Below, one piece after another: positions 1-64,000 of a stretch of DNA of 64,000 nt; position 1 is the stretch's first letter, and every line of letters begins with the position of its first letter. The DNA lies in assembly GCF_052425735.1 (NCBI RefSeq), contig NC_135765.1, forward strand, positions 31,558,001 through 31,622,000. Reading direction: 5' to 3'. Source of the stretch: Oculina patagonica (lineage: Eukaryota). Below the pieces are notes generated by a model, which saw only the letters and a program-made list of their open reading frames with translations, had not been told where the DNA came from and ran no database searches. Made by a program: the position numbers and the translations under genes.

Positions 1-214
1 CTTTTATCTTCTCCAACATACACTGATACATCATTGCGATAATCAAATTGATGTGATTTATGAAATTTGGTCTTGCCAATCTGTCGAGAAAGATACAGAT
101 TAAAGCGGGTTTTTAAAAAGTTCCTTTGAAAATCAAGAGAATCAACCGTAATTTCTGTCATTTCCATCGTACCTTTCGGTCAAAAACTTGGCCTGGCAGG
201 AAAGGAAGAGCCAT
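1..214 (-). CDS. EFHC2: EF-hand domain-containing family member C2 (Rib72-like ciliary microtubule inner protein), first two exons; gene runs off the left edge
   Basis: Exon 1 214-173 (MALPFLPGQVFDRK, GT donor); exon 2 from 80 after an AG (IGKTKFHKSHQFDYRNDVSVYVGEDK). Matches the recalled EFHC2 N-terminus MALPLLPGNSFNRNVGKEKFHKSQHW. Not in the ORF track. Confidence 0.85.
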
Positions 215-282
215 AGTTGTTTGTGGAGCTAACTCTGTTTAGCTTTTCTCGAAGAGCTTTCTGAATCCAAGATGTCTGCCGT

Positions 283-396
283 GTTGCTATATACGGCCCG
301 TCGCTATGATTTCTGGGTTTACCATAGCAACGGCTTCGAAATCTTACATCACTCTTGATTGGTTAACATAGTTCTATTCTTCAAATTTGAACCAAT
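283..396. promoter_or_regulatory. Bidirectional promoter with RFX X-box-like motifs and CCAAT boxes
   Basis: TTTACCATAGCAAC at 318-331, weaker GTTGCTATATAC (283) and GTCGCTATGATTTC (300), ATTGG at 358 and CCAAT at 392, between divergent ATGs at 214 and 539. Confidence 0.65.
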
Positions 397-538
397 CAGA
401 ATTCTGAATAGAATGTGACAATTCTCCCGCCAACCGTGTTTGTTTGCGGTTCTTTGTAGTTTTTCTAGCGATTTACATTTTTTACTCGCAAGAGTGGATG
501 AAGGTTTACGTGAAAAACAAAATGTAGAAGAAAGATCG

Positions 539-3500
539 ATGGTTTTCTTTCATAACATCAACCCTGGCGCTCGCGTCCAAGTAAGATGGCGGGGAGAAGT
601 CGAAAATGGAACCATTCGGTATGCGGGTAACTTGGTAGCTAAAGATGGCGAATGGGTTGGCATCGAATTAGACAATAGAGGTTAGTGTTAATGATGCTTC
701 GATCTCGCTTAAGAATACATTTTGGAACAAAGTTTAAAAGCCATTTAATTTCTTATTCAATATCATCAAGCCCAAATGACACTTGGTACGGAAATAAATG
801 CTAGATCGAATACAGATTTGATATCGCTTTTAAAGCTTTAACCTTGTTTCACACTTAATTAATTTAAGTACCTCGTGTTTTGATCGTAAACTTTTAAGTT
901 GATACTACTTCTTAGCTTTAAAGCCAAAAGAGGTAATAAACTACGGAACACTAGGGCACTTTGAAATATTCTCGGCCGCTCAAAATGTCGCCCTGAGTAC
1001 TTTGATCTGTAGATGCTGTGTCCTCGTGTTATGTTTTGAAAAGAATTTCTGATGCATGAGATGAATTCTTTTCGGGGAAAAAATCGCCTTTCTAACTTGA
1101 GACCATCGGGTGTGTGGCTGACATGCAAAGGAGACCAAAAGAATTAAGCCAAAAAAAATGTCTTGATTGACAGCTGTCAATCCCTATTGATTTGTTGCAA
1201 TAACAACCATATGTTGCAGCTTGATTCTTCAGTTATTTATGAGTGGATAACAATGGACAAATACTTACGTTGCATTTTGTCATTGCATTTTAAGTTGGTA
1301 ATACAAGTGGTCTGTACAAGGGGATCCAATACTTTCACTGCAGAGACGGCCATGGAATATTCACACATGCAAGAAATGTCAGATTTGTACCAAGCAAAAG
1401 AACGTAAGTTATTGAACTACTAGAGGCTCTGATGGGGAGGGGGTTTGTCAAGTTCTTGTCTCTAGTCTAAATTTTAACTAGCTCCACTGCGGCCGTTTTC
1501 AGTGTCGTCACGCAATGCTCCTCCCTGCGTGATACTAAAAATGGCGGGAGGAAACTTAATTTTGACTTGTCATCATTTGTTAATTGACCCCTGCCTTGCA
1601 TCAATCCTCCTACTCAATTTAGTGTTGCCTCTGTTAACAACCCCTGCCTCAATCCTATCACCCACCGATTTATTCACTTAATAAATACAGGGCTGTTTTT
1701 TCACAGTTTAAGGGAGATTTTTATTTATTTTTTTTAGTATTTTTTTTGTTTTTGATAACCTTTCATCAGTCCATACAAAATATAAAAAAATAAGAACTTT
1801 GAACCTCTCCTTATGGACACCTCTATAATACAGACACTTCCCTATTACAGACAGTTCATCTCATCATCTTAATCCTACTCTACTCTGGGAGTTCACTTGG
1901 TTTGAAAGAGACTTTAATTCATATAATCTCTACCTCTGTAATAAGGACACCTCCATAATACAGACACTCTTCCCTGTGCCTTAAATGTCCATACTAAAGA
2001 GGTTCAACTGTGTTACTATAAATAATACAGTTATCTCATACATGGTTAACAGTAGATTTAGTGTGCAAACTTCTTGGTCATTTCAGGTTACGTGATTCTT
2101 ACAAGCCAGTGTCCAAGACATCAGTCATAGATGAGACCCTCTTTGCTAAAACAGAAGGTACCACTGTAATCTCACTTCACCTGCCGCTATCTTTCGTTGT
2201 CTTTGTCATGAGAATTTTGAATCCCATCAAAGAGTATCCCCTGGTACATGTAGGTAGAGTAAAGTCTGCATTCAAGCCTGGTGGCCTGTCAAGCCAGAAC
2301 TCATCCAGTTTCCCAGTAGCATGAAACGACTAGAAGTATTTCTACTCCCCACTGAATGAGATGCTAGTCAATCGCAGGGTTACCCCTCAGCATTAAATTT
2401 GCCAGCACCCATTTATATACCTGGGTGGAGAGAGGCACTGTGAGAATACGTGTCTACGGTAGCCCAAGAACACAACGCAGTGACCCTGGCCAAGTCTTGA
2501 ACCTGGACCGCTTGATCTGGAGTCCGACGCGCCAACCATTAGGCCACTGGACCTCCCAAAGAGTATCCCAGCGACCCAGTTGAGGATTAAATCTTTATCC
2601 TTGTCACTTGTCTGCCTTACAATGTATTGATATTGTTAGGAGATATAAAATGTTGATCACCATACATTGGTTAAGGCTTGGTCTTCTTTATTCCTTACAG
2701 CCACCCCAGTGAAGAGCTCTTCAGATCCTGAAGTCATATCTCCCAAGTACCTCAACAGGGTTAAAACAATGATCCAAGGTCCTATATTACTTTCTTGTTT
2801 CTTTACTGGAAATTCACTATTTTAAAATTTGATCTAGTCAATTAAGCAATTCTTTGAAGTTACTAGCCTAAAGGAGGCTCACAATGGTTTCCAGCACTTT
2901 CCAGGTCTTATACTTTGATGGGTCAGGACTATAAATTTTCATCAGTTGCTGCTACAATAATGATATCAAAAAAAATTTGTTAATTGTCCAATCATTGCTG
3001 AACAAGTTGTGGTCATTTTTACGACATCACTGGTTACCATAGCAAGTAAAACCTGTTAAAAACACCCTTAATTTTTGCTCTATCAAGTAATGATCAACAT
3101 GTTAAGATACAACTTTTTTGCAAAGTTAATAAAGTTTCTACGCAGCAGTTTCAGAGCCACCAAATTGGGGGTCACCAAGGTCGTTTAAATGTTAAATTAA
3201 CCATAAAGTTAATTTTTATTTTGCCCCCCCCCCCCCCCCGTTAAATTAACTCAGACTGAAAAATTAATTTAATTTATTTTAATAGGTGAAGATGCTTGGC
3301 CTGAAGCCAGGACTAGATTTAACAAAAGCCATTTAGTTGGAGCACACATTTCACCTGCAACAAGGCAAAGAAGCCAGTCAGCAACAAGTCTCCACCGTGA
3401 AGAGTATTTTAACTGGAACAAACCCTTTATTTCTCCGTCTTCCATTCCTCACATTCATGTGCCTCGACCCATTCTCAAGAGAATGTTAGGATTTGAATAC

Positions 3501-3539
3501 TTTGGGACAACAATTCCAAGATATTCTAGTCTTTCGTGA
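539..3539 (+). CDS. Small CAP-Gly domain protein, about 217 aa, 5 exons
   Basis: Exons 539-680, 1295-1403, 2087-2157, 2701-2778, 3286-3539, all GT-AG, 654 nt in frame. CAP-Gly signature GTIRYAG..GEWVGIELD..VGNTSGLYKGIQYFHC..GHGIF. Confidence 0.8.
2241..2557 (-). mobile_element. tRNA-derived SINE
   Basis: tRNA-like head with A/B boxes on the minus strand; AAAGAGTATCCC target-site duplication on both sides; homologous copies at about 6807-7015 and 38264-38507. Confidence 0.8.
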
Positions 3540-3930
3540 GGAAGTATTGGTGTCAACATCAAGTAGTGTGAGAAAACGTATCTCTAGGGGTTCACAGTAG
3601 TCTAGGCTTAGTACATGCTTGGGTATTTTGATGGGGAGTTGATCACCTTAATTAGAACAATGAAAGTCTACTTCAGTAACCATGATTAGGCAATCACTAA
3701 CAATCAAAGAAAAACCAAACAACCTTTATAGGTAAATATTTAGCACTGAGCCATTTATTTTCAAACAAAAGGTTGTTACTGAAAGTAGTTTTACATGTAC
3801 AACTGTAGGAAACCTTTCCTCGAAATTCATTGAAAACCGTGTATCTGGCTTTTTTGATACGAAAAACACCGTGAAACATTGTAAACAACCACAAGAATGA
3901 CAATGATATTTCGCTGATTAGCTACTATCA

Positions 3931-4190
3931 TAGCCTTGCAATGCGTGCAGAGAGCTAAGTAGCAGTAGACTTTCACATATTGCAGACCTAAATATCATTA
4001 TAGGCATGCAATGTGTGAGAAGTATGTGCTGTATCTTTGCCACATCATCCAATATAGTATTTTAGGCATGCAATGTTTGCAGACAGGTAGCCCTTTGCAC
4101 ACATTACAGGTCTATCATACTAGTGTTATAGGCAAGCAATGCATGCAGAGAGCTATGAAGTGATAGACTTCTTTGCACATTGTGGGCCTA
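3931..4190. repeat. Degenerate tandem repeat, four units of 62-70 bp
   Basis: TAG(G/C)C(A/T)(T/A)GCAATG core at 3931, 4001, 4063 and 4129. Confidence 0.6.
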
Positions 4191-4737
4191 TGATGTCCAA
4201 CATATCTGTTGTGGTTAACTTTATCTTAGTTTTAATTTTTTTTAAGCTGGTCCTGAAGAGAATCCAGAAGAGGTTGAAAGTTCTAGACGATGTCAGTGTA
4301 ACTTTTTCACGCTCCAAACGGTTGAAAACAAATAAATCTAGAAGAAAATAAGCTGGTTTGATTTTTACAGTATTTTCCATTGTCTCATAGTCATGAGCAT
4401 AATCTGAAACAAAGGGAAGTTAAGTTCATACTGGTTTGAAATATTTTAAAGCCGAAGGTAAATTTAAACCACAACATATCCAACTACATTGTATACAGTT
4501 TACATTCCATGTAAATTTCTAGTTACAAAATCTTACATGCATACAACTTCTGTTGGTTTCTTCATGTTTATGTATATATTTTGCTAAATATCACTAAAAA
4601 CCTAGCACTGTTAAAACAATTTTTTGTTTGCATAGTGTTGTAAGATTTTTTACAGTTACATAAATATATTAAACAAATGCAAGTTTACATCTTATGTTAT
4701 GTGACTGAGCCACCAGGTGTTGTTTTACTAGTAGATG

Positions 4738-13588
<8,851 letters not shown>

Positions 13589-13630
13589 TTTAAATCAAGA
13601 TTAGTTGGGTTTTAAAATGAAAGGTCAGTT

Positions 13631-13651
13631 CGCCATCTTTTCCGCCATTTT
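13631..13651 (-). promoter_or_regulatory. Tandem YY1-like sites upstream of the TAF6 ATG
   Basis: AAAATGGCGG and AAGATGGCG on the minus strand, 45-65 bp upstream of the ATG. Confidence 0.5.
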
Positions 13652-13819
13652 CCAAATTTAGCAAGTCAGTAGATCAGGTCAGCGGTAATAAATTCGGTCA
13701 AGTACCGTACCTCGTGTCCTATATACACCAAATGGTGAACCCACATAAAATTCTCAGCGAGAGAGAGCTAGTGCTCTCCCCAGGTCTCCATCAGGTTGAA
13801 CCCAACCCACTATAAACTA

Positions 13820-13941
13820 CAGTAGAACCCCGGTAACTCGAACTCGGATAACTCGAACAACCCCGCTAACTCGAACTAACTTCCATTTCCCTTGGACCCG
13901 CTTTTCAGTCATTTTTACTCATTTTTACCGGGGTTCTACTG
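13820..13941. mobile_element. Tc1/mariner (pogo-like) MITE
   Basis: TA|CAGTAGAACCCCGGTAA...TTACCGGGGTTCTACTG|TA with TAACTCGAAC subrepeats. Confidence 0.75.
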
Positions 13942-14643
13942 TACTACTAACCACTAGATTTTCTCAACGTCCATTTTTTTTGTTCCTTTATCCAAGCTTC
14001 TACCCTTTCCGTATCGTCAATGTAGCCTCGCGCCCAAGTGAAAATGCAGTACTTGTTTTCCTTATAGATCATTGCACCATATCCTCCCGCTGATTTCTTC
14101 ACATTCGCGGGGCAATAACATCGCGGCAGCCGGGGTGTTGTTAAGGAATAGAGAAGATTATAAAATCCCCCCCCCCCCCCACCACCCTTTCCCTACCTGC
14201 CACACAGGGTCTAACGTTACGCCAAGGTTCAGTTTCGTCAGCTTAAAAAATATTTTGTGCAAGAGCTGGGATAAGATTCTTTTCAGGGAATAATTATTTT
14301 GTAATTTTAAACGATGGATTGGTATCCGGGATTCATACAGGAATCACTGAAAACAATTTTGTTCCGGAACAAAATCGAGCTAAGGCTTCGTGTAACCTGC
14401 AATCAGACGTTCCTTTTAAGTTTTGGCGGTGACAGATGAGACGGGGAGAGGGAAACCTGTCACCGCAAGAAAAAAAATGAAAGCCTGATCACGGGTGTAG
14501 GCTGTATCAGGCAAATAAAAGATGTTGATAATCGTAGAGATGGTAAAATTTATTGAACAAGGATGAAACTTTATCTTGAAAAGTCTTTGTATTAAAACGA
14601 TTGCTAACCTATCAAACTTTCATTATTTCATTATCATTTGTAT

Positions 14644-17271
14644 TCAGTCTTTTGGCCATATCGAGATTTCACGAATGATCACCCAATGTTTTACTTCTGC
14701 AATTATTTTAACTTTTAAGCATTTTGCAGGAAAGCTTATAACATTTTCCAAGTGCTTTGCGTCTAAAATAGGATCAACAAAATGACCTATTTTCGTGCAC
14801 TGTGATTCGTCACAACTGTTCGTTGCTGTGTTTGTTCCGCACGCTATAACAACCGCGCTTGAAAGCACGTCTCTAAACAGTGGGCTCCCTGTGGTTATGA
14901 GAACGCGTGAGATCCGAAGAGGTTCTTTAAACTCCATGGTAAAGCTATCATCTACTTTTAGTGTTTGGAGCCAAGCGAAACTTTCCATCTCTTTAAAAGC
15001 TTTTTCCAATCCATGACTTCCTTCAAACTTTATACCAGTCGTTTTAAATTCAACTTCGGGTTTTGCCCCGCGAAGTTGGCTTCCCATTTTAAACAAAAAC
15101 TCGCCAAGCTTCTGGTTGGTTACTTTAACATTTGTTCGTAGATATGCATGGACGTCCATTATTTCAAAAGGCAGACGTCCTTCTGTGAAAAGGGCGCAAT
15201 ATTCAGCCAAATCCTTAAGCATTTCCACTGAATAAAGCCGTCCCAGACCAGGCAGAGAATTCTCTCCTAAATGGTGTGCGTAGAAAATAATTGTTTTTCT
15301 CTTCAAAATTATCAATTATTTGTTTAATGGCTGGGAAAAATGGCTTGATGGTTCGCGCCTGGTCGGTCAGATGTACGTAGTGCGCTGACATTCGCGAGCA
15401 ATACTCAAAAAGAAATGTAAGTCTCTTGTTGAAATCCGAGGTATTTTTCTTGAAATCGTCCGTAGTTGATGCGATACTTCCCCATCCCAGGGGTTCCCGG
15501 CTGACTTCCCTCAGAAATTCCCCCGTGGGATGGATGACTTGAATGAGCCCACTGTCGAGTTCGTCCTGAAATTCGTCTTTTGTTCCCTGTAAGATGTGCT
15601 GCCTTTGGATCCTCCTTCGAAAACCACGACAATAACAATGTCTGACTGCTCTGTGGCTGAAATGTGATCTTGTCAGGGAATGAAGAGCTTGCTATTAGGT
15701 TATCCTCTTCACCTCGTGTGCTCACAATGCCAATACTCAGGTAAACTGGAAATGAAGTAAAAAGAAGTTAGGAACAGGCATAAGCTCAGGTCTCGGTGGT
15801 TTAAATGGTTGAATATGTTAACTACTATCAAGTAGTTAAGTGTCTTAATTAAACCACCGCACTATCCACCGTTATCTTACGGAAAAATCACTCTCTAGGA
15901 TAGTGATTATCAGTATCACGTTCCAGGCGCCGGAGGGGAGCAGCGCAAGGAACAGCAAGTGAAAAAAAATGGACGAGTGTCAGTCGGAGAGCTCTCGCCT
16001 TAAACCCCTTGCCATTTTTTCCACTCCCCGTTCTTCGCGCTAATCCAGTTCCAATCCCCTCCCCACCCATCCACCGCCCAACTAACCGAACGCCTGGAAC
16101 AGGTTAATTTATCAGAGAGATATAGCCGTGTTCTTTCTTTAGACATCCAGGATCATGAGTATACTGAAGCAGGATCAAGTTCCAATTTTAACAAATACTC
16201 GCAAAAGAACTCGCAGAATTTATGAGCCGCATTTTCTAATTCGAAAATAGCACGTGTACTATAAGAGTTACTAATAAAATTGTCACGCAAGCTTGTCACG
16301 CGAGTTTGTCCTCGAACTTGTCGCTGGCGGTTTTCTCGGGCGATGGAAAAACCTCAAATATACAACTTGTTAATACGGCCTCTTCTTTCCTAATGAATGG
16401 GATTCATGTCGTGCTATTTTACCTAAAAAGAATTGCGAGCATACACAAACGGAAGGAAAGCTTTTAGTGGGTGTAAAACTAATAAAAACAAAAGTCACAA
16501 AAGGCGAAGCAATTAACTGGAAAAGAGCTATATCCTTTACTTTTAAAGTACAATATATTACACTAACACATTTTTTTCAGCATTACAATCAGGATAGATC
16601 AATGTACCTGTCTGTTCTTTTTGCCTTCCGAGAACGAGTCCCTGGCTGGTATTCACACCATCTAATAACCGTTTGGTACAATGAGCGGACGGACACTGTG
16701 TCACAGGCATCCCAAGACTGATATCTGACTTTATGCATGTAAGCGACAATGAAGTGTGCTTGAAGTAAATGACCTGGCGAATAACAACAACAAAATAAAA
16801 ACAGAGAAACACGGCACAGAATGTAAGGTTCTCTATTCAGAATAAATATGTTGAAATATATTTTTTTCTAATCTACAAGGATAAAAGAGCAAAGCTTTTA
16901 CGATAAAATATTATGTAAAATCAATTTTCTATTCCGACAACGTTGCAAAATCGGTATTTAGAAAATTGTTTTGACTAATAAGACTTCTCGAATCGAAAAT
17001 TAACTGGGGTCGATCTTTGTTAAGATTTGCAAGAATGAACTAAGATTAAATAAAACCTATTAGATTATTTTGTTCGCGAAAATATCTAAGTTCATCCCGC
17101 CAATATTCCGCTCACCGGAATATTACTGTACATGTAATCGACAAAAAATATATCCCCCGAAAACTACAAGCTACAAATACAAGATAATGAATACTTACTC
17201 TTTAACACCATTGCAGCATTAAATAAAATGATTCCATATAAAGTAAACGTGAAGAAGTTTTGTTTCCACAT
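14644..17271 (-). CDS. MGAT4 (GnT-IV, GT54) family protein with C-terminal lectin domain; frameshifted in this sequence (assembly error or pseudogene)
   Basis: Exons 17271-17199 (type II signal-anchor MWKQNFFTFTLYGIILFNAAMVLK), 16773-16608 and 15745-14644. Blocks YLSIGIVS, DIVIVVVF, SGLIQVIHP, FLFEYC..SAHYVHLTD, FFPAIKQII, GLGRLY, FKEPLRISRVLITTG match recalled MGAT4C but lie in different frames. Confidence 0.75.
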
Positions 17272-17355
17272 ATTTAAACAATTCAATGTAGCGAAATAAA
17301 CCTGAAATCCTTAAACAAGAAAAACTAAACCGAAATCGGCCTGAAAAGGACAACT

Positions 17356-17423
17356 TTTACCATAGCAACCATACTCAACCTGAAAGCACGTAGGTAAAGA
17401 AGCTTCACTGTTGCTATGGCAAA
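17356..17423. promoter_or_regulatory. Inverted pair of RFX X-box motifs upstream of the MGAT4-like ATG
   Basis: TTTACCATAGCAAC at 17356-17369 and GTTGCTATGGCAAA at 17410-17423. Confidence 0.6.
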
Positions 17424-17719
17424 TTATATATTGGGGGAATGAGAAAACATTTCTGACAGTTATTGAATAAGATTTATGAGTTCAATAATGAATTAAATTG
17501 TATTACTTGCTTATAGCTGCTTATATGTCGGTCGGACTCGTTGGGGACTGTGAGCGAATTTTGTTATTTCAAAAAACGTAAGACTCGGCAGGTATCAATG
17601 TATTTTAGTAATAATTACAATACGAATGAATTAGTCTCAGCTCGCAACAAAGAAAAATGGTAATCACTTGTAAAATGTTGGTGTTGCGCAAAGATGCAAT
17701 TTGCAATTGTCTAATACAG

Positions 17720-18365
17720 GCCTGGGCGCCTGGAAAACGGAGACACAAGGTAGAGTACAGTAGACGCAAGTATTCAACTTGCGTCTACTTGCATCTCCGT
17801 TTGGCCAGGACTTGCATCCACTTGTTTGGTAGAGATCAAATTCAGTTTGCACGCAAGGCAACGCAATTTTTTCACCGTTTGGCCACCCAACGCAAGTTAA
17901 CGCAAGTCTTGCTGCTTACTTCAAGTACTGAATTGCAGCGCGCGCAGTAGCATTGAAATGACTTTTTTCACAACTTGCGTGCACTTGCAGCGAGGCACCT
18001 GGCAAAACGAGGAAACATGTTTCCAAAAACACTCGTAGCGTGCGCATGTTCCTCCCCAATATTTCCGTTGCAGTTTTGCCTGACGGGAAGCTTTGTTTCC
18101 AGCGTCAATTTTGTTTTCAAGAAGCAAAATTTGCTTCTGCTACACGGCAGAAACATTTACGCGTTTCCGCGCAGCATGAAAGGATGGCAAAACGAGGAAA
18201 CAATTACGGAAACATGTTTCCAGCAGTGTTTCTGGAAAGCTATATTTCCTCGTTTTGAGACGGGCCATTTCAAAACTTGCAAGTCGTTTGGCCAACTAAC
18301 GCAAGTCTGTACGCAAGTTTCAAATTGCGACTACGAACTCCTTTCGTCCACTTGCGTTGCTGATT
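17720..18365. mobile_element. MITE with CGCAAGT subrepeats, containing a nested GGAAACATG-type MITE (about 17996-18265)
   Basis: Repeated ACGCAAGT/ACTTGCGT motifs, related copy at about 42209-42520; nested family also at about 35910-36147. Confidence 0.55.
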
Positions 18366-19381
18366 GGCCTAAAAAGGCTACCCAATCCCCTTATTAAACC
18401 AGAGGCATTAAAATGCATAATAATGAGCTTCTGTCTCGCCTTATTCTCTTGCCGGTCATACCAGTTTGATGATATCACCTACAATGACGTACTTGGCTTC
18501 CGTCGTAAACTTCAACTTCAACTTTATTCAAATAAGCTTTACAATTTTTTTATCCAAACTATCGAAAATGGAGTTGCCCCTACGCTTCCACTTTTAGTAA
18601 TTGTACCATGAGTCAGCAAAAAAATTGGTCAACTCTTGATAACCGATAACTGTTAACCTGAACAAGGCGTAAAGACATAGATAAAGAGCAAACTTCATGC
18701 TTTAAATGAATCATCTAAAAATCATCTGACATTTATGGCTCGTCGACGTTTGATGCATTCGACCATTCAATAGTTAATCATTTGGAACTAAATTAGAAAG
18801 AAGCTTTCTTTGATTAAAAATGTTAACCCGTGGAAAACAACAACAACAACACCAAAATCAAGGAAGAATTAAAACTTAAATCAATTGTGCAAGGTTTATC
18901 TTAAGTAGAGTTTTTAAAAATGGTCAGTTTTAGCCAAGGGCCAATGCATGCGTTCCGTAGATTTTTTGAAAGTTGAATTTAATAAGGTCAGTAACTAGAT
19001 TTTATCCTGCTAGCCTCAGTCAAAATAGTCTGTTTTTATAAAGCTTGGAGTTTGAAAAAAGTTTTATTGTGTCATGACAGTGTTAGAGTGTTAATTAACT
19101 GCTAAGTATCCAATGGAATGCCATTATGTTTGTGTCACGGTTAATTCATTTCCTTCACTCAATGCCGTTTGACGTTTTGTTTGAGAATTGCGCTTGTGTA
19201 TTGTTTTACAGTCATTAAGAAACAGAATCAGTAGTCGAAGTTCGTTTCCTTTCAACTCCACGAGTTCTCCATTAACGTTTGCATGGAAACAATGCAATAA
19301 TGAGTTGAGGTGGTTCTTGGTTGCATTCATTTCGACGAAAAAATTGCAAGTCAAAAAACAACTTGCATAGGAGCATTTGCA

Positions 19382-22300
19382 ATGGATTGGAACGTCGAAG
19401 AAGTCGTTCACTGGTTAAAAGAAATAGGGCTTTCAAAATACGCCAAGAGATTTAAAGGTAGGTAGTTTTTATAAAAAATTACTTTAACCTTTTCTTTGAC
19501 CGGATATACTTGCCTAATGAAATAAAATCAACTCTTTAATGCTTCAAGACTCTCTCTCTGAATTTGACCAGCCGTGTAGATTGAAGTGACGCTAAACAAA
19601 ACTGTCGCAAAGTTCTGAAAGTTGTGCAATATTCGGCATAAAGCACTTGAGTTTTTATAAAATTTCTTATCAAGGTCCACTATCGTGGAAAGTTGTGTAA
19701 TTTTGCTGATATTTAGCTCTGTTTTGTTAGCTTTCACAGTTGAATTCTCATGTATTAGTTATGATTTGTGATTTGTATTTTAGGGTACTTGGTGAATGGA
19801 GCTGTCTTAGTGCAAATGGACGAAACATTACTAGGTAAGTATATATGGCGGCAAAGTTGACCTTGATATTTAGTACTGCCATAACTTACCATAGGTCTAT
19901 ACGTGTTTTAGTTACTCCCGCTGAGGGCTTCTGAAAGTTCTCTCTTATCCTGTGTCCCGCACACTTAATTTAAGCGAGTCTCCTGGCTTAACTCAAATTA
20001 TCTACCTGCAATCGTGTCTAGAAGCACGCGTAGAAGTTCTACTCTATAAACAAACATACATTAGAAACCACAACACAAGTATCTTCTACAATATTCGAAC
20101 AGTAGTTTCTTGAAATGCTCTATACTTTGGCCGGATATATATTGCTGAGGCTGTTACAGTCTAGATGATTTTCGAAAGCTTTAGAAAGTTTCTCTGTATC
20201 TGTACGAGCCTTTGTGGCTAATAGTACAAAAGTTGTAGATTTGTACGCTAAGTACAGATGTCACTGAAAGGATAACCAGCTTCAGTTATTGTTTATGTAC
20301 TTCATTTGTGATCATATGTTAGAGCTTCATTCTCAATCCCTTATCTTCAAGCAGATAATGCGTAAGTCTATATATTAACTCGGTAGTTTTGCTATTTAAT
20401 TAGGGTAACAAGAAAAATAAACACTTTTCTATCGTTTGCTCTTGCTTGTGTAACAAATATTTTCAGTCTTTGAGCTAAGTTTTCGATAATTATTCCGCTC
20501 GCCTTTGTTTTCAATCCATTCGCTTGTCAAAGCAGGCAAAAAGACTAACAATGGCGAAATGAATTATTTCCATTGAACCGTAATTGTCCATTATCTCTAC
20601 TAGCGTAATGTTTTATGCTCCACTTAACTAAACCACGAATTAGCGATTTCATGCAAATCCTGCAAAGTCACGACAACACCAAATTGTTGTTTCGCAACTG
20701 TTTGCTCTGACTTTGTTTATACTTTGATTAATAGTTTATCACTTTACGCTAAAGCTGAATGTATGGAAATATAAACAACCAAAACTTAGCTTAAAATATC
20801 AGCTTTCATCCACAAACAAAATTGAAGATTTTTAATAAAGAAGTGTAGCTTTTAAGGAAGTCAGTATTCAGAAACCGACCACGGTGATGATTTCTGGGTA
20901 ATATTGTGCTTGTTTTGATTTTCAATTCACACAGATTGAACCCGATGGAACTTAATATATATGTTTGCCTGTGGAAGAGGCAATAGAAGCTCCATAGTAA
21001 TAAAAGATTTTCAGAAGAAGTTAAAGTAATAACCGGTTCTTTTCCGAATCGAACAAAAATGCTCGTACTTGATCGTACATGTGCACTAGCCATATAACTA
21101 ATCGGTAAAAACGGAAAATGTAGACGGCAAACTGATCCTGACGGCTACAGCGGTCAAAAATAAGCAAAATAGTTAAAAAACTAAAAATATATTGAAAAAA
21201 CTTTGCCTGATCCAGGTCTTCAAGAGATCCCGCACCATTCATCGGTTTGTCACTGAGATATTGCAGATTTTTATAGATTTGTAACTAATGTAACGTTTTA
21301 ATGAACTTCTTTTTTCAAGTTTAACTTTGATAGACATACACATACTAGCTGGATTTAGGATTTTAGAGTTTTCTTTTAGATCAACTTATATACCATTCTC
21401 AGAGACCCAGGGGCAGTTAGTGGGAGCGGGGGAAAGTCTATACGGGCGAAAACAAATCGGCGAAGAAAAGTCAATTCTTCGCCGATTTTTTCTCCGAGGA
21501 TGCTTATATACTGCAAAGTTTATGAAACACAAATTTTTTGTGCTCCAAAGCTGCAGAGATGTTTTCTTAAAAAACAGGCAGATTGTCTGGTTCACAGTCT
21601 TTTCAATACTTGCTCTGTGGAGATGTGAAAAGTTTTTATACCCTCCAAAGCGACGGACTCAACAAGCCCAGTTTAAAGGCAAAATCAACACTTATCTTCA
21701 TGTTTGTCCTTCTTCTGTTTTCTTTTTAGATGATCTTGAAGTCACCGATCCTAATGACCGGAAAATTCTTCTCGGCGAGACCGCTAAGCTGAACTCGGCA
21801 CAAAGCGACGAATCACAAGCGTTGTCTACGATGAAAGAAACACAAAGCACGGTACAGAGTGCACCAGTTTTAGACACTCCACTCATAACTGTGAGCAATT
21901 TTGATGACGGTGAAAACGGACCAAGATTGGTTGTCGTATGTGATAATGATGACGATGACATACTGAACAACAATCGGAGAATATCTAATGAAGAATTGAT
22001 AAATCAAAGAATTATAAATTTGGCCTACAGAGATGGAGAAGACTCAACGACAGACGATAATTCTGAGAGAGACTTTAGTTTTAAGGACAGTGATGAAGAA
22101 CAAGGCTTTGGTAAGTAATGCATTTTTATTTTTACCTGATAAAACAAATGTAACACTTCTTAACAAGAAACAGCTCCCTGTTTCATTGTGGACGGATTTT
22201 GCACGTAGTGCATCCCTATGTCCCGAGAGAAAGCCAAGGTTTACCGCGTTCCGTCCCAACCCTCCAAGGAGAATGACTCGTACCGTTTCATCGATCCCGC

Positions 22301-25300
22301 GATTCGTGGGACCGGATGATTTCCGCAACTGTTGCCAAAGTAAAACAAATAATAGAAAAAAAACAGTGATATTTGGCTTTTTCTCTTTCTGTAGATATTT
22401 ATGACGACACAGCTGTTGAGTCGACGCCTGTAGCGTCCGCAGTTGCTACAAGAGCGACACAAATGGTCGAACTGTTGTCACGTGATAATGTGGCGTTGAG
22501 AGAAAAACTGGAGAGTGTGTACCTCAAGATGAATAACATGCAAATGGTAAGAAAAATATCTTTTATTATTCTAGCCTGCGGCTCGTGGATCTACAATAAC
22601 AATGTTATGACGAGATTTATCATCAATAAGAGAACAGACGCATAAAAAACTGACGTCAATTTGTTAAATGGAACATGCGCAGTCGCAGCACGTGTGTCGC
22701 AATCCTGACCTTGATCACAGAGCCTTCGCTTTTATGGACAGCGGATTTGTGCCAGTAGAAGAGAAAGCATTGGCAACGAGGGTTTTTGGTGGCCAAGCAA
22801 TGAGAAAGCCGACAATAAGATATCAGGAATGATATTAATAAGGAACTTCTTACCTTAAATGCCAAATTGCTGGCGCCCTCATTGGCTAATTTTTATCATC
22901 AATAAAAGGCACAGACATGAAGCTGGCGCTGACGCGCGGATCTGAAAGAAATATATAATGGAAGGGTTGTAAGTTCTCGATATAGCGACCAACTGCTTGT
23001 GAGCAGAATTCCTTTAAGACTGAATTCAGCTGTTAAGCGGAAACTATAGGAATTTGTTTTAGTTTGACGTGAAAATTTATCGAAATGGAATCTGGTGTTT
23101 GTTTTGCCGTGTTCAAAATAATTGGCGAGAGTGGATTTAAGCTCGGGAATACTTCAGCGAGTTTTCAAGAGCTTCCAAATAGAGCAAAGGTTTGTTTCAG
23201 GCAAAATTTATTCTTGAGTTATTTTACGTATGATTTGAAGGTTAACTTGGCCGATATTTTATCAATTGATTTCAACTCTTGACCTCACTCTTGTGAAACG
23301 TTTGTGTCTTTTCACCGAGTTGAACTTTGTTTTAAGTTTTTAATTTTTGTTTGGTAATTTTAAGCTGAAATAGACTTAAAAATCGACTTTTGTTATATAT
23401 TGCAGCTTGAATGCGAGCTAGAGAGCATGCGCACTGCTTATGAAGAGCTACAAATGTCGTTCAGAAAACGAGAAAGCCTTGAATACAGCACAAGGACACG
23501 AATGGAATCCGAGATGAGCAAGCTACAGGAGAGCAACAGAAATCTGCAAGGTGAGAATATATTGAATTTATAAACAAAAATTCTTGTAAAAAAAATAGGT
23601 GAAGTGTAATTATTCTGATTTGCTTTAAACCTCTATTCAGAGGAGGAGTAATATTCAGTAAAGGAAAGTTTTGTTTTGCTCGATAGTATACAAAGACCCG
23701 TCATTTTAGCATGTGGCAAGATAAATATTATATTATCAAGGCTAGAAACTGAACACGAAAGCTTGTGGTAAATAAACTCACTTATGAGTGAAAATTAAGA
23801 GATACACATCCAGGTCACGAATATAATCAGAGCGAAAGGCAACTAATTTATTGCGGAAGAATTTTTTAAGGTCAGAAGAGGCAAAGTTGAGTTCCAAATA
23901 TATCTATGGTTTTGCACCTTAAAATGTAGCTTTCAAAAAAGCTAGGGATAAGAGGTATATAATAGAGGTAAAAACGCTTCTAAAATTAAAAAAATAAACG
24001 GCTTTTTGGCATTCAAGAATTGGGTTCACAGGAAAATATTATTAAAAATATTTTGCAAAATACAGATGGCGACTCAAACACGCTATTTAATGACCCATGG
24101 GTTTGTATTTACATTGAATTGGAAATATAGTAAAATTTTCAAAAGTGCAATATTTTTAAGGACGTCTTTTAAATCGATATCTGATCATGGCTTAAAAATT
24201 TATAGAAGCTAGGTCACGCGTTTTTAAAATTGAACGAAACTTGGTAGTTAGAATGAAAAACAAAGGAAAAAAGGATAGTGCGACTTAGAAAAGACTGTAG
24301 CGTATTGTAGCTTATTGTAAAGATGACTATTTTGTTTCTCCGGCACCAAGCAAAATCAAGTCTTCGTCTGCAATTTGTATCAGATGAACACTGGGTTCAT
24401 ATTAAATACTCAGACATCCAAGACAGACATCCAAATTTACAGCATGTTTAATATCCTTTTTAATATGTTCAAAGCCTTGTAGGAAATTCAGTAAAAAATC
24501 GGACAAAATAGCGGGCATGAGCAAGCTAACCTTTTACATCAAGGTGCATCATGGCATGCATTTGTGAACTGCTATAATACGGATAGTAGATATGAAGTTA
24601 ATGGGTCCGCCGTTAAGAAGATGGGAAGAAAGCTGATTAATCGACATTGAGCACATGAAAAGGGCAATTGACAACGTTTAAGAGCAAATTAAGTGCGATT
24701 AGTTTGTATTGATGCAGTAAGACTGAAGACTACGGAAGAACTCAAAGAATAACACAGAAAATAATATTTGATGGTAATACCACCGAATAAATGAAACGAT
24801 TGTGTTTTGTAAAGGTAGGATTAAATGTTAATACATGTAACTAGGAAAGAGTGCTGAGTTTATTTATGAAAACGATAGCAAATGGTAAGCATATCTCTTT
24901 TTGTTGTTTCAAGAAAATGATAGCACATTGATATTGTCAGTTATAGGGACTGTGTCACGGATTTTAGCTAAATTTAAGCATGGGAAAATGACCATCTAAT
25001 CCGTTGAAATATAAAATTAACCTCTTAAAACAGTAAAGGAACGTTTCAACAACACACCAAATACAAAAGAAAGTACGGATGGCCAAAAGTGACGAAGATT
25101 GAAACGGATTGCGATATGAGTTTTTGAAATAGTGTTGGGCTGAACAGTTTTCAAAGTTAGTCTCGTTTGCTTGTAACTTTAAATTATAACGCCTGTGAGA
25201 CACATTTGGTGGCAGTGAAGCTATAGTTTTGTCATTTGGATCCATAGAAGTAATTTCTTTGCAAAACATTAAGTTTCATAGGGAGTATTTGGCAAAACTT

Positions 25301-28300
25301 AAAAGATTAAACTTAACTCAGCCGTGACAAAGTCCCTTTTAAAAACTGTCTTCTTATTTTAATTCTCGTCGACAGCTGAGCTAGACACATGCAAGGACGA
25401 AGTTGAGCAAGGAAAGGTAATTCACTGAAATAGAACAGTTAATTTAAAACGATGCTGTATTGGACCTGAATAGCAGTCGCTGCCATTAATTAGCGTCTAC
25501 TGACTCTATGAACAAAAAGGAAAAACGATCGAAAAGCCGATGTTTTCTCTCGCCTTACGATCGTTTGGCTCGACAATCTGACGCTCTTTTCGCGCCTTAC
25601 ATAGGCTATGCCTCCTGACAGGCACTCAACAAATCGACATGTGTCCAGATCTCACATCTTAATCGCTAAGGAGCATGTATTTGACATAAGTGCTATATTA
25701 TTTATTCAATATTCATTCAATATCCCCTCAACGTTTAATATGTTCTGCCTGTTTTTTTTTTTACAGAAATCACTAGAGAAGTTCAAAAGTGATCTACAGC
25801 TAAAGAATGAAGTCATTCGACAGCTCATCGCTCAAAGTAATGCAACAACGCTCTTATTGAGCTACATTTTAATGTCTTTTATCCTGCAGACCCCACAAAT
25901 AACAGATACCTACACCACCCCGGACAACAATATGACAAATAGCAAAAAGAATGACAAAAAAAAAAAGAAATCAACAACGTAGGGATATTATCTCGATTCA
26001 CCACCAGATTTTCAAAAGTAAACCTTAATGAGAATATATTTCACTGATTTTGTGACTGTACGTAAATGTTAATATTGGTGCCAAGATGTTATTTTGACGC
26101 TGTAAAGAAATTGATTGCTTTGACATGTATTTATAGCTATGATCTCATTTCATTTATATTAACTTTTTAATATTGAAGGGGGGATAGAATAATGGCATGA
26201 TGACGTTTCTGGCTTTCTCTTCAGCTCCGATGCATCCAAGGAGCAGAGCCCTTTCTTTTCCACTGATATACTTGAGCCTCCTCTCTTAAGAGAGGCTCTG
26301 TTCGCAGGGGTGGCTCCGATGTTGTTCAAATGATTTGTTGTGGTTGCTGCTATTTTGCTAAGTATTAACAAACAGTTTGTAAACGATGTATCATTCAATA
26401 AGAGAAGTTGCAATGCTTTCCATAAATAACGTTTCTTTCAGTTAGATTTTTATAAAATGGAAAGAAAACCAGGCCCAAAAAAGGTTAGTGTGGCCGTGCT
26501 TGGGTTTTACATTGCCATGATATTGTCTTACTTTAGGTAACGGCTTTGCATCCACAAGAGATGAATTAGAAGATACATTAAAACAGCAAAGAAAACAGAT
26601 TGAAGAACTCGAAAGAGACAAAGATCATCTGAATTCTTCACTGGTACAGAGTGGAGAGAGAATATCCTTTCTTCAACAAGAGGTGAAAATCAATGCACAT
26701 AGTTAGGCCAAGTAAAAAAACCAAATGGTTCTCGTCTGGATATGTATAAAAAAGAGAGCGGGCGGGCGCTTTTTAGTTATTTTTTATTTTTTATCAGTTT
26801 TGTTGTGTTCCTTACCTGTGTTGTTCGAATATCTTCTAGAAAATTCTCTAGAAGCGAACTTGCAAAATAAATCCTGCAAGGTAATTGACCTATCCAGTAC
26901 GGACCTGGCCGGCCAAGGCTTTAAAATTTTGGCTTGGGTTCGTATTAAAACGCAGACAAAAGCCATGTCTTACAGAATTTTTAACTACGTACACAGTGAA
27001 AGTAAAGCCTGTTGGTTTTATTTTCGTTCCAACTTTTTCAGTGACAAATAATAAAAAAGAGGGGTGACCCCAAAAAATGAAGCGGGCGGGGACGAGAAAC
27101 ATTTGTTTTTTTGTTGTTGTTGTTGTTGTTTTGTTTTGTTTTGTTTTCTTTACTTAGCCTTATGTCGTTTATGTGGTTTCCGAAACACTAAAACTTGTCT
27201 AAAACTCGGATAAAGGATAGATAAACGATATATATATGCACTAACAGACTGAAGTGTTTTATTACAGCTCAAACAGCAGCTACACACAAATCACGTGAAT
27301 ACCACGAGGAAGGCACATGGTGCACACGTGACGGAAAGTAACTCGGCAAATCAAGACACGTGTTCAACGACGGAAGAAAAGATGCCACATCACCGACACT
27401 CAAACTCGGCTGACGAAGGAATCGCTGAATTAGATGGACCTATAAGTGTACCCATCTTGTTGGAATTGTTGAGAGAAAAAGATGATAGAATTCAAGTGCT
27501 TGGAGAAAATATATCACGGGTAAGAGTCGACCTACAAATTCTCCTAACTTATCAAGGACACGGGGATTTCGCAGATTTTTGGTCTATTAGTGGTAGGCAA
27601 CTTTACCCACAAAAAACCGCCTTGTCTTTGAACATCTAAAGGAAGATATAACCTTAATTTGCGGATAGAAATCAACCTACAGCTTTAAATATCGATTGTT
27701 TGATGGCGTGCGAAAACAACTTGAAAGCGTAAGCCTAACTTTTTCGAGTTGCAATCCGTTTCCATCCGAGCCATCCGCAGCCAAAGATGGTCGTTAACAG
27801 TGCTCTAATATAGCAATTTGTAATAAAAATGGATTATTATTTTTAAGTTTTCTGCGACACAAATATAAATTTTTGCTGTTCAAAAAACACGTAAAATCCG
27901 TGACATAGATAGAAACTTTATTAAGAATGTCATCAACCACCTAGCTGGGGAAAAACTCTCCTACTAATACGGGGACATAACAAAAAAGAGTTAAACTAAG
28001 TAGTAGCAGTTATGGAAGATTTTAAGAGACAGGAAACTGCGACCTTGGTTCTGGACAGTTTAATCGTCAAAGAATGTATCTTTCATTATATTATGGCAGT
28101 TAATGTCACGAACTAGTATACCTAAACATTTAAATTATATCAATGAATATTTGATTAAAAATATAACACAAACAGCGGTGATAAACATTATGAAAAATCG
28201 CATTTTTATAAACTTGACGTCAAGTTTATTAAAATGCGATTTTTCATAATGTTTATCACCGCTGTTTGTGTTATATTTTTAATCAAGTTACGATGGCCTA

Positions 28301-30007
28301 AAACCAAGAGTCTCAATGAATATTTTCTTTCTTTTTTCTTTCAGCTCGAACAAACATTACTACAAGAAGGTACCTCAAGAAATTTGGCCATTAGAGCTGT
28401 TTCTGTGCCAAAGTAAGTTCGCTCTTGTTTGTAACATTTGTGTCTTTTATACCACTTTATAAAGCAAAAAAGTTATAACCGCTGGCAAGCTCGGGAAAAC
28501 ATGGCCAAAAAACGCAGAAAAACGGACTGAGATTTCTCGATTAAAGCCAGGAAGAGAAGGTTTCTGATAAACGCTTTTTGATTTCTTACCCAGGGAGGCG
28601 CGGATAGCTGCGCTGGAAAAATCAATACAAGAACGAGAAAAGATCATTGCTGAATGCAGAGTAGAAAATCTGAAATCCGTCGAAGAATTGTACGTCGCTA
28701 ACAGACGGTGTGCGGACTTAGAAGCCATGTAAGTTTGAGAAAATAGATGGTTTTGAAAATACTAAAAACAATTGAAACCTGTAGATGTGACATATTAAAA
28801 GACAACTTGTTATTTTTTGCCGTCACTGTAGAATCAAATCACTTCACTCGCAGTTAGCAGAGAAGACAACAAGACTTCGTCTTCTTCAAAGCAACAACGA
28901 CGGCGAAGATGAACCGAACGAGCCCGAATGGCCTTTGGACCCAGCCTTCTGTCGGACAGACTTCGCCCAAATGAAAGACCTGGCTCGAGACTCGTGTAAG
29001 TAGTAAGAATATACTTCCTTAGAAGCTGAGACAACTTTTTACTAACAAATGCCTAAAACTATCGTTTTTGATAAGAATGACAAATGTTCTTTCAGTTTTG
29101 ACACCTTACCTTGGCTTTGTGGACAAGTGAAATGATTGTTCGCAATGTCTGACATACTACTATATTCAGATTTACCCTGAGGCCAGTTTCTGATCATAAA
29201 AAACTCAATTTCCACTATGTTCCCAAAAACATTTAAAGCCGGGTTTTCAATAACTCTCTATTCTAAAGAACACTTATTTTTCATCGCTTAAGCGTGGAAG
29301 GAGCGCCAGTTAAATACTGGAAAGGATACCGTCACCAATTCAGGACATTTTTTTTTTCAGATGCAGAATCACTCGACTCAGGAATGTCACTTACAAATGC
29401 ACTAGACGTGAGACACACAGACCCAGAATACAAGGTATTTTATAAAATAACCGAAGATACTGCGCATGCTAGTTAAAATCGGCCAAAAGTTATCAACTAT
29501 TGTAACAGATCGCCGCAAATTCCGTATTGATGACGGACGCTACAGAAATCTGTGAAGTGTCTCTTATTAGTTCCTGCTCAATTTTGAACGACTAACCGCG
29601 ACCAATCGGAAGAACACTACACGGATCTCTTTACAATTAAACTAGATGTTCTTTTGATGGACTCTGCAAAGTTGCGGCGCTCTCGTCACAATTGTTTCGG
29701 CTCCCTCTTCTTTTTTCGCCCCTGAGTTGCTTCGAGCAAACTGCCAATCAATTTTGGAACTCATTGCGCCACAAGAACATCCGGTTTGACTGTAAAGCAA
29801 TGTCGAGGTCGATCACTTCTTGGGCAGGAAAGAAATGAACGAGCAATTCAAACAAGTTGTCTGTTTTCTTAGACTGGTAGCTTAGTAGACCTCTTGGGTT
29901 GTTGGAAGAAAATACTGAAGTCTTATTCTAAATAATATCGTAAACTTTTTCTTTTTCAGACAATCGACGAACCGGACCAACTGTCAATCCACTATTGGTC
30001 TGTTTAA
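19382..30007 (+). CDS. Angiomotin (Motin) family protein with N-terminal SAM domain, 14 exons, about 600 aa
   Basis: Exons 19382-19457, 19784-19834, 21730-22110, 22395-22546, 23406-23550, 25376-25416, 25767-25836, 26537-26682, 27268-27519, 28345-28412, 28594-28728, 28832-28995, 29361-29434, 29960-30007; 1803 nt in frame. SAM: WNVEEVVHWLKEIGLSKY..VNGAVLVQMD..DLEV..DRKILL. Motin blocks: RATQMVELLSRDN, KRESLE, LLELLREKDDRI, ELYVANRRCADLE, IKSLHSQLAEK. Confidence 0.85.
24945..25337. mobile_element. Non-autonomous DNA transposon (Kolobok-like MITE)
   Basis: TIRs AGGGACT.TGTCACGG with T/A-rich 4-bp flanks. Confidence 0.55.
28151..28286. repeat. Near-perfect 136-bp palindrome
   Basis: 68-bp arms, no loop, one mismatch, centred on TGACGTCA. 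Confidence 0.9.
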
Positions 30008-30967
30008 ACGCCACGGTCTGGATTGTAGACTCTAGCTTTTAACGATATCAAACTGAAGTGTAAAAATAACTAAAAGCTGTCATTTAATAGGCGTAGTAAC
30101 AGCAACGTTCGTCAAACCTCGTCCCAGCGTCCTCTCAGACATTTAAATTCTATAAAGATGGTGACCACCCACCAAAGTGGCCGCCATAATAGATTTGAAT
30201 ACCCGACAGGGACCTGGGGGCAAGGGTTATAGATAAAATCAGTAAGGCATATGCAGAAGGAAGCACGGTAAAAAGCACTGTAATATTATACCTTTGTACT
30301 GTAAATAGACAATTTGTGGATAGAGATATTATAGTAAATATATTTTATTCCTTAAATTATTTTCAAAAACATGTTATCCTGTATACAAATAAGAGTTTCT
30401 AATACTGTTATGACTGATTATATTTAATAGCATACTGACAATTGCAGATCACAAGATCATTCATACATCAATAAGTACAGCAGTACAAAAGCAAAAACAA
30501 TTAACTCGACAACCATATTACGTCAGTAAAGTAACGGAAAGAGTCATGTAGCAGCTCTCGCAAGATAGGCTAACGCATAGATGACTTTCTACCCTTCGAG
30601 AGAACAATAGAACAAACAACGAGAAAAACGCCCCTAGCCCCAGAAAGAATGGCTACTGCCACAGCTAGGAAACCAGTAAAGTTACGAGCTTTCGAGATCT
30701 GCTACAAAACTTGATGAAGAATCAGAAAGTAGCGAAATCTTTACCCGTATTTAAAAGCTCTGGAGGCGTAACTTTAGGGTAGCTTATATTTTTGGGTAGT
30801 CGTTACTTTCAGGGAGAGTTCTGCTTCGACTTATAGCAAAAAATCTAGCTTGAAAATAAAATGTGAAAATTAAAAACAAAATGCTTGTTGTATGTTTCAT
30901 TGCTTCAAGGGAAGTGTGGGGCTGACAACATCAGCAGATCATAACAGTGAATGTTCACACGACTATT

Positions 30968-31171
30968 ACAGTGCGACGTGCCTTACCGTGGCCACCCAAC
31001 AAACTTTTTTTACAAGTGTCATCTTATAATATTGGTGATAAATATGATGTAACAAGCATCTTTTAAATCGTATTCAACTTTGCAAGGAGGCGTGTTCGTC
31101 AAACAAATAATATTACGAAAGCACACTTGTGAAAGAGTTTGGGTGGCAACGGTAAGGCGCGTCACACTGTA
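30968..31171. mobile_element. Tc1/mariner-type MITE
   Basis: Inverted repeats CAGTG.GACG.GCCTTACCGT.GCCACCCAA with TA flanks. Confidence 0.6.
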
Positions 31172-31619
31172 AAAGTAAGACAAAGGAACTGCCGAATGTG
31201 CCTTTTACTTGCGTGCGTCAAAGCTACCGTGATTTATGTAAAAAGTTGTAATGGCTTTGATGCGCATCAAATGTTTGACAAAGGTGAAATATCAAAGGTA
31301 TTCTATACCTTTCAATGTATCTTTATTCTTCGATGTGAATCAAAAGCTGATCAATACCATCCCTCCGCGCATTGCCATTTTCGGATAATTTATATATTCG
31401 TTGAATAAACTCCCTGCTGTAGAAAAGGTTGCCCATAATTAGGTTAGCCATAAAACAGAGATCCAGCTAAAATGATATAATATCATCTTCAGAGGCGGCG
31501 GAACGTTTTGAAACGTGTCTGGCATCGTATTCCAAGCCAAGCACATACCCCCCCCCCCCGGGGGGGGGCGAATCCCCCTACTCAAATTTCCCAACATGTC
31601 TTTAACAGTGTCCGGTGTG

Positions 31620-31900
31620 TCCTTATTCGATTTGTGACAATACATAACTAGGCCGTTCAGACGATCCCGTTTCATGGTGCTTTTTTGGGTTGTTCTTTAG
31701 ACGTTGGAGGGGTGAAACTGTACGCTCTGAAGTCGCTAATGCCACAGCTAATATCAAATACAATCTTAACAGATTGCGGGCCTCTCCTAGTAGCCGTCTG
31801 GGGAAACGAGTTTCGTTTGAAGTCCTACACCATATTAAACCCGCCAAGCACGATCTTGATGAAACGATTTGTGTCTTGACAAACCAATATGATTATGCTA
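31620..31900 (-). pseudogene. Decayed hAT (ZMYM1-like) transposase C-terminal dimerisation domain
   Basis: LLRLYLILAVALATSERTVSPLQRLKN, then frameshifted MKRDRLNGLVMYCHK, resembling the hAT motif aERsFSaLrRlKt.lRstM...RLn.L...vH. Confidence 0.7.
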
Positions 31901-32044
31901 CGCAAAAATGACGCAAGTGATACTTACAGCACTGAAATGTGGGGGAGGGGGGTTGAGCCTCCCAAAATTTTGTTCGAGGAGGCTGCAGCCCACCCTGCCC
32001 CTTTGCTCTACCGCCATGACCTTTTGACAAATTGAATTCAGTTT

Positions 32045-35000
32045 CTAAGAATTCTTGTTTATCGATAATGTCCTCTTTATCCGTACCGGTGTACCAGACC
32101 TCCCGGGTTTTAGCGAGTTCCTCTTCCCTCTATGTCTTTCACCAGGAGATCGTGTTACCTCTCTTCCCGCCAACTCTTTCTCCAGGCTCGCTAAAAATTA
32201 AAATAAAATTTAACATAAAGTAAAATTTATTTTACAAGTTAAGATCCAGGGTGCTTACCATTTGTAGTTCCGAATATACCGAACAAAAGGATTACAACAG
32301 TATTACAAAAGAAATATACAAATAGTAAAAAAGTAATATATAAAAATATATTAAAATATGATAGCGAAACTACATTCAAATTGACTAATTGTAAAGCTCG
32401 CTCCTCTTGATTGCGCTTACCCTTAATTAAACTATCTTCATTTTCTTACTAAATTTACCCTCGATAACTCGAACTCCCGATATCTCGAACCTTTTACGAT
32501 TTCCCTTGAAGGTTCGAGTTATCGGGATTCGACTGTACCAGGCGTTCCGTCCCGCTAACTCTTTAAAAAGGGCCTAGATACAGAAGATTCGTTCAAATGG
32601 TAAGAAAATTTGCGACGTTCTGTTCCGAACGGAAAAACGGGACTACCTCTGCAAATAATCCACAATTTCGAACGGATTTTTTGGAAAATTACCTTTCCAG
32701 TTGACTTCAAACAAAAAATTTCCAGATTTTTTGGCTCAGTGGTAAGTACCTCCAGTGACTGACCTTCGGGATATTTATTTGTTTGTTTTGAAAGTTACAC
32801 GAATAATTGCTTTGCTTCCTTAACTGTATATTGAGTTTCATGAGTGATAGAAAAATATATATTTTCACAAAATATTACCAAGAAAATCATCCGTGACAAT
32901 TCTTTTGTCGGTCAACAGAGGTTTGTAAGTTGATTTTCCATTTTCCTCTGCAAATAAAACGAAATACGAAGAACAAAATTTAAATCAGATTTTAAATCTG
33001 ACAGTTTTACATTTTACAGTAACGTTGCAAGTCGCTTATTGGTTGTTATAGTGCCTGGGAAATAATGCGAAAATGTGCTCTGGAAAAAAATTTCTTTCAA
33101 TTTTCTGTAAAACGACAAAGCTGAATACATTCAAATTCTTAGTTTGAACATGTTGTAAAACAACCTGTAAATGCTGTTATCACAGTGACCACTGCAAGTG
33201 CAATATGCCATTTAAGGTCATTGCCCTGTATTGCATTGCACATCCTTTCTGTGCAGAATTTTACACGCGCACATAAAATGGCGCTTTTTTCTATGCGACT
33301 TAGTCCGCGAGAAAAATAAATCGTCTCTTTCTCGTAAAGAAGTATGGTGACCTATCAGTTTTTTCTCATATTTTGTGTGTAGCGATCAAGTTCTTTCTGT
33401 AAAACGAAACAGATCAATTCCTATGTTTGAAAAATAAATTATCACTGGAAATGTGTACTTTGCCAGGGGTATATACAAGGTCCTCGTGCTCCTAAACGAA
33501 TACGGGGACTCCACTTTTTTATTCAAAATTTAAGTCCCCTTGAGGTAATCAACAAGCAGGCAAAGTTTGGTTGAAAATCTATGTTCTGTTCTATTTCGGG
33601 GCAATAATCTCAATACATCATTTTAGAACTGGAAATTGCACATTGTTGCAAGCAGTAACTTACTTTCCATCTGTATGAGAACGTATTTCTCTCTGGGTTT
33701 CAAGTAATTTGTCGCATAAGATTCCTGAGGTTGGTGGGGTAAATACTTTGGATGACCAGTTACTTCACATAGATCAACTTGAGCTAAGAACAGAAGCACA
33801 GAGGTTAATCGCTAGTTTAGAATGCAAATTTCATAGCAATTTAATAATATCGAAGTAATCACAGCTTATCATAGGCTCGATTTTCAGCCGCTCGAGAAGG
33901 CAGCAGAAATCGAGCCTAAGTTAATCATCGCGGCGGCAAATAGCGTAATAGACCATTCAGAACGTTAAAGCAAAAATTATGCAACCGGTGTTAAAGCTGG
34001 GGAGCATGTAACAGCCCACAAGCGAGTGCACACATCTAAACAGAGGAAATAATGAGGAAAACATAAAACCGGCCACAAACGCGGGAAATCATGTAACCTG
34101 TGGCAAACGCGGGAAAACATGTAACTTGGGGTAAGCGCGAGAAAACATATAACATGTGGCGAGCGCGAGAAAACATGCAACCTGTAGCAAGCGCGGGAAA
34201 ACATGTAACTTGTAGCAAGCGCGGGAAAACATTTAACCTGCGGCAAGAGCGGGAAAACATGTAACCACAGTCGAGTGACTGTGATGTAACCTACGGTAAG
34301 CGCGGGAAACTTTCGCTGAGTCGGCCAAATTACGATCGGTTTTGTCGCAGTAGTTGATTGGCTTAGAAGAAAAGATCTTCGCTTCGATTGGTTGAGTATT
34401 GTGCTATTACCATGATGGCTAACTCTCATTTGGAACAATTCGACATCAGTTTCAATTTCCAATGTCAGTTCCAATTTCTCACCTTGCATTTCACACTTGC
34501 ACTGCTGTTTGATGCAGTTTAGTAATAACTTGATCCTGCAATCTGTGTTAAACAGTGCCTCTTCTTTTTCTACAAAGTATGGAAACACCTGCTTTTAGCA
34601 TTTTTGGCTGTGATCACTTCCGGGACGTCGGCTCCACTAAGGGTCTTTTTTTTTTCAAATAAGTGGTAGGCAGGTTAACCCATGAAAAATGTTATCGTTG
34701 AATATCTAAAGGAAGATATAACCTTATTTTGCGGAGAGAAATCAAATCACGGCTATTAATTTATCGATTTTTGTGATCATGAAGACGTGCGGAAACAACT
34801 TGAAATAATTTTTCTTAATTTTTCAAGTTGTAATCCATGAAAGTTTCAGTGCCACACAAATATATATTTTGGTTGTTCAAAAATCTGTTAAAATCCGTGA
34901 TAAAGCCGCTTTAAATTGTCTGTACATGGCACTTAGGGGACCAAACAACTTCAATCTGGAAGTTGACTTTGGATTAAGAGAGTAGTCCCAATCCACAAAA

Positions 35001-36798
35001 CAGTGGAAAAGAAATTGGGACGTTTCCCCACGCATCAATCAAGTGTTAAATAGTTCTGTAAATTGCCCGTTATTTTATGTACAAAGTCAGCAGTCATTTC
35101 CACAACTGTCTCTTGACTGTTTGCTTTCCTAATGGCCGCCTTTTCTCATAGTAACCACCGTGATATAACACTGCATAATTACAGCACAAATGGACTTTAA
35201 AAATAGCCATTTTAAAAACAAATATTGACCGTTTTAATTACTGGTTTACAAGGCAATAACGTCCAAGAAATTTTGAAATCAAATTGCAAATGTGGAAGAT
35301 GTCATTGTTTATTAGTAATATCATCTTTAGTAGCTTGGGCTGTCATCGTAGAGAATATAATAACAACCTCGATGTACTTCAATCATTTGCTAAATGTCTA
35401 AATCACTTGCTAATATTTCTTTAAGGTTTTGAGCGACCTACGCTTGACAAATTATTAGAAACTTCACCCAACATTGAATACATGCTCTTGTCTGGTGCAA
35501 CTTTGACGAATAAGCCCATGCAAGTGGACTTATTTACAATACAGTGACTTAATTACAATGGCTTACTTAATATTTACTGATTTGCTTCATATTTCCTAGC
35601 CTGCGAAGAGGGGGGCAAAGGGTTTATGCGTGACACGTGAAAAGGGCAAAAATTAGACCGTGACGCGTGAAAAATAGTAAGAAAAGAAACGTGATCCGTG
35701 AATTCTGCTGTTTCAAGTATACGTGACACGTGAATTTGGTTAAAACTTGTGCGTGAAACGGGATCACGAACCCCCCTTTGGTACCCTCTGCGAACACAGA
35801 CGGATTTCGTGAAACAAGAGCCTGACTGAGTCCGCCCGCGTTCGCCGGCTTCCTCTGCTTCTTGTTGCCGTGAAGTTCTCAAAATTTACTTCGATCGATC
35901 TACTTCAACTGGCAACACAAGGAAACATGTTTCCAGAAACATTCGTAGCGAGCGCATGTTTCCCCAATATTTCCCCGCCATTTTTGCCATCCGGGAAGCA
36001 TTGTTTCCAGCGTCAATTTTTGTCTTCAAGAAGCACAATTTGCTTTTGCTACACTACAGAAACATTTCATGTTACCGCGCGGCATTGAACCATGACAAAA
36101 CGAGGAAACAATGATGAAAACATGTTTCCCCGTTTTGCCGTTCCTTTAAGGTATCTGTACCAGCAGATTATCCAGACATTGGGTCCTCAAAACCTATGTG
36201 CAGTAAGCTTAGGCCCGGTTCAGACGCCGATCTTTTCATGAGCCGAACCTAATTCCTTGAATTAAGTACATGAAAAGATCGGCGTCTGAATCAAATTAGA
36301 ATGGCTATTTCAATTTGGAACGGCTCACCCGTTCTTCCCGCCTGGCTTGGCCGAGAATTTCGCCTGTGGAACGCCTTTGGAACGGCTTTGATTCAGACGC
36401 CGTACTTTTCATGTGCCGATCCTAATTCATAAAATATTATAATGTATTTTGACTGGTTTTATGTGAACTGTATTAGGAACGGCCTCGGAACGGCCAAAAA
36501 GTCTGACGGCGTCTGAATCAAGAGGCGTACTTTTGTCAATTTGGGTCGGTCCAAATTCGAATTGAGTTCGGCTCATGAAAAGTACGGCGTCTGAACCGGG
36601 CCTAAGATGGCCAAAGATTCATAAATGGTTTTGTTTTTAAAATTTACCTTCGCGTTGAAGCCTGAAAAATCGCTCTTCAAAATTACTCCATTTATCGATA
36701 TTCAGACAAAATAGTCAGTTTAGAGTTTCATTAATCAAGGTCTGTTTTATAAATAAATTCCTGATCAACTTACCTCCATATATAACTGTGATAAACAT
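32045..36798 (-). CDS. CXorf65/C22orf15-like uncharacterised protein, 5 exons, 148 aa
   Basis: Exons 36798-36774 (MFITVIYG), 34569-34483 (EEALFNTDCRIKLLLNCIK), 33783-33664 (VDLCEVTG..YATNYLKPREKYVLI), 32947-32879 (YKPLL), 32190-32045; 447 nt in frame; basic C-terminal tail. Matches the recalled CXorf65 pattern. Confidence 0.8.
34040..34312. repeat. Minisatellite-like array of about 29-bp units (CAAGCGCGGGAAAACATGTAAC core)
   Basis: About 8-9 imperfect tandem units within an intron. Confidence 0.8.
36212..36602. mobile_element. PIF/Harbinger-type MITE
   Basis: TTA|GGCCCGGTTCAGACGCCG...CGGCGTCTGAACCGGGCC|TAA with long TIRs. Confidence 0.8.
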
Positions 36799-37617
36799 CT
36801 TGCAGCTTCTAAAACAGCACTAAACGCGCTTAGCGCCTCAAACCCGTAAAAACTAATTTCATCCAACGAGCTAATCATTGTTATTAACGCAATTAAGCCC
36901 GCTAGCCTCTGTTGGCAACGATGTGATAATTAATTTCTTTATAAACAATCTTTCTGAAAATTGCTTTCATCTACAAAAGCTTGAAAGAAATTCAAAAACT
37001 ACTGAAAATCTGAATCTCGATTGTAACAACATATTAACCGAGTTGTTCAAAGTATTTATGTCTAAGTCAACCCTCGCCCATTCAGTTTAAAATTCTTTCA
37101 AACATTAGTGTAATTCATAGCGGAAATCTTGTTGACTTTTTAAAACCGTTTTAATCACTTTAATTTTAAAAGGATTAGACACAAGTTTGGCGACAGAATT
37201 CCTGATAAGCCTTAAGAATTAAGGTGACTTTTATTCAAAATTCCTTTACACAAATAGAGAGTAATTTGTGATATTGATCGTGCTTAAGTACACAGTTATT
37301 AAACCTATGTTCCCTAAATTATTACGACTACAGGGCAAAGAATGAAATATTTACTGGTAAAATGAAGTAGATTTTTTGTAAAACTGTTTAACTGGAACTT
37401 TCATAAGTGGACAAGTGAGATGAAAAGTGCTTGAATCTCGCAGCGAAAACCGTGTCTCTCGGCTTTGCTTAACAACAGCAATACTTTATTTTTACAAAAA
37501 CAAGAGAAACTGTCGTAACAACCTGCAAATAAATACACCTTATTCGATGGTTTAACATAAAATATGTGCAGATATTTTGCTTGTTAAAGAAAGGCTTCGA
37601 CATTTTTGTTGTCTAGG

Positions 37618-40458
37618 TCAATCTGCAGAGCTGTTTATATTTCCGATGCGATTGAAACGTAACCATGGAAACACTTTCTTAAACGCCTTTCTGAACTTCC
37701 GGTAGGTCAGAGTGTAAATAAATGGGTTGCAACCGCTGTTCAGCATGGCCAGTGTCGTGGTGATAGTGAAAAAGCTGTCGGGGAATGGGCACGAGCCGTT
37801 TGTAAATGTTAAACACGTGATTCCAATGAAATGAGGCAGCCAGCACAGAACAAATGTTCCATTAACAACAAGTAGAGTAAGAACGACTTTCATGTCTTTC
37901 CTAAAGAGCAAAGAAAAAAATCAACTTAATGAGAATGCCATAAGGTTTAGCCCTTGTAGTAGTAAAGCCTTTTCATGCAATTGGCTCATCGGCTCTCCGC
38001 GTTTACCTCCAGTTGCCGTAGGCAAAAAGGGAGTGACTATTCGGCACTCAGTTCATGTACTGGGACTTCTTATTAGGCTAACTGGAGTGCTATTTAGGAT
38101 AACCGGAGTGCTAGTTAGGCTAACTGAATGCTATTTAGGCTAACCACAGTGTTGTTTCGTCAGTAATATTCTACATAAACTTAGTGTTACGTGGTATAAA
38201 TATGTCTCGCTACTGTCTCACAAAATCAACTGAGTGCCGTATAGTTAGTCCCTAGGCAAGAAGCGGCTTAGGAGTATTGCTACTTCCCCTGGATGGGATG
38301 CTAGTCCATCACAGGTTAATTCCCCAGCAATCTGTCAGGTTGCCCTAACAATTCGTAGGTACCCATTTATACACCTGAGTGGAGAGAGGCACTGTGAGAG
38401 AAAAGTGTCTTGCCCAAGAACACAATGTAGCGACCCCGGCAAGGGCTCGAACCCGAACTGTTCGATCCGCAGTCCAGCACACTGACCATTAGACCACCGC
38501 GTCCGGCCCACTTTATATCTTCTACAAGCGTTTAAAATGCTTGGGAAAAAGAACTTTAAAAAAAAGATGTTTATGTTAGGATTAACTTCAACGTAACAGA
38601 GAGGAAATGACTGAAAATACCTAATCCCACACACATTAAGTCGAGGTACGGGACTACGAAATCTCAAACTTACTTTCGCTCTAAAATAGCTCCAGTTTTC
38701 TCCTTATTCATCAACCGCACAGCCATCCATTCTTTCATGCGAGCCAAGTAACCAACAGATGCCGTACGCGCCTTTATAGAAGAAATCGGGCTTTCTTGTA
38801 GATCCTGTGTTTCGTTCTCATCTGAAATAATGCCCAATTTGGATTCAAACGAACCTTTTCTTGTCCATGCACTTTTCGAGCGAGAATGTGCGGGATTAAT
38901 TCGGGACATGGCACCCGCGGGATTGATAGTCACATTTCTTTCTGTGATAACGGAAAGTTTCACTTTCTTGGTTTGCGTGTTACTTTCTGTAAACTTTGCG
39001 GGATTTTCTCGAAACATCGCCCTTTCATCCCACATTCTTGTAACATTTGTTGATCTTTTCAGTATATGTTCAGGCCGAGTTGACTTGTTACTTATGATCG
39101 CCTGACCTTTTGCGTCGCTTGGACCAGATACGTCTGGTTCCTGATTGGATCCATTTAAAAAGTCATTTTTTGCTTTTTCTTGCTCTTTCTTTCGACTATC
39201 TATTTGTGTGTTTATCTCGGCTGTCACAACCATATCTCTGTTATTGGACGTCGGAGCTTTCAACGAGTTGTGGCAGTGACCGTTTCCTATTTGTTTCTCA
39301 TCAATTACAGCTAAATTTTTGACATCTTGTTTGTCATTGGTTTGATTATATGTTGCCATGTAACTGTGCTCAGCCTCGATCTCGCCAACCGTTGTCGTAG
39401 GCCTCTCGCGTGCCTGGTGACAAGCGACTTTCATGACACTTGCGTAACACATGAATGTCACGATCAGTGGAGTCACGAAACACGTCACGCAGAGGAAAAT
39501 CGTGTAGGGTATGTTGTACTCCCATTGGACAGTACAGATGAACTCGTAAGACAAATAAACGTACCTAAAATGTCGAAAAGAAAAATGATTTAACATACTC
39601 AAGACCAATATACTCTTTCCAATTGACTTGGCAGTGGCATTTTTCTTGGGTAAAAAATTAAGTCCTTGATACGAAAATTTCCTCCTATTTTTTTAGAAAA
39701 TGAAGAAGTTTTGTAAGCCTTTTAAAAATTGGAACAGTTTTGGAAATTGAAAAAAAAATCTGACATATTTTAAAGGAAACATGGAACACAAAAATGAGTA
39801 AAATAAATATTCCCCTCGTTCCACAACTGAAAAATGACTTGTTTCGAACAATCGTGGAAGAATATCATAAACAATGACAAAATGCATGAGCGTCCAAATG
39901 TTATGACGTCATATGTAATGTTGCTTAGCAACATTTATGCAAAAGACGCTGACCCAGTCAATTTCGGAGACAGAATTACGACAAATCACTGAATGAGTAA
40001 TTTTGTTACCATGGTTACCTTGACCATCCAAATACAGGAAAAAGCGCCACAACTAACGCCTGTGCCCAGATATACAGCAATACCATTCTCGCCCTCGAGA
40101 AAGTTAATAACGATTGGTGTCTCAGTGGGTAGACAATCACCAACCAACGGTCTAAACCAATGGCGGAAAGTGTTAACATGGAGGTGATGCAGAACAAAGA
40201 GTTTGTTACTCCACTTATGATGCACAAGGTGTCTCCAAAAATCCGAGCGTTATGAAAAGCTGAGGCGGCTATCAACGGCATTCCAAAGGAGGATTGTAAA
40301 AGGTCTGCCGCAGCGAGATTTGCGAGAAACATTCCAGTTATATCATGCAATGGACGATGACGAACTATCACGAATAAGGTGAGAAAGTTTCCTACCGAAC
40401 CGATAAGAGAAATGCCAATCATTATGACGCCAGTTATATAAGAGATATCGCCCGGCAT
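37618..40458 (-). CDS. Class A orphan GPCR copy 1 (GPR161/GPR101-like), 3 exons, about 537 aa
   Basis: Exons 40458-40019, 39564-38674, 37900-37618 (phase 2 introns). Motifs GN, NLAAADL, DRW, CWLPHF, NPFIY, FRKAF; long ICL3. Confidence 0.9.
38264..38507 (-). mobile_element. tRNA-derived SINE
   Basis: Same family as 2241-2557. Confidence 0.7.
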
Positions 40459-42641
40459 GGTGAGTGATACAACTACTTATTCCATGGCTTTGAATGTGAT
40501 ACTGCTCAATCGAAGACCACTGTTTCGTTATTGCTTGTTATTCCACAGTTGTCTTCGTTTTCATTTAAGGTGAAAATAGTCTGCGGACGGTTTATAAGTT
40601 CCATATTTTTCAGCGTGCTATAAGTTGCAATGTTTGCAATAAAGTGTTGTTGTTCTTCGAATACAGCGTTTTGTTTTAACTGTTTTAACGCCACGTCGTT
40701 TGATGCGTATTGTACATTTTCCAAGAGAAATCTTATTAATAGCGATACTTGTCGATCTTACAACGTCCACCACATTTTTTAAGAATGTGGAAAGTTCATT
40801 TGCAAGTAGGTGTCTACCACTCAAACTGTTATTGCGGAGAAATTTCCATTTAATTTTATTGTTTTCTGTAAGAAACAATCTTCTTCATTGGGTACTGAAA
40901 ACAGATGTTTCCGTTTGCGTCATATTAAAAAAGATAAATTGGCTTTTTTACGTTGTAAGTCTATATTGCTAAAATCGAAATCTTGTTGAAATTCTTAGCT
41001 TTTATAAGACGAACCCAGAATGGTTTCAGCTAGAGAGTTTATTTTTCAACGATTATACACTTTACTTTTACTTTACTTTTAAAAGCAGTATAATTGGTGC
41101 TTTTTGCTGCTCGCTGTGAACACGCAGGACGAGCTGACACTTCTCGTTCGGGTAATTGAATTTTATTGGTAAGCAAAACCCTTTCAAAATCTATGAAAAT
41201 TCCATTTACAGCAGGAAATAACAAAAGATACCGAGGAAAAACAAAACGAAGTTAACCAACATCTAAAAAAGCACTTTAATTGGCGCACTAAGCTATAAAA
41301 CGAAACACGACGGCTATCAGTGACAGCTTTTACAAATACACTTTTTCACGGATAAAAACATTTGTAAGCTGTTTTTATCTTATTGCCTTGGGCATTTTTT
41401 CAGTGAAATTAACTTCACACTCAATTAAAATACGTAATTATTTATAGAATTGACTGAGCCATCCGTTTACCCCAGATCTAGAATGGTTGCTAACACTGCT
41501 GATGACGCGTTCTAATAGCGACAAGCAGACGTCACAACTTTCAGTGATCGGGCTTTTTTTAATTGGATAATAAGAAACGAAAGATTTCGGGTTTTTCCAA
41601 CGAGTATTTACCAAACAACGATTAAAGTATTCGTATCATTTCCTTTCAAATATTCCTGAATCAACTTGTTTTTAGGCCATCTTGACGATAGCCGCCATGA
41701 TGGTTTTCGTATGGGCCTTATCATGGTTTTCGACGCCATCTTGACGAGTAGGCAAAGCGGGAAGAACTTTTACAGTGTTTGTATGGGAATCCGACGGAAA
41801 ATATCTTTTACAAAAATTGAATTCTGGACAACTTATGAATTGTTAAGTTAAGATACTAGGCAAAAGGTTTTATTCGAAGGATGTAGCTAGGCTAGAAAGC
41901 GTTCAGTTACGTTTTTAATCTCCCATACATTTGTCAACAATTTTTCCCGCGAACCGCGTCAATTTGCGGACACACGTCATTGTTCATCACCAGGCTCCAC
42001 CTGTGAGAATTTAATGACGTCAGCGGATTCACAATCTAAAGATTGTCGACTGGTGACGAACAAGCATGCACGTGGCTGAAGAGGAGATATTTTAGCGTTA
42101 ATGAAAAGAAGATCGAGGAAGAGCTATCGCTATTCCTGTACACTTGGGGACCTGGGGAGTAGGTTCTTTTTCTAGCAAGTTTCTGAACAAACACTTAGCA
42201 ATTTTAAGCACTGGCCAAACGGTAACGCAAGTAGTCGCAAGTTGAACTTGCGTACAGACTTCCGTTGGGTGGTCAAACGGACTCGCAAGTTTTGTCGCAA
42301 GTGCACGCAAGTCTGCAAAAAGTTATTTTTAAAGTTCACTAAAAATGCTACCAGGAGTTATTCAGTATTTGAAGTAAACTGCAGACTTGCAATGGGTGGC
42401 CTAACGTTGAAAAAATTGTGCAAATTTGATCTCGACCAAAGCGAACGCAAGTCAACGCAAGTGTACGAAAACGCAAGTTGAAAACTTGCGTCCACTTGAG
42501 TCCCCGTTTGGTCAGGGCTTTAGATACTTTATCAGTTCTCTTACCCAAAAATAAGGGCGAAAAAGTTCACTTGAAATTTAAAATTACAACTAATTAAAAT
42601 ATAATTATATAAGCTTGGAGGTTTTTCTGATGTTAGTTTAG

Positions 42642-45600
42642 TTAATTCACACTGGTTTCCATATTTCCTGTATGATCGGAACGAAAACATGGTAGCACTC
42701 TCTTAAACGCCTTTCTGAACTTCCGGTAGGTCAGAGTGTAAATAAATGGGTTGCAACCGCTGTTCAACATGGCCAGTGTCGTGGTGATAATGAAAAAACT
42801 GTCGGGAAATGGACACGAGCCGTCTGTGAACGTCAAACACATCATTCCAACAAAATGAGGCAGCCAGCAGATAATGAAGGTTCCATTCACAACAAGAAGG
42901 ATAAGGGCAACTTTCATCTCTTTCCTAAAAAAGCAAAAATAAACCTGTGAATCGATTAAATTCCGAAGCAAAGACATGAAGTCTCCAGTTAAGCGAAGTG
43001 CGAAAAAAAACTTGTGTGAGTGACACACGATTGGTGTTGGTTTTACTTCTGTCTGGTTGAGAAAGTGGCACGAGTTTTTATTACTAATTATAAAATGTCC
43101 GAGTAATTGCGCGCGCTGTGATTGGTCAGTTCCACTTCATTATAGCTCCATAAAGCACGCCGCATACGTCACGCGCGTGCTTTATTGAGTTATAATGCAC
43201 GCTGCTTACGTCACAAGTTTTAGCGCGCGCTATTTTTTTAAACATTTCATAAAAGAAATAAAACACTTTATTTTTTTCCAAGAGGGCACGGTAACGAATC
43301 CTGCAATCTGATTGGTTATTAGCGCGGGCAAGATTCTCCTATCTCTGCCCACGGGCCACGGTAACGCTTTCGTGAGTTTCATTTCGCGGCGAGACGAACG
43401 AACCCATGACAGTTTTGCTCTCCAAAATGATTTAAATCGATGTAGTTGCTCACCAACCGTTGTAAATTTGAAAGGGAAAATTAGCAGTGGAATTAAAGGC
43501 TTTGAAGTTCTCCGAAAGGCGAGTATTTATTCTCTTTAGTGACAAAATGAAGTTATAGTTTTATGGCCGTGGTTTGTCGATCGTTGTTTGTGCATTCGCA
43601 CTGATTTTCACGCCATTGCGGTTAACTGCAAATCGCCGGTTTACAGACTCGATTTATCCTTTCAAACACCTTGCTTCTCTGCTACTTTTCTCTAAAACCG
43701 AATACTGCTTATCGCCATTCAAGAAAATGAGATGCTTTATTAAAAAACAGTCAAATTAATTCTCGCAATATTGTGCCGTCACTGTGCAGGCGACCAAACT
43801 ACACATTTCAGCTTCATTCAGTTTCACTTTCGCAAACTTTTTGTCAAAACAGAATACTGTGGGAATCAACACAGAGGTTTTTGACTCGTTAAATACAAAT
43901 GTAAATAGCTAAGTGCTTTCCAGTCCGAAAAGTAAGTTTAATTAACTAAAGAACTCACAAGCCGAAATGGAGTTAAAAGTGTTTCGCAACTCGCTGATTG
44001 CTCTGTTCTACATTGTGCTTTTCTATTATTTCAGATGCTTTTTTTCTTTTTTTTTTTTTCAGATGAAATTTTCCTTGAGTACTGTTCATTTTAGTGAATT
44101 TATTTTGTTTGGCAGTAAGCTCTTATAGCAAACAGATCATTATTTACTCTTGCCGTAGCTTATGGCGATCGACTCAACATTGGATGCGCGCGTATATAAA
44201 TACAAACACATTTGGCAAGAAAGTCTTTGTAGGTTTTTTAGGTGTTTTTTAATCAAACACATTAAAGTAGGAAAAAAATAAATAAGTTATTTACCGGCTT
44301 AGGGTCGGTCCGTATAGTGAAAAAAACTGTGACCTCGGCCCGAGGTCACAGTTTTTCACTATACGGACCTCCCAGCCGGCAAATAACATATATTTATTTT
44401 TTTCTTTGTTCGTGAGCGGGCGGTATTCTACAAATCCTGCGATCTGATTGGTTCCGGGAGCGGGCGGTATTCTCCAATCCGGCCCGCTCACAGCGGGCGG
44501 TATCCGTTGCGAGATGAATCGTCGAGTGTGTTTTCCGCGCGAAATCATTTTGCAGCGTTGTACGAACGAAAACATGAAAGATTTGCTCTGTAAAATCGAA
44601 ATAGCTGCTCACCAGTCGTTGTGAATGAGAAAGGATAAAATAGAAGTGGAATTAAAGGCCTCGAAGTTCTTTCGAAAGGCGAGTATACATTTTTTTATCG
44701 ACAAAATCGAGTTCTAGTTTTATGCCGTAGTTTGTAGACGTTGTTTGTACATTTTGCATCATTTTAACGCCATTGCGGTAAGCTGCAAGCGCCGATTTTT
44801 AGACTTCAATTTATCGAGTAACAACTGCCTTGCTTTTCGGCCACTTTTTTGCGAAAACAAAACACTAGTTGACATCATTCAAGAAAATGAGGTTCTTTAA
44901 TTAAAAACAGTCAAAATAATTCTCGCAATATTGTGCCGTACTGTGCAGGCGACCAAACTACACATTTCGCTTCATTCAGTTTCACTTTCGCAACTGTTCA
45001 TCAAAAAGAAATCTGTTGGGAATCAACGCAGAGGTTTATTAATTCGTTAAAAACAAGTATGTTTAGCTGTACCGAAACTGTCTTTCCAGTCAGATAAGTA
45101 TTTTTTAGTCCGAGAATTACTATCCTACGAACACAATTCCATTCAAAACATTCATCAAGAAGCCGAAATGGATTTAAAAGTGTTCAGTTTTGTCAATGAT
45201 ATAAATGCTTTGCCTCGATTTTACATTTATGCCATATTTACTACTTCAATTTCTTTTATTGAATCTCTTCAGTTTCAATTTAATATGCTAAACCTTTCTG
45301 TTAGTTCGGTTCATTTAAGCGAGGTTATTTTATTTGGCCGAAGCTTAAATAACAAACAGGCAGCATTTTACACTCTTGCCTAATCACGTCGATCGACACA
45401 ACATTGAAATGACGCGCGTATATAAATACAAAGATATTTGTGAAGAAAATCTTCCTAGGTTTTTTAGGTGTTTTTTAATAAACAAATTAAAGTAGGAAAA
45501 AAATAAATAAGTTATTTACCAGCTTTGGGTCGGTCCGTATAGTGGGAAAAACTGTGCCCTCGGTCTTGGAACCGGTATCCAAGACCTCGGGCACAGTTTT

Positions 45601-48600
45601 TCACAATACGGACCTCCCAGCCGGTGAATAACCTATATTTCTCCTCGTGCATTGTTGAGTTATATAAGCACTTGGCAATTTTTAAGAACACTCAAGAAGT
45701 GCGAGAAGCACTCGACTGCGCCTCGTGCTTCTCTATGCACTTCTCTCGTGTTCTTAAAAATTCCCGCGTGCTTATATAACTCAACAATACACTCGGGTGC
45801 GTTTTTTATTCCTTTATCAGAGGGTCCTGAATGGGACGGGTGTCCAACTTCCCATTTCCCAGCTTAAATTTTGCCCAAAACTCATTTCCCAGCCGTTTTT
45901 TCTTTCGATTTTCCAAATACCAGTCCCGGTTTGTTTTATTGTTTAGGGACAGACCATTAGAAAAGTGAAGGGGGGGGGGGGGGTGGGGAAAAAACCAAAA
46001 AAAAAAAATCATGCAAGCCAAAATGGCAAGAAAAAAAATTCGTGCAAAGGGGAAGGCAAAGAAAAAAAATTCGTGCAGAAAGAAAGGTCCTATTAAGCAC
46101 TGAAAATACCTGTCATCATTTAACACTTGATGAGATCAATTATTCGACGAAATATATGGTGGAGAACGCTGAAAATAGCATTTCCGAGCCTAGAAATTTC
46201 AAAATTTTCTGGGGGAGCATGCCCCCCAGACCCCCCTAGATGGATTGTGATCATAACATTCGATTAGCTCGTCTCTCTCCAGCCTTCGTAGATTGCTTAC
46301 CAGTTACCGGTAACTCTTTTCTCAAACAGATTGCAAAACACGACTGCATTGGTTTTAGTTTTCTGTTGTCAATTCCTGTCTAATATGATTTCTGCAGTAT
46401 TTTGTTATGAATTTCTCTTACGTATTGTTTCAGGTTTTGAATATGTTTATGTCTAAGTTTTCTCATGGACTTAACACGGAAATATGTGAAAAACACAAAT
46501 CTACTATACGAAGTGAGAAATTCATCCTGCTTTGGTGTTTTAAGAAGCGAAAGAAGATGTACATAGAACTACAGTGTCCATTAGGGACACAGGGTGGTGT
46601 ATGATTGGGATCACACTTTAAAAGCTGATATCAATTCAAAAACCTCTAATCCATTACAGACAATCAAAAAGACTTTTTCCTTATTAACTATTTTTTTTTG
46701 TAGAAAAGGGGTGGGTCAGGTAATTTCCAACCCCTGATCAGGGGTGGGTCAGTCAGTTTTGAGCTAGAAGGAAAGGGTGGGTCACATATTTTTCAGTCTC
46801 CACTTTTCCAGTTGCACCACCCCTTGACCCCCTCCCCCCCCCCCTTCAGTACTTATTGACAGTCCCTAAAGGATGAAATCAATGAACAACAGCATTTTTA
46901 AAATATTTTAACAATTAAGCAAATAATCAACAAAGCAACATTTGTCAAAAACATGGTATAAAGTAGCAATACATGACATTTGTCTGAAAAAAAAAAACAG
47001 TTGTCTGAAAAAAAATTCGAGCAGAGGGTTTCACCCGAAAAAAAAATTCCTGCACAAGAAATGGACAGAAAAAAAATTCGTGCAAGCCGAAAATTCCCCA
47101 CCCCCCCCCCTATCACTTTTCTAATGGTCCGCCCCTTATTTGTTTGTGATTCCCAGTCCCAGTGACCCAAATCTATTTTCCCAGTGAAAATTTGCCAAAA
47201 TCCCAGCTCCCATTTTACCCCTTCGGGTCCCTCCAATCACAAAGCGTAGTAATGCAAAACCAAAGAACACTCAAGTGAAAACCGCTGTAAGATACATAAT
47301 TTATGTATTTCCAAAAGTAATTTATTTCGTAGTTACCTTCTTTGTCTGCCATCCTCAGTCCTCCGCTCGGACATCCAGCTACGCATTCGAGCTAAGTGAC
47401 CAGGCAATCTAGCGGACCTTATTCGAGAAGTGAAACATTTTTTCGAATCCTTTTTTTCGTCCTCCTCTCTGATAACCTTCAGTTCCATTCTTTGCGGCAT
47501 TTCCTCTGTCCAGCGGTTTATTAACGGGGGAACAACAGCAACGGGACTCACGCGGGACTTCCCGATTAAACCCGAGGAATTAATGCTGGCGCCCGCGGGT
47601 TGTTTGCCTTTTCCAGAGAATATTTTAGAGTTTTCTGGGGAAAGCACAATAACAACGGGATCTAAGTGGATCGTCCTGATTGAACCCGAGGGATTCACGC
47701 TAGTTTTTCCTTTCCTCTCGTTCATTCTTTCCGCATGCATGTGGAAGGCTTGCTCTTGAACCGTTTTAGAAGTTCCTGGAATTCCCGGGACGAAGTCACA
47801 ATGAGCGGGATCGGTTTTCTGATCGAATATCTTCACAACTCTTGAGGGACCTTGCATAGCGGAGTTATTGTGCTCTGTTAATTTAGCGACCGTCGATTCT
47901 GATTTGCCCTGTCTGGAAGGAGCTTCTCTCACTTCAATTTTATCCCTGTGGCTCTCGGAATCTTCAATAAAAGCGCGGTTTTCTTTTCCGCAAACAATTT
48001 TGCCAGGATTCTTGCCTTTCTTCTCCTTTTCCCCATCAGCCACCTCTGACTTATTTACATCCGGGATAGTAGAGTGATCCGGCTCCGACACACTAAACCT
48101 GCCAACCGTGATCGGAGGTCTCTCACGAGACTGGTGACAAGCGACTTTCATGACACCTGCGTAACACACTACTGTCACGATCAGTGGAGTCACGAAACAC
48201 GTCACGGTGGCAAAAATCGTGTAGGGTTTGTCGTACTCCCACTGGACAGTACAGATGAACTCGTATGGCAAGTAAGCATACCTACAACAACGAGAAAGGA
48301 AAATGTAAAAGTTCTAATACAAATAAGACAAAATCCATTAGGATATCGAGTAATTTAAATTTTAGTTGGACAAAAATCAAGTACAAGAACAATTTAAATC
48401 CTATTGCGTTATTTTCTAGCCTTTTAAAAAAAATAAAGATGTAAGTAATTATCCGTGAAAACACTAACAACAATTTCTTATCAGAACCCGAGAAAATTAA
48501 TTTAAAAGTTTACAAGAACCATGTAAATTATAGGTAAAATCTCACGTGTAGCTATTTTGTAAAATCGTCTTTTAAGCGACTCAGTGGAATTTAGTAGAAC

Positions 48601-49624
48601 TTCGAAATTTGTTTTCGATGTTTGGCGTTGCTAGATTTCTTTTGAAAAGATATTTGAAACAGTAACACAAAAGTTTGCAATAAGATGTAAACAATTTTGG
48701 TATATAATTTTGTCCAATTAATACTTGAAGTCCTGGCGGATTCCGTCTTAATTCCTTTTTTAAACAAAGAACTGAAAGATAAAATAATTATCTTCCTTCG
48801 CATTTATTTTTAGTTAGATAACATTAGCAGGACATGACATAAGTCCTGCGTGGGAAAATGTAATAGTGTGACAATTATTTCGGATAGGGAGGGGGGCCTA
48901 AGGAACTTAAAGTGCAACCAGTTCCTCCGAAATAAACTTCAACGCAGAATAATTTTTTGCAATATCCTGTGAATCGGTTGAAGTGATATGTACGTTATTC
49001 ACACCCCTACTGTGAAGTAAACATCCCTTCAAAAGAAATATTTAAGATTATAGATTTCTGTTAATACATGTAAGTTCTAATTTTAAATACCACATCGTTA
49101 TCATTTCAAGAGAAATACGCCTCTCTCAGAAGCCTACAGCTACAGAGAAAGACAAGAAAGATAATTTTAAAAAAATAGACAAACCTTGACCAGCCAAGTA
49201 CAGGAAGGGATGCAACAAATAAAGCCTGCAGCCAGATGTAGGTCAACACAATCCTCGCTCTCACGACTGTCAGCCAAGAACGGTAGTTCAGTGGATAGAC
49301 GATCGCCAGCCATCGATCAACCGAGACTGCAGTGAGCGTCAGCACGGAGGTGATACAGAAGAGCGAGTTTGTTAGTCCGCTTATCGTGCACAAAGTTTCT
49401 CCAAATATCCACTGATGGCGGAATGCTGAAGTAGCTATCAGAGGCATTCCAAGTATCGACTGAAGAAGATCTGCGATTGCGAGATTCGCAAGAAACATCC
49501 CTGTCACATCACGTAACGGTTCGTAACGAATTATCACGAACAATGTCAGCACGTTTCCAATTACACCGATGATTGTTATTCCGATTACGACGATGCCCGT
49601 AACAAACCCGATATCGACCGGCAT
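42642..49624 (-). CDS. Class A orphan GPCR copy 2, 3 exons, about 555 aa
   Basis: Exons 49624-49185, 48281-47337, 42924-42642; same intron positions and motifs as copy 1. Confidence 0.9.
43075..47240. repeat. Composite repeat block in GPCR2 intron 2: two diverged tandem copies of an about 1.1-1.2 kb element plus nested MITEs
   Basis: About 43270-44390 resembles 44395-45640, each ending in a CCGTATAGTG..AAACTGTG/CACAGTTTTTCAC.ATACGG hairpin; GAGGGTCCTGAA/TTCGGGTCCCTC-ended element at about 45820-47233. Confidence 0.65.
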
Positions 49625-51329
49625 CTTGGACGATACGGGTGTTTACAGCACGATTAACAATGCAGTACGGTCATTTATCGCCTGGTAAAGCATGCAATAC
49701 AGTGTCTTGACGCAAGTCACGTCTGAAGAACGAAATAGAGAAAAGTAAACACTGATGGACGATAATACAAACGGTTCTTGTCCCTTTGTTATGACGGTCA
49801 GTTCTTCTTCAAAAAGATGATATCTTGGTTGCCGTACTCCATAAAAAAGTTCCTAATATGCCCTTTAACGTTGCACTGTTTTTAACAACGTTTTCTTCAC
49901 CAGACAAACTCAACCCATATACGCTTTCAAGCAACTAACCGTCCGCTTCAAAAGATCATCACATTACATGACAGAACTGCCGATGCTTTGTTGGTGTTTC
50001 TTCTGTACAAAAAATATAAAACTGATGTTTTCGTTGGCACCAGATGATTATTTTCCAGGAAATAAAAGTCTGCAGTTAAAAAGAGTACAAATACCTCAGG
50101 AACGAATCAAGACAAACCATCGACTGATCACAAACCAGCTTTGTGATCAGTTGGTTCTACTTTGCTGTCAATACTAACAACAGTTCTTTTTTACAGGAAA
50201 TTTCTTCCAGCGAATAAAACGCCATACGCTGAATAGCGGCTTGTTAGCAGGGATGAGGTTCCGCCTTTTTGTTGAGGTGCTTTGTGGAAAATAAGCCGCT
50301 TTCGCCATAGAAGATTCCAAATTCAGCTGTACCAGTCTTTCGTGTTTGTTCTGAAACGAAGTACGGTTTGAAATTCCCAAATCCACTAAGCGTCCTATAA
50401 ACAAGCCTGTTTTCAGTTCCTATATCAACACTTAACAGAAAATATTTTTTTATCAAACAATCATTGCATGCATTGCTCATATTCTATGATAAAACTCCCA
50501 AAAAATTATAATTATTGTCATTGTCTTTATAAAAAGGCAAAACCATAAAAGCCTACAAATCGGAAATGACCATCAGAAAATTGTGTTCAAAAAATCTTCA
50601 CTGACTTAATTAATTTTAAAGTATAATTTTTTAAAATAGTATTCTCAATTTTTCTTTCAATCTCGAAATTTTTTTCAAGTTTGTTTGGTTGTTGTCATAG
50701 CAACAGTCCTTTTCGATTCCTTCTGTGAAAAGAACTTTAAAAGCAACAAGCACCTGCAAAAATTTTGTTTCCTGTGTGAAACGAAACGTGTTTTTGAAGT
50801 GTCGTTCGTGAAAAGAAAGACACGTTTTTATATGGAACTCTGGTTCACAATGAAAAAAGGCGCATTCTGATTGGCTCCCTGAGCGATACGTATTTCGCAA
50901 TACAGACCGCTAAGATAAACCGCTTACAAAGTTGTTTCGCCAAATTGCGTTTTAAAGAATATTGTTCAAAAGTGAAAAAAAAAAAAACAGTTTGCTGAGA
51001 AGTATTTTTCCTTCACGCGTGGTGAATAATTTCGGTCAAACTTCCACGTCACGAAAGTGCACGCGTTTGCCGAGATTTATCAGCAAAGTTTTTAAAAAAG
51101 CCATCGTAATAAAAGCTTTAGTAGCCTACGTAGCGGGCGGTTTTGTTGGGGTTAACGCGCGTGCGAGCTGACATGCGAGCAAGCAGCGAAGCCGCGAAGG
51201 GCCTAGGGTTTCTTCCCAGGCTAAAGCTTTATTGAATTACAATGTTCAGTGCGTACTGGTAAATACTGGTACCGACCATTCTAGTTCAGTATCATCTGTG
51301 TACAACAGCTTTCTGATGTTCTCTCTTAA

Positions 51330-51574
51330 GGACGTTCGCGCTAATTGTTTATGCACATCCTTAAGGCCTGGCTAAACTAGGAAACATTGTTGCGGAAACA
51401 TTGTTCCTTGTCATGTTTTCTAGGTGGCTAAAGTAGCGGGGAGCAAGGAAAATGTTTTGCTGCCCGAGTGGCCAAACTAGGAAACAATGTTCCGGGAACA
51501 AGCTGTCACGCATGCTCATGAACTAGCCAACATTGTTTCCAGGGTGGCTAAACTGGGCAACATATGTTTCGGAA

Positions 51575-51607
<33 letters not shown>

Positions 51608-52744
51608 TGACTTGAGGCAGAAACATTTTTTGTTTCCGTGAAGCAAAATTTGTTTTCGCAACATATGTTTCCCGCGTGGCTAAACTGGGAAACATTTGCG
51701 TCCGCAACATTGTTTCCGTAATAATGTTTCCCAGTTTAGCCAGGCCTTTACTGCGCACGTAATTTATGTCGCAACGTCACGCCGCGTCATGCACGAGCGC
51801 GCGCGCTGAAGAAATTTTCTAAGCACATATAGGGCTGGTAGTCATCGCGTGAACTTTGCTTTCAATTAACTCTCTTAGATGGTCGGTGACCCACACATTT
51901 TTTTTTGAACGGATCACTAAAAGTTCGATTTTTTTTGGTCCCACGTTCGTTCGAATGCCTCTTTTTGAGCTTTTTGTTTTGCTGTACGACGGTTTCAAAT
52001 ACCGCGCTTTCAGGGTTAAGTCTTACAAAAAGTTGGCAACACTAGAATTTTTTTACGCAACAGACCCACTTCTACAAAATATGACTAAGATCATTTGCCT
52101 CTTTTTTCTCATCTTCAATATTTTTAACTATAAATCCTGTAAACGATGTTGAATTGCGTTCGCCATTTTTTCAGAATCAGGGTAGTTTTCCACACGCTTT
52201 ATCTCTGAAACGAAGTCGGTGACCCCCACTTTTTTTGCATTTCCGACACAAGTAACTTATTACCTTTAATACTCTTTATAAATTCTGACGCTGACTTATT
52301 TGAGCGTAAACAACACTCATAATGTGTTCAAGACGTTTCGACCGAGAATCTTCGGTCTTCTTCGGTTGTTAACATGGCAGAAAAACAACGGCTTTTTTTA
52401 ACGGTTTCACATTTGTACGCGCGCGCGAGTGACTAATACAAGTACACGCGAACGCTGCGCGAGACTATGAACATTATGTAAGTGACTTATATACGTCATT
52501 TTTAAAAAAAGCCGTTGTTTTTCTGCCATGTTAACAACCGATGAAGACCGAAGATTCTCGGTCGAAACGTCTTGAATACATTATGAGCGTTGTTTACGCT
52601 CAAATAAGTCAGCGTCAGAATTTATAAAGAGTATTAATGTTAACTCCTGACTGCAATCTTGGTATTTTTCGTTTAACTTATTATCTGACTGCTGTAAAAA
52701 TTTTAAAAAAATCTATCGACTAGAAAATTTTCGCGCGAACGTGC
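51330..52744. mobile_element. Kolobok-like non-autonomous element carrying two nested insertions
   Basis: TTAA|GGACGTTCGCGC...GCGCGAACGTGC|TTAA; contains Harbinger MITE 51364-51747 (TTA TSD) and the PLE relic 52266-52673. Confidence 0.7.
52266..52673. mobile_element. Penelope-like retroelement relic: inverted pseudo-LTRs with hammerhead-like motifs
   Basis: About 135-bp inverted arms, a 36-nt one-sided extension and a 13-bp TSD TAACTTATTA(C/T)CT; each arm has CCGA(T/A)GA-A-GACCGA..TCGGTC-GAAAC-GTC. Confidence 0.75.
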
Positions 52745-52748
52745 TTAA

Positions 52749-52968
52749 GGCCCGTTTACACAGGCGATTTTTGTCGCGCAACAGCGATGCAATTTTTGTC
52801 GCGCCGAAGTTGCATGAAGTCTCCTGCGATATTGCGGCAATAAAATCTGATCGCCATGAAATCGCCGCGAGTTTGCACTCGTGTAAACTAGTGGCGATAT
52901 CGCAGGAGTTTCGAACCTGTTCGAAACTTGATGCAACTTCTGCGCGATAAAAAACGCCTGTGTAAATA
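52749..52968. mobile_element. Harbinger-type MITE
   Basis: TAA|GGCCCGTTTACACAGGCG...CGCCTGTGTAAA; right end eroded. Confidence 0.6.
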
Positions 52969-54129
52969 CAGAAATTCATCAACAAGAGGACATTGTCTTC
53001 GTGTACAGTGGAACCCCGTAATACGGACGCCAAAGGGACACGAAAAAGCAATATAATTGGTACATGTTTGTGTTCGCTGCAAACGCACAAAACGAATTGA
53101 CACTTCTCTTTCGGGTAATTGGCTTTTATTTATAAGCAAAAACCTTTCAAAATCTATGAAAATTCCACTAACAGCAGGAAATAAAAAAGATACCGAGGGA
53201 AAAACAAAGCGAAGTTACCCAACATCTAAAAAACACTTTAATTAGCGCGCTAAGCTATCAGTAAAAAACACTTTTTCATGGCTAAAAACATTTGTTAGAT
53301 GTTTTTCTCTTATTGCGTTTGGCATTTTTTCAGTGAAATTAACTTCACATTCAAGCGACAAACAGACGTCACAACTTTCAGTGCTGGACAATAAGAAACG
53401 AAAGATTTTCAGGTTTTTCAACGAGAATTTACTTAACAAGTATTCGTATTATTTCGTTTGAAATACTTCTTAATTAACTTATGAACAGGAAATTTATAAT
53501 TTAAATAGTTTTACACTTCAGTGGGAAGAAAATTCATCACCAGGCTCCGCCTGTGAGAATGTGATGACATCAGCAGACTCGCCAACTAAAGAGTGTCGAC
53601 TGGTGACGAACAAGCATGCACGTGGCTGAGGAGGAGATACAATACGATAGAAACTTTATTAACACTCACCAACCGGGCTTTTCAGTGTTAATTACCTAAT
53701 GTAATATTTTTTAAAAAAAACAAATTACAATAATACAATAGCGAAGCGCGCGAGTGGCGTCATGACTTAGACAAGACTCAAGACAAACAAACCAGAATTG
53801 CGAACGATTTTCGTGAAACACATTCTAAAAAAGCCGTTGTTCCTAAAACACCTTTTTAAAACGAAAATTTTGCCTAGATTCCCACTATTTCTCTCAGAAC
53901 ACGCTGGTGTTTTCTGAGCCTCGTGGGGGGTATAATCATTTGCATTCTATTTTTAGACCACGCACGCTTCGCTATTACGATGAGATAAAGGTAAAATTAC
54001 AAAATGATCACTAGATATTTTAACGTTAAGGGGGGTCCTTCTTAACTACCAATTTGTTGCTAAGAAAGATTTCTACCCGTCAAATTTTGGAAACCGAACC
54101 TCCTATGGATGAGATTTTTGCACAACTTA

Positions 54130-54966
54130 GACCCCGTTTACACGGGTCCGGACAAATTTTTGCACGGACGAATTTTGTACCTGGACCGCCTGTTTACATG
54201 GATCCGTGCAAATTTTGTTACAGATTGCAGTGGTGTTTACACGGAACCGTGCAAATTTTAGACCAGTCGCGGCATTTGAATGGCTTTTTTACGTGTCTGT
54301 TGTGATTGGTTATCGCTAATGTTTTAAGCCAATCATGTTGCAGCTAATGCAGCACGCGGCAAATCAAACATGGCGGCAGAAGCGGCAGACAAGAACTTTA
54401 CGTGGTCTGATGAAGAAATTAATTTGTTGCTTAATGTAGTTATAGACTACAAAGCAAGAAAAGCAGGGGAATCGATCCATGATGCCTCGATCGATGAAGA
54501 TGGGAAACAATGGTCATTTGCAGCAACGTGTTCGACAAAAGCCCAGCTAATCCTGCCAAAATAGCGATGCAGGCTGCCGCCGCTCGTCTTCTCATATCTG
54601 TGAACTGCTTTCTGGGTTTCTTTTGCCTCAAATTTTTAAATTTTTAAAACAAAATGTAACAAAATAAGGGCATAATGCAACAAAATGTTTCATTTTTGCT
54701 AAGCAACCAGGCAAAATATAACTAGATTCCAGGTCTTAACCGCGCTATCTGTGCAAAAAGTTGCACGGTTCGGGTGTTTACACGAGTCCGTACGAAATAT
54801 GGAACCGTGCCGGTCAAAAATTTGACCTGCTTTTTTCAGGTCCCAAACTTGCACACTTAGCCGTTCAAAAATTCGTCCAGTTCCGCCGGTCCCGTGTAAA
54901 CGCAAGGTGGAACCGTGCAAGTTTTTGTCCGTGCAAAAATTTGTCCGGACCCGTGTAAACGGGGCC
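54130..54966. mobile_element. Internally deleted PIF/Harbinger transposon retaining a Myb/SANT-like ORF fragment
   Basis: TTA TSD, about 40-bp TIRs G(A/G)CCCCGTTTACACGGGTCCGGACAAATTTTTGCACGGAC; ORF at 54370 reads FTWSDEEINLLLNVVIDYKARKAGES. Confidence 0.85.
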
Positions 54967-55141
54967 TTAGTTCTATTGAAGAATCCCTCAAAAGTTTGAA
55001 AACACGGTCATATTTGACAAGTCACGTGACCAGAATAGAAAAAACCCTAAATCTGAAAGGGCGTAAAGATCTAATAATTAAAATCAGTAATAAAAATTTG
55101 GTTTGTATCTGATCTTAAAATCGGTTGGTAAAAACGTATAA

Positions 55142-55182
55142 AACTGAATTTTCGGTAACTCTCTGTTACCTTCATCAGAGTT
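55142..55182 (-). ncRNA. Minimal type I hammerhead ribozyme motif
   Basis: Minus strand reads AACU-CUGAUGA-A-GGUAAC-AGAGA-GUUACC-GAAA-A-UUC-AGUU: intact core, 4-bp stem I, 6-bp stem II, palindromic minimal stem III. Confidence 0.7.
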
Positions 55183-55994
55183 AAAATTGGTTCAGTTTTT
55201 TGCATAATAAGTTTTTTTTATACACCGCCGGTCTCTAGGGATGTTCCCAATGTTAAATAAACTTGTGGGAATTGCACATGCTCATTCAGAAGGATTATGA
55301 AGAAGGATATGTTATCTCTAATTCTTTAAAAAAAATCGGAACTTTACTTTTCTCTCAAAAGTTTTAGGGATTTTAAATTCTAGCGCGCGGTTTGGGACTG
55401 GCACTAGTTAACCGCGTGCAATATCAATTTTTTCAATGCAGTTGTCCTCCCCACGCAAAATTCACTGTTAAGCATTGCCGAACGCTCCAAAATAGCTTGC
55501 CACCAAAACTCATCTTGAGCATTTCCTTAGCAACTGCTCTAGATCTGTAGTTAAAAAGGACTCCCCTTAATGAAAAGAAGAGAACGAGCTATCGCTATTT
55601 CCTATACACTTGCGGACCTGAGGACTTGGGCAGTTTTTAGCAAATTTCAAAACAACCAAAAAACGGTAAATCATTTCAGAATCATTGGAGTTATTTTTAA
55701 TTAGTATAATTCACAAGCCTTACTTTTGCCAGACTGGTCACCGTTATCACTGTTTGTTGTTTTGATGTCCGGCAACCTTCAAAGGAGCGAACAAAATGCA
55801 AATAGCTATTGTGTTTTGTGCACGGTCAAGACCAAAACATGCGAACTAAACAAAGAACTTTGTCAAGCTACTCACTACGCCCTTAGCAACCATTCGATAG
55901 CTACTGCGCACACTCGGTTGCCCGGCACCGCTATGCCGCATTGTTGAGTCGTGTAACAAAGGAAGCCCCCACCCCCCCCCCCCCCCCAATTTGG

Positions 55995-58900
55995 TTAATT
56001 CACGTTAGTCGCCATATTTCCTCGGGGATCGGAACGAAAACATGGCAGCACTCTCTTAAACGCCTTTCTGAACTTCCGGTAGGTCAGAGTGTAAATAAAT
56101 GGGTTGCAACCGCTGTTCAGCATGGACAGTGTCATGGTGATAATGAAAAAACTGTCGGGAAATGGGCACGAGCCGTCTGTGAACGTCACACACAGCATTC
56201 CAACGAAATGAGGCAACCAGCAGAGAACAAAGGTTCCATTCACAACAAAAAGGATAAGGGCAACTTTCATCTCTTTCCTAAAAAAAAGTACAAAACAAAA
56301 GTTAGGTCTTAAACCTATCCTTGCAGCTTTTCCTGAAAGTAGACGCTAACAGAACACTGTTCTTCTCTTGGAACATATCATGTCCCAATATCTAATAATC
56401 GTTAAATGCTCGGGTTTAATATCATTGTTTATACCCATGCCATAAAAAATACAGCCAATCAGAATACAGGAAAGCCGTTGTATATTCGACGGTATTCAAC
56501 CCAACCTTCCCATCGTGCACTGCGGTCTTATTCTCGAGGAAATTTAGTCAGCGTATTTTCCCACTTATCACTTGTATTGTCTTCGTATACACACTCGCCT
56601 AAAGGCTCGTGTGTATACCGAGAAAATACAAGTGACTCGTGAGATACTACTCCATAGTATACCACTTGAAAGCGTTGCATAACTAGTATTTATTACTCCG
56701 CTTAGTGGAGTACAAATAACGTGCGAAACGAGTACAAACAAGTCTCGTAAAGTCGTCTCGTTCTTCTTGACCGAACGAAAGATTACATAACGATAGATAT
56801 ACAGGATTTCGGAAAAAAAGAAAACAATGGATAATAAAACTCATATTAGACAATAGACATTTTAGTGTGTAGAATGCGGAACCTATTTTACTTGACATTT
56901 GTATTTTGCCTAGCTAGCGGGGCTCGTAAAAATATACAGCGTTCATCCTCTTTTAATGTCCAACAGAGCGATTTTTTAATAGGGTGAGAAAGGATTGGTT
57001 TTGGTTTTACTTCTGATTGGTTCAGAAAGTGGTGCAAGTTTTTTAAACTGATCACCAAGCGTAGCAATGCAAAACCAGAGCAAATGCGAATAACTTTCGA
57101 CGCTAAAGTGAAAACCGCTCTAAGTTAAATAATTTATACATTTCCAAAAGTAATTTTCTCCGTAGTTACCTTCTTTGTCCGCCATCCTCAGTCCTCCGCT
57201 CGGACATCCATTCACGCATTCGAGCTAAGTTACCAGGCAATCTACGAGTCCTTTTTTGCGCAGGACTGGGCTCCTCTTCCTCTTTGATCACCTCCAGTTC
57301 CCTTCTAGGCGGAATTTCCTCTGTCCAGCAGTTTATTACGGGTGAAACAGCAGGAGCGAGACTGTCAGTGGGACTCACTCGGGACTTCCCGATTCCAACC
57401 AAGGGATTTATGCTGGCGCCCGCGGGATGTTTGCCTTTTCCAGAGGAGACTTTAGATTTTTCTGGGGAGGTCACAATAACCACGGGATTTAAATGGCTCA
57501 TCCCGGTTGAACCCGAGGGACTCACGCTAGTCTTCCCTTTCCTCTTGTTAATTCTTTCCGTATGCATGTGGGAGGTTTTGTCTTGACCAGTCCCAGAAGT
57601 TCCTGGATTTCCTGGAAGGTGGACAAGATGGGCGGGATCAGGTTTCTGGTCGAATATTTTCACAACTTTTGAGGGACCTTGTATAGCAGAATTATTGTCC
57701 TCTGTTAATTTAGCGACGGTTGGTTCTGATTTGCCCTGGCTAGAAGAAGCTTTTCTCGATTCAAATTTATCCCTGTGGCTCTCGGAATCTGCAATAAAAG
57801 GGCGGTTTTCTTTTCCGAAAACAATTTTTCCGGGATTCTTGCCTTTCTTCTCCTTTTTCCCATCAGCCACCTCTGCGTTACTTTCATCCGGGATAGCAGG
57901 GTGATTTGGCTCCGATACACTGAACCTGCCAATCACCGCCGGAGGTTGCACATGGGCCTGGTGACATGCGGTTTTCATGACACTTGTGTAACACACGATT
58001 GTCACGATCAGTGGAGTTCCGAAACACGTCACGGTGACAAAAATCATGAAGGCCTTGTCGTACTCAAATTGGACAGTGCAGATGAACTCGTAGGGCAGGT
58101 AAACATACCTACAACGACAAGAAACGAAGGTTAACAAAAAATATCTTTTGTTCTTATTTGATATTTAATTCCATTAAAAAACGGGCCGTTAAAAGAGTCA
58201 TCCTCCTTCTCAGATATTTTTTATTAGTATATACTAAACAAGTGAATAGTGCTGTTCGCACGCGCTGATTGGTTAACTCGGAGGTGATTAACAAAGTACT
58301 ATTCACCTCCGAGCAGCTAAAGAGAAGCAAACTGCCTTTGCGCGTCGCTTTGTTTACCGAAAGTGATGTTTTAGTCCGCTAGTTATTCAACTTGTGTGGT
58401 ATATACTAAAGCAATTATTCACCTGAGTGTCGGTGAATGTGGTGGATATTTATACTTCACCTATACTTCGATGATAAGTAACGACGCTAGTTTATTCCTC
58501 TGCAAATTAATGAGATTCCCCGCAAAAAACGAAGTATTTTGGACGGGGAGGGGGCCTAATGAACTTAAAGTGCAATCAGTTTCCATGAAATAAAATCCAA
58601 CGAAGGAGAATTTATGCAATATCCCTTGAATGGGTTGAAGTTATATCAACGTCATTTTTCGAAAGAAATAGTTAAGACACGAGTTTTCTTTTACTACATT
58701 ACTACTTTTTAAGAAAATACGCCATAATTATAAATATTTGACAAACCTTGACCATCCGAGTACAGGAAGAAAGGCAACAAATAAAGCATGAAGCCAGATG
58801 TAGACCAACACCATCCTCGCCCTCGCGAATGTCACCCAAGAGCGGTACTCCAGTGGATAAACGATCGCCAGCCACCGATCAACTGCGACTGCAGTAAGTG

Positions 58901-59186
58901 TCAGCACGGAGGCGATACAGAAGAGCGAGTTTGTTAGACCACTTATCGTGCACAAAGTTTCTCCAAATATCCACTGATCGCGGAATGCTGAAGTAGCTAT
59001 CAGAGGCATTCCAATTACCGACTGAAGAAGATCTGCGACCGCGAGATTCGCAAGGAACATCCCTGTCACATCACGTAACGGTTCGTAACGAATTATCGCG
59101 AACAACGTCAGCACGTTTCCGACCACGCCGATGATTACTATTCCGATCATGACGATACCCGTAACAAACCCGATATCGACCGGCAT
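55995..59186 (-). CDS. Class A orphan GPCR copy 3, 3 exons, about 553 aa
   Basis: Exons 59186-58747, 58108-57170, 56277-55995; close paralogue of copy 2. Confidence 0.9.
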
Positions 59187-59779
59187 CTTGGGCAATACGG
59201 GTATTTACCGCACGGTTAACAATGCAGTACGGTCATTTATCGCACGGTAAGGCATGCAATACAGTGTCTTGACGCAACTGATCATCCGCTAAAAGGAATG
59301 GCAGTATTACCAATGCTGCTGTTAAGGTGTTTCTTCTATTCTAGAAATGTAATATGTAAAATAAAATGTAATAATGCTTTCGTAAGCATCAGATGATCAG
59401 GGGTTTTCTGGAAAGAAAAGTCTGCAGCTAGAAAAGGCACACATACCTCAAAGACACATACCTCAGAGACTGTTGCTCAGCTTTGAGATCAGTCCAACTT
59501 TGCTGTCAAAAATGACTACTGCTCTTTTTACAGGATATTTTTTTCCAGCGAATAAAACGCCATACATTGAAGAGAAACTTGTTAAAAGAGCTGAGGTTCC
59601 GTTTTTTTTGTTCAGGTGTTTTGTGGAGAATAAGCCGCTTTCGTCATGGAAGCCTACAAAGTCAAACTTAGTCAGCTGAGATAGTTTTTTGTATTTGTTG
59701 TGAAACGAAGCACGGTTTGAAATTTTTAAATAGTAATTCGGATATAAACGAAAGCTAAGCATCTTTTCAGTTGATATAT

Positions 59780-60835
59780 ATGAGGACTTTACAGAAAATT
59801 ATTTTTCTCAGGAAGTAATTATTGCAGGCATTATACTCGAATTCAATGTAAAAAATTTTAATAATATACTCATTATTATCTTCAAAAAAACAAACCATTA
59901 AAGCGTAGGAATAATTGGAAATGATCATGAGAAAATTGTGTTTGTTCATCGTGGACTTTTTTCCATCGATGGGCCTCGTTGAAAAATGCAGTTCTCGCAC
60001 GACGGGAAAAATCTTCCCTAAATTTAATAGTAATATCAGGACTTAACAGAATTTTTTTTTTTTCAGGAAGCAATTATTGCAGGCATTATACTCGAATTCT
60101 ATGTAAAAAAATTTTTGAAATGTACTCATTATTGTCTTAAAAAACAAACCATTAAAGCCTAGAAATAATCGGAAATTACCATGAGAAAATTGTGTTTGTT
60201 CATCGTGGACTTTTTTCCCTTGATGGGCCTCGTTGAAATATGCACAAAGGGAATAAAATGAAACGGGAAAAATCTTAATTTAAAAGTACTATTTTCAAAA
60301 TATGATTCACATTTTTTTTTTCGAGAAGTAATCTTAAAATTTTTTATCAAGTTTGTTTGGTTGATGTCATAGCAGTAGGCCTTTTTCATTCCTTTTGTGA
60401 AAGGAACTTAAAAAGCAACAAGCACTTGCAAATATTCTGCAAATTTTGTTTCCTGTTTGAAACGAAAAACGTGCTTTCGGAGTGACGTTCGTAAAAAGAA
60501 AGACACCTATTCACCTATTCAAAGTTTCTTTCGAGAAGTAAACTTAATATTTTTATCAAGTTTGTTTGGTTGATGTCATAGCAACAGGCCTTTCGATTCC
60601 TTTTGTGAAAAGAACTTTAAAAGCAACAAGCACTTGCAAAAATTGCGCAAATTTTGTTTCCTGTTTGAAACGAAAAACGTGCTTCGTGACGTTCATTTGG
60701 TTGATGTCATAGCAACGATCCTTTTTTATTATTTTCGTGAAATGAACTTAAAAAGTAACGAGCAATTCCAAATTTTGTTTCCTGTGTGAAAAGGAAAACG
60801 TGCTTTCGAAGTGAGGTTCGTAAAAAAGACACCTT
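59780..60835. repeat. Local tandem duplications in the GPCR3 upstream region
   Basis: A segment of about 240 bp is present twice, and a TTGGTTGATGTCATAGCA-containing unit three times; single copy upstream of GPCR2. Confidence 0.75.
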
Positions 60836-61577
60836 TAATTATGAACACTTGTCTCCAATGACAACAGGCGCATTCTGATTGGCTCTCTGATAGTAGGAAG
60901 TTCGCAATACGGTCTGCAAAAATAAACCTCTGACGAAGTTGTCTCGCCAAATTGTGTTTTTAAAAAAAAAAAACAATTTGTTAAGTAGACGACTTTTTTC
61001 TTCACGTGTGGCGAACAATTTTTGGTCAAATTTCATATTTCCATGATGTCACAAAAGTGCATGCGTTTGCCGAGAACGGATGCATTTATTTATCAGTTAA
61101 ATAGGTTTTGTGAAAAGCTTTATTGAACTATAATGTTCAGTTCGTATTGGCGAATACTGTAGGGTTCCGACCATGCTAGTTTAGTATCATCTGCGTACAA
61201 CAGCTTTCTGATGTATTTTTTTAATTTCAAACAGAAAAAACTACTTACCACGCTAACAAAAAGAAAAAAAATACTTATAATGGAAGAACTACAAGAAAAG
61301 AAATTTACATCAAGAAAGTTGCACTAATTACACTGATGCTTTACTTACTTACATTGCCATATTATATATCTTGTATCACTTGTACTCAGCAAGAAGTATT
61401 AAAATTTTAACCTGAAAACGTAAAGAAAATTTCTGAAAATAGGGGACAAAAACCACGAGAATATGGACACCGCCATAATGTCATTTATGTAGAGGCCGAC
61501 GTGTATAGTAAACATTTTAGTGTTATCATCTTATAGTAATTTCCATGTGGCTGTTCAGAAGGTTGGAATTCGGCATA

Positions 61578-61901
61578 CAGTTGACTCCCGATAACTCGAA
61601 CCTTCAAGGGAAATCGAAAAAGGTTCGAGTTATCGGGAGTTCGAGTTATCGAGGGTAAAATTAGTAAGAAAATGACCTGAAGGGGAATCGAAAAAGGTTC
61701 GAGTTAGCGGGAGTTCGAGTTATCGAGAGCAAAATTAGTAAGAAAATGACCTGAAGGGGAATCGAAAAAGGTTCGAGTTAGCGGGAGTTCGAGTTATCGA
61801 GAGCAAAATTAGTAAGAAAATGACCTGAAGGGGAATCGAAAAAGGTTCGAGTTAGCGGGAGGTTCTAGTTATTGAGGGTTCGCGTTGTCGGGATTCAACT
61901 G
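61578..61901. mobile_element. Tc1/mariner (pogo-like) MITE with internal 74-bp tandem repeat (about 3.5 units)
   Basis: TA|CAGTTGACTCCCGA...TCGGGATTCAACTG|TA; units at 61680, 61754 and 61828; shorter sister at about 63552-63682. Confidence 0.85.
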
Positions 61902-62944
61902 TATAGCCGTTCTTCGATAATCAAATTAAATATAGTTGAATCCCGATAACTCAAACCCTCAATAACTCGAAACTTATTGGGAATCAACTGTATCTTAATT
62001 TCCGTGGTTTTATTCACATCATACAAGGAGGAGGGTCTGGCTGGGGGTTTAGAGTTAAGTATTATTTGCCCATAATTTTCAGTGTTCGCTGTTACATTGG
62101 CCAATTTTTAATATTTACTGCTTTCGGCGAAAATGCTGTTTCTCGTGAAACATTTTAACATTGTAAATTCTTATCTGCTCTCCAAAATCGGATAAAATCA
62201 CTCATGAACTTAGAGAAAATTTTCGATTTATCTACGGAAATTTTTTGTAGTCTTTGGACACCTTCGGTAGTCTTTGGAAATCTTCGGCAGTCTTCGGGAA
62301 TATTCGGTAGTCTTCAGAAATCTTCTGAACTGATCGAAAATCGTCGGAAAATGGCTGGAAACTTCTTTATATTCTATACAAAATAATATTGGCCTTTTTG
62401 GAGTCGTTTTTGTTTCTTTTTGGAGAAAATTTACTGTTACAGTGAATTTTTTACTGTTAGTGTTAAAATGCCTAAAATTTTACTGTTTCATGCTACAGAG
62501 CCAAAAAATTAAGTGTTCAGTGTTATCGAGGTATCCCCATTCAGACCCTCAAGGAGTGTGTAAGACATGCGTTCGTCCTCATTCCTCGTGACCTTCGAGG
62601 AGAACACATCAGAGAATTTTCCCGCCTCCATCTCTTCATCGCTGTCTCTGGCCGTTACTTTTGCTTACGGCTGGGCCTGTTTTCACGCCCACCTGTGCTA
62701 ACGATCCGTCGTAATTAAATTGTCACTGAAGTTATTTTAGTCAATAAATCACCACCCTCGTGGCCAAATTATTCCATCTTGGATATCACACTTTTGGCCT
62801 GGGTTAACAATTAAAAGTACTCGAAGGCATCTACATAAAGTTCAGTTTTTTCAAACTACAACTTCTTAAAATATAACTACTAAATGAAAGCTTGGAGGTT
62901 TTTTTCTGATGTAAGTTTAGTTAATTCACATTGGTTTCCATATT

Positions 62945-63212
62945 TTAATAATTTCCTGTGTGATCGGAACGAAAACATGGCAGCACTCTCTTAAACGCCT
63001 TTCTGAACTTCCGGTAGGTCAGAGTGTAAATAAATGGGTTGCAACCGCTGTTCAGCATGGCCAGTGTCGTGGTGATGATGAAAAGACTGTCGGGGAATGG
63101 GCACGAGCCGTCTGTGAACGTCACACACAGCATTCCAACGAAATGAGGCAGCCAGCAGATAATGAAGGTTCCATTCACAACAAGAAGGATAACGGCAACT
63201 TTCATCTCTTTC
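62945..63212 (-). CDS. Class A orphan GPCR copy 4, last exon only (TM6-TM7-H8); upstream exons lie outside the window
   Basis: KEMKVAVILLVVNGTFIICWLPHF...NPFIY...FRKAF with the same AG acceptor as the paralogues. Confidence 0.85.
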
Positions 63213-63744
63213 CTAAAAAAGTACAAAACAAAAGTTAGGTGTTTAGCCTATCGTTACAGCGCTTTGATATTGTTTCGAGGTATTTGAGCGCAGTTATTCA
63301 AAATTAAATATTTCGTAATCGTAGCCATTCGCTCAGGTCCTTTTATGTTGTAAACTATTTATCGCTATCAAAGACCTTTTACCAAAAGGGGGTAGTTTTT
63401 GCTTAAGTTTGTTGAAAGATATCTACTGTCAATTGTAGGAAACCACATGATGTTGCAAAAAAACTCCATTCTTGATTTACCTAAAAACGCTCCTGAAGAT
63501 TGCAGATTTTTGTGAAATTTCGTCTACAAGTAATCAATCTGCCATACTTTTACAGTTGACTCCCGGGAGTTCGAGTTATCGAGAGCAAAATTAGTAAGAA
63601 AATGACCTGAAGGGGAATCGAAAAAGGTTCGAGTTAACGGGAGGTTCTAGTTATTGAGGGTTCGAGTTATCGGGATTCAACTACACTGTACATATCAAAA
63701 AATGAATACCAAGAGTCATTCTGGATTTCGAAAAAATCTAGTCT

Positions 63745-64000
63745 AGTCCCTGGACTCTCCCTTCCGCGCGCCCTTTATAGGGGCTGAACCTGCCTCGTCC
63801 CCAGGCGTCCTCCTCCTTGGTAGTGCACGGTTCGCTTGGTGTTGTGGGACTGACGTACACAATTTGCTTGGCGTTGTGGGCCATCAACCCCCGCGCTTCC
63901 TGTTTTCCCGCCTTACCGCCTTTGCCGTCCGGCCGACCGGCGCCTGGGGACGAGGCAGGGGCTAAACCCAGGCGCGCGGAAGGTAGAGTACAGGGACTGG
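63745..64000. mobile_element. Nested GC-rich MITEs; inner element 63790-63958 has a 9-bp TSD (MULE-like)
   Basis: Outer arms AGTCCCTG.ACTCT.CCTTCCGCGCGCC; inner arms CTGCCTCGTCCCCAGGCG flanked by GGGCT(G/A)AAC. Confidence 0.7.

What the first reader, a model, noticed from the sequence alone, without database searches (positions are those of the whole stretch)
539..3539. Uncharacterised CAP-Gly protein with a RITA1/CFAP45-like 'DETLF' motif
Seen: one CAP-Gly domain followed by a small exon encoding YKPVSKTSVIDETLF (2100-2144), with no coiled-coil, UBL, LRR or kinesin domain. Recalled: RITA1 (YRVKARTSYVDETLFG) and CFAP45 (YRTKAVSSEVDESLFG), both microtubule-associated, carry a similar motif. 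The GKNDG loop is GNTSG, so EEY/F tail binding may differ. Inference: a novel axonemal microtubule-binding protein.
Basis: partly seen in the sequence, partly recalled or inferred. Interest (0 to 1): 0.7.

Follow-up and report, generated by a model that had tools for sequence, protein, structure and literature searches.

The report
Small CAP-Gly protein paired with EFHC
A real, transcribed coral gene encodes a 217-residue protein belonging to an unnamed family of marine invertebrates. The family combines a microtubule-binding CAP-Gly head with a short motif also found at the start of the ciliary protein CFAP45, and in corals and their kin the gene shares a promoter with the ciliary gene EFHC. 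A role in cilia is therefore plausible but not shown.

Summary
Five GT..AG exons (539-3539, + strand) give a 217-aa protein identical to NCBI's 'hypothetical protein ACROYT_G029530 [Oculina patagonica]'. Spliced transcript contigs from four runs support the model. Pfam finds only a CAP-Gly domain, whose loop reads GNTSG. Exon 3 encodes YKPVSKTSVIDETLF at exactly 2100-2144.

The protein belongs to an undescribed single-copy family. Members occur in hexacorals, octocorals, starfish, a bivalve and a nemertean. All have CAP-Gly starting at Met1 and a disordered tail with five conserved short motifs.

A profile of the DETLF motif region, searched against all PDB sequences, ranks sea-urchin CFAP45 first (E 2e-4). 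Human and Tetrahymena CFAP45 follow, at E 0.76 and 1.7, not significant on their own. Pfam RITA is matched only below threshold. The motif's function is unknown in both proteins.

New evidence: in four anthozoan genomes the gene lies head-to-head with a three-DM10 EFHC (Rib72-type) gene. The start codons are 280-370 bp apart, with an RFX X-box-like site between them. In starfish and the nemertean the head-to-head partner is TAF6 instead, with no consistent X-box.

Verdict: a new variant of CAP-Gly protein. It is probably a cilium-associated microtubule binder (about 0.5), but it has not been localised.

The parts
318..331 (+). X-box-like (RFX) site TTTACCATAGCAAC in the 371-bp interval between the start codons of the EFHC-like gene (167, - strand) and the CAP-Gly gene (539)
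   Evidence: One mismatch to GTNRCCATRGYAAC. The window holds 8 such matches against 0.37 expected from shuffles. Sites with at most 2 mismatches lie in the same interval in Nematostella, Dendronephthya and Xenia. RFX binding was not tested.
436..4262 (+). Minimum extent of the transcript: 5' UTR from at least 436, 3' UTR to at least 4262, AATAAA at 4331
   Evidence: Contig pieces (X2 record 7 covers 436-678; X1 record 1 covers 472-678, 1293-1403 and 3287-4262). Contigs cannot fix the true ends.
539..680 (+). Exon 1: start codon and first half of the CAP-Gly domain (aa 1-47)
   Evidence: The piece alone matches Pfam CAP_GLY at E 1.3e-7. The 680|1295 joint is seen in 4 runs.
1295..1403 (+). Exon 2: second half of the CAP-Gly domain (aa 48-83), including the GNTSG loop at 1297-1311 where canonical domains have GKNDG
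   Evidence: The piece alone matches Pfam CAP_GLY at E 1e-6. Coordinates. Joints.
2087..2157 (+). Exon 3: motif of the RCR / CFAP45 N-terminal type, DSYKPVSKTSVIDETLF (aa 87-103, nt 2094-2144)
   Evidence: Conservation. The profile hits CFAP45 and, below threshold, Pfam RITA.
2701..2778 (+). Exon 4: conserved DP..[IV][ST]..YL segment, a predicted short helix at aa 122-132
   Evidence: Alignments. AlphaFold2 helix 122-132 with block pLDDT 75.
3286..3539 (+). Exon 5: rest of the disordered tail and the stop codon. It holds the motifs F[NH]KSH.VG (3318-3341) and FIS..SIP..HVPR...KRM....YFGT.IPR (3426-3536).
   Evidence: Alignment A3. The exon-5 search found 12 library proteins at E<=0.001: ten are family members or fragments of them, two are repeat-rich proteins I set aside. 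This tail occurs once in the genome.
3..167 (-). First coding exon of the head-to-head neighbour, an EFHC1/2 (Rib72-type, DM10) gene that continues upstream of the window
   Evidence: Translated. DM10 exons lie at G000:C8:31550518-31555619 on the minus strand, 2.4-7.5 kb before the window start. The exon alone has no Pfam hit.

Best explanation
The gene encodes a small microtubule-associated protein of an unnamed, ancient family shared by cnidarians and bilaterians.

Shown: the N-terminal CAP-Gly head is a well-predicted, typical CAP-Gly fold. The remaining ~135 residues are intrinsically disordered and carry five conserved short linear motifs. The first motif is the same one found at the N-terminus of the B-tubule inner protein CFAP45 and twice in the microtubule-associated protein RITA1.

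Inferred: the head holds the protein on tubulin, or on a partner with a C-terminal aromatic tail. The tail motifs either lie along the lattice or recruit a shared partner of CFAP45 and RITA. In anthozoans the gene is transcribed from a bidirectional, X-box-bearing promoter shared with EFHC (Rib72-type), so it is made in cells that build motile cilia and acts at the axoneme or basal body.
For: - CAP-Gly: Pfam 68.7 bits. The AlphaFold2 head has pLDDT about 90. Foldseek gives TM 0.91 and rmsd 1.7 A to the p150Glued CAP-Gly.
- The groove residues W39, Y60, F61, G68 and F70 are invariant; H67 is invariant among the 12 divergent members and I69 nearly so.
- A profile built from the tail alone retrieves only CAP-Gly proteins, from Anthozoa, starfish, a bivalve and a nemertean. 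The architecture is therefore conserved.
- Orthology is backed by adjacency to TAF6 in octocorals, starfish and the nemertean.
- The motif profile ranks CFAP45 of sea urchin first (E 2.1e-4); human (0.76) and Tetrahymena (1.7) CFAP45 are also among only 5 PDB matches.
- A three-DM10 EFHC gene lies head-to-head with start codons 280-370 bp apart in Oculina, Nematostella, Dendronephthya and Xenia.
- Each of those intervals holds an X-box-like site, against a background of 0.05-0.28 per kb.
- The gene is transcribed and spliced as modelled.
Against: - There is no localisation, proteomic or cell-type expression evidence.
- No chain of any solved axoneme, including sea-urchin sperm doublets (8SNB), matches the family beyond the CFAP45 motif.
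- In starfish and Lineus the head-to-head partner is the housekeeping gene TAF6, and no consistent X-box is present. The X-box in anthozoans may therefore serve EFHC alone.
- X-box-like sites are generally frequent in this window, and the intergenic regions do not align well enough to call the sites orthologous.
- The canonical GKNDG loop is absent from every member, so binding of EEY/F tails is uncertain.
- The motif is not a demonstrated tubulin-binding element in RITA or CFAP45 (PMC8909099, PMC10541116).
Confidence: 0.5

Rival explanations
1. It is a general cytoplasmic or centrosomal microtubule-associated protein, a miniature CLIP/p150/CEP350-like CAP-Gly adaptor with no special link to cilia. 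The EFHC neighbourhood in anthozoans would then be a historical accident kept by a compact shared promoter.
For: - The best sequence matches of the head are the CEP350 and dynactin p150 CAP-Gly domains.
- RITA1, which carries the same motif, is a cytoplasmic and spindle microtubule-associated protein (PMC11747798, PMC8909099).
- In starfish and Lineus the promoter partner is TAF6, a housekeeping gene.
- Transcript contigs occur in bulk samples of several studies.
Against: - An EFHC pairing with start codons under 400 bp apart is kept in both hexacorals and octocorals, with an X-box-like site in each.
- The motif is shared with CFAP45 from ciliates to humans.
- No hit came from vertebrates, arthropods or nematodes. 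A core cytoplasmic microtubule-associated protein would be unlikely to show that pattern, though the searches have length and word filters.
Confidence: 0.3
2. It is a true microtubule inner protein of the doublet. The tail motifs would bind the lumenal tubulin surface next to CFAP45, ENKUR and EFHC. The CAP-Gly head would engage tubulin C-terminal tails that face the B-tubule lumen at the ribbon or inner junction.
For: - A disordered tail with several conserved short motifs separated by variable linkers is typical of inner proteins.
- The first motif is shared with the N-terminus of the B-tubule inner protein CFAP45.
- That N-terminus cross-links to ENKUR (PMC10541116).
- The gene appears co-regulated with the A-tubule inner protein EFHC.
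Against: - No CAP-Gly chain is modelled in any solved doublet in the PDB.
- CAP-Gly domains are known from the outer surface and plus ends of microtubules (established knowledge).
- The family is missing from the organisms whose doublets have been solved (vertebrates, Chlamydomonas, Tetrahymena), and no sea-urchin member was found. It cannot therefore be a core inner protein.
Confidence: 0.12
3. It is an annotation artefact, or simply a fragment or isoform of dynactin subunit 1, as automatic names in other species suggest.
For: Relatives in Nematostella, Acanthaster and Patiria are named 'dynactin subunit 1(-like)'.
Against: - A complete spliced transcript exists with its own start, stop and UTRs.
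- The length and both termini are conserved across phyla.
- A separate locus with the Dynactin domain PF12455 lies on another contig (C2:20.865 Mb).
- The protein has no Dynactin domain and no coiled coil.
Confidence: 0.02

Closest known systems
Dynactin p150Glued / CLIP-170 / CEP350 CAP-Gly domains (Pfam PF01302)
   Same: The same domain by sequence (E about 1e-15 to the CEP350 and DCTN1 CAP-Gly domains) and by predicted fold (TM 0.86-0.91). As in p150Glued, the domain sits at the extreme N-terminus and is followed by a disordered region.
   Different: No coiled coil, Dynactin domain, zinc knuckle or ankyrin repeats. The GKNDG loop reads GNTSG in stony corals and G[KNDSYT][HTNSG][NSCD]G in the rest of the family. 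The tail is unique to this family. The true DCTN1 lies elsewhere in the genome.
CFAP45 (FAP45), B-tubule microtubule inner protein
   Same: It shares a 20-30 residue N-terminal motif, roughly Y..[VI]S..S.VDE[ST]LF. It is the top PDB match of the motif profile, at E 2.1e-4 for the sea-urchin protein.
   Different: CFAP45 is about 500-550 aa with a long helical trichoplein/TPH region and no CAP-Gly domain. The coral protein has neither the length nor the helices. Similarity is limited to the motif.
RITA1 (RBPJ-interacting and tubulin-associated protein, Pfam PF17066)
   Same: The motif corresponds to positions 17-76 of the RITA model, the region of the first 'RITA conserved repeat' (PMC8909099). 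Both are small, largely disordered proteins linked to microtubules.
   Different: Scores stay below the Pfam cut-off, at most 16 bits against 29. Reading the sequence directly, there is no hydrophobic-W-hydrophobic-P site of the kind that binds RBPJ (PMC6337844); the only W-P is A-W-P-E. RITA has no CAP-Gly domain, and its tubulin-binding domain is a different, C-terminal region.
EFHC1/EFHC2 (Rib72), the head-to-head neighbour
   Same: Shared promoter region in four anthozoan genomes.
   Different: No sequence relationship. The pentapeptide FHKSH occurs in the neighbour's first exon, and the tail motif here is close to it (FNKSH in Oculina, FHKSH in several relatives). The tail profile finds no EFHC chain in the PDB, so I treat this as chance.

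Membership tests
CAP-Gly domain proteins (PF01302) | Match to the Pfam model above the gathering cut-off | tested here: met
   68.7 bits against 26.5, E 4.2e-19, residues 11-76. Both exon halves pass on their own.
CAP-Gly domain proteins (PF01302) | CAP-Gly fold | tested here: met
   AlphaFold2 pLDDT about 90 over residues 11-80. Foldseek TM 0.91 and rmsd 1.7 A to the p150Glued CAP-Gly; 45 CAP-Gly structures rank first.
CAP-Gly domain proteins (PF01302) | GKNDG loop that contacts the EEY/F carboxy-terminus | tested here: not met
   GNTSG at aa 49-53. No family member has GKNDG: the starfish have GKHSG, unidentified members GKHNG, the bivalve GDNDG. Binding itself was not testable here.
CAP-Gly domain proteins (PF01302) | Conserved hydrophobic groove residues (W, YF, HGIF) | tested here: met
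   W39, Y60, F61, G68 and F70 are invariant in the family; H67 is invariant and I69 nearly invariant. They align with the p150 residues.
Dynactin subunit 1 (p150Glued) | Dynactin domain PF12455 and long coiled coils after the CAP-Gly domain | tested here: not met
   Only CAP_GLY is found. The protein has 217 aa with short helices only. The PF12455 locus is on contig C2.
RITA (PF17066) | Match to the Pfam model above the cut-off | tested here: not met
   Best 16.2 bits against 29, limited to model positions 17-76.
RITA (PF17066) | RBPJ-binding hydrophobic-W-hydrophobic-P motif | tested here: not met
   Read directly from the sequence of P0013: the only W-P is A-W-P-E. The motif definition is from PMC6337844.
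CFAP45 | Long helical trichoplein/TPH region of about 400 residues | tested here: not met
   No Pfam match, and only three short helices are predicted in the tail. The PDB match to CFAP45 covers residues 15-49 only.
Microtubule inner proteins (structural class) | Seen inside the doublet lumen in a solved structure or by biochemical fractionation | tested here: inconclusive
   No homologous chain in the PDB apart from the CFAP45 motif. None of the species with solved doublets is known to have the family.
RFX-regulated ciliary genes | X-box within a few hundred bp upstream of the coding sequence (100-250 bp in C. elegans, PMC2873420) | tested here: met
   TTTACCATAGCAAC lies 208-221 bp upstream of the ATG. 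Comparable sites with 2 mismatches occur in three other anthozoans. No consistent site occurs in starfish, nemertean or bivalve. RFX binding is not testable here.
RFX-regulated ciliary genes | Expression dependent on RFX/FOXJ1 and enriched in ciliated cells | not testable with these tools
   Only bulk contigs were available. No supplementary table with the Nematostella accession was held.

The most novel reading that the evidence does not exclude
The RCR / CFAP45 N-terminal motif is an ancient docking peptide, present from ciliates to animals, for one conserved partner. Candidates are the enkurin domain, to which the CFAP45 N-terminus cross-links, or a tubulin surface. This family would use the motif, together with a CAP-Gly head that reads tubulin tails, to sit inside or at the junction of the ciliary doublet. 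That would make it the first CAP-Gly microtubule inner protein.
Probability: 0.1. Interest if true: 0.8.

Novelty: new variant of a known kind. Interest (0 to 1): 0.55.

Why it matters
It defines a conserved, single-copy family that nobody has named. Public annotation calls its members 'hypothetical' or, wrongly, 'dynactin subunit 1'.

It ties together three proteins through one short motif: CFAP45, a human ciliopathy gene; RITA1, a Notch and microtubule regulator; and this family. The motif's partner is unknown. Because the family is small and has a simple architecture, it offers a clean system for finding what the motif binds.

The tight EFHC pairing in anthozoans gives a concrete, testable link to motile cilia. 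Its absence from vertebrates limits direct medical relevance.

Tried and rejected
- Text search for the motif strings (DETLF, DESLF and similar) found only noise.
- The exon-5 search also returned two large repeat proteins, P0006 and P0011, which are compositional false matches.
- The profile of the C-terminal tail found nothing in the PDB at E<=10. The shared 'FHKSH' with the EFHC N-terminus is therefore taken as chance.
- ESM Atlas feature search of the tail gave no usable hit.
- Scanning the coral's own genome with the motif profile found only this gene plus three spurious repeat-derived matches. It did not find the coral CFAP45 or RITA exons, which is not evidence that they lack the motif.
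- I looked for the Nematostella orthologue (A7SUE3, EDO32673.1, XP_001624773, XP_032227931) in papers and in supplements of cilia and apical-organ studies. Nothing was held. The original RITA papers were not held either.
- The papers I could read on CFAP45 structure say nothing about its first ~50 residues, apart from the cross-link to ENKUR.
- The four anthozoan intergenic regions are too diverged to align, so the X-box-like sites cannot be called orthologous.
- Complex prediction was not run. Tubulin and enkurin genes in this genome are split by introns, so no complete partner sequence could be given by reference. There is no verdict on binding.
- The two earlier scan notes on other CAP-Gly genes in this genome are unrelated.
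Full report
**1. The gene**

The window is eukaryotic DNA of about 38% G+C with no N. An earlier scan note and the database name of the product place it in the stony coral Oculina patagonica.

On the + strand, five exons join into a 654-nt reading frame of 217 codons: 539-680, 1295-1403, 2087-2157, 2701-2778 and 3286-3539. All borders are GT..AG, and an in-frame stop lies upstream of the ATG. The product is letter for letter the database protein P0013, 'hypothetical protein ACROYT_G029530 [Oculina patagonica]'.

Contigs of four public runs from four studies carry the spliced form.
- The joints 680|1295, 1403|2087 and 2157|2701 are seen directly.
- One 1483-nt contig covers 472-678, 1293-1403 and 3287-4262.
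- Exactly the length of exons 3 and 4 lies between those pieces, so the last joint is inferred.

The gene is therefore real, transcribed and complete.

**2. The observation**

Pfam finds one family in the whole protein: CAP_GLY, residues 11-76, 68.7 bits against a cut-off of 26.5. Nothing else appears at E<=1. Each exon half passes the cut-off on its own.

An AlphaFold2 model built on 18 family members gives the head pLDDT about 90. The tail scores 40-60, with short helices at 100-103, 122-132 and 194-202. Foldseek puts 45 CAP-Gly structures first, with TM 0.91 and rmsd 1.7 A to the p150Glued domain.

The loop that is GKNDG in canonical domains reads GNTSG (1297-1311).

**3. The family**

- A search of 1.8 billion cluster representatives with exon 5 alone found 12 proteins. 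Ten are relatives or fragments of them. The other two are repeat proteins that I set aside.
- Profile searches added named members:
  - Nematostella ('dynactin subunit 1', 221 aa);
  - Actinostola;
  - the octocorals Paramuricea, Dendronephthya and Xenia;
  - the nemertean Lineus.
- A profile made from the tail only, without the CAP-Gly domain, still retrieved only CAP-Gly proteins. It added the starfish Acanthaster and Patiria, the bivalve Tegillarca, and several unidentified sequences (one from a Tara Oceans metagenome contig, others from Logan assemblies).

All members are 207-268 aa and begin the CAP-Gly domain at Met1 (MV[LF]F.NI..G.RV). All share five tail motifs:
- [DN].Y..[VI]....S.[VI]DE[TS]LF;
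- a short helix around YL;
- [FY].[KL].H.[VI][GS], read in Oculina as FNKSHLVG;
- [ST][IV]P..H[VM]P;
- a C-terminal G[YW]......PR...[LV].

The tail occurs once in the coral genome. No hit came from vertebrates, arthropods or nematodes. The searches have length and word filters, so this is suggestive only.

No member has the GKNDG loop. The starfish have GKHSG and several unidentified members GKHNG, so the coral GNTSG is a further departure.

**4. The motif**

A profile of the motif region from 16 members was searched against all 177,635 distinct PDB sequences. It returned five matches at E<=10, and three of them are CFAP45:
- sea urchin (8snb_3W, residues 15-49), E 2.1e-4;
- human (7ung_a), E 0.76;
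- Tetrahymena (8g2z_1O), E 1.7.

All three matches fall at the N-terminus of CFAP45. The human and Tetrahymena matches fall at the same place but are not significant on their own.

Pfam RITA is hit by 9 of the 16 segments, but only at 14-16 bits against a cut-off of 29. The matches are confined to model positions 17-76. This is a shared motif, not family membership.

What the motif does is not known.
[quoted passage not shown] - In Tetrahymena the CFAP45 N-terminus is unresolved in the doublet structure and cross-links to the C-terminus of ENKUR (PMC10541116).

The step 'DETLF motif, therefore microtubule binding' is thus not established.

**5. The neighbourhood**

Neighbour in the coral:
- The window starts inside a gene on the opposite strand, whose start codon is at 167. 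Its first exons read like the N-terminus of EFHC1/2 (recognised from memory).
- A genome search with the DM10 model then found DM10 exons at C8:31550518-31555619 on the minus strand, just before the window. This is one of only two DM10 loci in the genome.

Other anthozoans:
- In Nematostella, Dendronephthya and Xenia the orthologue lies head-to-head with a 736-aa three-DM10 gene.
- The two start codons are 280-370 bp apart in all four species.
- That arrangement has survived since hexacorals and octocorals split.

X-box-like sites:
- Between the start codons Oculina has TTTACCATAGCAAC (318-331), one mismatch from the RFX X-box GTNRCCATRGYAAC.
- The other three species each have a site with two mismatches in the same interval. 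The local background is 0.05-0.28 such sites per kb.
- Ciliary genes typically carry X-boxes 100-250 bp upstream of the coding sequence in C. elegans, and the RFX DNA contacts are conserved across animals (PMC2873420).

**6. Limits of that evidence**

- In Acanthaster, Patiria and Lineus the head-to-head partner is TAF6, not EFHC. I found no consistent X-box there.
- In octocorals TAF6 lies downstream, tail-to-tail. A weak TAF6_C match at 8346-8573 on the minus strand suggests the same in Oculina.
- The adjacency to TAF6 supports orthology across phyla. It also shows that the EFHC link is specific to anthozoans.
- X-box-like sites are frequent in this window generally: 8 against 0.37 expected from shuffles.
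- The intergenic regions are too diverged to align.
- No solved axoneme chain matches the family beyond the CFAP45 motif.
- I could find no proteomic or single-cell record of any member.

**7. Reading**

The gene is not dynactin subunit 1. It has no Dynactin domain or coiled coil, and the real locus lies on another contig.

My best reading is a small microtubule-associated protein whose CAP-Gly head anchors it and whose disordered tail carries docking motifs. In anthozoans it is made together with EFHC in cells that build motile cilia. My estimates:
- microtubule association: about 0.85;
- association with cilia: about 0.5;
- a true lumenal inner protein: about 0.1.

The main rival is a general cytoplasmic or centrosomal microtubule-associated protein.

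**8. Novelty**

The domain is known. The family, its architecture and its link to the CFAP45/RITA motif are not described in any paper I could search. I class it as a new variant of a known kind.

Noticed in passing
window 3-167 (- strand) and G000:C8:31550518-31557500: The head-to-head neighbour is one of only two DM10 (EFHC1/2, Rib72-type) genes in the genome. The same pairing occurs in Nematostella, Dendronephthya and Xenia.
   Followed up: yes
window 318, 3033, 17356, 17410, 37659, 40005, 50691: X-box-like sites (GTNRCCATRGYAAC with at most 1 mismatch) give 8 matches at 7 positions, against 0.37 expected from shuffles. They include a perfect palindrome at 40005-40018 and an inverted pair 54 bp apart at 17356/17410, the first identical to the site at 318. 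Either RFX-type sites are common in promoters here or a repeat carries them.
   Followed up: partly
window 8346-8573 (-), 14644-15315 (-), 19382-30007: Weak TAF6_C and MGAT4 C-terminal matches lie downstream, followed by the SAM-angiomotin gene noted earlier. The order EFHC, CAP-Gly, TAF6, SAM-angiomotin is the same in the octocorals Dendronephthya and Xenia. MGAT4 lies beside EFHC in Nematostella.
   Followed up: partly
window 1671-2004 and 2172-2672 (introns 2 and 3): Interspersed repeats give very high summed contig depth, up to about 30,000 at 2339-2505, and many loose ends in all four runs. The element at about 2330-2560 looks like a SINE. It is unrelated to the gene's product.
   Followed up: no
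window 3-167 (-) and 3318-3341 (+): The pentapeptide FHKSH occurs in the EFHC neighbour's first exon. The tail motif here is close to it: FNKSH in Oculina, FHKSH in several relatives. The tail profile finds no EFHC chain in the PDB, so this is probably chance.
   Followed up: yes
L005 (Tara Oceans metagenome scaffold, 907 bp): A family member (P0035, 232 aa) is encoded without introns on a short marine metagenome contig. Its organism is unknown. It could be a transcript-derived contig or an intronless copy.
   Followed up: no
L004, L019, L020: In a nemertean and two starfish the orthologue is head-to-head with TAF6, 0.8-2.7 kb apart. The adjacency of CAP-Gly and TAF6 is therefore older than the split between cnidarians and bilaterians, but the orientation differs from anthozoans.
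   Followed up: yes
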